Of a stretch of DNA of 64,000 nucleotides, positions 1 to 64,000 are shown one piece after another; the first letter of the stretch is position 1; every line of letters begins with the position of its first letter. A model generated the notes under the pieces. That model ran no database searches. It saw only the letters and a program-made list of their open reading frames with translations, and was not told the DNA's origin. The stretch is from an uncultured bacterium (GTDB lineage Bacteria > Cyanobacteriota > Cyanobacteriia > Cyanobacteriales > JAABRE01), in the NCBI GenBank assembly GCA_964413275.1, contig CAYPSO010000010.1:1575-65574 (forward strand). The letters are read 5' to 3'. The position numbers and the translations under genes were made by a program.

Positions 1-20
1 CGCTAATCGCTAATTGCTAA
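1..20. repeat. Heptamer short tandem repeat (CGCTAAT-type), cut by window start
   Basis: cgctaat cgctaat tgctaa just downstream of the rsmI stop; same unit family as 37197-37233 and 50255-50300. Confidence 0.6.
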
Positions 21-862
21 ACATTTAAAGCTATTTGATAAATATAATTACGATTATGGGAAGTTAAATTGGCTAAATGTTTACTTGCTTGGCTTTTGCT
101 CATTCCTTGGCTTAATAATTGTTGTAATTCTAGCTTAATTTCTGTGTCAGAAAGAGTAGGAATTATTGCTTGATTATTGCCAGAAACTATTAAAGTAAAT
201 TCGCCGATTGGCTTTTGATAATAGTTAATAGCATCTTCTAAATTGCCTCGCCAAAACTCCTCGTGTAATTTAGTTAATTCCCTAGCAATAGTAATTTTTC
301 TATTATTACCAAAAACTTCAGCCATATCAGTTAAAGTGGCAATAATTCGGTGAGGAGATTCATAAAAAACTAAAGTGCGAGATTCATTTTTTAAAGTTTG
401 TAAATAGTCAATTCTCTGTTTATTTTTAGCGGGTAAAAATCCCTCAAAGATAAATTTATCAGTAGGTAAACCAGAAGCTACTAAAGCCGTCATTACAGCA
501 GTTGGCCCCGGAATGGGAATTATATTTATTTTTTCAGTTATGCAATCTTGAATTAGCTCGTAACCCGGATCGGAAATACCCGGCATTCCCGCATCAGAAA
601 CTAAAGCAATATTATCCCCTGCTTTTAAACGATTTAATAATTCTTGATGGCGAGATTTACTATTATGTTGGTAATAACTTATTTGAGGTGTTTTAATTTG
701 AAAATGATGTAATAATTTTCCTGTATGTCTGGTGTCTTCGGCGGCAATTAAATCGACTTTTTCTAAAGTTTTTAAAGCCCTAAAAGTAATATCTTCTAAA
801 TTACCGATAGGAGTACCAACTATATATAAAATACCAGTTTTTATTGATTCTTGTTCGTTCAT
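17..862 (-). CDS. rsmI: 16S rRNA (cytidine1402-2'-O)-methyltransferase
   Basis: LYIVGTPIGNLEDIT, AEDTR, VSDAGMPGISDPG, FYESPHR, RELTKLHEE motifs. Confidence 0.95.
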   Translation of the reverse strand: MNEQESIKTGILYIVGTPIGNLEDITFRALKTLEKVDLIAAEDTRHTGKLLHHFQIKTPQISYYQHNSKSRHQELLNRLKAGDNIALVSDAGMPGISDPGYELIQDCITEKINIIPIPGPTAVMTALVASGLPTDKFIFEGFLPAKNKQRIDYLQTLKNESRTLVFYESPHRIIATLTDMAEVFGNNRKITIARELTKLHEEFWRGNLEDAINYYQKPIGEFTLIVSGNNQAIIPTLSDTEIKLELQQLLSQGMSKSQASKHLANLTSHNRNYIYQIALNV

Positions 863-912
863 TCGTATATAAAATATATTTAATTAACTTTAAATTTAAT
901 AATTGAAATAGT

Positions 913-2973
913 TTAAATCAAATCTTTACGAGTTTGAACGATAGCAATTAAAACTAACATAACTAAACTTAATAAACCTAGCATCAACCAGTGTTTAACA
1001 ACATTTACCGCAAAAGTCGCCCCATAATCTTGGTTAAATCGTTGGATTAATCCCTCAGCTTTGCCGATTGCCCGTTCATTTTGTTCTTTCCATTTTAGAG
1101 ATTTAATTTGCCATTGTTCTATCGCTTTTTGGTAGTTGGATATTTGGACTAAATAAGTTGCGATCTCTTTTTGATATTGTTGTTGTGCTATAAGAGAATT
1201 TTCTTGGGGTTGAAGGGGTGGTTTCTCCAGCTCTGGGGGTTTAATGGGCATAGGTTCGTCAATAACTGAATTATAAGCTTCCCTAACACCGGGAAAATTA
1301 CAAGATTTAAAAATACTATTTCCCGAACAAGGACAGTTTTTTTTCTCTGTTTCAATTAATTTATTTTGTGCTTCAATTTTTAAAGACCAACAAGGATCGT
1401 TAGCGACATCTTTTCCTAACTCTGTAATCGTCATTAATGCTTCAAAAGGCCATTTGGTAATGGAAAGATGATTAATCAATTGTCCGGGTAAGCCAAAGGT
1501 TTCTACCGGTAAAACCCCTCCGCCAAAAATGATTTGAGGCACAAGAAAAAGAATCGCAATCAAAGAAGCAACATTCTGATTAGGGGCAATGGCTGAACCT
1601 AATAAACCCATAATCATCCCGGTAATTGTGGCAAGAACTAAAGTAATATATACTCCGATTATAATTTCTGGAGTCCGAGGAATATCCATAGCTATAAGTT
1701 TGAATCCTAAGAAAATTGCCGATTGATATAATGCCAGTAAAATGCCAATCCAAACTTTAGCAAGAATATAAGGAATTATTTGTAAACCAATCATTCTTTC
1801 TCGTCGGTAAATATCCTCTTCTTTGACGATTTCCCGTATCGTAGTTAGACATCCCACCATCACCGCAATTAAGCCTGTAGTAAATAGCATGGTAATGGCT
1901 AATCGAGGATCGCCAGATTGGGGGTCAAATAAGGATTTTTGCCACGCAAAAAAGTCTAAAAATCCGAGAATTGGAGCTACCGCTAACATTAACATCAAAC
2001 TAGCGCGATCGCGTTTTAAAATTGCTAAATTTCGTCTGGATAATACTAAAAATTGTTGCCAACTAGAGATACTTTTGACTGGTGATTTTGGTAACAGACG
2101 ATGTTTTCTTTTCTGTTTAAGCGGTAATTGAGTAGAGGCAAATTTTTTTTGTCTATCAACTACATATTCTTGATATTCTGGCGATCGCAAATAGCATTCT
2201 CGCCAATATTCGGGAGATTTTTCCCTCTCTAATTTGCGATAAATTTGATTAAATTTTTCAACTTGAAAATAGGAAGCCGCATTTTCAGGAGAGCCAAAAT
2301 AAGCTAGATTTCCCTCTTTAGCCATGAATATAATGCGATCGCATAAGGTAAGATTTTCGGTAGCATGGGTTATTAAAAGAATAGTTTGACCTCGATGGGC
2401 TAATTCTCTGAGTAGCAACATTAATTCTGCTTCAGTGCCGGGATCTAAACCAGAGGTTGCTTCATCTAAAAAAAATAAACAAGGTTTAATCAACAATTCC
2501 ACCCCAATAGATACCCGTTTGACTTGTCCACCACTAAGAGAATGTATCGGGATTTTGCGTTGTTCAGTTAATTCTAGATCGTTGATAACTTGGTTAACTC
2601 TAATTTTACGCTCAGTTTTTGTGGTATTTGGTAGCATCCGCAATTGAGCGGCATAATCTATGGCTTCTTCTACCGTTAATTCCCTATGTACAATGTCTTG
2701 TTGGGGGATATAACCAATTTGTGTGCGATAGGCATTAAAATTTTTATAATAATCAATTCCATTGACTAAAACGTAGCCTTGACTAGCAGGATAAAACCCA
2801 TTGAGAGCGTTTAATAATGTTGACTTTCCCGCACCACTAACTCCAGCAATTGCCACAAATTCTCCGGGATTAATAGAGAGTGAAATATCTTTGAGAAGAT
2901 TGATTCCATTATCAATTATTTGATTAAGATGAATGGCATCTAGATGTAAATTGCCTTCTTCTTGAATTAGCAT
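913..2973 (-). CDS. ABCG-type fused ABC transporter (NBD + ABC-2 permease), no N-terminal FHA domains
   Basis: Walker A GVSGAGKS, signature LSGGQ, Walker B FFLDEATSGLD, several hydrophobic C-terminal segments. Confidence 0.9.
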   Translation of the reverse strand: MLIQEEGNLHLDAIHLNQIIDNGINLLKDISLSINPGEFVAIAGVSGAGKSTLLNALNGFYPASQGYVLVNGIDYYKNFNAYRTQIGYIPQQDIVHRELTVEEAIDYAAQLRMLPNTTKTERKIRVNQVINDLELTEQRKIPIHSLSGGQVKRVSIGVELLIKPCLFFLDEATSGLDPGTEAELMLLLRELAHRGQTILLITHATENLTLCDRIIFMAKEGNLAYFGSPENAASYFQVEKFNQIYRKLEREKSPEYWRECYLRSPEYQEYVVDRQKKFASTQLPLKQKRKHRLLPKSPVKSISSWQQFLVLSRRNLAILKRDRASLMLMLAVAPILGFLDFFAWQKSLFDPQSGDPRLAITMLFTTGLIAVMVGCLTTIREIVKEEDIYRRERMIGLQIIPYILAKVWIGILLALYQSAIFLGFKLIAMDIPRTPEIIIGVYITLVLATITGMIMGLLGSAIAPNQNVASLIAILFLVPQIIFGGGVLPVETFGLPGQLINHLSITKWPFEALMTITELGKDVANDPCWSLKIEAQNKLIETEKKNCPCSGNSIFKSCNFPGVREAYNSVIDEPMPIKPPELEKPPLQPQENSLIAQQQYQKEIATYLVQISNYQKAIEQWQIKSLKWKEQNERAIGKAEGLIQRFNQDYGATFAVNVVKHWLMLGLLSLVMLVLIAIVQTRKDLI

Positions 2974-3117
2974 CAGGGAAGTCAGGGGTTAGGGGTTTAG
3001 AGGTAAGAATTAATAAAACTTTAGGATTAAAGATTTTAAGTTTTGACAATGTTTTAAATTTAGTAAATATTATTAATTATTTTAGATTATTTTTTACTTT
3101 ATCAAAAAGGTTTAATA

Positions 3118-3969
3118 ATGAAAAAAAAAGGATTATTTATCGGATTAACAACCTTAGATTTAATCTATTTGAGTGAAAAAGTACCCGGAATTAATGAAAA
3201 AATTGTGGCTGAAGACGCAACAATTGCAGCAGGAGGCCCGGCGACTAATGCGGCTGTTACTTTTAATTATTTAGGTAATCATTCTAATTTAGTGACAGTA
3301 TTAGGAAAACAGCCAATTACTAATTTAATAAAAGCAGATTTAGCTCAATATAATTTAAAATTTACGGATTTATCTCCCGAAACTGATAATTATCCCCCTG
3401 TATCTTCAATTATAGTTAATAAAAATACAGGCGATCGCAGTGTTATTTCCATTAATGCTAAGAAATTACAAGCAGAAAAAGATAATTTACCAGCAGATAT
3501 TTTAGCAGGAATAGATATTATTTTAATTGACGGTCATCAAATGAAAATTAGCGAATATATTGCTAAATTAGGTAAACAAAATAATATTCCTATAGTAATT
3601 GACGGAGGTAGCTGGAAAAATGGTTTTGAGAAAATATTACCGTTAGTTGATTATGCTATCTGTTCGGCTAATTTTTTACCTCCTAATTGTCAAAATAAAA
3701 ATGATATTTTTAATTATTTTTCTGAATTAAATATTCCTCATATTGCGATTAGCAACGGAGAAAACAATATTGAATATTCAACTAATAAAATCCGAGGAGA
3801 AATAGCAGTAAATCAAATTCAAACAGTGGATACATTAGGTGCAGGAGATATTTTTCATGGAGCATTTTGTCATTATATTTTAGAAGAAAATTTTATTAAT
3901 GCTTTAAAATCTGCTGCTAAAATTGCATCCTATTCTTGTCAGTTTTTTGGAACGAGACAATGGATGTAA
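3118..3969 (+). CDS. PfkB/ribokinase-family carbohydrate kinase
   Basis: N-terminal GGPATNAA and C-terminal DTLGAGDIF PfkB signatures. Confidence 0.9.
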   Translation: MKKKGLFIGLTTLDLIYLSEKVPGINEKIVAEDATIAAGGPATNAAVTFNYLGNHSNLVTVLGKQPITNLIKADLAQYNLKFTDLSPETDNYPPVSSIIVNKNTGDRSVISINAKKLQAEKDNLPADILAGIDIILIDGHQMKISEYIAKLGKQNNIPIVIDGGSWKNGFEKILPLVDYAICSANFLPPNCQNKNDIFNYFSELNIPHIAISNGENNIEYSTNKIRGEIAVNQIQTVDTLGAGDIFHGAFCHYILEENFINALKSAAKIASYSCQFFGTRQWM

Positions 3970-4024
3970 TATGTAATATTATTTAGATTAGCAAAATATA
4001 AGAGAACCAAGAAACAAAACAAAT

Positions 4025-4972
4025 ATGTCATATATTCAGGAAAAAAAAATCGCCATAGAAGCTTGTATTGCTGCGGCTAAACTTTGCGAAGAAGTACGTA
4101 AAAATATTCCCGAAGCTATAGAAAAAAACGATCGCTCTCCGGTTACAGTAGCAGATTTTGGTTCTCAAGCAATTGTCTGTAAAGCTTTAGCTGAAGCTTT
4201 TCCCAACGATCCAGTGGTAGGAGAAGAAGAAGCTGCAACCTTAAAAGAAAATCTCGACACTCTAGCCCAAGTAACAGATTATGTAAAAGCAATTATTCCT
4301 GAAGCCACCTCTGATAAGGTAGTCAACTGGATCGATCATGGCAAAGTTGAGTTAGGCAAACGCTATTGGACATTAGATCCCATTGATGGCACTAAAGGAT
4401 TTTTAAGAAAAGATCAATATGCCATCGCCCTTGCTTTAATTGAAGAAGGAGTAATAAAAGTTGGAGTCCTCGCTTGCCCTGCTCTTTCCTTCAACGACGA
4501 ACAAGGTCTTTTATTCATAGCAGTTAGAGGAGAGGGCGCAACCATGAGTGGGTTAAGTGGAAATAATCCTCAAATTATTAAAGTGGCAGAAAGTCCTGAT
4601 AAATTGCGCTTTGTTGAGTCAGTGGAATCAGGCCATGGAAATCAAAGTCAACAAAGTGCGATCGCCCAACAGGTAGGCATTACCGCTCCTTCCTTACGGA
4701 TGGATAGTCAAGCAAAATACGCCGCAGTAGCCGCCGGTGAAGCTGCTTTATACTTGCGTCTCCCTTCGCCAAAAACCCCAGATTACAGAGAGAAAATTTG
4801 GGATCATGCAGCCGGAGTTATTGTAGTGGAAGAAGCGGGGGGAAAAGTCACAGATATGCACGGAAAATCCCTCGATTTTTCTTTAGGTGCAAAACTAGTA
4901 AATAATCAGGGAGTTGTAGTTAGTAATGGAGTAATTCATGAGGCAGTTATTAATGCTTTAAAAGCTAATTAA
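4025..4972 (+). CDS. 3'(2'),5'-bisphosphate nucleotidase (HAL2/CysQ-like, inositol monophosphatase superfamily)
   Basis: SPVTVADF, GEE, WTLDPIDGTKGF, IWDHAAG motifs. Confidence 0.9.
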   Translation: MSYIQEKKIAIEACIAAAKLCEEVRKNIPEAIEKNDRSPVTVADFGSQAIVCKALAEAFPNDPVVGEEEAATLKENLDTLAQVTDYVKAIIPEATSDKVVNWIDHGKVELGKRYWTLDPIDGTKGFLRKDQYAIALALIEEGVIKVGVLACPALSFNDEQGLLFIAVRGEGATMSGLSGNNPQIIKVAESPDKLRFVESVESGHGNQSQQSAIAQQVGITAPSLRMDSQAKYAAVAAGEAALYLRLPSPKTPDYREKIWDHAAGVIVVEEAGGKVTDMHGKSLDFSLGAKLVNNQGVVVSNGVIHEAVINALKAN

Positions 4973-4989
4973 TTTATTTTTTATTTAGT

Positions 4990-5057
4990 AGTAGTGCGTC
5001 AGATCGAAAGATTATAGTTAACATAGTGAATTTATCTCAATTCTGACGCACACTACT
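4990..5057. repeat. GTAG-type REP doublet (inverted arms around an AT-rich spacer)
   Basis: agtagtgcgtcaga ... tctgacgcacactact. Confidence 0.7.
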
Positions 5058-5273
5058 GGATTATTTCAGCTAACAATAGGGCAATAAATCTTGATTATTA
5101 TGTCTGGTTAAAGGGTAAGGTGAAAGGGAAAAGGATAAAATCTGATGATCTAAACCAATAAATTAGCTGAAACAATTCACTACCGCTTAAGCTATAGTTA
5201 GTTTTGACATTGTAATTTTTCCTAAAAATTATCATTATAGTTTTAATTAAATTAAATTTATTCTATTTACTAA

Positions 5274-5334
5274 GGTGCGTCAGATTTATAAATTAATTAT
5301 TCAAATAGAATATTTTTGGTCTGATGCACCCTAC
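5274..5334. repeat. Second REP doublet of the same family
   Basis: ggtgcgtcaga ... tctgatgcacc-ctac (CTAC = GTAG on the minus strand). Confidence 0.7.
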
Positions 5335-5376
5335 AATATTCTAAAGTTCTTTGTTTAGTTTATAAATTTCAATAAC

Positions 5377-5637
5377 TTATTCATAAACCTTACTTCGATG
5401 TTTGATTAATATCACGATGACTTGTTTAAGTTCGTCATCTATTTCGTAAATAACCCGATAATCACCAACACGATAGCGATAATAACCTAACAATTCCCCC
5501 CTTAAAGATTTTATATTCGGATAATTGCGAGGATTTTGTTCTAATATTTCAAAACATCGAGCCAGTTTTTTAGCTAAAGATTTATCAGCATTAGTATAAA
5601 AGTTTCTAGCATCAAGAGATAGCTGGACATTATACAT
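5377..5637 (-). CDS. RelE/ParE-family type II toxin
   Basis: 86 aa; IKSLRGELLGYYRYRVGDYRVIYEID...IKHRSKVY. Confidence 0.9.
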   Translation of the reverse strand: MYNVQLSLDARNFYTNADKSLAKKLARCFEILEQNPRNYPNIKSLRGELLGYYRYRVGDYRVIYEIDDELKQVIVILIKHRSKVYE

Positions 5638-5860
5638 CGTTTCGGATAGTGCGCCAATTAGTTATTTTTCCTTCAGACACATCTTTTTGAGCTTTTTCAA
5701 ATTCTTTTCTAAAATTTTGAATATTCAATAACTCTTCAGTTGCTTCATTCATTTCACGTTCAGTTAAATAAGCTAAAAAATCATTAGCTACTATTAATTT
5801 TTCTGGTGAAAGACCATCAATATAATCTTTAGCTTGTTGACGAATAGTTATTTGTTCCAT
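5630..5860 (-). CDS. Probable cognate antitoxin
   Basis: 76 aa, acidic C-terminus, upstream of and overlapping the toxin by 8 nt. Confidence 0.75.
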   Translation of the reverse strand: MEQITIRQQAKDYIDGLSPEKLIVANDFLAYLTEREMNEATEELLNIQNFRKEFEKAQKDVSEGKITNWRTIRNDV

Positions 5861-5966
5861 ACTTTTATCTTAAATAATTTTATTTTACTTTAAATTCATA
5901 GATTTTCAAAAAACAAGAGAGTAAGCAAAAATTATTACTCTCCAGTTTTTTTAGAAAAAATAACTC

Positions 5967-6611
5967 TTAGATTTTATAAGCATAAACCGCATAAAAAGGA
6001 TCTGCTCCTGCTATGCCTAACATTTGTAAAAATGGAGCAAGAGAAGATTGATTTGCAATAACTTTAGGCTTACTAAAATTAGCAACAGATTGAAAATATT
6101 TAACCACTAATTCTACTCTACTGGTTTCCGAACCATCTCGCCAAGCTGCGATCGCCTTTTCATAAAACATACGATTAGAAAAACTAATAATTGCCACCCC
6201 ATTAGGTTTCAAAACCCTTGCCATTTCACTAAAAATTGCTTCTGGATATTCTAAATATTGAACCGAAACCGTATTTAAAACAGCATCAAATGTGCCATCT
6301 TCAAAGGGTAATTCCAGATTTTTATTCAAATTTTGGATAAAATAACTATTTAAACGAGTATTTTTTTGTAATTCTTCCTCATTCATCCCATGGCCTTCTA
6401 CATGGCTAAATTCCACCTCTTCAGGTAAATGGGATACCCAACTACTCATCAAATCTAAAATATGAGTTTGAGGTTGTAATAATTCTCGATATAATTGCGT
6501 CAACTGGGTAATAAAATTATTATCAACATGGGTAACAAAACGAGGAATAGAATAAAAAAAATTATCCTCTGTTCGATCTAGCTTTAAACGTTGCTCTGGG
6601 TGTAATAACAT
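5967..6611 (-). CDS. Class I SAM-dependent methyltransferase (conserved in phototrophs)
   Basis: FYSIPRFVTHVD, ILDLMSSWVSHLP, FDAVLNTVSVQYL, SFSNRMF. Confidence 0.85.
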   Translation of the reverse strand: MLLHPEQRLKLDRTEDNFFYSIPRFVTHVDNNFITQLTQLYRELLQPQTHILDLMSSWVSHLPEEVEFSHVEGHGMNEEELQKNTRLNSYFIQNLNKNLELPFEDGTFDAVLNTVSVQYLEYPEAIFSEMARVLKPNGVAIISFSNRMFYEKAIAAWRDGSETSRVELVVKYFQSVANFSKPKVIANQSSLAPFLQMLGIAGADPFYAVYAYKI

Positions 6612-6701
6612 AGCTATTAGTTAACTGAAGAAAAATGTCCTTTTTTCAGTTTAGATAAAAATTAAGAAATATTAAGCGATCGCAAAACTAAATTAATAAT
6701 C

Positions 6702-7052
6702 ATGCCACTAATTAAAGTACAAACTTCTGTTGAAACTTCAGAGAAAGCCTTAGTAGAAGGCTTATTAAAAACCCTATCGGCGAAATTAGCCAAGCATTTA
6801 GGCAAACCAGAATCCTATGTCATGACAGCCTTTGAGCCAGCTATTCCCATGACTTTTGGGGGAACTAGCGAACCAGTTTGTTATATTGAAGTTAAAAGCA
6901 TTGGTAAAATGACACCCGCTCAAACTCAAGCCATGAGCCAAGATTTTTGTCAAGTCGTGGAAGAAAAATTAGGTGTACCCGCAAAACGAACTTATCTCGA
7001 ATTTGCCGATGCACAAAGACATCTTTGGGGTTGGAATGGCAGCACATTTTAG
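6702..7052 (+). CDS. MIF-family (phenylpyruvate tautomerase-like) protein
   Basis: Catalytic Pro2 (MPLIKVQT), LGKPESYVM, final WGWNGSTF. Confidence 0.9.
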   Translation: MPLIKVQTSVETSEKALVEGLLKTLSAKLAKHLGKPESYVMTAFEPAIPMTFGGTSEPVCYIEVKSIGKMTPAQTQAMSQDFCQVVEEKLGVPAKRTYLEFADAQRHLWGWNGSTF

Positions 7053-7136
7053 AGATTTATACTCTGAGGGAGAGATAAAATCTCCCATTATTTTTAATTT
7101 ATCAATAAACTGAATTAAATATTAGGTATTATCACT

Positions 7137-7913
7137 ATGAAAAATAAATTACTCATCGGCGCTTTAACTCTATTAACAATTAGTATAACTAATCCTGTTG
7201 TTGCCGAAAATTTATCAGATTTAAGAAAGTTACTTTCCACTAAAGAATGTCGCAACTGTGACTTAACTGGTAGTGGTTTAGTCATGGCTAATTTATCAGG
7301 TGCAAAATTGAGTGGTGTTAATTTTAGTGGCGCTAATTTGAGTCGTGCTGATTTAAGTGGAGCTAACCTAATTGGTGCTGATTTGAGTGGAGCATCTTTA
7401 TATGGAGCTAATCTGAGTGGTGCTAACTTGATTGGAGCTAACTTAAATGGCACAGATTTAAGAAATGCTTATCTTCATAATGCTGTTTTAGTGGGAGTTA
7501 GTTTTGATACTGCTTATTTACAAGGAGCAACAGGTATTCCTAATTATGCAGGTACACCCGAACAATTTGTGCGTTGGGGCATGGTAGAAGCCAGTAAAGG
7601 TCAATATCATCGAGCATTAGAACACTATAATAAAGCTTTAAGTATTAATTCTCAATTTTCCTATGCTTACCTCAATCGAGGAATTGCTCGTTATCGCCTT
7701 GGTGATGAATCAGGAGCAACTCAGGATGCGGAAATAGCAGGCAAAATTTTTGAAGCGGAGGATAATACTCTTGGTATTGAGGCATCTCAAAAGTTTCTCG
7801 AAGGCATAGAAATGGTAAATCAAATTGAAGAAAATCAACATCAAAATCGAGAATCCAAAGTAGAGAGATTTTTGGGTGGTATTGGCTCTCTTTTACTAAA
7901 GTTATTTTTGTGA
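7137..7913 (+). CDS. Secreted pentapeptide-repeat protein with C-terminal TPR
   Basis: Signal peptide, tandem ANLSG/ADLSG repeats, TPR-like YHRALEHYNKALSINSQFSYAYLNRG. Confidence 0.85.
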   Translation: MKNKLLIGALTLLTISITNPVVAENLSDLRKLLSTKECRNCDLTGSGLVMANLSGAKLSGVNFSGANLSRADLSGANLIGADLSGASLYGANLSGANLIGANLNGTDLRNAYLHNAVLVGVSFDTAYLQGATGIPNYAGTPEQFVRWGMVEASKGQYHRALEHYNKALSINSQFSYAYLNRGIARYRLGDESGATQDAEIAGKIFEAEDNTLGIEASQKFLEGIEMVNQIEENQHQNRESKVERFLGGIGSLLLKLFL

Positions 7914-7995
7914 GTATTCAGCAAGCGCTAAAATCTAAGTTATTTTATATTAAGGCAAGATAAAGAATTATGATTCATAATAAATGATTTTATAG

Positions 7996-9801
7996 CTATT
8001 CTTGATCAACTTCCATAAATAATAGTTTAGCCGCTTCTTTTTTTGCTTCTTTTTTATTTGTAGCTATACCTTCTTTAATAATTGTTTGATTTTCTTCGTA
8101 GGATAATTTTCCAAAACAAATAAATTGATTATCTTGTTCCTCATAAGAATAAATAGGAGGAGACCAATGTTTTGCTTGACATAAATTATTAAGTAAAGCA
8201 ATATAATTATTATTGGAATTATTTTTATTATTATCTAGTATTTTTTCTGTTTTTTTATTAAGAGATTGTAGATTTTGTTTTTCAGATTGTCTTACTAATT
8301 TATTATCTTGATATGCTTTTAACCAGTTAAGAGAAGCTTGGTGTTTAGCTTCTTTTTTAGAAGTTGCGATCGCAGGCTCGTAGGTAGTGAGTTGTTTTTT
8401 ACCATTATCCATTACTACCCAACAGGCAAAGTTGTTATTTACTTTTTCCTCTAAATAAGATACACTATACCCCTCTTTTTGGGTTAAAACTGTTAACACC
8501 ATAGTTGCGTCTGATGTTTGTTCCTCTAATTTTAATAAAACTGTTTTGTGGATTTCTTTATTTCTATGAGAAAACCAAAGATGATATATATCGAGGGAAG
8601 TTAAGGTTTTGAGACGATTTTTTACTTCATATTTTAGAGTTTCAATTTTATCATTTTCTGCTGCATATTCAAGCAGTTTAGAAAAATCTTGACTAGATAA
8701 TTTACTCCAACCTTTATAATTAATTTGACGTTGATAAGATTGAACTTGTAAATCCTTATAATAATCATTTTTAAAGTCTTTTAATCCCCGTCCATACTGA
8801 TTAATATAATTACCATATTTTTGTAATTCATCTTCTGTATAAACATTTTCTTTACCATTAATAAAAGCTTTAATTATACGATGATTAATATAATCTGCCA
8901 CCCTTCTAATAGGAGAAGTAAAATGACAATAACTTTCTAAAGCTAAAGCGTAATGTCCTTGATTTATCGGTTCATATTCAGCAGCTTTTAGCCAAGATTG
9001 TAATCTTTTTCTAATCTCTTCTTCTCGATCTAATTCAATCAATTCCCGTAAAATTACATCTTGTTGAGGTGCTTCGGGATTAATATTATGATTTCTAAAT
9101 AGAGCGGGAATTTTTGAAGTTTTAAATAGTTGAGCCACAGCAGAATTAGCTAAAATCATAAATTCTTGAATAATTTGTTGAGAACGATGCACCATTTTTG
9201 GTTGTAAAATACCATTCTCATCAATATAACCTAAAGGTGTATTTCGACACCCTAAACTACCACTTTTTGCTCTGTTTGATTGTAATTTTTGCGCCCAAAC
9301 ATTAAGATATTGTAACTGAAAATAAAAAGGATTATCTGGTTTTAATAAAACCTCATCTACTTCTTGATAACTAAATTTTTTAGAACTAATTAATTTCGTT
9401 TCAGAAATCTCAGTATTTTTAATATTTGCGGATTCATCGAGAGTTATTTTAATAGTAAGAGTTGGGCGAATTTCTCCTTCAAGTAAACTGCATAAATTTT
9501 CCGATAATTCTCTAGGAAGCATCGGGTCATTTCTCTTAGGTAAATAAAGGGTTTCTACCCTTACTAAAGCTGCTTTATCTAGGGGAGAATCCAAAGGAAT
9601 AACGGCGGTAACATCTGCTATATGAACAAAAACCTGACAACTTGCAGGATAAACTTTTATCCATAAAGCATCATCTAAATCTTTCGATGTCCAATCATCA
9701 ATGGTAAATCCTTTAACTTGCGGCCGTTGAAAAACTTCTTCAGGTAACTGAATATTTTGAGATTGTTCAAGTTCTTCTGGTAAAAATATTCTATCTTTCA
9801 T
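7996..9801 (-). CDS. RNB-domain (RNase II/R family) ribonuclease with two C-terminal dsRBD-like domains
   Basis: TIDDWTSKDLDDAL catalytic motif, EFMILAN, HFTSPIRRVAD; two tails ending ATSKKEAKHQA and ATNKKEAKKEAA. Confidence 0.8.
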   Translation of the reverse strand: MKDRIFLPEELEQSQNIQLPEEVFQRPQVKGFTIDDWTSKDLDDALWIKVYPASCQVFVHIADVTAVIPLDSPLDKAALVRVETLYLPKRNDPMLPRELSENLCSLLEGEIRPTLTIKITLDESANIKNTEISETKLISSKKFSYQEVDEVLLKPDNPFYFQLQYLNVWAQKLQSNRAKSGSLGCRNTPLGYIDENGILQPKMVHRSQQIIQEFMILANSAVAQLFKTSKIPALFRNHNINPEAPQQDVILRELIELDREEEIRKRLQSWLKAAEYEPINQGHYALALESYCHFTSPIRRVADYINHRIIKAFINGKENVYTEDELQKYGNYINQYGRGLKDFKNDYYKDLQVQSYQRQINYKGWSKLSSQDFSKLLEYAAENDKIETLKYEVKNRLKTLTSLDIYHLWFSHRNKEIHKTVLLKLEEQTSDATMVLTVLTQKEGYSVSYLEEKVNNNFACWVVMDNGKKQLTTYEPAIATSKKEAKHQASLNWLKAYQDNKLVRQSEKQNLQSLNKKTEKILDNNKNNSNNNYIALLNNLCQAKHWSPPIYSYEEQDNQFICFGKLSYEENQTIIKEGIATNKKEAKKEAAKLLFMEVDQE

Positions 9802-10402
9802 TGTAATTATGTAAAGCTCGATCTATTTGTTGGTATAAATAAGTAATTGTTTGGGAATTATCTAAAATAATATCAGCAGATTGCATTTTAAGTTCTAAAG
9901 GTAATTGACTATTAATCCTTGCTTCTGCTTCCTCTAAGGTAAGATTATTTCTTTGACATAAACGCTCTGTTTGCTGTTGTTTAGTACAGATGACAACCCA
10001 AATTTCTGTAACTAAATCAGTCATGTTTGCCTCAAATAATAAGGGAATTGCTAAAACAATAATTTTGTCATCTAGTTGTTTGAGTTGGGTTACAAATTGT
10101 TCTCTAACATAAGGATGTATTTGGGATTCTAACCATTTTTTTTCGATTGGATTATTAAAAATAATATTTCCTAAAGCTTGACGATTTAACTTTCCGTTAG
10201 CTAATTTAATACTTTCCCCATATCTAGTAAAAATATTTTTGAGAATAGCAGAGTTATTGTTAACAGCTTCTCTAGCATAAAAATCAGCATCAAGAATAGA
10301 TAAATTATATTTTTCTTGTAAATAATTAGTAACAGTGGTTTTTCCCGTTGCAATTCCTCCAGTCAAACCGATTATTTTTTGTTTTTTATTTTTTTTAAAC
10401 AT
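9791..10402 (-). CDS. coaE: Dephospho-CoA kinase
   Basis: IIGLTGGIATGKTT, DADFYARE, LESQIHPYV, IPLLFE, RINSQLPL. Confidence 0.95.
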   Translation of the reverse strand: MFKKNKKQKIIGLTGGIATGKTTVTNYLQEKYNLSILDADFYAREAVNNNSAILKNIFTRYGESIKLANGKLNRQALGNIIFNNPIEKKWLESQIHPYVREQFVTQLKQLDDKIIVLAIPLLFEANMTDLVTEIWVVICTKQQQTERLCQRNNLTLEEAEARINSQLPLELKMQSADIILDNSQTITYLYQQIDRALHNYNER

Positions 10403-10522
10403 TTAATCTTGAAAAAAAGGGTATTTCTAATAGATAATAATATTATAAATATAAGACAGGAACTTCCTAGTTTAAACCTTCGTCTTTATGATTAAACTAT
10501 ATTAACCTAAATCAGATTTATC

Positions 10523-11377
10523 ATGTTTAAACAATTTTCTTATGTTTCTAAATCAGTGCGAAAAAGAATATTTTATAGCACAGTATCTATACTAACAGCC
10601 TTAACAGTTGCTTTTGCGACTCCTCAAACTACTTATGCCCTATCTTGGATTGATTTAATTTTAAGAGGAGTACAAGTTATTCAACTATCTACTATCTCTG
10701 ATAGTAATGAAGTTTCCCTTGGTAAACAGATTAACCAGCAAGTAGCATCTCAATATCCCTTATCTAATAATCAAAGACTTACTAGATATATTGATGAAAT
10801 CGGACAAAGATTAGCTAAAACTAGCTCTCGCCCGGATATTCCCTATACTTTTCAAGTAGTGAATGATAAAAGTATTAATGCTTTTGCAACTATGGGAGGA
10901 TTCGTATATATGAATACGGGCTTAATCACTAAAGCCGAAAACGAAGCGGAATTAGCTGGAGTTATTGCCCATGAAATTGGTCATATTGCCGCTCGTCATT
11001 CCATTAATCAAATGAAAGAACAAGCCATTGCCCAAGGGCTTGTTTCTGCGGCTGGTTTAGACCGCAATACAGCAGTACAATTAGGATTACAAGTAGGTTT
11101 TAAGCTTCCCAGAAGTCGTGGTGATGAATTAGAAGCTGATGAACTAGGATTAAAAAATCTAATTAAAGCAGGATATGCACCCATCGGCATGGTTACTTTT
11201 TTTGATAAGCTGATGAAAGCTCAATCAAGTGGAGCTCCTCCTAGTTTTTTAAGCACTCACCCAGCTACTGAAGATAGAATAGATCGTCTAGAATCAATGA
11301 TCGATCCTGCAACTGCTAAACAGGGTAATGGTTTAAATTCTCAGGCTTATAAAGCTAAAATCCAATCTTTACTATAA
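10523..11377 (+). CDS. M48-family zinc metallopeptidase (secreted)
   Basis: INAFATMGG, HEIGH, ELEAD, FLSTHP motifs; N-terminal signal. Confidence 0.9.
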   Translation: MFKQFSYVSKSVRKRIFYSTVSILTALTVAFATPQTTYALSWIDLILRGVQVIQLSTISDSNEVSLGKQINQQVASQYPLSNNQRLTRYIDEIGQRLAKTSSRPDIPYTFQVVNDKSINAFATMGGFVYMNTGLITKAENEAELAGVIAHEIGHIAARHSINQMKEQAIAQGLVSAAGLDRNTAVQLGLQVGFKLPRSRGDELEADELGLKNLIKAGYAPIGMVTFFDKLMKAQSSGAPPSFLSTHPATEDRIDRLESMIDPATAKQGNGLNSQAYKAKIQSLL

Positions 11378-11396
11378 AATATTGATACCTAAAAAC

Positions 11397-11441
11397 AAAC
11401 TTACTCATTATCTCTATCTAGGGATAGAAATGAGTAAGTTT
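11397..11441. terminator. Long hairpin downstream of the M48 gene
   Basis: aaacttactcat ... atgagtaagttt 12-bp arms with inner ctatc/gatag stem. Confidence 0.5.
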
Positions 11442-11781
11442 TAAAAAACTGCATTTACCCTCTACAGGGTTTATGGGATAAGATTTTTTTGATCACAAGT
11501 ACCAAAGAGCGGTTAGGGACTTGTGGTTAAATAAAGTACCATTTAAAGTGGGGTGGACAAAACCGACAGATCGAGTTTACGAGAAATTCTCAAAGCATAT
11601 TTGGCCCACCAAAAAATATATAAACTGGTATATTATTTATTTACCGAGTAGGGATGTTGAAAGCCCTCGGCTGAAGTCCGAGGGCTGGAAACGAGCGAAC
11701 CGTTCAGGTTAGAACGGACGGCTGAAATGGGCGAATGGGATTCGCCCATCGCGTCCTCCACTTTTAACCGTCCCGAAATCA

Positions 11782-11808
11782 TGGTATAATCTTTTTACTT
11801 AAAAGAGG
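11782..11808 (+). promoter_or_regulatory. Extended -10 promoter (TGgTATAAT) and RBS for tnpB
   Basis: atggtataat at 11781-11790, aagagg ~6 nt before ATG 11814. Confidence 0.55.
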
Positions 11809-11813
11809 TTTAA

Positions 11814-13193
11814 ATGTACAGTTGCCAACAAGTTCTAGTAAGTCAACGGCGCGATTATTCAGGGGGAAATAAATTCGCCGAATCTCGCGCCAAAAATAAC
11901 GACTTAATTAACATATTAACATTCTTGTGTGAAGAGTCTCATAAACTCACTAACCTGGGAATTTATTATGCTAGGCAGCTATATTTTAAAGCTAAAAAAG
12001 GAATAGGCAAGTTTGATTTAGAAAAAGAATACAAAGCGTCGAACCACTACAAAGTTTTATATTCTCAAGCTGCTCAACAAATATTAAGAACTATAGCAGA
12101 ATCTTTTAAATCTTATTATGGATTAGTTAAAGCTTATAAATCTGGAAAGATAACAGATAAACCTAGAATTCCTAACTACAGAAAAAAGAATGGTTTGGCA
12201 ACAGTTAGCTATCCCAAGCAAGCACTTAAGTTAAAAGATGGACAGATAAGAGTCCCATTGGGCAAGACTTGTAAGGCTTGGTTCGATATAGATAGCTTTA
12301 GTGTATCCATGCCTAGCAACCTTGATTTTTCTGAGCTAAAAGAACTAAGAATACTACCTCGAAACAAGTGTTTTTATTTTGAGTTTGTCTATGAAAAGCA
12401 AATAAAAAAAGCGGAATTAAATCAAAATAATGTACTTGGTATCGATCCTGGTTTAAACAATTGGTTAACTTGTGTTTCGTCTGTTAATACGAGCTTTATT
12501 GTTGATGGAAAGCAGATCAAATCAATGAATCGTTGGTACAACAAGCAAGTATCAACAATTAAGGAAAATAAACCACAAGGTTTTTGGAACAATAGATTAG
12601 CGACAATAACTGAAAAACGCAATAGACAAATGCGTGATGCTATTAATAAAGCAGCGAGAGTAGTAATAAATCATTGCCTAAAAAATAATATTGGAACTAT
12701 TGTTTTTGGTTGGAATAAACGCAACAAAAATTCAATCAATATCGGCAAGAAAAATAATTCTGAGTTCGTACCTATCCCGTACCGACGACTCAAGGACAGA
12801 ATTGCTCAACTATGCGAGCAATATGGAATTCAGTTTATTGAGACTGAAGAATCATATACCAGTAAAGCTAGTTTTTTAGATGGCGACTATCTACCTATTT
12901 ATGGTGAAAAACCCGATGATTGGAAGCCGAATGGAAAAAGAACTAAGCGAGGGCTGTATCGCACAGCAATCAACTGGTATATAAATGCAGACTGCAATGG
13001 CGCAGCTAATATCATTAGAAAAGTAAGCAGAACGTTAGGCTTAGACCTTAGCCAACTGTCTAGGGGCGTTTTGACTCGTCCCCAAAGGATTAGCCTTTGG
13101 TCAGTTAATAAAGAAATAATGCGAAGCAATGTGGATTTATCCCATTGCGAAGCTTCCTTATTAGAATCCGCCCTCATTCATGGGGCGGAGTAG
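11814..13193 (+). CDS. tnpB: RNA-guided endonuclease TnpB (rearranged RuvC-II, no Zn ribbon)
   Basis: VLGIDPG (RuvC-I D), IVFGWN in place of IVxE, FIETEESYTSK, INADCNGAANI (RuvC-III D). Confidence 0.92.
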   Translation: MYSCQQVLVSQRRDYSGGNKFAESRAKNNDLINILTFLCEESHKLTNLGIYYARQLYFKAKKGIGKFDLEKEYKASNHYKVLYSQAAQQILRTIAESFKSYYGLVKAYKSGKITDKPRIPNYRKKNGLATVSYPKQALKLKDGQIRVPLGKTCKAWFDIDSFSVSMPSNLDFSELKELRILPRNKCFYFEFVYEKQIKKAELNQNNVLGIDPGLNNWLTCVSSVNTSFIVDGKQIKSMNRWYNKQVSTIKENKPQGFWNNRLATITEKRNRQMRDAINKAARVVINHCLKNNIGTIVFGWNKRNKNSINIGKKNNSEFVPIPYRRLKDRIAQLCEQYGIQFIETEESYTSKASFLDGDYLPIYGEKPDDWKPNGKRTKRGLYRTAINWYINADCNGAANIIRKVSRTLGLDLSQLSRGVLTRPQRISLWSVNKEIMRSNVDLSHCEASLLESALIHGAE

Positions 13194-13209
13194 TCAATAA
13201 TCCCTTAGT

Positions 13210-13416
13210 TCACTTAACGACATCTACTAAAGCTTCTGATTTGAATTGAATTGTACCTGAGCCGGAATAGCGATAACGCTCACCAAGAAATACTGATAAT
13301 TTGATGTTGGTTTGATTAGGAGTAAAGATATACTTTACGGTACAAACCTGCATTTTATTTTTGAAATAGGCAATAATGCGATCGCCAATTTTAATATTTA
13401 AAGCTTGAATTTTCAT
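13210..13416 (-). CDS. Small hypothetical protein (beta-rich, possibly SH3/KOW-like)
   Basis: 68-aa ATG ORF; IKIGDRI start resembles KOW-like motifs. Confidence 0.55.
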   Translation of the reverse strand: MKIQALNIKIGDRIIAYFKNKMQVCTVKYIFTPNQTNIKLSVFLGERYRYSGSGTIQFKSEALVDVVK

Positions 13417-13756
13417 CCTTTCACCTAAATTTTATTCTAAATCTTCCAAATCTTCTTCTCTTTCTAAATCAGAAATTGAGGTTTCAATAATGTATTCTAT
13501 TTCTTCTGAAATTAATAAAGAAACTGCAATTAGCTTATGATTAATGACATATAGCCAAAATTAAACAGAAAAAGAACACTTTCGATCTTCTAGTAACGGA
13601 TAGTCTGCTAAAGATATATAATGATAGGACTAAATATATTTTGATTGTTCATGTTGGGATTATAACATTTTTTTTAAAATCTTGCTCAAAACAAAAATAC
13701 TTGATATAATCACCAATCCAAAAATTAGAAAAGAACTTTAGTGAGATGAAGCAGAT

Positions 13757-13792
13757 TTGAGTTCTCCGCGCCTTAAAAGAGCGAGGATTCTA
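13757..13792 (-). mobile_element. IS200/IS605 right end (omegaRNA scaffold end) of the second tnpB
   Basis: Minus strand: TTA-GAAT-CCTCGC-tcttttaag-GCGCGG-AGAAC-TCAA, same architecture as the first element's right end. Confidence 0.8.
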
Positions 13793-13812
13793 AGCAGATG
13801 TTGCTACCCGGT

Positions 13813-15099
13813 CTAAAGACACGCGGAGCAACGCTTACGATATGATTTAGATAGACTATCCAATCTATACCGTTGTGGGAGACTCAAAACTCCCCTAGCT
13901 ACCTTGGCTAAATCTACATTTAGCTGTGTAATTACCTTACGAATAATATTACTTGAGCCGTTACAGTCAGCGTTAATTAATTGACCGCTATTAGTCTGAT
14001 ACAACCCCCTTTTTATCCTTTTTCCTGATGGTTGCCACCCGTCGGGTTTTTCGCCAACTGTAGGTAGCAAATCATCATCTAAGAAAGAAGCTTTTGAGGT
14101 ATAACTTTCTTCAGTTTCAATAAACTTAATCCCGTATTGGTCACACAATTGAGCCAGACGAATTTTAAGCTTGGCTGTGGGAATCTGGACAAAATTCTGA
14201 TTATTCTTTTTTCCTATGTTAATAGAATCTTTTTGTCTTTTGTTCCATCCAAAAACCACAATAGAAACATTGTTATTAAGACACCAATTTACGATCAATC
14301 TAGCTCCTTTATTCACATTATCTCTCATTTGACGGTTACGCTTTTCGGTTAAGTCTGCTAATTCATCATCCCAATAATCTTGAGATTTTCCTGTCTTAAT
14401 TTTAGCAACACGCTTGTTATACCATTGATTTTGAGACTTCACTTTTTTGCCATCAACAACAAATGATTTACCAATGTTAGAGACACAAGTTAACCAGTTA
14501 TCTAATCCATGATCAATCCCCAAAACATTAAGATTGGGGTCAATCTTTTTAAGAGCATCTTGACTATAGACGCATTCGAGATAAAAGCAGCGATTTCTCG
14601 GTAAAATACGAAACTCTTTTACCTGCTGATAATCTATGTTGCTTGGCATTGGCAACAGAAAATGGTCAATTCCAAACCAAGTTTTGATCTGCTTCCCTAA
14701 AGGAATTTTTAAGAAACCTTCTTTAGTCAATTTAATCCATCTTGCAGGACAGCTAACAACAGATATGCCTCCTTTTTTACGATATTTTGGAGGTCTAGGC
14801 TTTTGAGTTAATTCTCCTTTTTTCCAAAGGGATAAAAGTTTCTTGTAAGAAGTAAAAGATTCAACAACCTCATGTAATACTTGTTGAGCACAAGCTGACC
14901 TCATTGCTTGAAAATGAGGGTTGCTTTTTAAGACTGAATCAAGCTCATACTTACTCAAATAACGATCAGCTTTGAATAATATTTGACGACAATAGTAGAT
15001 ACCACAATTAGCTAACTTATTGGCTTCGCTACAGATAAACTCTAAGATAGCTCTTACATCATCATGAGGATGAATTAAAATTTGCTGGCAACCATACAT
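13813..15099 (-). CDS. tnpB: RNA-guided endonuclease TnpB, second copy
   Basis: VLGIDHG, IVVFGWN, FIETEESYTSK, INADCNG; RBS GGAGG upstream. Confidence 0.92.
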   Translation of the reverse strand: MYGCQQILIHPHDDVRAILEFICSEANKLANCGIYYCRQILFKADRYLSKYELDSVLKSNPHFQAMRSACAQQVLHEVVESFTSYKKLLSLWKKGELTQKPRPPKYRKKGGISVVSCPARWIKLTKEGFLKIPLGKQIKTWFGIDHFLLPMPSNIDYQQVKEFRILPRNRCFYLECVYSQDALKKIDPNLNVLGIDHGLDNWLTCVSNIGKSFVVDGKKVKSQNQWYNKRVAKIKTGKSQDYWDDELADLTEKRNRQMRDNVNKGARLIVNWCLNNNVSIVVFGWNKRQKDSINIGKKNNQNFVQIPTAKLKIRLAQLCDQYGIKFIETEESYTSKASFLDDDLLPTVGEKPDGWQPSGKRIKRGLYQTNSGQLINADCNGSSNIIRKVITQLNVDLAKVARGVLSLPQRYRLDSLSKSYRKRCSACL

Positions 15100-15850
15100 A
15101 ATTTTTCCCTCCTGTCGATATAATATATTGATTCAATGTTTTTGTCTGATAAGTAGTTACGGCTTTTTCTAAAGTCATAGTTCTCACTTTTCCAGATTGG
15201 GAATTAGCTTGGAATACTTTGTTATTAGTAATATCAAACCCAGTTAACCAACCACTTTTAGGATGGTAAACTCCTGTATCAATATCTAGCCAACCTTCAC
15301 CTTGAACTAAATTTCCGGGTTTCACCTCTGGAAAGGTAAAGGTCATACTATGGCCGATGATAATTAATTTATCTTCAAAATAAGGTTTTTGAATATTGTG
15401 AAATTCTCCTCGAATCCAGCAAAAATGCTCTGAAGATTGTTGATTTAGAGATAAGTTAGGAGATAAGCCGGCATGAACTAAAAATACGTCTCCTAAATCT
15501 AAATAGGTTGGTAAGTCTTTCATCCAATTTAAATGTTGATAGGGGATTTCATTGTTATAACTAGCTAAAGTTGAACTACCCCCCGCTCTTAACCAAAAAT
15601 TAAGATTTTCTGGGTTTATTTTGCCATAACCGATGGTAAATAGCAAAATTTCTTCATGGTTTCCTAAAACACAGGGATAGTCGTTATCTATCACAAACTG
15701 TACTACTTCTGCGCTTTTTGGTCCTCGATCTATTAAATCTCCTAAAAAATAAACCTCATCTTGTTTTCCTGGTGCGATCGCCTCTAATAATAACATTAAG
15801 GTATCATAGTGACCATGTACGTCACCAATAACTATTCTACGTTGGCTCAT
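15062..15850 (-). CDS. Metallophosphoesterase (PPP Ser/Thr phosphatase family); C-terminus reads into tnpB
   Basis: IGDVHG, LGDLIDRG, LGNHE, VHAG, IIGHS, DTG motifs. Confidence 0.9.
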   Translation of the reverse strand: MSQRRIVIGDVHGHYDTLMLLLEAIAPGKQDEVYFLGDLIDRGPKSAEVVQFVIDNDYPCVLGNHEEILLFTIGYGKINPENLNFWLRAGGSSTLASYNNEIPYQHLNWMKDLPTYLDLGDVFLVHAGLSPNLSLNQQSSEHFCWIRGEFHNIQKPYFEDKLIIIGHSMTFTFPEVKPGNLVQGEGWLDIDTGVYHPKSGWLTGFDITNNKVFQANSQSGKVRTMTLEKAVTTYQTKTLNQYIISTGGKNYVWLPANFNSSS

Positions 15851-15920
15851 TATTGCTCAATTTTTAATCTTAATTTTATATATTCATAATAAAATTAATT
15901 GAAATTAATTGCTTAATCAG

Positions 15921-16517
15921 ATGACTATTTCTACTAAAAAAATTAATATTCTTAAAACACCAACTCAAACTCCTTGGATAGAACAAGCTATTAATAATTT
16001 AGATGTTATTTTATTAGATCATTCCCATTGCGAAAGAAAAGCGGCGGGAGTCGCTTTAAATATGATGTTTCGCTATCCTTCTTATACGTATTTAATCCAT
16101 CAGTTAACTGCTATAGCCAAAGAAGAATTAGAACATTTTGAATTAGTAAACAATTGGTTAGAACGTCGAGGCATAGCCCTTGCTCCTTTAAATTCACCTC
16201 CCTATGGAGCAGAATTAAAAAAGTTAATTCGTCACCAAGAACCGGATCGCTTACTTGATTCTCTCCTCATCTCAGCTTTAATCGAGGCACGCTCCCATGA
16301 AAGATTAGGATTATTAGCCGAGCATTGTCCAGAGCCTGAGTTAGCAAAATTTTATCATAGTTTAATGGCTTCAGAGGCCAGACATTATGGTATTTATTGG
16401 CTTTTAGCCGATTATTATTGTGAGAGAGAAATTGTGACAAAACGTTTAGAACAATTAGCCATAGCAGAAAGCAAAATTTTAGATAATTTATATTATCAAC
16501 CAAGAATACATAGTTAA
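15921..16517 (+). CDS. miaE: tRNA-(ms2io6A) hydroxylase
   Basis: LLDHSHCERKAA, EELEHF, IEARSHER, SEARHY diiron motifs; ATG 15921 preferred over TTG 15909. Confidence 0.9.
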   Translation: MTISTKKINILKTPTQTPWIEQAINNLDVILLDHSHCERKAAGVALNMMFRYPSYTYLIHQLTAIAKEELEHFELVNNWLERRGIALAPLNSPPYGAELKKLIRHQEPDRLLDSLLISALIEARSHERLGLLAEHCPEPELAKFYHSLMASEARHYGIYWLLADYYCEREIVTKRLEQLAIAESKILDNLYYQPRIHS

Positions 16518-16611
16518 CTTGAAGCTGTTATTAATTGTTATGATATTCATAAATATTAATTTGATTTTTTTATAGAGATACTATTATTAATATCTCTACA
16601 TTAATTGATGA

Positions 16612-17121
16612 TTAAGCTAGAACAAAATCTACCGTTTGTGTTCCTTCTGTTTCTGCTTTACCAGAAGTTAATTTTTTTCCATTAATTTCGACAGCAAAAG
16701 GAGTTGTACTTAATTCATCTAAATTATAGTCAGTTTTTTCTGTGGTATAACCCACACTAGCAATCATATCTCTACCTTGTTCTTTATAGAGAAAAGCTAA
16801 CATTTGGTTTTTATTTTGTTTATTATCATAAGCCCAAATTACCATGTATTGTTTTCCTTCATATTCAAACACTTTGGGAGGACGATTAGGGACATAACGC
16901 CCCGGATTTCCAAAACTTTTATCTAAGAAATCTTGTACCGAACTAGGTTCAACAACTGCATAAGCAATTTCTTCTTTAGACTGAGGTTCTTGATCTCCCG
17001 AACTTTCAGCAACTGGCTCTTCTTGTTCGCGATTTTTAAAATAATCTACAGCCATTTTAGTACCAATCGCACCTACTGTAGCTATTCCTGCACCAACTAA
17101 CAAATTTCTAAGTTTGCTCAT
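16612..17121 (-). CDS. Hypothetical protein with N-terminal hydrophobic anchor
   Basis: 169-aa ORF; LLVGAGIATVGAIG segment followed by an acidic linker. Confidence 0.7.
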   Translation of the reverse strand: MSKLRNLLVGAGIATVGAIGTKMAVDYFKNREQEEPVAESSGDQEPQSKEEIAYAVVEPSSVQDFLDKSFGNPGRYVPNRPPKVFEYEGKQYMVIWAYDNKQNKNQMLAFLYKEQGRDMIASVGYTTEKTDYNLDELSTTPFAVEINGKKLTSGKAETEGTQTVDFVLA

Positions 17122-17190
17122 TTTCTTTTGCTTAAAATACTAATAGTTAATTCTCACAAATATACCATAGATAATTTTCACCTACTACCT

Positions 17191-18084
17191 TCAAAAGGAA
17201 GATAATTTTTGTAACATTTCTTCGGTTAATTGGACGAACTTTTTAGCTCCGGGCGAACTAGGATGAGACATGACAACTGGAGTAAATGTATCAACTGCTT
17301 TAGCAACATTTACATCCATAGGTATTTGATTTTCAAATAATTTGTCTGGGCTAAAATCTTCTATTACTCTTCTCATTACTTGTTTATAATATCTGCCAAA
17401 AATATTAGTACCTGAAAGAATAAATACAATACCTAATAATTTTAAATCTACTGGTACTATATTTTGATGACTTGCTTTTAGTTTATTAATTCTTCTTTCT
17501 AACAGTTGAATACCGACAATAGATAAAGGTTCAGGACGAGCAGGAAGTAAATAAAAATCACTAGCAGCTATGCCACTTCTGGTTAATAAATTATATCCCG
17601 GAGCGCAATCTATAATAATAAAATCATATTGATTTCTCACTGATTCTAAAATATTTCTGATTAATCTACGCTCAAAATTATTCCAAACTATATCAAAATT
17701 TCCTGCTTTTCCTTCAGCTATTGCTTCTCCATGTAACATTTCTGATACCAAATATTCATCATATAATTCAATATCTCCGGGTAATAAACTCAGGTTTTTT
17801 ATATCACAAATATTATCTAAAATCAAATCTGGTGTATTGAATTGTTTGCGATTATTGAACTGAATAAATTTATCAAGTAAATAATTTAAAGTACGTCCTT
17901 TTCTTCTGATTTTAGCAAACTCAAAAGGAGGCATTAAACTAAGAGTTGCACTGATTTGTGCATCCAAGTCAAGCACTAAAACTTTTTTATTATGATTTTT
18001 AGCTAAACAAGTAGCTAAATTAACTGTCAAGGTAGTTTTACCTACTCCACCTTTCATGTTGACTGTACTAATAACAATTCCCAC
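17191..18084 (-). CDS. ParA/Soj-family ATPase (no adjacent parB)
   Basis: NMKGGVGKTT deviant Walker A, LDLDAQ, IIIDCAPG. Confidence 0.9.
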   Translation of the reverse strand: MGIVISTVNMKGGVGKTTLTVNLATCLAKNHNKKVLVLDLDAQISATLSLMPPFEFAKIRRKGRTLNYLLDKFIQFNNRKQFNTPDLILDNICDIKNLSLLPGDIELYDEYLVSEMLHGEAIAEGKAGNFDIVWNNFERRLIRNILESVRNQYDFIIIDCAPGYNLLTRSGIAASDFYLLPARPEPLSIVGIQLLERRINKLKASHQNIVPVDLKLLGIVFILSGTNIFGRYYKQVMRRVIEDFSPDKLFENQIPMDVNVAKAVDTFTPVVMSHPSSPGAKKFVQLTEEMLQKLSSF

Positions 18085-18260
18085 GATTTCAATTTCCTCA
18101 AGAATACCAAAAAAATATAATAAACTATTCAGCGATCATTATCACTTCTCTAATGTTTAGATTTAATCTTTTGATAAAGATAGTAACTTTACTTAATAGT
18201 AAAAATAACTTTAACATTTAATTATTGAAACTTAAATATTAATCAAGGTAAAATAATTAA

Positions 18261-19625
18261 TTATAATTTCAACTCGCTAGACTTAATTTTAATTTCTGAA
18301 GGGAATTCTCGCAAAACTAAAGTATAAATATCTGTAGGCATATCTATGTTAGCTGCTTCTAAAGCTTCTTTAACTGCTTGAGCAACTTTGGAAGTTGTTG
18401 CTAAAAAACCAGCCCTATGGGAATCTACCCAAAAGCGAATTTCTAAATTAACTGTACTAGCAGCTAATTCATAAACTAATACATCAGGTACAGGTATAGT
18501 TTCGACTTCTTTAATATTTGTTATTGCTTGATTTATTACTGCGATTGCCTCACTAATGTTTTCTCCATAATCAATTCCCACCATAACTGAACTACGACGA
18601 CGAGGGGAAGCGGTATTATTAATAATGCTGGCTTGAAATACTTCCTGATTGGGGATATAAACTACCCTACCATCATAGGTTTTCATAGTCGTAGCCCGTA
18701 ACTGAATTTGGGTAATAGTACCTTCATAATTATCGATTACAACTTGATCGTTAATCCGAAAAGGACGAGCAGCTAATAAAATCACTCCAGAAATATAGTT
18801 ACTCAGAACATCTTTGAGACTAAAACCAATCGCCACGCTAGTCAAGCCTAATGCACCTAACAAAGCACCAAAATCTAATCCCATCACTCCTAGGGCAACG
18901 ACACAACCAACTACCCAGACAAACCCATAACTGAGTTTACCAATCAAAAGTTCAGTAGTCGAATCCCCTTCTGTTTGTTTTGCCCAAGTATAAGCTGTGT
19001 AGCGTACGACTTTAGCAACAATCAAAGTAATACCAATTACCAAAATTGCTCCCACCAAAGAAGGTAAATTACCGATAATATCCCGTAGTAAGTCTCTTAT
19101 CGTGGTGTAGAGACGTTGAGAAACGTCAATGGCTAATGGTGGTTTTTCAAAAGCTTTATTTAGCTGTGTAGCCCATTTTTGGGCTAATTCTGCGGTAGTT
19201 AAACCAAAATCTTCCGCATCCTGTTGAGTAACAGTCATTAAAATACGATTGTTAAGTCTCAAGGTAGCAATTTTACGAGGAGAATCAGGAGCAATTTCTA
19301 CTTGGTTTAAGTTATTATTTTGGGCAATTAAACTAGCTATACGACGATTAATAATTCTAGCTCTTTGACTCGCATCAATCTGGGGCAAACTGCCAATTTG
19401 AAATATAGGGCGATTTCTCACCATTACATCAGCAAAATATAGCCCATCACTAGGAATTATCAGTGATTCAGATTCAGTAGAAGTAGGAAAATTTTCTTCC
19501 TCTTGAGTTAAGCCAACAGGTGAGATAGTCAATGACACAAAAATTGTCACGATTAGTGTCAAGGTAAAGTGTAATTGCGGCAGTTTCTGCGATCGTCTAA
19601 ATAATAGATTAATTAAGTATGACAT
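18261..19625 (-). CDS. MscS-family mechanosensitive channel with large N-terminal domain
   Basis: LGALGLTSVAIGFSLKDVLSNYISG, RPFRINDQV, GRVVYIPN. Confidence 0.9.
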   Translation of the reverse strand: MSYLINLLFRRSQKLPQLHFTLTLIVTIFVSLTISPVGLTQEEENFPTSTESESLIIPSDGLYFADVMVRNRPIFQIGSLPQIDASQRARIINRRIASLIAQNNNLNQVEIAPDSPRKIATLRLNNRILMTVTQQDAEDFGLTTAELAQKWATQLNKAFEKPPLAIDVSQRLYTTIRDLLRDIIGNLPSLVGAILVIGITLIVAKVVRYTAYTWAKQTEGDSTTELLIGKLSYGFVWVVGCVVALGVMGLDFGALLGALGLTSVAIGFSLKDVLSNYISGVILLAARPFRINDQVVIDNYEGTITQIQLRATTMKTYDGRVVYIPNQEVFQASIINNTASPRRRSSVMVGIDYGENISEAIAVINQAITNIKEVETIPVPDVLVYELAASTVNLEIRFWVDSHRAGFLATTSKVAQAVKEALEAANIDMPTDIYTLVLREFPSEIKIKSSELKL

Positions 19626-19763
19626 TAAATACTAATTTTTTTTAGATTAAAATAAAAACTTTTTTTATTTTCTCAAGAGTTTACAACTTAAACATTATTA
19701 ATTTTATCTACCTAAAGATATAATTAACCAGTTAGTAGGTAAATAATAACCACGAACCACGAA

Positions 19764-20681
19764 CTAGGAACTAATAATCTGTTTTTTATTTTCACTAATA
19801 ATTGCAATACCAATACCTAATAGTAATATTAAAGCACTATAGATAACAGACATTGAAATAATTTCATCAAAAAGTAACCAAGCTAAAATACTAGAACATA
19901 CTGGTTCAAATAAAATTGCTAAACTTACTAAAGTAGGAGAAATAAATTTTACTGCAAAATTAAAGCTAGTATGACCAATTAACTGAGGAATAATAGCCAT
20001 TAGAATTAGGTATAAATAAACTAAACTAGGATAACCTAAATAACTGCTATTAAATAATAATGGTAATGGTAATAATATCAATGCTGCTGTAGTATAAGCA
20101 ATGACAATATAACTTTTAAGACTTATTCCTTGTTGTTGAGCCTGCCTACCACAAATCAAATATAAACTAGCCATAAACGCACCAATTAAAGCTAAAATAT
20201 TACCTAACATTGGCTTGCTATGTATTCCTATTATTTTTACCTCTCCACGAATTATTAAAAGTCCACCTAATAAAGCAATAATTATGCCTAAAATTGTTAA
20301 TTTTCTTGGTTTTTCCTTAAACCAAAACCAACTTATAATTGTCACCCAAATGGGATTAGTTGTTACTAAAGTGGTAGAAACAGCAATGGAAGTGTAGGCT
20401 AAAGAACTAATCCAGAAAGCAAAATGAAATGATAAACTAATACCTGCGGCTATAGCATAATAATAAGCTTGGCGATCGCATTTTTCTTTACCTAAACTGC
20501 CCCACGCTGGTAAAATAATAAAAGCGGTAATAATTAAACGAGATGCAGCAATAAATAAACTAAAATCAACTCCATTTAAACCAGCTACTTTTTGACATAA
20601 ACGGACAAAAATTGCAGCCGTAGAAACAGCAATTACTCCTAGACCTAAAATTAAATTTACTCGCCATTTTTTAGTTAACAT
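19764..20681 (-). CDS. DMT/EamA-family transporter
   Basis: About 10 hydrophobic segments, LSFHFAFW, GHTSFN, LFEPV. Confidence 0.88.
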   Translation of the reverse strand: MLTKKWRVNLILGLGVIAVSTAAIFVRLCQKVAGLNGVDFSLFIAASRLIITAFIILPAWGSLGKEKCDRQAYYYAIAAGISLSFHFAFWISSLAYTSIAVSTTLVTTNPIWVTIISWFWFKEKPRKLTILGIIIALLGGLLIIRGEVKIIGIHSKPMLGNILALIGAFMASLYLICGRQAQQQGISLKSYIVIAYTTAALILLPLPLLFNSSYLGYPSLVYLYLILMAIIPQLIGHTSFNFAVKFISPTLVSLAILFEPVCSSILAWLLFDEIISMSVIYSALILLLGIGIAIISENKKQIISS

Positions 20682-20684
20682 ATC

Positions 20685-21059
20685 ATGAATAATTTACCAG
20701 ATTTAACAATAGAAACCATTTGGAAAATAATAAAAGAAGAAATAGATGATAGCATAGTCAATCAATTGCTTTGGTATTATTTAGGGTATGTTTATAATGA
20801 AACCGAGAAAAAATGGGATATTAGTCAAGTTGCTGATGAATGGAAACAAGAATATCCAGAGCCTCCTGATTTTATTCTAAATCGACCTCCCACAGTTAAA
20901 CTTACTCGCTCAATTCCTAAAGAAAATAAACAGTTATTAAAAGAAAAATTAGGTTTTCAAGGTTATAAAATAGGCGAATTTGGGCCAAGACAAACTCGCA
21001 GAGCTACTGCGGCAAATTGGTTATTAAGTTATATGATTATTAATGAATTATTAAAATAA
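20685..21059 (+). CDS. Conserved cyanobacterial protein (DUF1823-like)
   Basis: LLWYYLGY, YPEPPDFI, RPPTVKLTRSIPKENKQLLKEKLGF, TRRATAANWLL. Confidence 0.75.
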   Translation: MNNLPDLTIETIWKIIKEEIDDSIVNQLLWYYLGYVYNETEKKWDISQVADEWKQEYPEPPDFILNRPPTVKLTRSIPKENKQLLKEKLGFQGYKIGEFGPRQTRRATAANWLLSYMIINELLK

Positions 21060-21062
21060 TAA

Positions 21063-21156
21063 CTGATGTTACGCAGCTTAACGAGATTTCAAGAGTTTCA
21101 GCAACTGGTTTAGAACCAAATCTCAAGGGTTTCAGACCAAGAGTGCGTAACATCAG
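21063..21156. mobile_element. 94-bp MITE-like element with perfect 13-bp terminal inverted repeats
   Basis: ctgatgttacgca ... tgcgtaacatcag. Confidence 0.6.
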
Positions 21157-21169
21157 ATAATAATTCGTA

Positions 21170-21274
21170 GTGGACTGTTTCAACTAAAATAGGGCAATAG
21201 AATTTTGATTATCTTTATGATTTGGTGGGCATTGCCCACCCTACTAATGCACACTTTTAACTGAAACAGTCCAG
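21170..21274. mobile_element. 105-bp IS630-type MITE with TA target duplication, carrying an internal GTAG REP hairpin
   Basis: TA|GTGGACTGTTTCAACT ... AACTGAAACAGTCCAG|TA; internal ggtgggcattgcccaccctac; near-identical inverted copy at 25971-26057. Confidence 0.8.
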
Positions 21275-21341
21275 TAGGGTGGGTTAGGTGGCGATAAATA
21301 TTGATACGTAGCCTAAATTTATCAAACCACCGTAACCCACC
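21274..21341. repeat. GTAG REP doublet
   Basis: gtag-ggtgggttaggtgg ... ccaccgtaacccacc. Confidence 0.65.
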
Positions 21342-21385
21342 ATTTAGATTTGTTGACACTTGGTAAAGCCCTAATAAATTTTAAA

Positions 21386-22543
21386 ATGAGTCCTTACAAT
21401 TGGTTAAATAAATCCTTAGAAACGATTCATCAAGCTAACTGGTATCGCAGCCCAAAAACAATTACAAACTTAACCGGAGCAACCGTAAAATTAGAAGGTC
21501 AAACTGTTATTAATTTTGCCAGTAATGACTACTTAGGATTAGCTGGAGATCAAAGACTAATTAAAGCAGCTTGTCAAGCAACCCAAGAATTTGGTACAGG
21601 TAGCACAGGCTCTCGTTTACTTACAGGTCATCGTAGCTTACATCAGCAACTTGAAAAAGCGATCGCATCTTTAAAACAGACAGAAGACGCATTAGTTTTT
21701 AGTTCAGGCTATTTAGCCAATATTGGCACAATTTCCGCTCTCGTTGGTCATAAAGACTTAATTTTAGGCGATATTTACAATCATTCTAGTTTAAAAAGCG
21801 GTGCTAAACTTAGCGGTGCCACAGTCATAGAATATCAACACCTTAACTTAAAAGACTTAGAAGAAAAATTACAGCAAAACCGCAGTCAATATCGTCGTTG
21901 TTTAATCACCACAGACACAGTTTTTAGCATGGATGGAGACATTTGTCAAGTACCCAATTTATTAAATTTAGGAAAAAAATATAATTGTATGCTTTTAGTT
22001 GATGAGGCACACGCCACCGGAGTCATGGGAGAAACAGGAGCAGGTTGTGTGGAACATTTTGACTGTACAGGTCAAGAAATGGTACAAATTGGGACATTAA
22101 GTAAAGCATTAGGCAGTTTAGGGGGATACGTAGCAGGTAGTGCCACCTTAATCGACTTTTTACGAAATCGTGCGCCTAGTTGGATTTATACCACAGCCCT
22201 TTCCCCCGCAGATACAGCAGCCGCTTTAACCGCTATTCAAATAGTTCAAAATGAACCTCAACATCGCCAACAACTATGGAATAATGTTAATTATTTCAGA
22301 AAAGAATTATTAAAGCTAAAAAACACTAACATTTTGCCTTCAGAATCACCAATTATTTGTATAGGATTAAATTCAGCAAAAGATGCCTTAAGAGTAGCAG
22401 AAAAATTAAAAGATCGTGGTATTTTTGCCCCAGCAATTCGTCCTCCCACAGTACCAACAAGTCGAATTAGAACGTCCTTAATGGCGACCCATAAAACCCA
22501 ACAGATTGAAAAACTAATTAATTTTTTAACTGAATTAGACTAA
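21386..22543 (+). CDS. bioF: 8-amino-7-oxononanoate synthase
   Basis: [51 protein letters not shown]; ATG 21386 preferred. Confidence 0.93.
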
Positions 22544-22726
22544 GTCTTATTAATTTTACAGAGACTCTAGAACAAAATCTTGATAATTTATTAACAATTC
22601 CCTTGATATGAATATTTATTATTCAGCTATAATAAATATTTAATTATTGAATTGATTAATTTGAATGATTACTGTTAATCTTTCTTAAGAAAAATTACAA
22701 AATCGTTACTTTTTACAGAGAAGACT

Positions 22727-24205
22727 ATGGGAAAACCGACCGGATTTTTAGAATATATTCGCGAATTACCTTCTGAAATTGCCCCAATAGAGCGTATTCG
22801 TAACTGGGATGAATTTCACCTCCATTTTCCAGAAGAAAAACTCAAAAACCAAGCAGCACGCTGTATGGACTGCGGTACGCCCTTCTGTCACACAGGGACA
22901 GTGATTAGTGGAATGGCTAGTGGTTGCCCTATTAATAACCTAATTCCCGAATTTAACGACTTAATCTATCGGGGACTTTGGCGCGAAGCCCTCGATCGCC
23001 TCCACAAAACTAACAACTTTCCCGAATTTACTGGTAGAGTATGCCCCGCTCCCTGTGAAGGTTCTTGCGTTTTAGGGATCAATAATCCTCCTGTAACCAT
23101 TAAAAATATTGAATGTTCCATCATAGATAAAGGTTGGGAGAACGGGTGGGTTACACCTCAAATTCCTGAAAAGCGCACCGGTAAAAAAGTTGCCGTAGTC
23201 GGATCGGGACCTGCGGGTTTAGCAGCAGCCGCTCAACTGAATCAAGCCGGCCATTTAGTCACCGTATTTGAAAGAGAAGATCGCCCCGGTGGACTATTGA
23301 TGTACGGTATTCCTAACATGAAACTAGATAAGCAAGAAGTAGTCTTGCGCCGTTTACAAGTGTTAGAACAAGAAGGAGTTAAATTTGTTTGCAATACGGA
23401 AATAGGTAAAGACATCTCCGCCCAACAATTACTAGATAAATTTGATTCCGTTATCCTTTGTACAGGAGCAACTAAACCGAGGGATTTACCCATTGAAGGA
23501 CGGGAATTAAAAGGCATTCACTTTGCCATGGAATTTTTGACAGCTAACACAAAAGCAATTTTGAACCACAGCAACGATTACATCTGTGCTAAAGATAAAG
23601 ACGTAGTAATTATCGGTGGTGGTGATACTGGTACTGATTGCGTGGGAACTTCCGTGCGTCATGGTTGCAAGAGTCTTACCCAAGTCGAAATCATGCCTCA
23701 ACCACCCATGGAAAGAGCAGCTAATAATCCTTGGCCAGAATGGCCTAAAGTTTATAAAATGGACTACGGACAAGAAGAAGCAGCCGCCAAATTTGGTGAC
23801 GATCCTCGTGTATATACCACCACTGCAACTAAATTTGAAGGAGACGAAAACGATAACGTTAAAGCAGTTCACACCGTTCAAGTTGAGTGGACAAGAGATG
23901 AACAAGGCAGATTTATTCCCAATCATGTCCCTGGTACAGAAAAAGTTATAGAAACTCAGTTAGTGTTATTAGCTATGGGTTTTCTTGGCCCAGAACAACC
24001 CTTACTCGACAGTCTGGGTTTAGAAAAAGACTTCAGAGGCAATGTTAAAGCAGATTATGGTAAATACGAAACCAGCATTCCGGGGGTTTTTGCTGCCGGT
24101 GACTGTCGTAGAGGTCAAAGCCTTGTAGTTTGGGCTTTTAACGAAGGTCGTGGAGTAGCCAGAGAATGCGATCGCCATCTTATGGGTGCAACTGAACTTC
24201 CCTAA
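22727..24205 (+). CDS. gltD: Glutamate synthase (NADH) small subunit
   Basis: [59 protein letters not shown]. Confidence 0.95.
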
Positions 24206-24262
24206 ATTTTAACTCCATTAAGCAGAGGCAACAAGGCAACAGTGAACCACAAATAAAGATAA

Positions 24263-24324
24263 GGTGGGCAAATTATTAACCATAATTGTTGTTTATAAAA
24301 TTTAAAAATATTTGTCCACCCTAC
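24263..24324. repeat. GTAG REP doublet
   Basis: ggtgggcaaat ... atttgtccacc-ctac. Confidence 0.65.
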
Positions 24325-24364
24325 ACTATAGAAGTTACCAAATTATCTAAAGAGGAAAAGTATT

Positions 24365-24574
24365 ATGTCTATTAATCCTGAAAAAGTCTATGAAAATCTT
24401 AGCTTACTAGAAAAAGTTGACGTAGCAACCAGTGCATTATACAGACAACTAGCTCAGGAAATCTTAGCTAATCCTAAAGTTAGTTTAAAATGGCGCAATG
24501 CGATCGCCGAAAGACTTTATCAAGCCAATAATCGTTTAACCATGTCCAATGCCAGCGATAACGATAGTTATTAA
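24365..24574 (+). CDS. Small hypothetical protein
   Basis: 69-aa ATG ORF with upstream GAGG; helical composition. Confidence 0.65.
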   Translation: MSINPEKVYENLSLLEKVDVATSALYRQLAQEILANPKVSLKWRNAIAERLYQANNRLTMSNASDNDSY

Positions 24575-24586
24575 AAGGGAATAGAT

Positions 24587-24606
24587 GGGTGATGATGCCC
24601 ACCTAC
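24587..24606 (-). repeat. Degenerate single GTAG REP
   Basis: Minus strand gtaggtgggcatcatcaccc vs gtagggtgggcaatgcccacc. Confidence 0.5.
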
Positions 24607-24650
24607 AAAGTAAAGTTACAGCGTTTTTCAATTAAATAAACTACAAAAAT

Positions 24651-24893
24651 TCAAATGTAGTGAAAAAGCGGATGCAGCGAATTCTGAGGTTTCCTCAGAA
24701 TGCAAGCTGCACCAAGAAAGAAAACAGTCAGACCTAAAAAAATTAAAGAAAAAGTTGTCCAAAAAACCTCCTCAAAACCAACAGAATTAAACCACCATGA
24801 TTCAGTAAGTAAATGAACTAGAGTAGATATAAGAGTTAAACTTATAATCCCCACTAAGATCAGCGTAACAATAACTTTTTGTCGAAGCCGCAT
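24651..24893 (-). pseudogene. 5' fragment of a UPF0182-family membrane protein
   Basis: TM segment followed by TESWWFNSVGFEEVFWT, typical of the UPF0182 N-terminus; family members are ~900 aa; tail runs into a hairpin (attctgagg-ttt-cctcagaat, 24681-24701). Confidence 0.6.
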
Positions 24894-25194
24894 ATTTTTG
24901 ACTCCTCAATAATTAAACTTTTAAATTCTTTTTTGATCTATTGCCTTAATAACTCAGAAAGTATTTCAATTGCATATTATTCTGTTAGGAAATCCAATTT
25001 TGATTCTCGATTCTTCGGTGAGCATTACCTTGCTCTTTAATGTTAACTCCTCTTATTACCAGTATAAGCTTTCACGAAAGTCTAGAATCAATAATTGATA
25101 GTTGATAGCTAATCGTTAAATATAATTAGGAAATTGAGAAATTTACAAATTCTGAACTTCTAAACTCCTAAACTTCTAAACTCCTCAAGTCTTC

Positions 25195-25947
25195 TTATCC
25201 CATACGGCATCTTAATAATAAATCATGCAAAGCTTGTTTTGCGGATGGTTCTTCTTGTAAATGGCTTTTTTCCCTTGCGGATTCTAAGAGTTGAGATAGG
25301 CGATCGCATTCTTGTTGATGAAAATTAAAATCTTCGCTTTTAAGAACGGCTTTTTCTGCACCTGTTAATTTAAGCTCGATTAAATCTTGTAAATAAGGTA
25401 GCTGAAATTCCTGATTGAGATTGATTAAATTAGCTTCAATTATGCCAGTTTGCATTAAATAAATTCCGGTTAATAAAACCCGATAAACATATAGCAAAGG
25501 TTTAACCCGTCGTGGTGATTCTTTTTCAAATAATTTCCACTGACTTTTAGCAAATCCTAAATAATGGTGAGAGTGATAGCGAGTAATACAACCTTTGGCA
25601 ATTTCTTTAAGTTCTCGATATTCTGGGGTTTCATAGACAACGAGGGGAGAATATAACTGTTCTAAAACGTAACCGTTGCACTTGAGTAATAGGCCAAAAA
25701 ACTTTTTAATGTCATGGGTAACTAAATCAATTTGTAATCCGTCACGCATTTCTGATACTTCAATGGTTTCTTCTCCTGTTTTTAGTCCAATCACTTCAGA
25801 CAATGGTAATAAATGAACTCCTCGCAAGTCATAATCAGAATCAGGGGAAGGAAAGCCATATAAATGAGCACCACTAATGGTAATAAATAGTAGTGGATAG
25901 GTTTGTTGGGCAAGAATTTCAATAATTCGAGAATCTAAATTGTTCAT
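25195..25947 (-). CDS. Pol-beta-superfamily nucleotidyltransferase (RlaP-like)
   Basis: SGAHLYGFPSPDSDYDLRG, GYVLEQLYSP, KPLLYVYRVLLTG. Confidence 0.8.
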   Translation of the reverse strand: MNNLDSRIIEILAQQTYPLLFITISGAHLYGFPSPDSDYDLRGVHLLPLSEVIGLKTGEETIEVSEMRDGLQIDLVTHDIKKFFGLLLKCNGYVLEQLYSPLVVYETPEYRELKEIAKGCITRYHSHHYLGFAKSQWKLFEKESPRRVKPLLYVYRVLLTGIYLMQTGIIEANLINLNQEFQLPYLQDLIELKLTGAEKAVLKSEDFNFHQQECDRLSQLLESAREKSHLQEEPSAKQALHDLLLRCRMG

Positions 25948-25970
25948 AATTAGTAAAATTTTAGATTGTA

Positions 25971-26057
25971 GTGGACTGTTTCAGTTAAAAGTGTGCATTA
26001 GTAGGGTGGGCAATGCCCACCAAATCATAAAGATAATCAAAATTCTATTGCCCTATT
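25971..26057. mobile_element. Second, truncated or interrupted copy of the 21170-21274 MITE in opposite orientation
   Basis: 87 nt matching the reverse complement of copy 1 except the first base; preceded by TA. Confidence 0.8.
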
Positions 26058-26234
26058 ATAGACAGTGTCTTAACCGACGTATTTCTTCTCAAGAGACTTT
26101 AATTCCAGAAGTCGAGGCTTGGGAACAAAAAAGAAATCACACTTCTTCTTCTCTCAATTGGCAGTTTATTACCGAAGATGCTTGTATCAAATTAACTAAA
26201 TTATATCCGTCAATTTTAACTTGACAGACCACTA
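26058..26234 (+). pseudogene. 3' remnant of an IS630-family transposase with its terminal repeat
   Basis: RQCLNRRI..EVEAWEQKRN..NWQFITEDACIKLTKLYP; ends ACAGACCAC|TA. Confidence 0.75.
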
Positions 26235-26237
26235 CTT

Positions 26238-26303
26238 TGAAACAGCCCTGCCAATCTTGGGGGGGATTTAGGGGGCGAAATTATACCGACATTCAGCAAC
26301 GCC
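26238..26303. repeat. G-rich cyanobacterial dispersed repeat / MITE-like segment
   Basis: tgaaacagccctg ... gggggatttaggggg ... attcagcaacgcc. Confidence 0.45.
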
Positions 26304-26359
26304 GTTTTTTATTCTCCGTTGCCCATTTTAACTCGGAAACGAATATATCCGTAGGAGGT

Positions 26360-26526
26360 GCTAGTGGTAGAGTGCAGAAATAACACGAGAGTTTAAGTTA
26401 AACTGGTATCATCAACAAAAAAGAGGAAATCAGATGCGAGGACCACAGCCGATTCCTATTTACTTAAGCGACCGTCAACAACAGATTCTAGAAAAAATAG
26501 CCAAACGTCATGAAACATCTTTTTAA
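26360..26526 (+). pseudogene. 5' remnant of an IS630-like element (TAGTGG start, HTH N-terminus)
   Basis: ATG 26434: MRGPQPIPIYLSDRQQQILEKIAKRHETSF*, resembling IS630 transposase N-termini. Confidence 0.5.
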
Positions 26527-26563
26527 CTAATCATATATACATTAATCCTCTCAAACATAGGTG

Positions 26564-28435
26564 TCATTTAAGCACTTTACCACTAGAGGCAATTGACACC
26601 GCCTTGTGGACTACTGTTGTATTGGTACTACGGTACGGTACGGCAATGTGGTTGTTACGAGCAATGACTAACATTTGTTGGTTATCAAGGTCAGCGTTAG
26701 TATTTTGTAATGTACCGTTATCAGCATCAATCTGACTACCTAAGCTTAAGCCACTCACAATAATATGACTTGCCCCACCGTCACGAATGGTGGTTTGATA
26801 GTTATTTGCTCCTGTACCTGCTCCCGTGTCTGGTGCATCACCATAATCGCTTATACAATCATATCCAGGGGAAATTCCAGGACTAGGATTAGCTGAAATA
26901 TTAGTTGATAAACCTGTACCTAGTTGAGCATCAAAATTTGGAGTATAGCTATTACCGGCAGAACCAGTTCTACCGGGCAAACCACCATCTAAACCACCAC
27001 TAGCAATTGTTACTCCGGGTAAGGAAGTAACAATAACACCAGCACCATCTTGTCCAGAACTTAAACCAGATGCACCTTGGGAGCGAATTGTACCTGTACC
27101 AGCAATACGGCCAGTTCTAATAATAACAATGCCACCACCTGCTGCACCACTACTATAAATCCCATTGTTAGAAGTTTGGTTTTGAGCTTGAACTGCTGTA
27201 CCATCAGTATTAGTTGATCTATTTGTTGATTCACTACCATTATTTGTCGTACCTGCACCGCCACCACCGCCCATAAATAAGCGTTGTCCATTATTAATGA
27301 TCCTCGTACTAAAAGCTTTACCACCAAAACCTCCAGTTGGTGATTGAGAACTCCAAGCTCGTCCACCTCGTCCACCACGGCCACCATTAGAACCTCCTCC
27401 ACCACCAGAGTTTTGAGCGTTATTATTTGGAGTGCCATCTGTGCTTCCACCACCGGCATTACCCGGAGCACCACGACCATGACTACCATTGGGATAACCT
27501 TCTACCCCTGTATTAGTAAGTGTCGGAATTGTGGCAGGGTTGAAAGCAGCATTAAGATTAAAAGGATTAAAATAGTCAAGGACATATCGAGGTGTTCCTG
27601 CGATACCTTCTCCTTTAGAAGCATTAGTATTTGCTGTTGCAGGAGTACGATAATCCGTGTTATTATAACCTACAGCCCCTGTTAGTGTGCGACCTGCACC
27701 ACCTCGAAAACCAGTTCCACTAGCTTCAATAACAACTCCTCCACCTAGGGTTAACTGTTGCGCAACATCAATCACAAAAACTCCACCAGTATTACCATTC
27801 CAAGCTAAAGGACGGCCTGGACTACCAGAAGATAAAGTTAGATTATTATACTGGGGAACACGAATAATTTGATAACTGCGGCGACCTTCGTTACTTGTGG
27901 CAGCAAAACTGCGATAGGTGTAAATTAGCCCATTACCAGCTCCTTGACCACGAATATTGATATTACTACCAGATACTCCTGTCACTGTTACAAATTCATA
28001 ATTACCTGTATTGTTTAAATTTGTCCAACCACTTGCAGCATCTGAAGGTTGAGAAGCGGGAAAAGCTGGTACATCACCATTAGTATTATCACCATAAGCA
28101 GCAGTATTACTGCTGTTGAAATCAGCATCTTGCATCTGGATAATCAGAACCAAGTCACCCACAGCAATATTTGGTGCTAATACTGGGGTTTTAGTTCCTA
28201 CAGTGATTGAGGTTGCACCTGAGTTTAAAGTAGGTGAAACTGAAGTAAAATAGGTGTTAATAATACCATTAACTGTAACCGAGCCATCTTGTCCGGGTAC
28301 AGCACAAAAACTTGGCGCTGCTTGAGCGGGTAAAGGAACAAAAATATTTGGGTAGCTTACTAAAGCAATCGCCGTTATAACAGTGATTATAATTCTTAGT
28401 AAATGTTTTCTAATTTTCAATATCTTTGTTGGCAT
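26564..28435 (-). CDS. Secreted Gly-rich adhesin-like protein truncated within a GEVED-type domain (probable pseudogene)
   Basis: Signal peptide ending PAQA, GDLVLIIQMQDA domain, Gly runs, DYGDAP..GASHII..LSLGSQIDAD, then an abrupt unrelated tail. Confidence 0.65.
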   Translation of the reverse strand: MPTKILKIRKHLLRIIITVITAIALVSYPNIFVPLPAQAAPSFCAVPGQDGSVTVNGIINTYFTSVSPTLNSGATSITVGTKTPVLAPNIAVGDLVLIIQMQDADFNSSNTAAYGDNTNGDVPAFPASQPSDAASGWTNLNNTGNYEFVTVTGVSGSNINIRGQGAGNGLIYTYRSFAATSNEGRRSYQIIRVPQYNNLTLSSGSPGRPLAWNGNTGGVFVIDVAQQLTLGGGVVIEASGTGFRGGAGRTLTGAVGYNNTDYRTPATANTNASKGEGIAGTPRYVLDYFNPFNLNAAFNPATIPTLTNTGVEGYPNGSHGRGAPGNAGGGSTDGTPNNNAQNSGGGGGSNGGRGGRGGRAWSSQSPTGGFGGKAFSTRIINNGQRLFMGGGGGAGTTNNGSESTNRSTNTDGTAVQAQNQTSNNGIYSSGAAGGGIVIIRTGRIAGTGTIRSQGASGLSSGQDGAGVIVTSLPGVTIASGGLDGGLPGRTGSAGNSYTPNFDAQLGTGLSTNISANPSPGISPGYDCISDYGDAPDTGAGTGANNYQTTIRDGGASHIIVSGLSLGSQIDADNGTLQNTNADLDNQQMLVIARNNHIAVPYRSTNTTVVHKAVSIASSGKVLK

Positions 28436-28440
28436 TTAAG

Positions 28441-29010
28441 TTATCCAAAATTTACATCTTCATAGATACTTTTAAAATTACCAGTAAAACCGATACTAGA
28501 TAATTCAAAATCCTCTGTTTCTGGGGTATAATTTTGCAAAGTCCATAGGTTATCATTACTTCTTCTAAAAGATTCAATTCTTTGTCTTTTAGTATTAATT
28601 AAAACATACTCTTGTAAACTTTCTACAGTCTGATAATCAGCAAATTTATCACCCCGATCAAAAGCTTCTGTAGAATCAGATAAAACCTCAATAATTAGTT
28701 TAGGAAACTGCTTATAATTTGAGCTTTCTCGGTCTTTTGATTCACAAGTTACAAAAATATCGGGATAATAATAACAATTGCGTTGTTTAACTTGTAGTTT
28801 CATGTCAGAAATATACACTCGACAACCCGATCCTCTTAAATTATTGCGCAAGAAAACAAATAAATTTCCTGCAATAGTGACATGGGTATCACTTGCTCCG
28901 GCCATGTCGTAAATTTCTCCGTTAATATATTCATGTTTGGTACTACTTTTTTCCTCCATTAAAAGATAATTTTCGGGACTGATATAGTTGATTTTAGATG
29001 ATGCGATCAT
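28441..29010 (-). CDS. Uma2-family PD-(D/E)xK endonuclease-like protein
   Basis: KHEYINGEI, YYPDIFV, IIEVLSDST, LQEYVLI. Confidence 0.9.
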   Translation of the reverse strand: MIASSKINYISPENYLLMEEKSSTKHEYINGEIYDMAGASDTHVTIAGNLFVFLRNNLRGSGCRVYISDMKLQVKQRNCYYYPDIFVTCESKDRESSNYKQFPKLIIEVLSDSTEAFDRGDKFADYQTVESLQEYVLINTKRQRIESFRRSNDNLWTLQNYTPETEDFELSSIGFTGNFKSIYEDVNFG

Positions 29011-29076
29011 GGTGTTTTTTCCTCAAGCGATGTGAATGGATAATTTGATACTTGTGCTAATCTTTACTAAATTAGT

Positions 29077-30762
29077 TTAAATACATTGAGGCAAAGAAGA
29101 AACAAACTTGAGTTTGGAATTAACTTGGCGATCTAAGCTCATCACTATGGCATTTTGAGCAGGTTCGGATGTACCATATTCGGGAATAGTTGCGATCGCA
29201 CTGATTTTATCTCCCGATTCCAACACTAAATCTACTGCAAAACGACCTTTTTTATCTGCATAAACTTCGGTTAAATATTTATTTAAAGGTCCATGATTAC
29301 TACCTGTTTCTTCTACTTGATAAATAGTAATTAAAGCATGAGGATCGGCAACTCCATCTATAGCAACTTTATTGTTTTTAAGAATAAATTCGTTACTTAA
29401 AAATCGAGGAGCATTTATCGCTGCATTTCCTGTATCTCGACGACGATTTCTACTATTTCTTTTCGGATTAATTCCGTCTCCAATTCTTGATTCATAAATA
29501 CCTGTATTACGACGAGTATTAATATCTATACTTAATCCTTCTAAGTTACTAAATTGATTGTGAGAAATTAAATTGCGATCGCTTTGAGGATAAGCTGCAA
29601 TCACTACTCCAGGGCCTGTTTGATAATTTATTTGATTATTAATAACTTGATGATTATTTCCCATTAAATAAATAGCACTACTCCTAATTCTTCTGCCATT
29701 TAATTTAATTTCGTTATTAGTAATAGTTACGTTACCTTGAGGTTTGAATAAATAAACACTACTGCCATCATTACCACAAATTAAGTTACTATCAATTTCT
29801 GTACTCGTAATGATTCCCTCTAATCTTATGGCATCTGGGATTCCAGCAATTCCATTACTCGTAATAATATTATTAATTATTTTAGTATTTTCGGCTTTGA
29901 CTCCTGTTATAATAGCACTTCCTTGATGATGGGTTATATAATTTTCTCTGATGAGGGTATTGATGCTATTAAAAATATAAATACCAAAGGCAGAATTTAT
30001 TTTAGGCAAATCATTATTTGGGGAAGTACCTAACCAATTATTTTCAATAATAATATTTTGAGTAGGTTTATTTTTTTCTAAATCATAACTTGTGCCTAAT
30101 ATATCCTGAAAATTATTATCATTTCTTTGTTTTCTAATATATTCGTAATTTGATAATTTTTGTGAAAATTCTTCAGTGTTCAAATTATGGGCAATTACAA
30201 TATCTCCGGGGAGAGTTACCAAGGTTGTTTTATTTTTAATAGTAAAGCCATAAATACTTAATCCTTTAACTGTAATATTATCGGCAATTAAGGTTAAACC
30301 ACGAAATATTTCTGTATTTTCTGCGGGAGTAATTGCTACTACTGGAGTAGGAATATTTTTCTCAGAGATGGTATATTTTGTAGCATTATAACCAGGATTT
30401 GTCGTGCCATCAATTATTACTGGTTTTGCTATAGGAGGTAATATATTTCTTAATTTAATTGTGGTTTCTGGAGCTATTAAGTTAAATTTAATCCTAGAAG
30501 GTTGGGGGCTTTGTACTAAGGTAATTTGTTTTTTTTCTAGCTCGCTTAATTGGTTGATATTTAAGGTCTGATTAATAATTGCGATCGCTTCTTTTAAGGT
30601 TAATTTATCGTCAGGAATAATATCACCATCTTGATTACTATTAACTATTATTTGATAGTTTTGGTCTGAGGGAGTTTCAGCTTGGCTAAAGCTAGGATAA
30701 GTTTTTAAGTTGGTTAAAAATAGAGCTGAAAATAATAATAGTTTTAAATGTTTGTTTATCAT
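29077..30762 (-). CDS. Secreted right-handed parallel beta-helix protein
   Basis: Signal peptide, CSLREA-like LTLKEAI motif, repeated I.NN.I strands, INAPRFLS, GTSEPA. Confidence 0.7.
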   Translation of the reverse strand: MINKHLKLLLFSALFLTNLKTYPSFSQAETPSDQNYQIIVNSNQDGDIIPDDKLTLKEAIAIINQTLNINQLSELEKKQITLVQSPQPSRIKFNLIAPETTIKLRNILPPIAKPVIIDGTTNPGYNATKYTISEKNIPTPVVAITPAENTEIFRGLTLIADNITVKGLSIYGFTIKNKTTLVTLPGDIVIAHNLNTEEFSQKLSNYEYIRKQRNDNNFQDILGTSYDLEKNKPTQNIIIENNWLGTSPNNDLPKINSAFGIYIFNSINTLIRENYITHHQGSAIITGVKAENTKIINNIITSNGIAGIPDAIRLEGIITSTEIDSNLICGNDGSSVYLFKPQGNVTITNNEIKLNGRRIRSSAIYLMGNNHQVINNQINYQTGPGVVIAAYPQSDRNLISHNQFSNLEGLSIDINTRRNTGIYESRIGDGINPKRNSRNRRRDTGNAAINAPRFLSNEFILKNNKVAIDGVADPHALITIYQVEETGSNHGPLNKYLTEVYADKKGRFAVDLVLESGDKISAIATIPEYGTSEPAQNAIVMSLDRQVNSKLKFVSSLPQCI

Positions 30763-30850
30763 TTTTTTATATATATTGTTATTCTGGTTATAGGTTGTTT
30801 TTTTACTATAGCAATAATTTCTTAGTTAGAAACATAACATTTTTTGTGAA

Positions 30851-30890
30851 CCGCAGAGAGAAGAGAGAGGAAGGAGAGAACAAAGAGAGG
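30851..30890 (+). repeat. AACCGCAGAG purine-rich dispersed repeat (second copy inverted at ~60243-60270)
   Basis: aaccgcagagagaagagagag here; ctctgtgttctctctctgcggtt at 60246. Confidence 0.45.
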
Positions 30891-30909
30891 AATGTTCATA
30901 ATTTTTTTA

Positions 30910-33900
30910 TTAATTATCATTATTTTTAGTTTGATTGGTTTTGGGATTTTCAACATTTTCTTGATTTTTTTGTTGCCAAATAGAATCCTCCTCGGTAGCT
31001 TTAGAAGTTAATAATTCTTGTTGTTGAGGTGGTACTGGTTTTTGTTCTCCAAAACCGTCCCATAATCCGTTAAGTTTTACTGTTACACCAATATATGGGC
31101 CTCCTGCACTACGAGTACCTGTAAAGTCTGCATCGTCAACTTTACCAAAACCATATCCCGCATATAAACGTAATTCTGAGGTAAGATAATAGCCAAGCTC
31201 AGCGAGAAAACCAGTTTCTGTATAACCAGCCGAAGGTTGACTAATCATGCGAGCTTCGGCGACGACATCCCAGTTGTAACCTAAACGATAACTAGCTCTC
31301 AATTGTCCTAAATGAATTTCGCTGTTAGCAACAAAATCATCCGCTAAATAGGTGGTACTAGAGCGAAAGGCATATTTACCATAAAATTCCCATCGCCAAT
31401 TAGGTGTATAAATTCCTTCTAAGGATAATAAGTGGTCTTCTGAACCAGTACCTATACCAAATAAGATGGTATCGGGAATGGTATTAGGGTTTTGGCGAAA
31501 CTCATATTTGAGTAAACCGTTGAAACGGTCGTCATTAGGGTTGCGATAAGCTAAACCTACTTTTAATTCTCTACTTGTACCTAAATCTTCTAAACCCTGG
31601 TTCGCCACATCAGACTGTTGATAACTAAATAATCCTTGTAAGGAGGGCGTAATTTTGCCATTGGCATTGGCAGTTAAAACTGTATTACTACTTTTAGAAG
31701 AGTCACGGTGTTCAAAACGTATTGATGCACTAAAGTCAGGATTGTCAGTATAGTTTAAACCGACACTATAGCTATTACCATTGGTTAATTGTAATGCTGA
31801 AGCACCTTGGCCAACAGCATAGGGTTGTTGAAAGGGTTTACCGCTTCCTGTGTAACCAAAATTATTAGTAAAAACTCTTTCATAGGCAAATTTCATTTTT
31901 AATCCGGGGGCAATTTTCCAATCTTGCTCTAGGCCTATTGCACCTCGGCCAAGTAAACCACTTTCACTATTTTCAAAGGAATATCGTCCTTTAAATCTAG
32001 TGTCTGAACCTAGTTTATAATTAGTGTCAAGGTTAACACGGGTTAAAGATTGCCCTTCTAATGGGCCACGGGTAAACCACTGTTGTTCGACTCCCAAAGT
32101 GACCCAATCGGCAATTTTCCAATCTAAACCAATGCCTGTACGATCTGAAAATACCGTATCGGCATCAGCAATTATCGTAGTTTCATTAATTGCTTTAACA
32201 GTGAGATTTTTAGTAATAGGATAATCTATACGGGTACGTAATTGTCCTGATTCGCTGTTTAAGTTACCCGGACTCATTCTATCTTGACGAGAACGCCAAA
32301 TAAAATCAAGGTCTAGATTCGCTTTACCAATTTTTTGATCGATGTCCGCACTAAGAGTAGTTAAACTATTATCAACTTCACTACCGGGGATAAAGCTGGT
32401 TGTAGGATCGAGAAATTCTTCAATCTTGTCTAAAGGGCGAGGCACAACACCAAAATTGTCTTCACGATCATATTTTAAGCTTAAAGCCGTATTTTTAGAA
32501 ACTTTAGCGGTTATATTAGCACCGTAGCGGGTTTGTCCGGGGACAAAGCTAACGGTAGCATCGTTAGAAAATCCCGCATCCGCCGTTTTATAATAGGCTC
32601 TAGCTCGAATATTATTACCGATATCCGCTTCTGCTTCAAATCTATAGGCATCTCCTTTAACATAGCCATTAAATTCTACGGAGTTTTCTGAGTGGGCATA
32701 TTCACCAATAAGACGGAAATCTTTACCGATGGATATTTGGGTATCAAAACCATAGAGAATAAAATCGTGATCTTCTTTATCTTCCTGCCAATAGGTCGCT
32801 CCTAACCATGTTTCTCGATCTGGTTCTCGGTTAAAATGGTAGCGAGCTCTTCCTGCAAATATAGTATTGTCGTTACCTGGAGATTCATATTCGTAGGTGG
32901 TGACTATTTTACGAATTAAAACATTACCTTGTCTATCGGTGCTTGTTCTTAAAATAGGCTGTCTAAATTGTAAACTACCGCGATCGTAATCTATTTCATA
33001 ATCGGCATCCCTTCTTAAAAGAGTGCGCTCAATAACTGTGCCGGGGCGATTTAATTCTTCTAGTTCAATATATACTTCTTCTGAACCTGATTTGAGCAAA
33101 CGACGGGAAAGGAAATATAAACCACTTGTGCCATCTGGAGCAATGGAATCTCTTTGAAAACCATCAACTTGATTCGCAAATAAACCACTTAACTGTAAAT
33201 TACCCAAATTGTAATTAAATTTCGCCCCATGTAGTGAACGAGAAACAGCAGAAAATTCTTGGTTAGGGGTGCTAAATTCTTCGGTACGATAATCTCCCCA
33301 CATCACATAATCGGGATCTGCATTTTTAATCTGGGGACTACGCTCTAAACGCAAATAGAGTTGATCTGTGGAAGGGGCTATTTTTTCTATGCTAGAGTTG
33401 TCGCCATAGGTAGGATAATCATATTCTGAACTCTGATAAGTGCCAAAAAGACGATTATCGCAGTCACAATCCTTATTTATACTGCGATCGCTATTAAAAG
33501 CTGCTGTATATTTCCATTCTCCTAAGCTACCTGTAGCAAATACCGCAGAAGTAACATCAAATTCTAAGCTATTATCTTCGTCACGGGGTAAATAATTTTG
33601 ATAAATATCATGGTAATTTGTACCCCTTGCCCCTAAACGTAGATCGATATAACCAGTTAAAATTGGATCGTCTCTAAGTTGAGTGGAAAATAACATTTGA
33701 GTAAAACCCTGATATTCTCCACCATTGGAAATAGCACTAATTCTAACTTTTTCTGCATCTAAACCTGACTTGAGTTGAGCGGAAAATTCACCATCAATGG
33801 ATTTTACCTGAAATCCTTCTAAATTAGGATTGGCATCCGCACCAATAAATTCTCCACTACTGGTAAACAGAGTAACGGTAGCATTCCACTTAGAAGTACC

Positions 33901-34668
33901 GCCATTTTTATCAATAAAACGACCGTTAATTGTGGCGCTAGAACGACCATCTGCGGGAATCCTAGATTCTACTGTTTTGATTTCTAGTTTGGCAGGTAAA
34001 CCCGGTACATTAATAGTGATGCTAGTTTCTGGGCCATAAACACCATTGAGATTGGCACGAGCAGTGATAGTGTTTTTTCCTTCTTTAAAAATGACTCCGT
34101 ACCAAGTTTGAATTAAAACTTGATTTTCAGAATCTTCTTCAATACGACCAATTAAGCTAGAATCAACTAATTTACCATTAACTAATAAATCTACAGTTGC
34201 ACCTAGTGGCGATTGAACGATAACACTACTGGAAATACCAGTTAAAAACTCTTCATTTTGAGGAGTTACAATTTTGACTTTTGGCCCTTCTTGTGGATTA
34301 ACTTCATTGTCGGTGGAAAGAGGTATGTTTTCTGTGGGAGATTCTTGAGGGGAAACAGGTATATTTTCTGTAGTCGGATTTTCTTCTTGAGCAATTAGGG
34401 TAGTTTCTGCCCCCCTTAATCTCCCCTTAATCCCCCTTTGGAAAGGGAGGGGGGAACTCGAATTATAGTCTCCTTTAAATTCACTAATAAATTTTTCTTC
34501 TTGAAATTGCTGTAAATCATCGTTAATATCAGCAATAGTTGTGTTTGCTTGAGCTACATTTGTTCCGACTAAACATATTAAACTAGCAATGGAGACGACA
34601 GTAAAACATTCTTTTCCAATTCTTTGTGTTAAGGGAAAGAGACTAAAATTGTTATTATTTTTTTTCAT
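30910..34668 (-). CDS. Large predicted outer-membrane beta-barrel protein with N-terminal Ig-like domains
   Basis: Signal peptide, Big-like IPADGRSSATINGRF, ~700 aa of alternating aromatic/polar strands ending GPYIGVTVKL. Confidence 0.7.
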   Translation of the reverse strand: MKKNNNNFSLFPLTQRIGKECFTVVSIASLICLVGTNVAQANTTIADINDDLQQFQEEKFISEFKGDYNSSSPLPFQRGIKGRLRGAETTLIAQEENPTTENIPVSPQESPTENIPLSTDNEVNPQEGPKVKIVTPQNEEFLTGISSSVIVQSPLGATVDLLVNGKLVDSSLIGRIEEDSENQVLIQTWYGVIFKEGKNTITARANLNGVYGPETSITINVPGLPAKLEIKTVESRIPADGRSSATINGRFIDKNGGTSKWNATVTLFTSSGEFIGADANPNLEGFQVKSIDGEFSAQLKSGLDAEKVRISAISNGGEYQGFTQMLFSTQLRDDPILTGYIDLRLGARGTNYHDIYQNYLPRDEDNSLEFDVTSAVFATGSLGEWKYTAAFNSDRSINKDCDCDNRLFGTYQSSEYDYPTYGDNSSIEKIAPSTDQLYLRLERSPQIKNADPDYVMWGDYRTEEFSTPNQEFSAVSRSLHGAKFNYNLGNLQLSGLFANQVDGFQRDSIAPDGTSGLYFLSRRLLKSGSEEVYIELEELNRPGTVIERTLLRRDADYEIDYDRGSLQFRQPILRTSTDRQGNVLIRKIVTTYEYESPGNDNTIFAGRARYHFNREPDRETWLGATYWQEDKEDHDFILYGFDTQISIGKDFRLIGEYAHSENSVEFNGYVKGDAYRFEAEADIGNNIRARAYYKTADAGFSNDATVSFVPGQTRYGANITAKVSKNTALSLKYDREDNFGVVPRPLDKIEEFLDPTTSFIPGSEVDNSLTTLSADIDQKIGKANLDLDFIWRSRQDRMSPGNLNSESGQLRTRIDYPITKNLTVKAINETTIIADADTVFSDRTGIGLDWKIADWVTLGVEQQWFTRGPLEGQSLTRVNLDTNYKLGSDTRFKGRYSFENSESGLLGRGAIGLEQDWKIAPGLKMKFAYERVFTNNFGYTGSGKPFQQPYAVGQGASALQLTNGNSYSVGLNYTDNPDFSASIRFEHRDSSKSSNTVLTANANGKITPSLQGLFSYQQSDVANQGLEDLGTSRELKVGLAYRNPNDDRFNGLLKYEFRQNPNTIPDTILFGIGTGSEDHLLSLEGIYTPNWRWEFYGKYAFRSSTTYLADDFVANSEIHLGQLRASYRLGYNWDVVAEARMISQPSAGYTETGFLAELGYYLTSELRLYAGYGFGKVDDADFTGTRSAGGPYIGVTVKLNGLWDGFGEQKPVPPQQQELLTSKATEEDSIWQQKNQENVENPKTNQTKNNDN
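34410..34454. repeat. C/G-rich dispersed repeat inserted in frame in the beta-barrel gene
   Basis: cccccttaatctccccttaatccccctttggaaagggagggggg, encoding SPLPFQRGIKGRLRG. Confidence 0.6.
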
Positions 34669-37124
34669 GGTGCATTCTCCTCCCCAAAAGCAGGAGTTAC
34701 TGCAAAGTTCATTTTGACAATGCTTCCGGGAGCTAAACGCACCAGTCGAGATTGACTATTTTTTTCGATGAAGCGAAGATTAGGGGCAAGGGCATAACCC
34801 GGAACACTGGTTAAATCTAGGACTCCAGTATGATACCCCGGTAAAATATTAGCGACAGTAAATAAACCATTTTCATCAGTGCTAATTCTATTACCATCTT
34901 CTAAAAAGATAATTGCATTAGCTACTCCGGGTTCTCCGGGTTGTTGTTCGCCATCGAAGTTTTTATCAACAAATACTCGGCCGATAATTGTGCCACAGTT
35001 AGCCACAATCCCCGGTTCAACATCTAAGGTATGAATTGCAGGCCCATCATTGAGAGTTAAACCGTTATCTAGCCGAGTTGCCGAAACATTAGCTAAATTT
35101 TTACCACTACCCCGTAGGGAATCCGGTGTAAGTTGGGCGGCATAAACAAGGGTAAGAGTTTCTCCGGTTTCTAAAACACCGTTATACACAAAGTCCACAT
35201 CTTGTTTATTGGTGCTAACTTCTAAATCAATTATTTCTTCGCCAACGGCGGCTTTAACTGAATTTTCTAGAAAACGGAAACCCGCAGGTAAAATATCAGA
35301 AAGCTTAACAGTTTCTATATCACTAACAGATAGATTTCTGACGATTAAACGGTATAAAACCGTATCTCCGGGTTCTGCGTTGGCTCTATCCCCTGTTTTA
35401 TCAATTCTGATTTCTTGCTCTTCACAAATACTTGCTCCTAAATCTAGTACCCCAATATCCAAGCCAATTCTGTCTGCATCCTCCACAAGAACGATTTCCC
35501 CAGTAATTTCTGTTCTTTGCAAAGGATCGGCAACACTGATTGGCTTACCATCTAAAGACCTTGCCGTATATTGAACTATATTATCAAAAGTCTCACCAAT
35601 GGTAATTTTAATACGACGCTCATCATAGATAGAATCTTCGGGGGGTTTAACTATTAAAATATATTCTCTACCTTTATCAAGTTGCTGCATACTTTCATCA
35701 AAAAGAAAGCTATATTTGCCATCATCTTGATTGGTTAGGAAAAAAGGATTAGAATTTTGAATATTGGGTTCAATACCTTTAGGAATAGCATTATTAGGAT
35801 CGTCGGGTAACTCAGTTGTGGTTAACTCTGTTAAACTAGTTATCTCTGTGGGAATCACAGGATCTACATCAAATATCCCTACCACAAAACCTCGATAATC
35901 TTCTAAAAGTGCGCCTCCACAACCACTAATTTGTCCAAAGGGATCTGTTAATGGGTCTAAAACTGTAATTAAACTTAGGGTAGGAGAAGTAATAATCGGC
36001 TCGTTTTCACCATTAGTACAATCTGTGGCTAAACCAAGACTTAAGGAAGTAGATGAAACGGTGGATAAGTTACCAACAGTGGTGATGGCAACGATTTTTA
36101 CCTGTTCTTGAGGTTGTAAGACTAATGGAGTACCTTGCTCGGTAATATCACCTTCAGTAATAACTTCTCCTGTGGAAATCTTACTTTTTTGGTATTTAAC
36201 GGCAACTATTTGACCAGGGCCTTCTAAACCAGTAGATTGTAAGGTTGCTGCATTGGGTAAATCAAGGGTTGCTTGAGCTAAACCTTGATTAGCAAAAACA
36301 AACTCATAATTAACCGTATCTCCCTGGGTGATACTAGAAGCTCCTCCTTCACGAATTACTTTTAATTCTGACTCTAGTAAGGTTTGGTTAGCTTCAAGAC
36401 TGTTAACTACCTCAGTGTCTAAACCAATAGTAATTGAAGCAAATATATCTTGTCGGGCTTGCCAAAAGGAGCTTGTAGCATTAAGTCCAGTAATAGTGTT
36501 TAAAGCTGTTGCCCTAGCGTTTTGAGCTTGTTGTGTATTTAAACCTAATACTTTTAATGTCTCAACAGAAGTATTACTAAGAGCGATTAAAATATTATTG
36601 GTTGAGATTTGATTAGCTAAATTTGCTTTTTCTGGGGGTAAAGCGGAGGTTATAGCAGCAATTACTTGACTTAATCCCTCTTCTATGCTAGTATTTTCTG
36701 ATAAAGTTAAAAAGCGAGCGATCGCCGTATTAATTACTGTTTCTCTTTCTGTACTGCTTAATTGCTTTAAAAAAGAATCCTCAAGTTCTGCTTCTAAAGC
36801 ATCAGCAATAGTTCCTACTCCTAAAATTAAGTTACCTTCAGCATCAGTAATATTATTTTTAGCTACTTTTAAGTTAACTTGTTTACCGATAAGCTGATTA
36901 CTAAGGGAATTACTTATTCCAAAATACTTTTTATCAGAAACAGAATACTCATAACTGGCATTATTAACTAACTGAACTTTTGCATCGCCTACATCCGCCT
37001 GACATTGTAAAGCAGTCTGAGCAAAACTCGGTAAAGGTATCAGAGCTAAAGCCAAGGGTAGAGAAGTTACAGCTAAAGCTTTTACCAATTTATTTAATTT
37101 GAATGATGGCATGAGCTTTAACAC
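34665..37124 (-). CDS. Secreted DUF11 + SdrD-B-like domain protein
   Basis: IRIDKTGDRANAEPGDTVLYRLIVRN..LSDILPAGF (DUF11); GRVFVDKNFDGEQQPGEPGV..STDENGLF (SdrD-B); 4-nt overlap with the next gene. Confidence 0.78.
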   Translation of the reverse strand: MLKLMPSFKLNKLVKALAVTSLPLALALIPLPSFAQTALQCQADVGDAKVQLVNNASYEYSVSDKKYFGISNSLSNQLIGKQVNLKVAKNNITDAEGNLILGVGTIADALEAELEDSFLKQLSSTERETVINTAIARFLTLSENTSIEEGLSQVIAAITSALPPEKANLANQISTNNILIALSNTSVETLKVLGLNTQQAQNARATALNTITGLNATSSFWQARQDIFASITIGLDTEVVNSLEANQTLLESELKVIREGGASSITQGDTVNYEFVFANQGLAQATLDLPNAATLQSTGLEGPGQIVAVKYQKSKISTGEVITEGDITEQGTPLVLQPQEQVKIVAITTVGNLSTVSSTSLSLGLATDCTNGENEPIITSPTLSLITVLDPLTDPFGQISGCGGALLEDYRGFVVGIFDVDPVIPTEITSLTELTTTELPDDPNNAIPKGIEPNIQNSNPFFLTNQDDGKYSFLFDESMQQLDKGREYILIVKPPEDSIYDERRIKITIGETFDNIVQYTARSLDGKPISVADPLQRTEITGEIVLVEDADRIGLDIGVLDLGASICEEQEIRIDKTGDRANAEPGDTVLYRLIVRNLSVSDIETVKLSDILPAGFRFLENSVKAAVGEEIIDLEVSTNKQDVDFVYNGVLETGETLTLVYAAQLTPDSLRGSGKNLANVSATRLDNGLTLNDGPAIHTLDVEPGIVANCGTIIGRVFVDKNFDGEQQPGEPGVANAIIFLEDGNRISTDENGLFTVANILPGYHTGVLDLTSVPGYALAPNLRFIEKNSQSRLVRLAPGSIVKMNFAVTPAFGEENAP

Positions 37125-37156
37125 TTTGATTAACTCCAGAATAAGTAGTTCGTAGT

Positions 37157-37233
37157 TAGTGGACTGTTTCGCATTTGCTGACGCAAACGTAGTTAGAAAG
37201 CTAAAAGCTAAAAGCTAATCGCTAAAAGCTAAC
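37157..37233. repeat. MITE terminal repeat fragment followed by heptamer tandem repeats
   Basis: tagtggactgtttc at 37157-37170; (aaagcta)n/aatcgct at 37197-37233. Confidence 0.65.
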
Positions 37234-37239
37234 TATTAA

Positions 37240-37908
37240 CTATCTAACCCTGACTTGATAATTAGCTTTGTTTTGAGTAGGATCGCTATTATCGTTAGGA
37301 TCGACATCACCCAATTGAACACTAATTTCATCAACAATGGAGGTAGCAGTAATTTCTGAGGTAATTTCAACATCTATGTAATCACCAGAAGCTATCAGAG
37401 CGTTAGTTCTTTGATAAGCTTCGTTAACTGTAACAGGAGTAAAATTAGCGGTTATATCAGTACCAGCACTATCTTTTACTACTAAACTCACATCCGCAGC
37501 ATCTACTGATAAACCTTTTAGGTAAGCTGAATTTTCTAAGGTTGCTTCTGTGGGAATAGCTATGTGAGTGCTATCGTTACCTGTATTAGTTACCCTAAAT
37601 TTAAAGGTTACTATGTCGTCTTTATCATAAGAATCACCATTGGGATCGTCAACACCATTGGGTACGACGATAATACCAGCAACTTCAGCTACGGTTACTA
37701 CGACAGTGTTAGATTCGGCGTTAATTACATTGCCTTCATCGTCTGTATAGGTAGCGGTAGCTGTGTTACTAATGGTAGAGCCGGCATCAGGCGTTGTCTG
37801 AGCGTTGGCTATCAAGGGCATTCCTAATTGAAATAAACTTGCTGTAGCTAAGGTTGAGCCGACAAGTGAGCGAACATATTTTTTCTTTTTAGAATAAGAT
37901 TTTTTCAT
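37240..37908 (-). CDS. Secreted DUF11/Ig-like protein, probably C-terminally truncated
   Basis: Signal peptide ending ANA, AGSTISNTATATY..SNTVVVTVAEVAGI, FKFRVTNTGND; stops beside the repeat block. Confidence 0.65.
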   Translation of the reverse strand: MKKSYSKKKKYVRSLVGSTLATASLFQLGMPLIANAQTTPDAGSTISNTATATYTDDEGNVINAESNTVVVTVAEVAGIIVVPNGVDDPNGDSYDKDDIVTFKFRVTNTGNDSTHIAIPTEATLENSAYLKGLSVDAADVSLVVKDSAGTDITANFTPVTVNEAYQRTNALIASGDYIDVEITSEITATSIVDEISVQLGDVDPNDNSDPTQNKANYQVRVR

Positions 37909-38208
37909 CTATATTTTTTCTACTTCGAGATAGGTTATTGTATTTGTTTGATTTTTTGTTAGTTGTTTTTGATTTATATAAATCTAGTACAATAACAATA
38001 GATTAAGGAAAATCTAAAATAAGTTTTAACTTATTTGTTTACCTGTTTTAATACAATTTTCACATAAACCTTTTACCGATGTAATCAGGCATTTTACTGA
38101 ATATTTTTTAGATAAGTAATTAAACTTACTTATGCACTTCATTGATTTTGTTTAGGTACTTACGTATTTTTTCTTATTAATTTTAATCAGCTTCAAAATT
38201 AGGTTGAT

Positions 38209-39477
38209 TCACTTGTTTAAAGTAAAGTAACTAGATATTATTTCTATAGCCTGCTTAACTCCATCTTCTGCTTGAATTTTTTGTGCAATTGCATTTGCTT
38301 GTTTTGCCATAGTTGGATCCCTCACTGCTATTTTTATTGCTGTTGCCAAATCCTCTACGGTTAACTTTGCTTTAGGAATTGGCGGTGGACTTGTTCCCAA
38401 TTTCATCACCCTGTCGCCCCAAAACGGCTGATCGCTAAAGAAAGGCACAATAACAGACGGTACACCAGCTTTGAGAGCCGCCGAAGTTGTTCCTGCCCCA
38501 CCATGATGGACGATCGCAGCCATTTTAGGAAATAACCAATCATGGGGTACTGAATCTAGCAAAAATACATGATCTGGTAAATCAGTTTGGGTAATGCCAC
38601 CCCAACCAGTGAGCAAAATAGCCCTTTGTTCTGACTGTTTGAGAGCAGCTAAAATAAGCTCAGTAAGTTGGAGAGGTTCACGTTCGCTCATGCTACCAAA
38701 ACCAATATAAACAGGAGGCGGCGATTCCTCTGCTAAAAAATTCAGCAACGACTCCGAGGCTTGCCAATCGACTGACTGTTCTAGAAACCAGTATCCAGTA
38801 ACGTATAAACGATCGCCCCAGTTTTTTGGTTTGGGTACGACTATGGGACTATAGCCATAGAGAACGGGCGTATTAGCACGATTGAGACGACGATAGAGCG
38901 TAGCAAAGGGAACTGCCGGGAGATGTAACTGGGATTTGCGAAACTCATTTAGCGGTTTACTAAACACTAATCCAAACGCTTCAGTTAGAAATGGATAACT
39001 CCATTGATTTAAAAGACGACCTAAACGCAATGTAGGCGGTACAGAAGGACAAGCAAAATCTGGATTGGCACTTATGGGAATTAAAGAAGCTAGGAAACAC
39101 GGTATTCCCAAGGCTTGAGCAATATCATATCCCCAGATTGTCAAAGTTGTGAAAATAATCCCATCACTATCTTGACAAATCTCCCAAGAATTTAAAATTC
39201 CCTGAGCTACCAGAGGGCGAACTATCTGAGCATATCGCTGAATTAACTGGATTGGATTTTTGCTCTCCAACATTTGCCGCCCGGCTTCACTGGCCATTAT
39301 TGCTTGTACATCATCTGAGATCGAAGCAAACTCCAGTCCATATTGTTGTATCATTCCTTCAAAGGTATCGTGGGTAGCAATAGTAATCTCAAACCCAGAC
39401 TTTTTTAACCCCAAACCAAGGGCGATGAAGGGTTGAACATCTCCTCGCGATCCGGTTGTCAAAATAGTAATTTTCAC
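38209..39477 (-). CDS. GT1 glycosyltransferase (sterol 3-beta-glucosyltransferase / macrolide GT-like)
   Basis: GSRGDVQPFIAL, VYIGFGSM, VPHDWLFP, HHGGAGTT, PFFSDQPFWG. Confidence 0.88.
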   Translation of the reverse strand: MKITILTTGSRGDVQPFIALGLGLKKSGFEITIATHDTFEGMIQQYGLEFASISDDVQAIMASEAGRQMLESKNPIQLIQRYAQIVRPLVAQGILNSWEICQDSDGIIFTTLTIWGYDIAQALGIPCFLASLIPISANPDFACPSVPPTLRLGRLLNQWSYPFLTEAFGLVFSKPLNEFRKSQLHLPAVPFATLYRRLNRANTPVLYGYSPIVVPKPKNWGDRLYVTGYWFLEQSVDWQASESLLNFLAEESPPPVYIGFGSMSEREPLQLTELILAALKQSEQRAILLTGWGGITQTDLPDHVFLLDSVPHDWLFPKMAAIVHHGGAGTTSAALKAGVPSVIVPFFSDQPFWGDRVMKLGTSPPPIPKAKLTVEDLATAIKIAVRDPTMAKQANAIAQKIQAEDGVKQAIEIISSYFTLNK

Positions 39478-39786
39478 GATTTTAACCTCTATGAAGTTTC
39501 TCTATCCTTAGCTACACAATCTCTGCTATTTTTCCCAGTAAGTTTCACATTGCTTATCTATATTTTTTTAATTAGATTGAGTAGAGAATTTTCATTTTCA
39601 AATTTTTTGCCTATTTCTGCTACTAATGGTGCAACTATGTTAGAACCAGTAATGGTTAATTTTCCTTCTTTTGTCCCTACTGTGAAATGTTGAGGAATAC
39701 CTTTAAGCCAAAAGCGTACTTCTTGCACAGATTCTACTCAAAACCATTATACTGGCTTTGTATCCTACCCAAAAAATAGCCAAATC

Positions 39787-40917
39787 TTGAATAATTTTAT
39801 AAGCTACTCTCCAAAGAGTGAGAAAATTAGGGTAATTAAAAAGTCAGATTTTGTTCTCAAGCCCTATATGAAGAGCAACAACTTTCGGGCAATTTATCAA
39901 ATCCTAAATACTGTTTTACCTTACTTCTTTTTGTGGTTTCTGGCAGTTAAAGCTGCTCCAATTTCTCCTTGGCTTCTTCCACTCATCATGGTTTTGATGA
40001 TACTTTTTTCGCTACGTTGTTTTTCTTTAATGCACGATTGTGGACATTATTCGCTCTTTCGTTCAAAAAAGCTAAATCGGATATTCGGTTTTATTCTAGG
40101 AGTTATTAATGCTATTCCCCAATATCCTTGGTCAAGAGGTCATACTTACCACCATAAAACCAATGGTGATTGGGAACGCTATAGAGGCCCATCTGCATTG
40201 ATTTCAACTGAGGAATTTATCAAACTTACGCCTCTGGCTCAGAAATATTATGAATGGCTGAGACACCCATTAATGCTCTTTCCCGGAGGTTTTTTCTACC
40301 TAGCTATTAAGCCAAGACTTGCTCTCATAGCAGGAATTTATGATTTTATTGGTCATCTGTTCACTTGCTTGAAGAAAAATTCTTCTATGAGTCTATCGCA
40401 AATTATCTCTTCTCATAAGTCTAGAAATTGGTACACAGCAGCAGAGTTTTGGGATTTGTTCTTCAATAATATTTGCGTTGTTAGTAGCTGGATTATCCTT
40501 AGCTATTTCCTTGGAGCAGGATTTTTCTTAAGTATTTACTCAATTACTTTAACTTTTTCAGCCGCCATATTCATTTATGTTTTCTTTGTACAGCATAACT
40601 TTGAAGGTTCTTATGCCCACAAAACGGATGGTTGGGATTATTTACTTGGAGCTATTGAGGGCAGTAGTTATTTAAAGTTGCCAATGATTCTTCAGTGGTT
40701 TTCTGCAAACATCGGGTATCATAATATTCATCATCTTTCTGAAAGAATTCCTAACTATAATCTTGAAGCTTGTCATAATGTAAATATTCATCTTCTCTCA
40801 AAATCAAAAACACTTCGGATTGCAGATATGATTGATTGCTCCAAATTTATTCTTTGGGATTCTGCTTCAAATAAACTTGTATCAATTAAGGATATTGCCA
40901 ACTCAAGAATCAGTTAA
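39787..40917 (+). CDS. Membrane fatty-acid desaturase
   Basis: Three His boxes HDCGH, HTYHH, HNIHH plus VQHNFE. Confidence 0.9.
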   Translation: MNNFISYSPKSEKIRVIKKSDFVLKPYMKSNNFRAIYQILNTVLPYFFLWFLAVKAAPISPWLLPLIMVLMILFSLRCFSLMHDCGHYSLFRSKKLNRIFGFILGVINAIPQYPWSRGHTYHHKTNGDWERYRGPSALISTEEFIKLTPLAQKYYEWLRHPLMLFPGGFFYLAIKPRLALIAGIYDFIGHLFTCLKKNSSMSLSQIISSHKSRNWYTAAEFWDLFFNNICVVSSWIILSYFLGAGFFLSIYSITLTFSAAIFIYVFFVQHNFEGSYAHKTDGWDYLLGAIEGSSYLKLPMILQWFSANIGYHNIHHLSERIPNYNLEACHNVNIHLLSKSKTLRIADMIDCSKFILWDSASNKLVSIKDIANSRIS

Positions 40918-40997
40918 TCGAAAGCAATTGCCGGTTTTCTTTTAAAATGATAATTACTTAATTTTGAGAGGATACGCTTGAAGTATATTACACAAAA

Positions 40998-42494
40998 ATG
41001 ATCGACATAATATTAATAGCTTTAGGTGGTGGGATTTTAATGGGGTTGACAACAGCCCCTTTTAATATGTGGTTTTTAGCTTGGTTTGCTTTAGTTCCTT
41101 TATGGATAATTATTGTTAAAAATAACTGGCGAGAAAATATATTAATTTCTTTAGCTTGGGGAGCAGGTTATCATGGTTTAGCTTTATTTTGGATTACGGG
41201 TATTCACCCAATGACATGGATGGGAGTACCTTGGCTTGCTTCATTTTTAATTGCTATTTTGGTTTGGCTATTTATTACTTTTTGGGGGGCATTACTTGTA
41301 ATAATTTGGTCATTTTTATTTAAAATTTTATCTCATAAAAATATATTTATTAGAATTTTATTAGGTATATCTTTATGGTGTATTTTAGAATATATTTGGA
41401 GTAATGGCGATTTATGGTGGACGAGTTTATCCTTTACCCAAAGTCCCTATAATTTATATATTTTACATCTAAGTCAAATTTCTGGCCCGACTACAGTAAC
41501 GGCAATTATTATTTTAATTAATGGTTTAATTGCGGAATCATTTTTACAAAAAAAATATAGCAAAATTTTTTTATTATCAGCATTAATAATTTTATTATCA
41601 ACTCATATTTTGGGTTATTTAATATATCAAAAACCTATTGTCACCTACTCAACAGATAAAATAAAAATAGGGATTATTCAAGGCAATATTCCTAATACTA
41701 TTAAACTTTATCCTGAAGGTTGGCGGAAAGCAGTTGAAGGTTATACAACTGGATATAAAAAATTAGCTAGTGAAGGTGTAGAATTAATCTTAACTCCCGA
41801 AACTGCATTACCTTTTTATTGGAATGATTTAGTAGAAGGTAATGACCTATTTTATCAAGCAATTAAAAAAGAAAAAATTCCTGTTTTGGTAGGAGCATTT
41901 GGCAAGGAAGGTAAGAGTTTTACTAACAGTTTATTTATGATAAATAGTAATGGAGAAACCTTAAATCGTTATGATAAAGTTAAATTAGTACCATTAGGAG
42001 AATATATTCCCTTTGAGAAAGTTTTGGGTAAAATAATCGATCGCCTTTCACCTTTAGATAGCCATTTATTACGAGGAAATAGGGAGCAAATTATTGATAC
42101 TCCTCTTGGTCAAGCAATTGTTGGTATCTGTTATGAATCTGCATTTAGCGAGCATTTTCGCCGTCAAACTGCACGGGGAGGAGAGTTTATCATTACTGCT
42201 TCTAATAATGCCCATTATAGCGATGTAATGCCTGCTCAACATCATGGCCAAGATGTCATGAGGGCAATAGAAAATGATAGATGGATTGCTAGAGCAACTA
42301 ATACTGGTTATTCTGCCATCGTCGATCCCCATGGAGTTACTTACTGGATTTCTCAACTTAATAAATATGAGTTACATATTGATAATATTTATCGCAGAAA
42401 TACGCAAACTTTATATGTTAAATATGGCGATTGGTTAACGATATTTTTCTTAGTTTTAACAGTTATTTTAACTACTAAAATTTTATATTCATAA
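40998..42494 (+). CDS. lnt: Apolipoprotein N-acyltransferase
   Basis: IQGNIP, TPETALP, YDKVKLVPLGEYIP, GICYES, RATNTG. Confidence 0.93.
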   Translation: MIDIILIALGGGILMGLTTAPFNMWFLAWFALVPLWIIIVKNNWRENILISLAWGAGYHGLALFWITGIHPMTWMGVPWLASFLIAILVWLFITFWGALLVIIWSFLFKILSHKNIFIRILLGISLWCILEYIWSNGDLWWTSLSFTQSPYNLYILHLSQISGPTTVTAIIILINGLIAESFLQKKYSKIFLLSALIILLSTHILGYLIYQKPIVTYSTDKIKIGIIQGNIPNTIKLYPEGWRKAVEGYTTGYKKLASEGVELILTPETALPFYWNDLVEGNDLFYQAIKKEKIPVLVGAFGKEGKSFTNSLFMINSNGETLNRYDKVKLVPLGEYIPFEKVLGKIIDRLSPLDSHLLRGNREQIIDTPLGQAIVGICYESAFSEHFRRQTARGGEFIITASNNAHYSDVMPAQHHGQDVMRAIENDRWIARATNTGYSAIVDPHGVTYWISQLNKYELHIDNIYRRNTQTLYVKYGDWLTIFFLVLTVILTTKILYS

Positions 42495-42572
42495 AAATTT
42501 TTTCATTTGCATTACAAGGTTAATTCAAGTTAGGATCGAAATAATTTTTTTGTTACATTGGGCATTAAATTT

Positions 42573-43133
42573 TTATAAAATATCTTTAACTTTTATTTCA
42601 CAATCAGGGAAAATTGTTAGATCGATCTTGTCATCTATTTGATAATTAGTAATATTTTTATACAACTTACCTTGGGGATTTTGATATACCTGAATTATAT
42701 TTTCATTAATATTAATTAACCACATTTCTGTAATATTATTTTCTGCATAAAGCGGTATTTTTATTTGGCGATCGTATTCTATACTCGTATCAGCTACCTC
42801 AATTAATAATAATATATCTTCAGATTTAGGATGTTCTGTAGCGTAAAAATCAGATTTGGGTTTTAATAATACAACATCTGGTTGTGGTTGAGAATTATCA
42901 TTTAATTTAATAGGATCTTGAATACCTAAAATTACCTTATTACCCAATTTTTGAGCAAATAATTGATTTATTTTTTTGACGCAACTTGCGTGTTTGAGTC
43001 CTACGGGCGACATTTTAATAATTTCTCCTCTGATTAACTCTACTTTATCCTGAGCTTTAAGAATACCAATTTCTATCATTTGATGGTATTCGGCAAGGGT
43101 ATATTTCTTAGTAGATAAGATTAAAGATGTCAT
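42573..43133 (-). CDS. Uma2-family protein
   Basis: ELIRGEII, PQPDVVLL, LIEVADTS, KIPLYA. Confidence 0.9.
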   Translation of the reverse strand: MTSLILSTKKYTLAEYHQMIEIGILKAQDKVELIRGEIIKMSPVGLKHASCVKKINQLFAQKLGNKVILGIQDPIKLNDNSQPQPDVVLLKPKSDFYATEHPKSEDILLLIEVADTSIEYDRQIKIPLYAENNITEMWLININENIIQVYQNPQGKLYKNITNYQIDDKIDLTIFPDCEIKVKDIL

Positions 43134-43200
43134 AGTTTTTAAAACTCCCTATGATAGGGTTCCTTGTGTTTTTGCTTCTCCCAATATTTTATCCTAAAAT

Positions 43201-44076
43201 TCAACCAAAATTTACAGGTAATAATGGTAATAAAAGAGTAACAAAATAGTAAACTAAAGGTGCGGTAAATACATAACTATCAGTACGATCTAAAATACCA
43301 CCATGCCCCGGAATTAAATCTCCTGAATCTTTAACCCCTGCATCTCTTTTCATCATTGATTCAGTTAAATCACCCAGTAAACTGGTAATTCCTATCAGCA
43401 TCCCCAGAGTAATACCGCTAATTTGCCACAAATTCCAGTGTAAATACCAAGCACCAAATTCTGCGACACTCAAGCTACCAATAACACCAAAAATAGTACC
43501 TTCAACCGTTTTTTTCGGACTAATCTGAGATAATTTAGTCCGTCCTAAAGTTTTTCCCATGATATAAGCACCAATATCCGCCGCCCAAATACAAGCCATT
43601 GCTAAAACAGTAATAGTTAAAGCAGGGGGAAAACTACTTGGGTCTGTCCAATTTGTGGGAAAATAACCATTAAGAGGTAAATTACTAATATTTTCTAAAC
43701 CTACTCGTAACCTAATCCAATAACTAGGTAAATAACCACCATAAAATAAACCTAAAATTGAGCTAGAAATATCGGCAATACTAGCAATTTTTGGCTCAAA
43801 TAATAGGTAAAAACAAATAAAAGTTCCAGCTATAGCAAACATTGCATCTGTAAAAGATGAATTAATGCTAGTAATAATGATTAAAATTTGGGATACTACC
43901 AAAGTGCTTTTAACTGCTGGTTTAGTGCCTTTAGCTTTTACCAGTCGAAAATATTCTAATTGTCCTAAAAATACTAATACACTAATGCCAATAGTAAAAT
44001 ACCAACCACCCAAAATCAGCATAACTAAGGCGATAGCAATGGCAATTATGGCAGTTATAATCCGAGTCCAATTCAT
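43201..44076 (-). CDS. cdsA: Phosphatidate cytidylyltransferase
   Basis: WAADIGAY, ISPKKTVEG, GDLTESMMKRDAGVKDSG, GHGGILDR. Confidence 0.95.
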   Translation of the reverse strand: MNWTRIITAIIAIAIALVMLILGGWYFTIGISVLVFLGQLEYFRLVKAKGTKPAVKSTLVVSQILIIITSINSSFTDAMFAIAGTFICFYLLFEPKIASIADISSSILGLFYGGYLPSYWIRLRVGLENISNLPLNGYFPTNWTDPSSFPPALTITVLAMACIWAADIGAYIMGKTLGRTKLSQISPKKTVEGTIFGVIGSLSVAEFGAWYLHWNLWQISGITLGMLIGITSLLGDLTESMMKRDAGVKDSGDLIPGHGGILDRTDSYVFTAPLVYYFVTLLLPLLPVNFG

Positions 44077-44167
44077 AGACTAATCATAATAAAGTTTAGA
44101 AATAGGTTAAGAAAGCCTTATGACAGATTAACATTGTTTATGCACTTAAATAAGCACAATTTTAAGG

Positions 44168-44758
44168 TTATATTTTTTCACCACTTAAAATAAAAATAGG
44201 ATCGACTGCGGCAAAAACCTGATGACGGCCTCTGGTTTCGAGACGGTTAACTCCTGACTGTACTACTTCAATGTTTCTAGCTTGTAATTGGGCTAAACTT
44301 TCTGAAATAGCATAAAGATTTGATAAATTACCTGCTGTGGCAACTATTCTGCCTTCGGGCTGTAAATAACTCCAAATTTCTTTTAATATTTTCTTAATTG
44401 GTTGTCCTCCCTCAATACAAACCCGATTGGGTAGAGGAGATAAATCTTGCAGACATTCTGGAGCATTACCTTCAACTATTTTTACATTCTTAACTCCAAA
44501 GCGATCGCAATTATGCTGAATTAATGTAGATACCTCTTCATCCCTCTCAATGGCAATAATGCTACTATCTGGACATAGCAAGCCCAATTCTACAGGTATT
44601 GTACCAGTTCCTGCACCAATATCCCATAGCACAGAGTTAGATTTCATTCGTAATGCAGAAATTAACAATAATCTTACTTCCCTTTTACTAAGAGGAATAC
44701 CGGGTAAACAGTCAAATAAATCATCTGGGATACCGGGAGTTTTATAAGGCCAAAGCAT
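44168..44758 (-). CDS. cbiT: Cobalt-precorrin-6B C15-methyltransferase (decarboxylating)
   Basis: SKREVR, WDIGAGTGTI, AIERD, EGNAPE. Confidence 0.9.
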   Translation of the reverse strand: MLWPYKTPGIPDDLFDCLPGIPLSKREVRLLLISALRMKSNSVLWDIGAGTGTIPVELGLLCPDSSIIAIERDEEVSTLIQHNCDRFGVKNVKIVEGNAPECLQDLSPLPNRVCIEGGQPIKKILKEIWSYLQPEGRIVATAGNLSNLYAISESLAQLQARNIEVVQSGVNRLETRGRHQVFAAVDPIFILSGEKI

Positions 44759-44819
44759 AATTTGTTATTTAGCTAATAATAATAGGAAATGTTGAGGCAA
44801 CAAAATAAATTAGATTAGA

Positions 44820-46286
44820 TTAATAAACTACTTTAATAGTCTTCAAACTTGGATCGCTGCTACCCGTAATTATAGCATTTTTAGCTATAATTTTTTGTAA
44901 ATAATTAATAGCTTCAATCCTAATTATTTCCCCCGGCATTAAGACAGGTATTCCGGGAGGATAAGGACATATTAATTCAGCACTAATACAGCCGATACTT
45001 TCCTCAAGGTTAATAATTTTATGATCGGCAAAAAAAGCTTCTCTTGGAGAAATAGCACAAGAATAAATTTTTCCTTTAATATAAGAATTAATTTCTTCTA
45101 ATAATTCTTGATCGGAGGAGTAATTATTTTGGTTAACTAAATTTCTCAAACCTTCTACTAATTTATTAATATCAGCTTGAGTATTTCCCAAACTAATGAT
45201 AAAAGTCAAATTATATAACATAGGTAACTCAGCAGTTACTCCTAATTTTTGATGTAAAATTTCATCTGCTTGATAACCAGTTATACCTAAGTTTCGCACA
45301 TCTACGGTTAAACGAGTAATATCAAGATATTGAAAACTAGGTTGAGATTGTTGTAACTCAAATAGTTTTAAACCTTTAATCGATCTTAAGCTGTCTTTTG
45401 CTTGCCGAGCTAATTCTATAGTTTTACCCATTAATTGTTTACCCTGTAATGCCATTTGTTGTCTGGTTGCATCAAGGGAAGCAAGTAGTAAATAACTAGG
45501 GCTGGTTGACTGTAACAATTGTAATGCTTTCCTAATAGAATTACGATCAATTCTATTACCTCGCAAATGCAACATAGAGGATTGAGTCATTGCCCCCAAT
45601 ACCTTATGGGTGGATTGTACTGTTAAATCAGCACCTTGAGATAAAGCGGAGGGAGGTAACTCAGGATGAAAGGTAAAATGCGCTCCGTGTGCTTCATCTA
45701 CTAAAAGAGGAATATTATATTGATGGGTAATCTCGGCTATTTCTTTTAAATCTCCACAAACACCCTGATAAGTGGGATAAACTACCATGACGGCTTTGCT
45801 ATCGGGATGCTGTTGTAGAGCATTTTTTAAATCGAATGGAGAAATACTATAATTAATATCCCAATTAACGTCATAAACAGGGTTAATAAAAATAGGTATT
45901 GCACCAGAAAGCACTAAACCAGAAATTACTGATTGATGAATATTGCGGGGTAAAATTATTTTATCTCCTGCTTTACAGGTAGCTAAAATTGCAGAGATAA
46001 TGCCACAGGTTGAACCATTGATTAAAAAGTAGGTAAAATCAGCCCCGAAAATTTCTGCTGCTAGTTGTTGAGCTTCTAAGATTACTCCTTCGGGAGCAAA
46101 TAAATTATCTAATTCTGGTAATTCGGGTAAATCAGCTTTAAAAACAGCCTTTCCCATTAAATTAATTAACTCATTACTAATTCCTTGTCCTCGTTTATGT
46201 CCGGGCGCATAAAATGCAGCATGGGCATTATTTGCTAATATTTTTATGGTGTCTAATATGGGTATATTTTGTTGATTATTATCCAT
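44820..46286 (-). CDS. PLP-dependent Lys/Arg/Orn decarboxylase
   Basis: PGHKRG, INGSTCG, RNIHQS, VDEAHGAH, QSTHK, QSTSPSY, YPPGIP. Confidence 0.88.
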   Translation of the reverse strand: MDNNQQNIPILDTIKILANNAHAAFYAPGHKRGQGISNELINLMGKAVFKADLPELPELDNLFAPEGVILEAQQLAAEIFGADFTYFLINGSTCGIISAILATCKAGDKIILPRNIHQSVISGLVLSGAIPIFINPVYDVNWDINYSISPFDLKNALQQHPDSKAVMVVYPTYQGVCGDLKEIAEITHQYNIPLLVDEAHGAHFTFHPELPPSALSQGADLTVQSTHKVLGAMTQSSMLHLRGNRIDRNSIRKALQLLQSTSPSYLLLASLDATRQQMALQGKQLMGKTIELARQAKDSLRSIKGLKLFELQQSQPSFQYLDITRLTVDVRNLGITGYQADEILHQKLGVTAELPMLYNLTFIISLGNTQADINKLVEGLRNLVNQNNYSSDQELLEEINSYIKGKIYSCAISPREAFFADHKIINLEESIGCISAELICPYPPGIPVLMPGEIIRIEAINYLQKIIAKNAIITGSSDPSLKTIKVVY

Positions 46287-46409
46287 TTTAAAGAATTATA
46301 AAATAAAATAAATTGAAACAAGACAAATGATTATTATTTGGTGATAAATCTTAAAATTATTTTTTAAATATGCTATAATTTCCTTCAAGTTAAAGTATTA
46401 GTAAATGCT

Positions 46410-47129
46410 ATGTTACTCAATTATAATCCTCTAGCTTGTTTACCTTCAGCCGAAGATTTACCTGACTCTGATGATGCACCTGTGGACAACGAATTACAAG
46501 ACTTAATACCTCATTTGCTTAAGGCAATTTTAGCCTTAATTTGGTCAGAAAAAATGGATTGGTTTTTTGGAGTTGATATGGGGATATATCACGATCCCTA
46601 TCAAGCTGCCATTGTTCCTGATGGGTTTTTAAGTGTAGGTGTTCCTCGAATTATCGATCGAGATTTGCGTTTATCTTATGTATTATGGGAAGAACAAAAA
46701 GCTCCTACTTTAGTATTAGAAATCGTCTCCCATAGACGGCGCAAAGAATATACTGAAAAAAAAGATTTTTATTGTGAAATGGGAGTTTTATATTATGTGA
46801 TATATAATCCTTTACGAAAAAGAAAACGGCGTTTAGAAGTTTATAAATTAATAAATGGTGAATACATTTTACAAGGAAATGAACCAGTTTACTTACAAGA
46901 GTTGGGTTTAGCTATAGGGAAAGAAGAAGGAATTTACCAAGGAATTAAACGGGAATGGTTATATTGGTATGATGAAAATGGTACGCGATATTTAACACCA
47001 GAAGAAAGAATACAGGAAGCGCAAAAAAAAGCATTAAATGCAGAAAAAACAGCTTCAAATGCACAAGAAAGAACTAAAAAATTAGAAGATAGACTAATAA
47101 GTTTAGGAATCAATCCTAATGAAATATGA
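46410..47129 (+). CDS. Uma2-family protein with coiled-coil tail
   Basis: LPDSDDAPVDNELQ, IVPDGF, VLEIVS, GVLYYVIYNP. Confidence 0.88.
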   Translation: MLLNYNPLACLPSAEDLPDSDDAPVDNELQDLIPHLLKAILALIWSEKMDWFFGVDMGIYHDPYQAAIVPDGFLSVGVPRIIDRDLRLSYVLWEEQKAPTLVLEIVSHRRRKEYTEKKDFYCEMGVLYYVIYNPLRKRKRRLEVYKLINGEYILQGNEPVYLQELGLAIGKEEGIYQGIKREWLYWYDENGTRYLTPEERIQEAQKKALNAEKTASNAQERTKKLEDRLISLGINPNEI

Positions 47130-47256
47130 GCTATCATACTCACTTTTCGCTCATTTGAAAAAGCTCTAATTTAAAAAACAAGTTCAAAAGACTAATGACC
47201 AATATTCAGGTAATCTAGTTAATGTAATTAAAGGAATATAACTTAATTAATCATCA

Positions 47257-48348
47257 ATGTTAACAGCAGGAATTGTCGGACTCCCCAATGTCGGAAAATC
47301 TACTCTATTTAATGCTTTAGTTGCTAATGCTAAAGCAGACGCAGCCAATTTTCCCTTTTGCACCATTGAACCAAATGTCGGGGTAGTAGCAGTACCTGAC
47401 GAGCGTTTAGAAGTATTAGCCAATATTTCTAAATCGGAAAAAATTGTGCCTACCCGCATTGAATTTGTTGACATTGCCGGTTTAGTTAAAGGAGCAAGTA
47501 AGGGAGAAGGATTAGGTAATCAATTTTTAGCCAATATTCGAGAAGTAGATGCGATCGTTCATGTGGTACGTTGTTTTGATGATGATGATATTATTCATGT
47601 TTCCGGTTCAGTAGATCCAGCTAGAGATATTGAAATAATTAATTTAGAATTAGTATTAGCAGACTTAGCACAGGTTGAGAAAAAAACAGAAAGAACTCGC
47701 AAGCAAGCTAAAAATAATAAAGAGGCAAAATTAGAGTTAGAAGTATTAGAAAAACTCCTTCCTATTTTAAATGATGGTAAACCTGCCAGACAATTAGAAT
47801 TAACAGAAGAAGAAGAAGAATTAATAAAAGGTTTAGGTTTATTGACTCGCAAGCCGATTATTTATGCGGCTAATGTCTCAGAAGATGACCTAGCAACGGG
47901 GAATAATTGGGTAGAACAAGTTAAAAAAATAGCTTCCACTGAAGATGCAAAAGTAGTAATTATATCTGCTCAAGTAGAATCAGAATTAGTGGAATTACCA
48001 GAGGAAGAAAGGAAAGATTTTCTGGAATCTTTAGGAGTAGCAGAAGGTGGTTTAAAATCACTAATTAAAGCGACTTATGAGCTATTAGGACTTCGTACCT
48101 ACCTCACCACTGGGCCTCAAGAAACCCGTGCTTGGACGATTATTGCAGGTATGAAAGCACCTCAAGCCGCAGGGGTAATCCATACGGATTTTGAAAGGGG
48201 ATTTATTCGTGCTGAAACTGTAGCCTATCAAGACTTAGTTGCTAATGGTTCAATGAATGCTGCTAAAGAAAAAGGTTTAGTTCGCTCTGAAGGTAAGGAA
48301 TATATTGTACAAGAAGGAGATGTATTATTATTTAGATTTAATGTTTAA
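47257..48348 (+). CDS. ychF: Redox-regulated ATPase YchF
   Basis: [46 protein letters not shown]. Confidence 0.97.
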
Positions 48349-48473
48349 ACAACTTGAATTGATGATAAATTTTGAAGATTTGTAGCTAACCGATTGTGTC
48401 CCATGTTTTTTGTGCCAGAATTATGGTTGTTATATAGCTTGCAAAATTTAATCAAGAGGAGTTGTAAAAATTT

Positions 48474-48746
48474 ATGACATCTACTTTAATATTAGCCCAA
48501 TCCCTAAGCACTAATACTGTTGAATGGAGTTTTTCTGTAGCATTAGTGATGATTTTATCTAATTTATTTGCTGTGGTTATTGGACGTTTTGCCATTCAAA
48601 AGGCAGGAGTAGGCCCAGATTTACCCATTGGTAAACCAGCGCTTTGGAAAAATTTTGGTGTTCCTGAATTACTCGCAACTGGAAGTTTAGGACATATTTT
48701 AGGTGCTGGAATGATTTTAGGTTTAGCCAATGCTGGTGTAATCTAA
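48474..48746 (+). CDS. psaK: Photosystem I subunit PsaK
   Basis: Two TM helices; ELLATGSLGHILGAGMILGLANAG. Confidence 0.92.
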   Translation: MTSTLILAQSLSTNTVEWSFSVALVMILSNLFAVVIGRFAIQKAGVGPDLPIGKPALWKNFGVPELLATGSLGHILGAGMILGLANAGVI

Positions 48747-48931
48747 AAAAATCAATAGGATGGTTAGGGGTAATCAATTTTACTCCTACCTGAATAGAAA
48801 TTAATGATAATATGAGTATTAATATTAACTGGCTAAATTAAATCAAATTATAGTAAACTCTGAATAATATAGAAAACAGTTTTTTTCTGGGTAAACCAGC
48901 CTAAACTCTTGATAAGACAGATAAAACATCA

Positions 48932-49321
48932 GTGATTACATTGACATTACTACATCCACTTCAATCAGTACCTGTCCAAAGCTGGAGCTTTGACAGTCAA
49001 GCTGTTATTAAAATAGGGCGTTCCACTGATAATAATGTGGTACTGTATAGCGCCGTAGTTTCTCGCCACCATGTAGAGGTTAGAAAGGTTGGTTCAATTT
49101 GGGAAGTTGCAAATGTTGGTTCTAATGGTACTTATGTTGATGGGAAAAGGGTGACAAAAATGAAGGTATCAGATGGTATGGTAATTCGTTTAGCTAGTTC
49201 TGGCCCTAAAATTCAAATTCGGGTTGGTTCACCAGAATTAAGCCAAGCTGACCAAGAATCTCCCAGTCGCAGGAGAAAAAGCAGACTTACCCAGATTACT
49301 AAGGATACTTTAATTAGTTAG
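48932..49321 (+). CDS. FHA-domain protein
   Basis: IGRSTDN, VSRHH, NGTYVDG. Confidence 0.9.
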   Translation: MITLTLLHPLQSVPVQSWSFDSQAVIKIGRSTDNNVVLYSAVVSRHHVEVRKVGSIWEVANVGSNGTYVDGKRVTKMKVSDGMVIRLASSGPKIQIRVGSPELSQADQESPSRRRKSRLTQITKDTLIS

Positions 49322-49429
49322 GGTTTACTGAACTCGTTTGCTGGTTAAGGTGAGTAGTCAGTAGTCAGTATTCAGTAAGAGAAATGTATTATCTCGCTAT
49401 GTTCCAAAAATAATAAATAGTTCGTTCGG

Positions 49430-50245
49430 TTATTTTGATAGGGAAAGAGTTGCCTTTTCGGTTATCTCTTCTAAAATTTTAGAATCTGGAGTTATATTTT
49501 GGCTATTGTCTCTCATCCATAATAAATACTCAATGTTACCAGCAGGGCCTGTGATGGGAGACCAAGTTAAATCTTGATAATACCAACCTAAGTTTTCTGC
49601 TACTTTTAATACTTGTAAAATTGCACTAGCTTGATCCTGACTATTACGCACTACGCCTTTTTTACCGACTTTTTCTCGCCCTACTTCAAATTGAGGTTTT
49701 ACGAGTAAAATAATTTCTTTAGGGGATTTTAATAAATTCCAAAGTGGCTCTAGGACTTTAGTTAAGGAAATAAAAGATAAATCCATTACCCCTAAATCGG
49801 GCTGTGGTTTTTCTTGACCGTATAAGCCAAGGGGAGTGAGATAGCGAAAATTAGTTCTTTCTTTTAAAATAACTCGGCTATCTTGACGAATAGTCCAAGC
49901 AACTTGTCCGTAACCCACATCAACACCGTAAACTTTCTGCGCCCCTGCTTGTAATAAACAATCGGTAAACCCCCCTGTAGAAATGCCACCATCAAGGCAG
50001 ATACGCCCCTCTACACTTATTTGAAAGGTATCTAGGGCTTTTTTAAGCTTATCACCCCCACGAGAGACGTAAGCAGGTTTTTCTTGGAGTTCGATTTGTG
50101 CATCGGTGGCAACTTCTGTACCGGGTTTGTCAATGATTTGTTGATTGACTTTTACTTCTCCCGCACGAATCAACCTTTGTGCTTTTTGACGGGATTCACA
50201 AAGGTTTAAGGTTACTAATAGGTTGTCAATTCGTTCTTTACTCAA
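49430..50245 (-). CDS. tlyA: TlyA-family rRNA methyltransferase
   Basis: KERIDNLLV, YVSRGGDKL, LDGGISTGGFTD, DVGYGQ, LVKPQFE, GNIEYL. Confidence 0.9.
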   Translation of the reverse strand: MSKERIDNLLVTLNLCESRQKAQRLIRAGEVKVNQQIIDKPGTEVATDAQIELQEKPAYVSRGGDKLKKALDTFQISVEGRICLDGGISTGGFTDCLLQAGAQKVYGVDVGYGQVAWTIRQDSRVILKERTNFRYLTPLGLYGQEKPQPDLGVMDLSFISLTKVLEPLWNLLKSPKEIILLVKPQFEVGREKVGKKGVVRNSQDQASAILQVLKVAENLGWYYQDLTWSPITGPAGNIEYLLWMRDNSQNITPDSKILEEITEKATLSLSK

Positions 50246-50254
50246 TTTTTTATT

Positions 50255-50300
50255 ATTAGCGATTAGCGATTAGCGATTAGCGATTAGCTTTTAGCAATTA
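50255..50300. repeat. Heptamer tandem repeat (ATTAGCG x4 plus degenerate copies)
   Basis: attagcg attagcg attagcg attagcg attagct tttagca. Confidence 0.85.
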
Positions 50301-50321
50301 TCTCCTGACTTCTGTATTGTT

Positions 50322-52058
50322 TTAATAATGGTTGCCTGATTTGCGGTGATGAATCGCTGTAACTCCTTCATCTTTTAATAAATTGCCTTTTTGGGCAACT
50401 GCATAAATTAACCAGTGATCCCCACATTCCATGCGGTTTTCTACTCGACATTCTAAATAAGCTAGGGCATCTTTAAGAATAGGACAACCATTTTCTGCGG
50501 TTTCCCAATTTACTTCTGTAAAACGATCTTCTCCGGGGGCAAAGGGTTTGAGAAACTGTTTCATTAGGGATATATGATTTCCCTGTTGCAAGATATTAAT
50601 CACAAATTGATTGCCGGAATACATTAAAGATTCGATCGCCCTTTCTTTGGCAACTGCTACAGTAAAACCGGGGGGATTAAAAGTTGCTTGGGATACCCAA
50701 GAAGCTAACATTGCACCTTTAACTTCTTCTTGTTGAGTGGTGACAACACATAATGAACCGACAATTCTTCCTAATGCTTGGGTAGTTCTGTCGCTTTGAG
50801 ATGTGGTATTAACGCTTTGTTTTGCTTGTTTATTTTTAACGGTTTTTTTAATAGCTTGAGCGAAATCTGTTCCGGCTTCTTCACAAGTTTTCAGAATAGC
50901 ATCTGTGGGTTTAAATTTTACTCGAATTGTCTCAAAACCGAAACTATAACCGGCATCTTTAAATTTATTTTCTAATAAATCTATGGCTTCTCCACTCCAA
51001 CCAAAAGAACCAAATACTCCGGCTAATTTATCTTTAGTAGCATTAGCTAATACTAGACCTAAAGCAGTTTGAATTTGGGTGGGTGCGTGTCCTCCTAAAG
51101 TTGGTGAACCCATGATAAATCCTGCACTTTTTTCAATGGCATTTTTTATTTCTGTGGGATCGGCAGTTTCCGCATTAAGGGATTCTACACCAACTCCTGC
51201 TTTAGTAATACCACGAGCGATCGCATTGGCTAAAGTTCCGGTATTGCCATAGGCAGAGGCATAAATTAAGGCCACACTCAAACTTTTTGACTTTTGTTCT
51301 TGTAACCATTCCTGATAGTTAGCTGTTAATTCATGGAGTCCATATCTAACTAAAGGGCCATGACCTGTCGCATAAATTTGTGCGTCTTTTTCTGTTAATT
51401 TTTCTAGGGAATTTGTTATTTGTTTAGCATAAGGTGCAATGACACAATCAAAATAATATCGCCTATCTTCTTGATAAACTATCCAACCTTCATCTAATAC
51501 TTGTTCCCCACAAACATGGGCAGCAAATAATTTATCTGTATATAAAATTTGTGTTGAGCGATCGTAGGTGCATAAAAGGTCTGGATAACGAGGATTAGGA
51601 GTATTAATAAATTCAAGATTGTGATTATTTCCTAAGTCTAAATTATCTTCTCCTTTAACTATTTTAATGTTTAATTCTTGATTTTCTAATATTTTTCTTA
51701 AAGAGATAGCCGCAGGATTAGAACAAACAATGGTAATTTGTGGAGCTAATTCTAGGAAAGATTTAATTGTTACACTACGATTAGGGTTGACATGACCTAA
51801 AATTAAATAGTCAATTGTTTTCGGATCGATACGTTGAGTTAAAGCAGCTAGAAAAATATCAGTAAAGGATTCTCCGGGTGTATCTATTAAAGCTATTTTT
51901 TCTCCTTTAATTAAATAACTATTCGCAGTTGTTCCCCTTTTTAGTCCATATTCTATTTCAAATTTTAAGCGATCCCAAGTACGATTTCTAAAAACTAGGG
52001 TATCTATAGTTAAAGGGTAAACTTGAACATCTTTTGGGTTAGTCATAATCTCATCCAA
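50322..52058 (-). CDS. Flavodiiron (diflavin flavoprotein), Flv1/Flv2 class, most like Flv1
   Basis: RTWDRLKFEIEYGLKRGTTANSYLI, non-canonical HVNPNR metal site, YASAYGNT flavodoxin, flavin-reductase C-terminus. Confidence 0.88.
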   Translation of the reverse strand: MDEIMTNPKDVQVYPLTIDTLVFRNRTWDRLKFEIEYGLKRGTTANSYLIKGEKIALIDTPGESFTDIFLAALTQRIDPKTIDYLILGHVNPNRSVTIKSFLELAPQITIVCSNPAAISLRKILENQELNIKIVKGEDNLDLGNNHNLEFINTPNPRYPDLLCTYDRSTQILYTDKLFAAHVCGEQVLDEGWIVYQEDRRYYFDCVIAPYAKQITNSLEKLTEKDAQIYATGHGPLVRYGLHELTANYQEWLQEQKSKSLSVALIYASAYGNTGTLANAIARGITKAGVGVESLNAETADPTEIKNAIEKSAGFIMGSPTLGGHAPTQIQTALGLVLANATKDKLAGVFGSFGWSGEAIDLLENKFKDAGYSFGFETIRVKFKPTDAILKTCEEAGTDFAQAIKKTVKNKQAKQSVNTTSQSDRTTQALGRIVGSLCVVTTQQEEVKGAMLASWVSQATFNPPGFTVAVAKERAIESLMYSGNQFVINILQQGNHISLMKQFLKPFAPGEDRFTEVNWETAENGCPILKDALAYLECRVENRMECGDHWLIYAVAQKGNLLKDEGVTAIHHRKSGNHY

Positions 52059-52259
52059 TTAATAATTACTAAGAAAATAAATTTTTTATATTTAAGAATA
52101 TTTCTAGTTTACGTGCTACATAAATCAGATCATCTTAAAATGTTGTACATATTTTTTTAAACCTCTCAATTGTAACGTTAAATGTTCATGTACAGTATGT
52201 TAGAGTTAAAAATGTATATAAATAGTCTATTATTGAGACTGTAATAGGAGATAAATCTT

Positions 52260-53726
52260 ATGTCTCAATTCATTAAACATTTAAACGCCATAGGAATACA
52301 TGGAAGATTTGACATAGACCTTAGTTTTCAAGATGGCATTAATATTGTTCATGGTAGCAATGGTACAGGTAAAACAACAATACTTCATATTCTGACTAAT
52401 GGAGTCAATGGAGATTTTAGGCGTTTTGGTTATTTAAAGTTTAAAGAATTAACCATTACACTTGACAATGATACAAAAATTCGTTTGAATCAAGATTGGA
52501 CAGAAAATCCTGATAATACAAAAACGACAGTTGTTATTAATAACAATTATGTAGATTCATATGAATTTAGAGAGTTAAAAATTCATAATAGAACACAAAC
52601 ATTAGATCGTATTGATTTAGAGTTAATATATTCTTTGCGAGAAAAATTAGAATTGAAAGAATTGATTTCTCCAACTAGAAAAAAAATAAAAGATAATCAA
52701 AATAAAAAATATTTTGACTTAAAAGCAACTTATTTTCCTGCTTTTAGGACTATGATTGAAGCATGGGCCACATTAGATGAAAGTGAAATTAGATATGTTG
52801 CTCATAAATCTCCCAATCTAAAAAAACTATTAAAAAGCTCTGAAAAATCAACGGAGTTAGCTCGTATTTTATTTGGTAATTTTGTTCCTCATCTACAATA
52901 TCCTTCTCCTTTAGAAATAGAACAACATATTAATTCAGAATTAATAGAAGCTCAATTAAATATTGCCACTAGTGATAGGAATTTATTATCAGATGCCTTT
53001 GTTCAATCTTTTCAAGCTATATCTAAGTCATCCGATATATCTGATATTGATGAACAACCAGAGGATATTATTAAAAAGATAGAAGAAATTTCTGAGAGAT
53101 TACAAAATTTACCTTTTGAAATTAATGACAATGAACGAGATAATGTTTATGAAAGATTAAGAGAACAATTGCCATCATTTGAGTTGGATTTAGATTCTAA
53201 AAATTTAGCAAAAAAAGTTTTATCTGTATATAAAAAATCTCTTCAAAAAAGATTAGATGAACAAACAAAAGCTTATGCTAATATAGAAAAATATCTAAAA
53301 TCTGTTAACGAGTTTTTAGAAAGAAAAAAACTGGAAATTCATACTAATTTTACTAAAAAATATCCTAAATTAGGTGTAAAAATTGGTAAAGAAAAATCAA
53401 TTCATAGCCTCCAAACCTTATCTTCTGGAGAAAGACAAATAGTTGGTTTAATCTATGCAGCAAGTCATATGATAGATGGTAGAGTTGTTTTGATAGATGA
53501 GCCTGAAATTTCATTGCATATCGATTGGCAACGTAAATTATTGCCAGAGATGACAACACAACTAGGTGATAAACAATTAATTATTTGTACTCATTCTCCT
53601 ATAATAGCTTCTCAATATCAAGATAGAATGATAGAAATTGAACTAAAACCTACATCAGATCAAATTATTGTTGAATATAAAAATAAATTAGAAATATATG
53701 ATGAATTAGATGAAATTCCTTTTTAA
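52260..53726 (+). CDS. ABC-type ATPase (AAA_15/AAA_21-like; AriA/OLD-like)
   Basis: GSNGTGKT, coiled-coil insert, LSSGERQ, LIDEPEISLH, CTHSP. Confidence 0.85.
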   Translation: MSQFIKHLNAIGIHGRFDIDLSFQDGINIVHGSNGTGKTTILHILTNGVNGDFRRFGYLKFKELTITLDNDTKIRLNQDWTENPDNTKTTVVINNNYVDSYEFRELKIHNRTQTLDRIDLELIYSLREKLELKELISPTRKKIKDNQNKKYFDLKATYFPAFRTMIEAWATLDESEIRYVAHKSPNLKKLLKSSEKSTELARILFGNFVPHLQYPSPLEIEQHINSELIEAQLNIATSDRNLLSDAFVQSFQAISKSSDISDIDEQPEDIIKKIEEISERLQNLPFEINDNERDNVYERLREQLPSFELDLDSKNLAKKVLSVYKKSLQKRLDEQTKAYANIEKYLKSVNEFLERKKLEIHTNFTKKYPKLGVKIGKEKSIHSLQTLSSGERQIVGLIYAASHMIDGRVVLIDEPEISLHIDWQRKLLPEMTTQLGDKQLIICTHSPIIASQYQDRMIEIELKPTSDQIIVEYKNKLEIYDELDEIPF

Positions 53727-53762
53727 TGTTTTTTTTACAAATACATCAATTTATATTAGTAA

Positions 53763-54579
53763 ATGAGTGGATTGCAACTAACTCCAAAAGAATATTTGAC
53801 AGCAATTATTATGTCAAACGACCTATTTATCATAGTTGAAGGTTCTGATGACCAAGATTTTTTTACTTTAATATATAATCATCTTCAAAATATTTATATA
53901 AATAACTCCCCAGAAAAGATAAATTTTTTGAAAAAAGTCAGAATTGAGACAACACAACAAATAAAAGGGAGTATAGGAAATAGACAGAAGGTTGAAACTA
54001 TCTGTTTGGGAAGAAACATTTAATAGCTATCCTGTTAGCAGTGTTTATCAAGAAGCATTTGAAATTTTTGCATCTAAGTTCGATGATATTCTGAAAATTT
54101 CTTGTTCCTTAAGTTTAGCTGCTTTATCTGAAGATTTGCTTGGATTAATTCAAAAATCACTGGATTGGAAATATATAAAAATTACATCTCAATCAATTTC
54201 AATAGATATTGAAAAATGGAAAAAAGTTCTTAAATCTCAAAAACTAGATTCAACTCGTATTAATAATCTTGTTAATAAGTTTGAAGAATATTTACAAATA
54301 ACAAATAATCATAATATTGAAATTTCAAGATGGTTATCTCATGGACATATAGGATTAAATTTTATTTTTGCGGTTTATGGTCAATGTCTTTACATAGCGG
54401 CTTTATCCAAAAACAGAAATTCTGATGAAGAAGCAAATAAAATAAATACAAATAAAGATATGCGATTTTCTCTATCAACTAAAGCTTGGATTAACAATAA
54501 TTATTTTGATATTAAAGATAATAAGTATAATGATTTTCCCATCAAATGCTTTAACATTTTGATAGAAAATAATTTATAA
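53763..54579 (+). pseudogene. Split TOPRIM/DUF4435-like protein (two ORFs, 53763-54023 and 53992-54579)
   Basis: IIVEGSDDQDFF TOPRIM start and GNRQKV in ORF1; continuation in the +1 frame; directly downstream of the ATPase. Confidence 0.6.
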
Positions 54580-54670
54580 AAACTCTTAAAAATAGATTTA
54601 CTCCATCTTTGCCCGGCAATGTCTTAGAATAGATTAAGTTTAGAAAATTAGATATTTGATTACTTTTACC

Positions 54671-55762
54671 ATGTCAGTATTGGCGGCGATCGCAGTTTTA
54701 GTTATTTTAATCATAGTTCATGAATTTGGTCACTTTGCAGCAGCACGTCTTCAAGGGATTCATGTTGACCGATTTTCCATTGGTTTTGGGCCAGTTTTAC
54801 TTAAATACCAAGGAAAAGAAACAGAATACGCCGTAAGAGCCTTTCCTTTGGGCGGATACGTCGGATTTCCTGATGACGATCCAGATAGTGAAATTTCCCT
54901 TGACGATCCTAATCTTTTACGTAATCGTCCAGTTTTAGATAGAGCCATAGTTATTAGTGCGGGAGTTATCGCTAACTTAATTTTTGCCTATTTTCTTTTA
55001 GTTGGTCAAGCAGCAACCATCGGTTTTCAGGATATAAATTATCAACCCGGTGTGATTGTACCTCAAGTTTTTTCCGAAAATACCACAGCCGCTTTTCGGG
55101 CTGGAATGGAGTCTAACGATATAATCCTTGCAGTAGATAATCAAGAATTAACGGCATCCTCGGAAGCAATTAATATCCTAAGAGAGAAAATACAACAATC
55201 TCCTAATCAGCCTTTATCACTTAAAATTCAACGGGATACTGAAATTATTTCCCTTAAAATTACACCAGAAATCGGTGGGGATGGTCAAGGTAAAATTGGA
55301 GTAATGTTAGCTCCCAATGGTGAAATTTTTAATAAAAAAGCCCATAATCTTATTGATGCTTTTGCTTTCGGCGCTCAAGAATATCAACGTATTACTAAAT
55401 TAATAGTCCAAGGTTTTAGCCAAATAATTTTTAATTTCCGAGATAGTGCTTCACAAGTTGGAGGCCCTGTGGCTATAGTAGCAGTAGGAGCAGAATTAGC
55501 ACGAAATAATTTAGCAAATTTATTTCAATTTGGGGCTTTAATTAGCATTAACTTAGCAGTTATAAATATTTTACCTTTACCTGCTTTAGATGGTGGTCAA
55601 TTAGCCTTTTTACTTGTAGAAGGATTAAGGGGAAAACCTTTACCTAGCAAATTACAAGATGGAATTATGCAAACTGGGCTAGTATTACTACTCGGTTTAG
55701 GTGTATTTTTAATAGTAAGAGATACTGCTAATTTAACCTTTTTTCAACAACTTTTTCAATAA
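54671..55762 (+). CDS. rseP: RIP metalloprotease RseP
   Basis: HEFGH, FSIGFGP, PLGGYV, ISAGVIAN, PDZ domain, NILPLPALDGG. Confidence 0.95.
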   Translation: MSVLAAIAVLVILIIVHEFGHFAAARLQGIHVDRFSIGFGPVLLKYQGKETEYAVRAFPLGGYVGFPDDDPDSEISLDDPNLLRNRPVLDRAIVISAGVIANLIFAYFLLVGQAATIGFQDINYQPGVIVPQVFSENTTAAFRAGMESNDIILAVDNQELTASSEAINILREKIQQSPNQPLSLKIQRDTEIISLKITPEIGGDGQGKIGVMLAPNGEIFNKKAHNLIDAFAFGAQEYQRITKLIVQGFSQIIFNFRDSASQVGGPVAIVAVGAELARNNLANLFQFGALISINLAVINILPLPALDGGQLAFLLVEGLRGKPLPSKLQDGIMQTGLVLLLGLGVFLIVRDTANLTFFQQLFQ

Positions 55763-55791
55763 TTAAACTTAACTTAATTTAATTTAAAGTT

Positions 55792-55822
55792 AAAAGCAGT
55801 GTGCTAAAATAGCCCTGCTTTT
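55792..55822 (+). terminator. Hairpin after rseP
   Basis: aaaagcag..gcta-aaa-tagc..ctgctttt. Confidence 0.4.
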
Positions 55823-55877
55823 CCTTTAAAAAACTTATATTTGTATCATAGTTAATTTATATTTTAATTAACCCCTG

Positions 55878-56273
55878 ATGACAGATAAATACGGAAAACA
55901 TCAGATAAATATTAATACCGAATTAGCTAGAGAGCGAAATCGTGCAGCAGCAGATCGCACTTTAATGGCATGGATTCGGACTTCATTATCTTTAATTGCT
56001 TTTGGTTTTAGTATTGGTCAATTCTTTGAATTTTTGAAATATTCACAGTTAGAAAAAAATATCGATCCTATTCATAGTTCGAGGATAGTTGGTGTTAGTT
56101 TTATTGTAGTTGGTACTCTCGGATTATTAGCTGCTGTTATCCAACATTGGTATATACTTGAAGCGATAAAAAAACGTCAATATATTTATGTTCCGTCTTT
56201 TCCTTTAACTTTAATTGTAGCAATTTGTCTATTAATTATTGGTTTATTTTCTTTTATTGCTGTTTTATTATAA
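55878..56273 (+). CDS. DUF202/YidH-family membrane protein
   Basis: LARERNRAAADRTLMAWIRTSLSLIAFG. Confidence 0.88.
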   Translation: MTDKYGKHQININTELARERNRAAADRTLMAWIRTSLSLIAFGFSIGQFFEFLKYSQLEKNIDPIHSSRIVGVSFIVVGTLGLLAAVIQHWYILEAIKKRQYIYVPSFPLTLIVAICLLIIGLFSFIAVLL

Positions 56274-56292
56274 TTATCTTTTACCAATAAAA

Positions 56293-56928
56293 ATGCTCAA
56301 GTCAAAAAAACAGCGTGCTAGAAAAATATTGACTTTATTACATCAAATTTATCCTGATGCTACCTGTACTTTAAATTATGAAAGTATAGTACAACTTTTA
56401 GTTGCAACCATACTTTCTGCCCAATGTACCGATGAAAGAGTAAATAAGGTAACTCCTGCATTATTTGCTAGATTTCCTGATGCTTTTTCCCTAGCTAATG
56501 CTGATAGAGAAGAGTTAGAAAATTTAATTCGTTCTACAGGATTTTATCGCAATAAAGCCAAAAATATTCAAGGGACTTGTCAGATTTTAGCTCAAGAATA
56601 TAACGGAGAAGTACCCCAAACTATGCCAGAATTATTAAAACTTCCGGGAGTAGCCAGAAAAACCGCTAATGTGGTTTTAGCTCATGGTTACAGTATTCTT
56701 GAGGGAGTAACAGTAGATACCCATGTTAAAAGACTTAGCCGAAGACTAGGCTTAACCGAAGCTACAGAGCCAGTAAAAATAGAACGGGATTTAATGGCGT
56801 TATTACCTCAACCAGAATGGGAAAATTTTTCAATCCGTATTATTTATCATGGTAGAGCAGTATGTAAGGCTAAAAAACCTGATTGTAATAATTGTCAGTT
56901 AATTGAAGAATGCCCGCAGATAATGTAG
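56293..56928 (+). CDS. nth: Endonuclease III
   Basis: LSAQCTDERVN, LPGVARKTANVV, VDTHV, C-terminal CxxxxxxCxxCxxxxxC cluster. Confidence 0.96.
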   Translation: MLKSKKQRARKILTLLHQIYPDATCTLNYESIVQLLVATILSAQCTDERVNKVTPALFARFPDAFSLANADREELENLIRSTGFYRNKAKNIQGTCQILAQEYNGEVPQTMPELLKLPGVARKTANVVLAHGYSILEGVTVDTHVKRLSRRLGLTEATEPVKIERDLMALLPQPEWENFSIRIIYHGRAVCKAKKPDCNNCQLIEECPQIM

Positions 56929-56980
56929 TTATTTATTATTTGTGTAACTAAAAAACTTTTTTAAACTTTTTTAGCAAATC

Positions 56981-57313
56981 CTATCCCCCAAAAGAAACGT
57001 GTTGATAAGGCTCTCCCTGATGATGAGGGCTGATCTGGATTTTTACTTTGTGATTGAGGCATCTCAAAAAATCAAGAAGTTTATCTGTTGAGAAACGACT
57101 GAAATGACCGTTAAGTAAATGAGAGACTTCAGCCTGTTTAATGTCAAGAAGTTTGCTAATTTCACGCTGTTTCAGGTTTTTTTCTTTTAAAAGGGCTACA
57201 ATATGAAAGCCAATTAAAGCACGTGATTGTAATTCCTCAGCATTTTCCAGTCCAACATCGGCAAAAACATTCCCTGAACTTTCCTCAAATTCAATTTTCA
57301 TCTGCTTTTTCAT
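56981..57313 (-). CDS. XRE-family HTH antitoxin (HigA-like)
   Basis: SSGNVFADVG, LKQREISKLL..QAEVSHL..RFSTDKL. Confidence 0.85.
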   Translation of the reverse strand: MKKQMKIEFEESSGNVFADVGLENAEELQSRALIGFHIVALLKEKNLKQREISKLLDIKQAEVSHLLNGHFSRFSTDKLLDFLRCLNHKVKIQISPHHQGEPYQHVSFGG

Positions 57314-57647
57314 CTTGCGCTAACTCCTTTGCTTCTTTATACCGTTGTTTGATTAAATCTATCTCCTGTTTCGGCGTTTGAATTCCCTTCTTTGACTTTT
57401 TCTGAAAGGCATGAAGAACGTAGATTTTCTCCCCCAACTGGATAGCCTGTACACAACGATAAGCCTCTTTGTCATATTTCAAAGCAATTTCAATAATACC
57501 CGCCCCAATTCCTTTAAATGACTTAGCATCCTTTGGCATACCACCAAATTGAATAAGCTGAAGCTCATCACCGATTAGCTTTCGTACCTCCAAGGGAAAC
57601 CTGAGAATGTTTTTCTTTGAATCTCCAAGCCAGACAATTTGGCGCAA
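57291..57647 (-). CDS. RelE/HigB-like (phage Gp49-type) toxin, toxin-first operon
   Basis: QLIQFGGMP..KSFKGIGAGIIEI, AYRCV, YVLHAFQKKSKKGI. Confidence 0.85.
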   Translation of the reverse strand: MRQIVWLGDSKKNILRFPLEVRKLIGDELQLIQFGGMPKDAKSFKGIGAGIIEIALKYDKEAYRCVQAIQLGEKIYVLHAFQKKSKKGIQTPKQEIDLIKQRYKEAKELAQDEKADEN

Positions 57648-57762
57648 GATTAACTGTCCTTTAATTGATTGAGGAACATAACTAAGTTTATAGGAAATAT
57701 TTTATAAAATCAAGAGTTAGTTTTTAGGCTAGTAATTTCTACTTCTACTGAATCCCGACTCA

Positions 57763-60162
57763 CTAAATAATATCTTTTTTCTTTTGTAGCCAATAAGTTA
57801 CTATCAAATAAATAATACTTTGTAAGAATAACATTGCTAAATTTAAAAGCAAATTTACTCCATTTGATTCATATACTGGTGAGCCTTCAAAGGGAGGATT
57901 AATAGTTGTTCCATCGACAAAAACCATTGGCTCTGGTACTAATTTATTAATATTAACTAAGATGCCATAAGCACCAATTGACCAACGACTAATAGTTAAC
58001 CAAGAAATAACTTTTCCTAATCCTTCCATAGTAAATAAGACTCCAGCAAAAATGATTTGCGGTATTAATAATAGAGGTAAGGCACTATTAGCTTGACTAT
58101 TATTTTTGACACTAGCAGAAATCATTAAACCTAAACTTACACTACTAAATAAGGTTAAAAAGTTAGTAATAAATATTCCTAAAAACCAAGGAATTAATTC
58201 TGATTCTGGTGACTCAAATAATACAAGTATGCTCACAGCAATTAAAAAACTTTGGGCTAATCCTAAAGCTCCGAGAATGCTAATTTTTGAAATTAAATAA
58301 GAAATTAAGTTTAAATTTACTAATCTTTCCCGTAGATAAATAATATTTTCTTTAACAATTTCTTGTAATGAACTTGATAAACCTACCCAAATAGAAGCTG
58401 AGGTAAAGACAAATAAAACCTTGAGGGCAAGAGGTGCTAAAGCAGGATCGTCTTCTGTTCCTAAAATAAAGGGTTGTTTGTCAATAGCGAATTTAATTAA
58501 ACTAATACCGATAGGAGCAGTTAATAATGATAATGCTAAAAATAATTTATCTCGAATCAATAATTTACCATATCTTTCTGCCAAAACTATTAATTGTTTA
58601 AAAACAAAACCTTGAACTTGTTTTGGATTTTTGTTAGTATAGCTAATACTATTATTAGTTATTAATCTATTTTCTATATTATTCTGATAATCAGTCGATT
58701 GCTCAAATTTAGCAGCTTCTTCTAATACTTTATCAATGGTTTCTAAGTGTAAATATATATCGGCAAAATTCCCTTGTTTAACTTGAAAGAAATTTAAGGT
58801 TTCTTCAGGTTTTCCTAAATAGCAAAGATTGCCTCCTTTACCTAAAAATATCAGGCGATCGCATAAATTAATATTACTGGTAGCATGGGTAACTAAAATA
58901 ATTGTTCTGCCTTGATCTGCTAATTTTCTTAACAGTTGCATCATCTTTTTATCTAAACCAGGATCTAAGCCTGAAGTCGGTTCATCTAAGAAAAATAATT
59001 TAGGATCTGCTAATAATTCTACACCAATACTAACTCGCTTAATTTGCCCTCCACTTAACTGACTAACTAAAGTATTTACTGAAGATAACATTTCAATATC
59101 TTGCAAAGTTTTAGCAATGATTTTTTCTAAATCTGTATCATTTGGTAATCTTAATTTAGCAGAATAATATAACACTTCTCTAACAGTTAAATCTTTATGG
59201 ATTATGTCACTTTGAGGAACATAACCAATTTGATTGCGATACATATTAAAGTTATGTTGTAAATCTTCTCCATTAAGATAAACTTTCCCTTGATTAATAG
59301 ATTCTATGCCTAATAAAGCACGCATTAAAGTTGATTTACCTGCACCGCTTCCACCAACTATCCCAACAAATTCACCCGGTTCAATTGCCAATGATATATT
59401 ATTTAAGATAATTTTATTTTGCTTATTTTTAGTTTTAATTTTTTTGAGAATATTAGCACAATCTAAACGAATATTATTTCCTCGATCTGCAACTAATAAT
59501 TTATCCCCTTGCGCCACTAAAATATAAGGGCCAATTTTAATAATTGTGCCATTTTCTAAATAAGTATATTGATTAACTTTTTCCCCATTAACAAAGATGC
59601 CATTAGTGCTATAATCATAAATAATATATTTATTTGCATTGCTAATATCCCTATCAATTACTGCGTGTTTATAAGAAACAGTTGGAGCATCTAAACACAA
59701 ATCAGCATCAGGATTTCGACCTAAAGTTACTGCTTTATCTTTCAGATTTATTGAGGTTTTTTCTGGTAATTTTCGAGGTAAGCTAGGTATATTTTGAGGA
59801 TTATAATAACTAATAATAATCCAATTTTTAGGATTTTGGCCGATGGTTATTTCCGTTTCATGGCTTAATAAATAACCATGTTGCGGAGTGATACGAGTTT
59901 TATTAATAAATAAACCATTACTACTGGGATTTTTACCATTACCATCATAAATATAATAATCATTATTAACTTTCTTAAAAAGAGCTTGACAACGACTAAC
60001 AATTCCCCAATTATCTGATACTACTAAGTCTGCTTGGGTTTCATCTCTGCCTAAAATATGTTGAGTAAGTTTTAAATCAAATTCCACAATTTTTCCCTGA
60101 TTATTAATTTTAATATAGGGATTAGTGGATAACATTTGAGTTTTGATGGGAGGTTGATTCAT
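57763..60162 (-). CDS. FHA-FHA-ABC transporter (Rv1747-like architecture)
   Basis: LGRD..VSR..SSNG and LGRNP..VS..STNG FHA motifs; GGSGAGKS, LSGGQ, LDEPTSGLD; TM C-terminus. Confidence 0.92.
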   Translation of the reverse strand: MNQPPIKTQMLSTNPYIKINNQGKIVEFDLKLTQHILGRDETQADLVVSDNWGIVSRCQALFKKVNNDYYIYDGNGKNPSSNGLFINKTRITPQHGYLLSHETEITIGQNPKNWIIISYYNPQNIPSLPRKLPEKTSINLKDKAVTLGRNPDADLCLDAPTVSYKHAVIDRDISNANKYIIYDYSTNGIFVNGEKVNQYTYLENGTIIKIGPYILVAQGDKLLVADRGNNIRLDCANILKKIKTKNKQNKIILNNISLAIEPGEFVGIVGGSGAGKSTLMRALLGIESINQGKVYLNGEDLQHNFNMYRNQIGYVPQSDIIHKDLTVREVLYYSAKLRLPNDTDLEKIIAKTLQDIEMLSSVNTLVSQLSGGQIKRVSIGVELLADPKLFFLDEPTSGLDPGLDKKMMQLLRKLADQGRTIILVTHATSNINLCDRLIFLGKGGNLCYLGKPEETLNFFQVKQGNFADIYLHLETIDKVLEEAAKFEQSTDYQNNIENRLITNNSISYTNKNPKQVQGFVFKQLIVLAERYGKLLIRDKLFLALSLLTAPIGISLIKFAIDKQPFILGTEDDPALAPLALKVLFVFTSASIWVGLSSSLQEIVKENIIYLRERLVNLNLISYLISKISILGALGLAQSFLIAVSILVLFESPESELIPWFLGIFITNFLTLFSSVSLGLMISASVKNNSQANSALPLLLIPQIIFAGVLFTMEGLGKVISWLTISRWSIGAYGILVNINKLVPEPMVFVDGTTINPPFEGSPVYESNGVNLLLNLAMLFLQSIIYLIVTYWLQKKKDII

Positions 60163-60346
60163 GGAGTAAATTTTTTATAAATTAATTATATATAGATTAG
60201 ATTTTAGATTTTAGTATATAGCTTTTCTAAAAAAATTTGTATCTTCTCTGTGTTCTCTCTCTGCGGTTAATTAAAAAGAATATTATATTCACATACCAAA
60301 TGAAATTACTATAATATAGATAATATTAAAAGAAAAAATAACTAAA

Positions 60347-61726
60347 ATGACAACTATTAACAAATTACCTACTCCTTCATGGTTGCAAAAATTACAATGG
60401 ATCTCAAATCCAGTAAAATATATGAAAAATGCAGCTAAACTTTATCCCGATATTTTTGCTGCTGAAGTAGCAACTTTTGGCTCAATGTTATTTATACAAG
60501 AGCCTCAAGCTTTACAATATGTTTTAACAAATGACCGTAAACAATTTGTTGCTGAAGGAAAAATTAATAAATTTTTAGAACCTCTTCTCGGAGAATATTC
60601 TGTTATAACTTTAGAGCAAAATCCCCATAAAAAACGTCGTCAATTATTAATGCCAGCCTTTCATGGTTCGAGAATACAAACCTATGGTGAATTAATTTCT
60701 AAATTAATTCACCAAGTCATGGATAATTTGCCAATAAATCAAACTTTTTTGGCAAGAAAAACTATGCAGCAAATTTCTTTACAGGTAATTTTAGAGTCAG
60801 TTTTTGGCTTATATGAAGGAGAAAGAGCGCAAAAATTAAAAAATTTGATGTCAACAATGAGTGATATATTTAGTTCCTCTCTAACTTCTGCTTTTTTGTT
60901 ATTACCTTTTTTACAAAAAGATTTAGGTGTTTTAAGTCCTTGGAGTTACTATCTTAAAAAACGGGATGAAGTAGATAAACAAATATATGCAGAAATTGCC
61001 GAGCGTCGAGCCAATCCTAATCCTGAAAGTACCGATATTCTTTCATTATTAATGTCGGCTCAAGATGAAGATGGTAATTCCATGACAGATAAAGAATTAA
61101 GGGATGAATTATTAACTCTTTTATTTGCTGGTAATGAAACTACAGCAACGGCTATGTCTTGGGCTTTATATTGGTTACATAAAGAACCAAAAGTTAAAGA
61201 AAAATTACTCGCTGAATTAGCAACTTTAGGGGATAATCCTGATTATATGACCATTGCTAAATTACCCTACTTAACCGCAGTTTGTAATGAAACTTTGCGG
61301 ATTCATTCTGTTGCTATGCTAACTTTTCCTAGAATAGTTCAAGAACCAGTAGAATTGTTTGGACATAAAATAGAACCAAGAACTGTAATTTTAGGTTGTA
61401 TGTATCTCTTACATCAAAGGGAAGATTTATATCCTAATCCTCAACAATTTAGGCCAGAAAGATTTTTAGAACGTCAATATTCTCCCTACGAATTTATGCC
61501 CTTTGGAGCAGGTACACGCCGTTGTATTGGTGAAGCTTTAGCTATCTTTGAAATGAAATTAGTATTAGCTAACATTTTATCAAATTATCAGTTAATTTTA
61601 GCGAGTAATAAACCAGAAAAACCTGCAAGAAGGGGAATTACCCTTGCACCTGCCAATGGTGTAAAAATGAAATTAATTAGTAAAAATATATCTGTAGAAA
61701 AAGTTAATCAAGCTGTTGCTGTTTAA
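60347..61726 (+). CDS. Cytochrome P450 (CYP110-like)
   Basis: AGNETTA, ETLR, PERF, PFGAGTRRCIG. Confidence 0.93.
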   Translation: MTTINKLPTPSWLQKLQWISNPVKYMKNAAKLYPDIFAAEVATFGSMLFIQEPQALQYVLTNDRKQFVAEGKINKFLEPLLGEYSVITLEQNPHKKRRQLLMPAFHGSRIQTYGELISKLIHQVMDNLPINQTFLARKTMQQISLQVILESVFGLYEGERAQKLKNLMSTMSDIFSSSLTSAFLLLPFLQKDLGVLSPWSYYLKKRDEVDKQIYAEIAERRANPNPESTDILSLLMSAQDEDGNSMTDKELRDELLTLLFAGNETTATAMSWALYWLHKEPKVKEKLLAELATLGDNPDYMTIAKLPYLTAVCNETLRIHSVAMLTFPRIVQEPVELFGHKIEPRTVILGCMYLLHQREDLYPNPQQFRPERFLERQYSPYEFMPFGAGTRRCIGEALAIFEMKLVLANILSNYQLILASNKPEKPARRGITLAPANGVKMKLISKNISVEKVNQAVAV

Positions 61727-61730
61727 AATT

Positions 61731-63110
61731 ATGAAAATAATAAAAGGTCAAAAAACACCCCGTTGGTTACAAAAAATTAAATTTATTCTCGATCCTTTAG
61801 GATATTTAGAATATAATTCTGCTCGTTATGGCGAACTTTTCCAAGCACCTGTAATTGGTAATTACGATTTAATGATATTTGTTGATAATCCTCAAGCATT
61901 ACAACAACTTATGACAAATGAGACTAAAAAATTTGTTGCTCCCGGAGATCGAATTTTAAAGCTTATTACCGGAGATTACTCTTTATTTATGTTAGAAGGC
62001 GAGCGTCATCGTCGGGAACGTAAATTATTAATGCCTTCTTTTCATGGGGAAAGAATGCGTAGTTATGGAGAGTTAATTTGTGATTTAACTAAAGAAATTA
62101 TGAGTAAATTAAATCACAATCAAGTATTTTCTGCTAGGGAAATAATGCAAGATGTTTCCTTAGAAATTATTTTAAATGTAGTATTTGGAATTTATGAAGG
62201 TGAAAGATTTAACCAACTCAAAAAATTAATTGCTGATTTTATGGATTTGTTTAAATCTCCTTTAATTTCAGGGGCTCTTTATTTACCTTTTTTAAGGCAA
62301 AATTTAGGAGAATGGAGTCCTTGGGGAAACTTTTTAAAAATACAAAAAGCAATAGATGATTTAATTTATGCAGAAATAAAAGAGCGTCGCCAAAAATATG
62401 ATGATTCTGGGACAGATATTTTAACTTTAATGATGTCTGCAACCGATGAAAATGGGCAAGGTATGAATGATGAAGAATTACATGATGAATTACTCACTCT
62501 GTTATTTGCAGGACATGAAACCACTGCTACCGCCATTGCTTGGGCTTTATACTGGATTCATAACTCTGAAGATGTAAAAGACAAATTACGGCAAGAATTA
62601 GCTGATTTAGGGGCAAATCCCGATCCTATGAGCATTTATAAATTGCCATATCTGACGGCGGTTTGTAACGAAGCTTTGCGGATTTATCCGGTGGCTATGT
62701 TAACTTTTCCCAGAGAAGTAAAAGAAGCGGTGGAAATGATGGGCTATAATTTACCAGTAGGAACGAGAATTTATGGTTGCATTTATTTAACCCATCACCG
62801 AGAAGATTTGTACCCTAATTCTCAAGAATTTAAACCAGAAAGATTTTTAGAGCGTCAATATACCAATTATGAATTTCTGCCTTTTGGTGGGGGTATGCGT
62901 CGTTGTTTAGGTGAAGCTTTAGCTATTTTTGAAATGAAATTAGTTGTGGCTACAATTATCAGTAATTATGAGTTGGCTTTAGCCTCTGATAAACCAGAAA
63001 AACCAGCACGTAGAGGAGTTACCCTCGCACCTGCCAATGGAGTCAAAATGAGCTTAAAAGGAGAATATCAATTGGTAAATCAAACAGAAGAATTAATCCA
63101 ATTAAAATAA
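61731..63110 (+). CDS. Cytochrome P450 (CYP110-like), tandem paralogue
   Basis: AGHETTA, EALR, PERF, PFGGGMRRCLG; ATG 61731 preferred. Confidence 0.93.
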   Translation: MKIIKGQKTPRWLQKIKFILDPLGYLEYNSARYGELFQAPVIGNYDLMIFVDNPQALQQLMTNETKKFVAPGDRILKLITGDYSLFMLEGERHRRERKLLMPSFHGERMRSYGELICDLTKEIMSKLNHNQVFSAREIMQDVSLEIILNVVFGIYEGERFNQLKKLIADFMDLFKSPLISGALYLPFLRQNLGEWSPWGNFLKIQKAIDDLIYAEIKERRQKYDDSGTDILTLMMSATDENGQGMNDEELHDELLTLLFAGHETTATAIAWALYWIHNSEDVKDKLRQELADLGANPDPMSIYKLPYLTAVCNEALRIYPVAMLTFPREVKEAVEMMGYNLPVGTRIYGCIYLTHHREDLYPNSQEFKPERFLERQYTNYEFLPFGGGMRRCLGEALAIFEMKLVVATIISNYELALASDKPEKPARRGVTLAPANGVKMSLKGEYQLVNQTEELIQLK

Positions 63111-63239
63111 CTTAATTTATGATCGATTTTTAGATTATAGTTTTAGGATTGTCCCCGGATTTTTGGACTACTTAGATTAAAACAAGTTATCCAAACAAGA
63201 AGATTGATAAGTAAAAATCATCTTTTAATTTTGTGTATT

Positions 63240-63441
63240 AATTTGTCAAACTTTTTCTTTCCATCATCTACTTTTTCAGCAAACCCTAATTTAGTGAGTA
63301 AATCAATCAATATTTAGCAACTAATTGTCCTTGTGAATTAACTTTATAGGCTTGACCTACATAGCCTGTATTTTCGTAAAAAATCTGGTGAATATATCGA
63401 TCTAATTCATTTTCATCGGAAATTTGATCTCGATATATCAT
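63240..63441 (-). pseudogene. Frameshifted fragment of an unidentified gene
   Basis: MIYRDQISDENELDRYIHQIFYENTGYVGQAYKVNSQGQLVAK then ILIDLLTKLGFAEKVDDGKKKFDKL in another frame. Confidence 0.3.
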
Positions 63442-63678
63442 TTTAAAAATTATTGAATAACTTTAGTTAACTTTGTTTATAAAACCTATGACTATCAAGT
63501 TAACTTATTTATTTTGATTTGTATATTCGTGAAACTAACGATTAATATAAAATCAAATTACTTAGTTATCCGTATTTTTGCGGTTATTCGTTATTTGTTA
63601 TTTGTAACTCAATTAGCTACCTTGTTATGAAAGCTAATTGAGTGTAGAGCCGCCGTGCAGACTTTTAAAACATCAAGG

Positions 63679-64000
63679 TTATGCCGGATAAATCCGCAAA
63701 CGACGGTTAGGCTCATCACCAAAACTATCAGAATTAAGGCGATAATGTTCTACTAACTCATGTTGCATTTTGCGAACTTTAGCAGAACGAGGCAACAATT
63801 CCACAGGTTGTCCTTTAGGTATAACGATTTGCTCTACAGCTAATCTAGCTTCCTCTAAAGCCTCGATTTCATCATCATTACTTCCCCTGGTAAATAACCT
63901 TAAATCAATTGCTTCTGGAGTATTAAGTTCATCCATACCTAAAATACGTCGTAAAGTTCTAGCAACTTGAGAAGTAGTATTAGATTTAACAGGATGAATT
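63679..64000 (-). CDS. 3' end of a Ycf45-like AAA/R3H protein (partial, continues beyond the window)
   Basis: EALEEARLAVEQIVIPKGQPVELLPRSAKVRKMQHELVEHY..SFGDEPNRRLRIYP (R3H-like). Confidence 0.8.
   Translation of the reverse strand, partial: IHPVKSNTTSQVARTLRRILGMDELNTPEAIDLRLFTRGSNDDEIEALEEARLAVEQIVIPKGQPVELLPRSAKVRKMQHELVEHYRLNSDSFGDEPNRRLRIYPA

Follow-up and report, generated by a model that had tools for sequence, protein, structure and literature searches.

Results

A tnpB gene inside an interrupted repeat

The window, by which we mean the whole stretch of 64,000 nucleotides that was analysed, comes from a stromatolite cyanobacterium and contains, at positions 11645-13197, a 1.55-kb insertion sequence of the IS200/IS605 type that carries tnpB only. 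All sequence features named in a preliminary description of this DNA were found where it had placed them, and their coordinates are collected in Table 1. The element sits within one copy of a short repeat present in about 20 copies in the genome, some 18 of which are uninterrupted and colinear across the junction, thereby providing internal empty sites. From these copies the junction reads TTAC/TAATCCC (the slash marks the point of insertion), with no duplication of the target; the uninterrupted copies read TTGC where the interrupted copy reads TTAC, and both continue with TAATCCCT. Homology to the other repeat copies breaks off at 11644, and removal of 11645-13197 in silico restores a colinear repeat with neither gap nor duplication. 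Members of the IS200/IS605 family insert in this manner, on the 3' side of a particular tetranucleotide and with no duplication of the target site. The boundaries of the element and an empty site of the form ATTTAC/TAATCCCTT had been predicted beforehand, and both are borne out by the paralogous uninterrupted copies, which run straight through the junction.

The preliminary description had also proposed a search for the empty allele in related genomes. Paralogous repeat copies in the same genome give the junction, but the orthologous search was uninformative: in a genome of the same genus (G001) the whole block 11360-15162 is absent, and this genome therefore offers no base-level empty site. 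Among public runs, the stretch is contained in four DNA runs, all from one stromatolite study, and in no listed RNA run. Contigs of the four DNA runs bridge both element junctions. None of them joins 11644 to 13198; since contigs drop rare variants, the missing join says nothing about excision.

Table 1. Features of the element and its flanks (positions in the window)
Feature	Position	Strand	Remarks
Host repeat, left part	11508..11644	+	about 150 bp, MITE-like; from homology among copies
TTAC	11641..11644	+	target tetranucleotide and left cleavage site, predicted TAM; directly 5' of the element
Left end (LE)	11645..11813	+	169 nt, ends just before the ATG of tnpB; architecture common to relatives
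AAAG, left guide tetranucleotide (GL)	11660..11663	+	+16..+19, 5' of the hairpin foot
Left subterminal hairpin (IPL)	11662..11686	+	7-9 bp stem, 7-nt loop
Second LE hairpin	11729..11747	+	8-bp stem, 3-nt loop; read from sequence
Extended -10-like box TGnTATAAT	11782..11790	+	about 25 nt upstream of ATG; candidate tnpB promoter; read from sequence
tnpB CDS	11814..13193	+	459 aa; stop TAG 13191-13193
Predicted omegaRNA scaffold	13020..13197	+	about 170-200 nt, contained entirely in the 3' part of the ORF; from covariation and drop in dS
GAAT, right guide tetranucleotide (GR)	13164..13167	+	invariant within TTAGAATCC in 48/48 aligned right ends
Right subterminal hairpin (IPR)	13168..13188	+	arms 13168-13173 / 13183-13188
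TCAA	13194..13197	+	right cleavage site, last bases of the element; invariant in selected loci
Host repeat, right part	13198-13207		
Predicted 20-nt guide	13198..13217	+	flank-encoded; position from the scaffold boundary at TCAA

Element ends

Both ends carry subterminal hairpins in place of terminal inverted repeats, as is the rule in IS200/IS605 elements. The foot of the left hairpin (arms 11664-11670 and 11678-11684, with a stem extendable to 9 bp) lies exactly 19 nt from TTAC. As single-stranded DNA it folds at -11.2 kcal/mol (z = -3.3 against shuffles), and relatives have an equivalent hairpin, likewise followed 3' by a second one. The right hairpin reaches z = -3.75 against shuffles when folded as single-stranded DNA, and its stem covaries across the paralogs and 48 loci. 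The guide tetranucleotides AAAG and GAAT occupy the IS608 positions 5' of the hairpin feet, from where they would specify the cleavage sites by base-pairing. An end grammar of the IS608 type, with TTAC, AAAG, GAAT and TCAA placed by hairpins, had been recognised in the preliminary description, and each of the four was recovered at its coordinate. The fifth base of the proposed (T)TTAC, on the other hand, found no support, as no more than 8 of 16 relatives have a T ahead of TTAC.

Across the window there are two occurrences of the composite right-end pattern, at the element and at the neighbouring tnpB2 (0.00 expected), and one of the left-end pattern (0.05 expected). The neighbouring tnpB2, a paralog, has lost its left end. 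TCAA is the precise limit of similarity among seven paralogous right ends from the same genome and 49 from other genomes. The seven, and 49 of 80 other cyanobacterial loci, have in common TTAGAATCC, then a hairpin that covaries, then GGAG and TCAA, and divergence sets in directly afterwards. On the left side, TTAC flanks the end in the closest relative (L128, 85% amino acid identity), in 16 of the 17 relatives with a pattern-detected left end and in all five copies from Anabaenopsis, which start immediately after it. L128 shares the ends of the element and is inserted at another TTAC, and relatives with a TGAC target have CAAG instead of AAAG at the GL position. The TGnTATAAT box is also present in L128; a promoter consensus scan of the left end called no promoter, the box having no -35 match.

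The TnpB protein

The encoded protein scores 173.5 bits against the guided_TnpB profile NF040570 (cut-off 100 bits) and is matched by both PF01385 and PF07282. It contains GIDPG (D211), IVFGWN (G299), ETEESYTS (E343, E345 and E346) and NAD (D393). Across 116 family representatives, down to about 30% identity, D211, G299, E346 and D393 never vary. The preliminary description had pointed out intact aspartates at RuvC-I and RuvC-III, a glycine at RuvC-II and a later glutamate, all of which these representatives share. In a profile alignment to Cas12f, G299 falls at the canonical RuvC-II glutamate, and E345-E346 fall on the Asp-Pro that precedes YTS. E346 is located 47 residues past G299 and two before Y348, after a beta strand (340-344). 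On the basis of this alignment, of its position in the secondary structure and of published models for the class, E346 is taken to complete an Asp211-Glu-Asp393 site in place of Gly299. The TnpB zinc ribbon is absent: there is no cysteine between Y348 and D393, in agreement with the earlier remark that a four-Cys ribbon is lacking, and only one of 115 aligned representatives has four cysteines in this stretch. The DPG at RuvC-I (D211-P212-G213) occurs in 12 of the 116 representatives, most of the family having D-Leu-Gly.

An AlphaFold2 model (pLDDT 91.7, pTM 0.88) places strand 340-344 just ahead of E345 and E346, and its top Foldseek matches are Cas12f, ISDra2 TnpB and Fanzor2, with E-values down to 1e-17. 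A 16-aa N-terminal insertion is modelled with low confidence; it is also found in the closest relative and is therefore probably tolerated. The C-terminal tail of the model (441-459) is disordered. Among PDB sequences, single-sequence and narrow-profile searches returned no match, and Cas12f and TnpB were reached only with a profile of 122 family sequences, which matched ISDra2 TnpB and Cas12f but not Fanzor2. Compared with relatives in other genomes, dN/dS is 0.105-0.12 over codons 1-400, hence the protein is under purifying selection.

An RNA scaffold predicted within the coding sequence

In the last ~59 codons of tnpB, dS falls from 0.85 to 0.14, and conservation of third positions rises from about position 13016. 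The same codons contain five covarying helices, of which helix 4 pairs in only 64% of cells and is tentative. In an alignment of 48 sequences the paired fraction of cells is 89%, compared with 68% after shuffling, and double changes are seen in 373 cells (121 in shuffles), a number reached by none of 500 shuffles; slid controls of the RNA model pair at 36-55%. The RNA fold of the region has a z-score of -3.77. Taken together, the collapse of dS, the five covarying helices and the disordered C-terminal tail of the protein model point to an omegaRNA scaffold, predicted from sequence comparison, that is embedded in the 3' end of tnpB and ends at TCAA. The right hairpin probably doubles as the 3'-terminal stem of this RNA, although covariation in the terminal hairpin could come from constraint at the DNA level (binding by TnpA) instead of the RNA level. 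Searched against Rfam at E <= 1, positions 10000-16500 matched no omegaRNA family, the sole match being a chance snoRNA. A long-range pairing between a CTAAG-type linker and bases 5' of GAAT was considered and rejected, being weak under partner shuffling (6.06 against 5.62 +/- 0.11) and inconsistent in its partner positions.

The guide had been placed directly 3' of TCAA in the preliminary description, a position that fits the seven paralogous and 49 foreign right ends, which lose similarity exactly there. The first 10 nt of the predicted guide are the tail end of the host repeat, and the stop and last codons of a 68-aa ORF on the minus strand follow. The only match to the guide of at least 14 nt in the assembly is its own site.

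Transposase genes and relatives

No tnpA lies within 11645-13197, as had been noted before. This copy thus lacks the Y1 HUH transposase that characterises IS200/IS605 elements and is non-autonomous. Three intact Y1 tnpA genes are present elsewhere in the genome. A tnpA with matching ends, proposed earlier as a check, did not emerge among them: the loci (on contigs C2, C231 and C126) have other hairpins beside them and different-looking ends, and these contigs end inside the elements. Two weak resolvase matches in the genome lie on contigs without tnpB, and no contig of the genome that carries tnpB has a resolvase-type gene. The element is single-copy in the assembly and its nearest paralogous DNA is 84-85% identical, so that nothing shows recent transposition; nowhere else in the genome is its left end matched.

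There are thousands of relatives, and those that are named are almost all cyanobacterial. In other genomes the family is multi-copy and mobile, as in Anabaenopsis with its five copies. A full Y1 tnpA stands beside tnpB in 12 of 80 related loci, with partial matches in three more; locus L084 has, besides its Y1 tnpA, a TTAC followed by 19 nt whose last four are AAAG and then by a hairpin. None of the relatives seen carries an IS607 recombinase.

Discussion

We consider it very likely that the locus is a tnpB-only IS200/IS605 element with ends of the IS608 type and a RuvC-II-rearranged TnpB. It probably integrated as single-stranded DNA 3' of TTAC, within one copy of the MITE-like repeat and without duplicating the target. 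For its working we propose the following course. Once tnpB is transcribed, the 3' end of the mRNA (approximately 13020-13197) would fold into the omegaRNA scaffold, its last stem being the same hairpin that the Y1 transposase would bind as DNA. Transcription would continue into the flank, and processing of this RNA would leave a guide of about 20 nt (13198-13217). A Y1 TnpA acting in trans could then excise the element and restore a site made of TTAC and the guide-matching flank. TnpB and its omegaRNA would cut this restored site, with TTAC as the presumed TAM, and repair from a sister copy still holding the element would bring it back. Such retention by cut and repair is proposed here by analogy with other IS605 elements, for which the mechanism is established.

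The closest parallel for the ends is IS608 of Helicobacter pylori, which is mobilised by a Y1 HUH TnpA. All four tetranucleotides (TTAC, AAAG, GAAT and TCAA) are identical in the two elements, as are the 19 nt from TTAC to the foot of the left hairpin, the subterminal hairpins at both ends and the absence of target duplication; the IS608 left end also has potential secondary structure on its 3' side, comparable to the second left-end hairpin described here. In contrast to IS608, our element is missing tnpA, its right spacing is 9 nt instead of 10, and its hairpin sequences are unrelated. The proteins differ as well: IS608 TnpB falls in the 'typical' clade and has both the canonical glutamate and a zinc finger (PMC10691335), whereas the protein described here is of the rearranged kind and lacks the finger.

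With regard to the active site, the protein finds its counterparts among the RuvC-II-rearranged TnpBs, variously named 'TnpB2' (Jiang et al., 2023), 'Ealt' (Yoon et al., 2023) and the RIIr clades (Altae-Tran et al., 2023), which include TvTnpB. In this class the canonical glutamate is replaced by Gly or Pro. Like its members, the protein has a glycine there, a conserved and presumably alternative glutamate about 45 residues downstream (47 here) and two before YTS, and a RuvC-III motif of the form NADxN. TvTnpB from Thermoplasma volcanium likewise resides in an IS605 element, one that encodes a Y1 TnpA; it cleaves DNA, uses a TAM equal to the target site and shows no collateral activity (PMC10530073). 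Its TAM is NTGAC, in contrast to the TTAC predicted here. Moreover, the major RIIr-5 clade conserves a C4 zinc finger according to the PNAS survey, and this finger is absent from the present family. In its overall fold the protein resembles ISDra2 TnpB (8h1j; TM-score by target 0.74) and AsCas12f (E = 1e-17), with which it would also share an omegaRNA overlapping the 3' end of the gene and a guide derived from the flank. ISDra2 TnpB and Cas12f, however, have the canonical RuvC-II glutamate and a zinc ribbon. Unlike in ISDra2 TnpB, the ORF reaches to within 4 nt of the end of the element, and hence the entire predicted scaffold is coding sequence.

The element is therefore a well-preserved, ordinary example of a large described class. 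An E-to-G rearranged TnpB clade with an alternative glutamate has been reported (PMC10691335), and there are published accounts of IS605 elements that carry only tnpB, of the replacement of Glu by Gly and of homing guided by an omegaRNA. In the literature searched we found no description of a tested member of the cyanobacterial family without a zinc ribbon.

The preliminary description had called the protein Fanzor-like, and this label is apt for the position of the glutamate alone, which it shares with Fanzor2 and the IS607 pro-Fanzors. One could go further and see in the locus an IS607-type element or a 'pro-Fanzor', kin to the cyanobacterial TnpBs that travel with serine recombinases and are thought to be ancestral to Fanzors. 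The combination of DPG at RuvC-I with the alternative glutamate is the Fanzor and pro-Fanzor fingerprint, pro-Fanzors occur in Cyanobacteria, the phylum of the host, and the model matches Fanzor2 (9b0l) in Foldseek at E = 4e-12. Against this reading stand hairpin ends, TTAC and TCAA cleavage sites, no target duplication, relatives with Y1 tnpA instead of a serine recombinase, and no resolvase gene near any tnpB of the genome. The protein also lacks the CxxC...CxxC zinc finger that follows six residues past the alternative glutamate in Fanzors and pro-Fanzors and is required by definition; DPG is not conserved in a family that mostly has D-Leu-Gly; and the family profile finds no sequence match to Fanzor2. 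Of the readings weighed here, we regard this one as the least probable. Scarcely more credible is a domesticated, nuclease-dead derivative that acts as a TldR-like RNA-guided regulator. The loss of the canonical RuvC-II glutamate and of the zinc ribbon might suggest so, as might the loss of the left end from tnpB2, but D211, E346 and D393 do not vary among the representatives, the element is intact at either end, members of the family are mobile and multi-copy elsewhere, and one member of the same rearranged class is active (PMC10530073).

A more serious contender concerns the present state of the element and leaves its identity untouched. It could be intact but fixed, an immobile passenger that persists until it decays: if the cell has no cognate TnpA there is no excision, and TnpB would have nothing to home against. 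The single copy, the unmatched left end and the unlike ends of the three Y1 tnpA loci all speak for this possibility. Purifying selection on an intact ORF, as seen against relatives in other genomes, and the completeness of both ends speak against it. Furthermore, the draft consists of 266 contigs with fragments at the ends of C220, C235 and C246, and given that such contigs break at repeats, further copies, and partners with tnpA, may have escaped assembly. We hold immobility to be possible but less likely than not.

We think it rather unlikely that the family is sister to the IS607 pro-Fanzors, with Y1 elements as its carriers, or that it could supply compact nucleases that have a 4-nt TTAC TAM, an all-coding guide RNA scaffold and no collateral activity. 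A sister relationship, if true, would mean that the Fanzor-type active site first arose on IS605 elements of cyanobacteria and that serine recombinases were adopted later. What is joined in this large and almost wholly cyanobacterial family is the lack of a zinc finger, a glycine at RuvC-II, an alternative glutamate and carriage by Y1 elements, with DPG in the present subgroup. The TAM and cleavage behaviour of one member would characterise a large branch of compact RNA-guided nucleases, and its activity would show whether such an enzyme can do without the zinc ribbon. In kind, the locus itself offers little novelty; its value is that of an unusually clean worked example. The host repeat supplies roughly 18 internal empty sites, which define the junction with single-base precision; all four end tetranucleotides are those of IS608 despite the different class of TnpB; and within a single ORF the substitution rates show constraint passing from the protein to the RNA level.

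Ends and insertion site

The preliminary description had placed a tnpB gene within IS608-type ends, and direct reading of the window recovered every end feature where it had been put (see table). In IS608 the published cleavage tetranucleotides are CL = TTAC and CR = TCAA and the guide tetranucleotides GL = AAAG and GR = GAAT; 19 nt separate TTAC from the foot of the left hairpin, and TCAA is <=10 nt away from the right one (PMC3201880; PMC5934647). The element is therefore identical to IS608 in all four tetranucleotides and in left spacing (nineteen bases between TTAC and the hairpin foot); its right spacing is one base shorter. Folded as ssDNA, both hairpins are clearly better than shuffled sequence. 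The composite right-end pattern occurs twice in the window (0.00 expected by chance) and the left-end pattern once (0.05 expected).

Coordinates of the element, its host repeat and neighbouring features
Feature	Position (window unless stated)	Context	Basis
TTAC	11641-11644	left	read from sequence
AAAG	11660-11663	left	read from sequence
Left hairpin, minimal arms	11664-11670 / 11678-11684	after AAAG	read from sequence
tnpB	11814-13193	sole ORF between the ends, 459 aa	
In-frame insertion	11844-11891	48 nt, near tnpB N-terminus	
GAAT	13164-13167	directly adjoins right hairpin	read from sequence
Right hairpin arms	13168-13173 / 13183-13188		read from sequence
TCAA	13194-13197	five bases beyond right hairpin	read from sequence
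Predicted guide RNA scaffold	roughly 13020-13197	wholly coding	
Predicted guide	13198-13217		analogy with tested TnpBs
Host repeat, ~150 bp, MITE-like	11508-11644 + 13198-13207	~20 genome copies	
Further repeat copies, examples	own genome, C6:23012-23155; C92:11570-11718		
68-aa ORF	13210-13416	minus strand	
Second tnpB (tnpB2)	13757-15140	minus strand, 428 aa	
tnpB2 right end	13792-13757	TAGAATCC...TCAA	
Phosphatase ORF	15062-15850	upstream of tnpB2	
Solo right end	own genome, C66:22261-22335	stem-loop, TTAGAATCC, hairpin, TCAA	

The insertion site could be read from the element's own genome, a 266-contig MAG from stromatolite metagenomes, which we searched. The 135 bases left of TTAC are part of a repeat with termini TTAGGGAC... 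and ...TAATCCCT(T/A)A and a long inverted repeat inside. About 18 other copies run past the point at which the element starts, with TTGC and then TAATCCCT, which also stands right after TCAA in the window. Once 11645-13197 is removed, the window copy aligns colinearly with the intact copies, with no gap and no duplicated base, which confirms to the base the empty site predicted beforehand and shows that the element inserted without target duplication, 10 bp from the right end of the repeat. The target in this copy is TTAC; the repeat consensus is TTGC. In the same-genus genome G001 the upstream peptidase gene is joined directly to the downstream phosphatase gene, and since all of 11360-15162 is missing there, it offers no orthologous empty allele finer than that absence.

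A non-autonomous IS200/IS605 element

The end grammar is shared across the family. Seven paralogous right ends in the same genome are alignable up to TCAA and unrelated beyond, with compensatory changes between the hairpin arms. Among 80 loci from other genomes, almost all cyanobacterial, 49 fit a strict right-end definition, TTAGAATCC followed by a hairpin, GGAG, 1-4 bases and TCAA, beyond which they diverge at once. At the left end, closer relatives also show TTAC, then about 19 bases with AAAG as the last four, then a hairpin, and so do five copies in one Anabaenopsis genome whose similarity starts right after TTAC; L128, which at 85% aa identity is the nearest relative, is located at a different TTAC. 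Target and guide tetranucleotides change jointly among relatives: TTAC goes with AAAG in the window element, L084 and L128, and TGAC with CAAG before the left hairpin in four relatives (L082, L090, L093, L101), the type of paired change predicted by the IS608 mechanism. A full-length Y1 tnpA lies beside tnpB at 12/80 loci, with partial matches at three more; ahead of the L084 tnpA stand TTAC, 19 bases of which AAAG are the last four, and a hairpin. The element's own genome holds three intact Y1 tnpA genes, two adjoining tnpB genes of the same family, and none of its tnpB contigs carries a resolvase-type gene. Hairpin ends of this shared grammar, Y1 tnpA in relatives and the lack of a resolvase-type gene on those contigs thus mark the element as a non-autonomous IS200/IS605 member, and we rejected IS607. 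A solo right end elsewhere in the genome, without recognisable tnpB upstream, may derive from a paralogous element by miniaturisation or decay.

The TnpB protein and its resemblance to Fanzors

The 459-aa protein scores 173.5 bits on NCBIfam guided_TnpB (cut-off 100) and matches both Pfam TnpB domains. A word-indexed search returned 6171 relatives at E <= 1e-10 among 8000 candidates scored, the named ones nearly all cyanobacterial; when representatives at 50% identity were searched exhaustively, 2747 passed this E-value limit. D211, G299, E346 and D393 are unchanged in 116/116 full-length representatives, whose identity goes as low as about 30%, position 345 is Glu in 95, and four Cys between YTS and NAD occur in a single sequence. 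At least seven tnpB copies in the genome share these motifs. Aligning a 122-sequence profile to Cas12f matched G299 with the RuvC-II Glu of canonical proteins, and E345-E346 with the Asp-Pro that these proteins have before YTS. E346, two residues before the Tyr, occupies the alternative-Glu position, which Yoon et al. define as lying six residues ahead of the zinc finger's first Cys (PMC10711439). It is likewise the alternative glutamate that Jiang et al. (PMC10530073) put at a distance of about 45 residues, a distance that is 47 residues here. The largest rearranged clade of Altae-Tran et al. has this Glu-to-Gly change with an alternative Glu, and is likened to RuvX, with Glu on strand 5, not strand 4 (PMC10691335). 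In our AlphaFold2 model (pLDDT 91.7, pTM 0.88) G299 closes strand 293-299 and E345/E346 come after strand 340-344, positions that would fit a RuvX-like arrangement. The in-frame insertion encodes 16 aa of low model confidence; it is shared only with L128, has no second copy in the genome and includes an imperfect palindrome.

How Fanzor-like is this protein? The label given to it earlier holds for the alternative-Glu position, and both parts of the fingerprint of Yoon et al., DPG at RuvC-I and the alternative Glu, are present; Foldseek on the model returned Cas12f, ISDra2 TnpB and, lower down, Fanzor2. Membership of Fanzors or pro-Fanzors is rejected. DPG is found in only 12/116 family representatives, most having Asp-Leu-Gly; the definition demands a zinc finger, whereas this family is without one and rides on Y1 elements; and at the sequence level the family profile finds Cas12f and ISDra2 TnpB, not Fanzor2. 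Given these features, the resemblance lies in the position of one residue.

Predicted guide RNA, activity and mobility

For RNA tests we aligned the terminal 180 bases from 48 elements. RNAalifold predicted 33 pairs, 25 with compensatory changes. In a 36-pair model 89% of cells are paired (68% in shuffles; 36-55% in slid controls), with 373 double changes against 121 expected, reached by 0/500 shuffles; we regard one helix (64% of cells paired) as tentative, and covariation of the terminal hairpin may be owed to TnpA binding as DNA. Against its two closest relatives, codons 1-400 of the window tnpB have dN/dS 0.105-0.12 and dS 0.85-0.89; the last 57-59 codons show a lower dS, 0.14-0.22, and a higher dN/dS, 0.47-0.90. 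Third-position conservation goes up from about 13016, and the model leaves the C-terminal 19 residues disordered. Together with the covariation, these features delimit the predicted scaffold. The 'conserved' Leu-Leu-Glu-Ser tail motif is no more than a translation of invariant bases around GAAT. The predicted guide matches >= 14 bases of the assembly solely at its own site; other repeat copies have 10-11 bases in common with it and TTGC instead of TTAC.

The element is of a kind already known. Its anatomy as described beforehand is right down to the details, and the proposed function is plausible. The rearranged, IS605-borne TvTnpB cuts DNA with a TAM matching its own insertion site and has no collateral activity (PMC10530073). 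TGAC, the target in L082, L090, L093 and L101, is also its tested TAM core. In four DNA runs, all belonging to a single study, contigs span both junctions at flank depth and contain no empty-site join, although contigs cannot reveal rare variants. The element is single-copy in its genome, and the suggested search for a tnpA with matching ends found none among the resident tnpA loci. Activity, TAM and present mobility are thus predictions, based on the family to which the element belongs, its intact motifs and the purifying selection on its gene.

Neighbourhood of the element

The 3.8-kb block 11360-15162, in place of which G001 has the peptidase and phosphatase genes 56 bp apart, comprises the repeat with the IS, the 68-aa ORF, an AT-rich spacer and tnpB2. 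The latter is of the same class, 55% identical to and convergent with the first tnpB, and has an intact right end and no left hairpin. The native C-terminus of the phosphatase is gone, and its ORF continues into tnpB2; the phosphatase of G001 terminates near the point at which homology ends, 15163. The 68-aa ORF has no Pfam match and is conserved at 78-84% DNA identity in several further cyanobacterial genomes (G015, G034, G017, G020), and its stop codon falls within the predicted TnpB guide.
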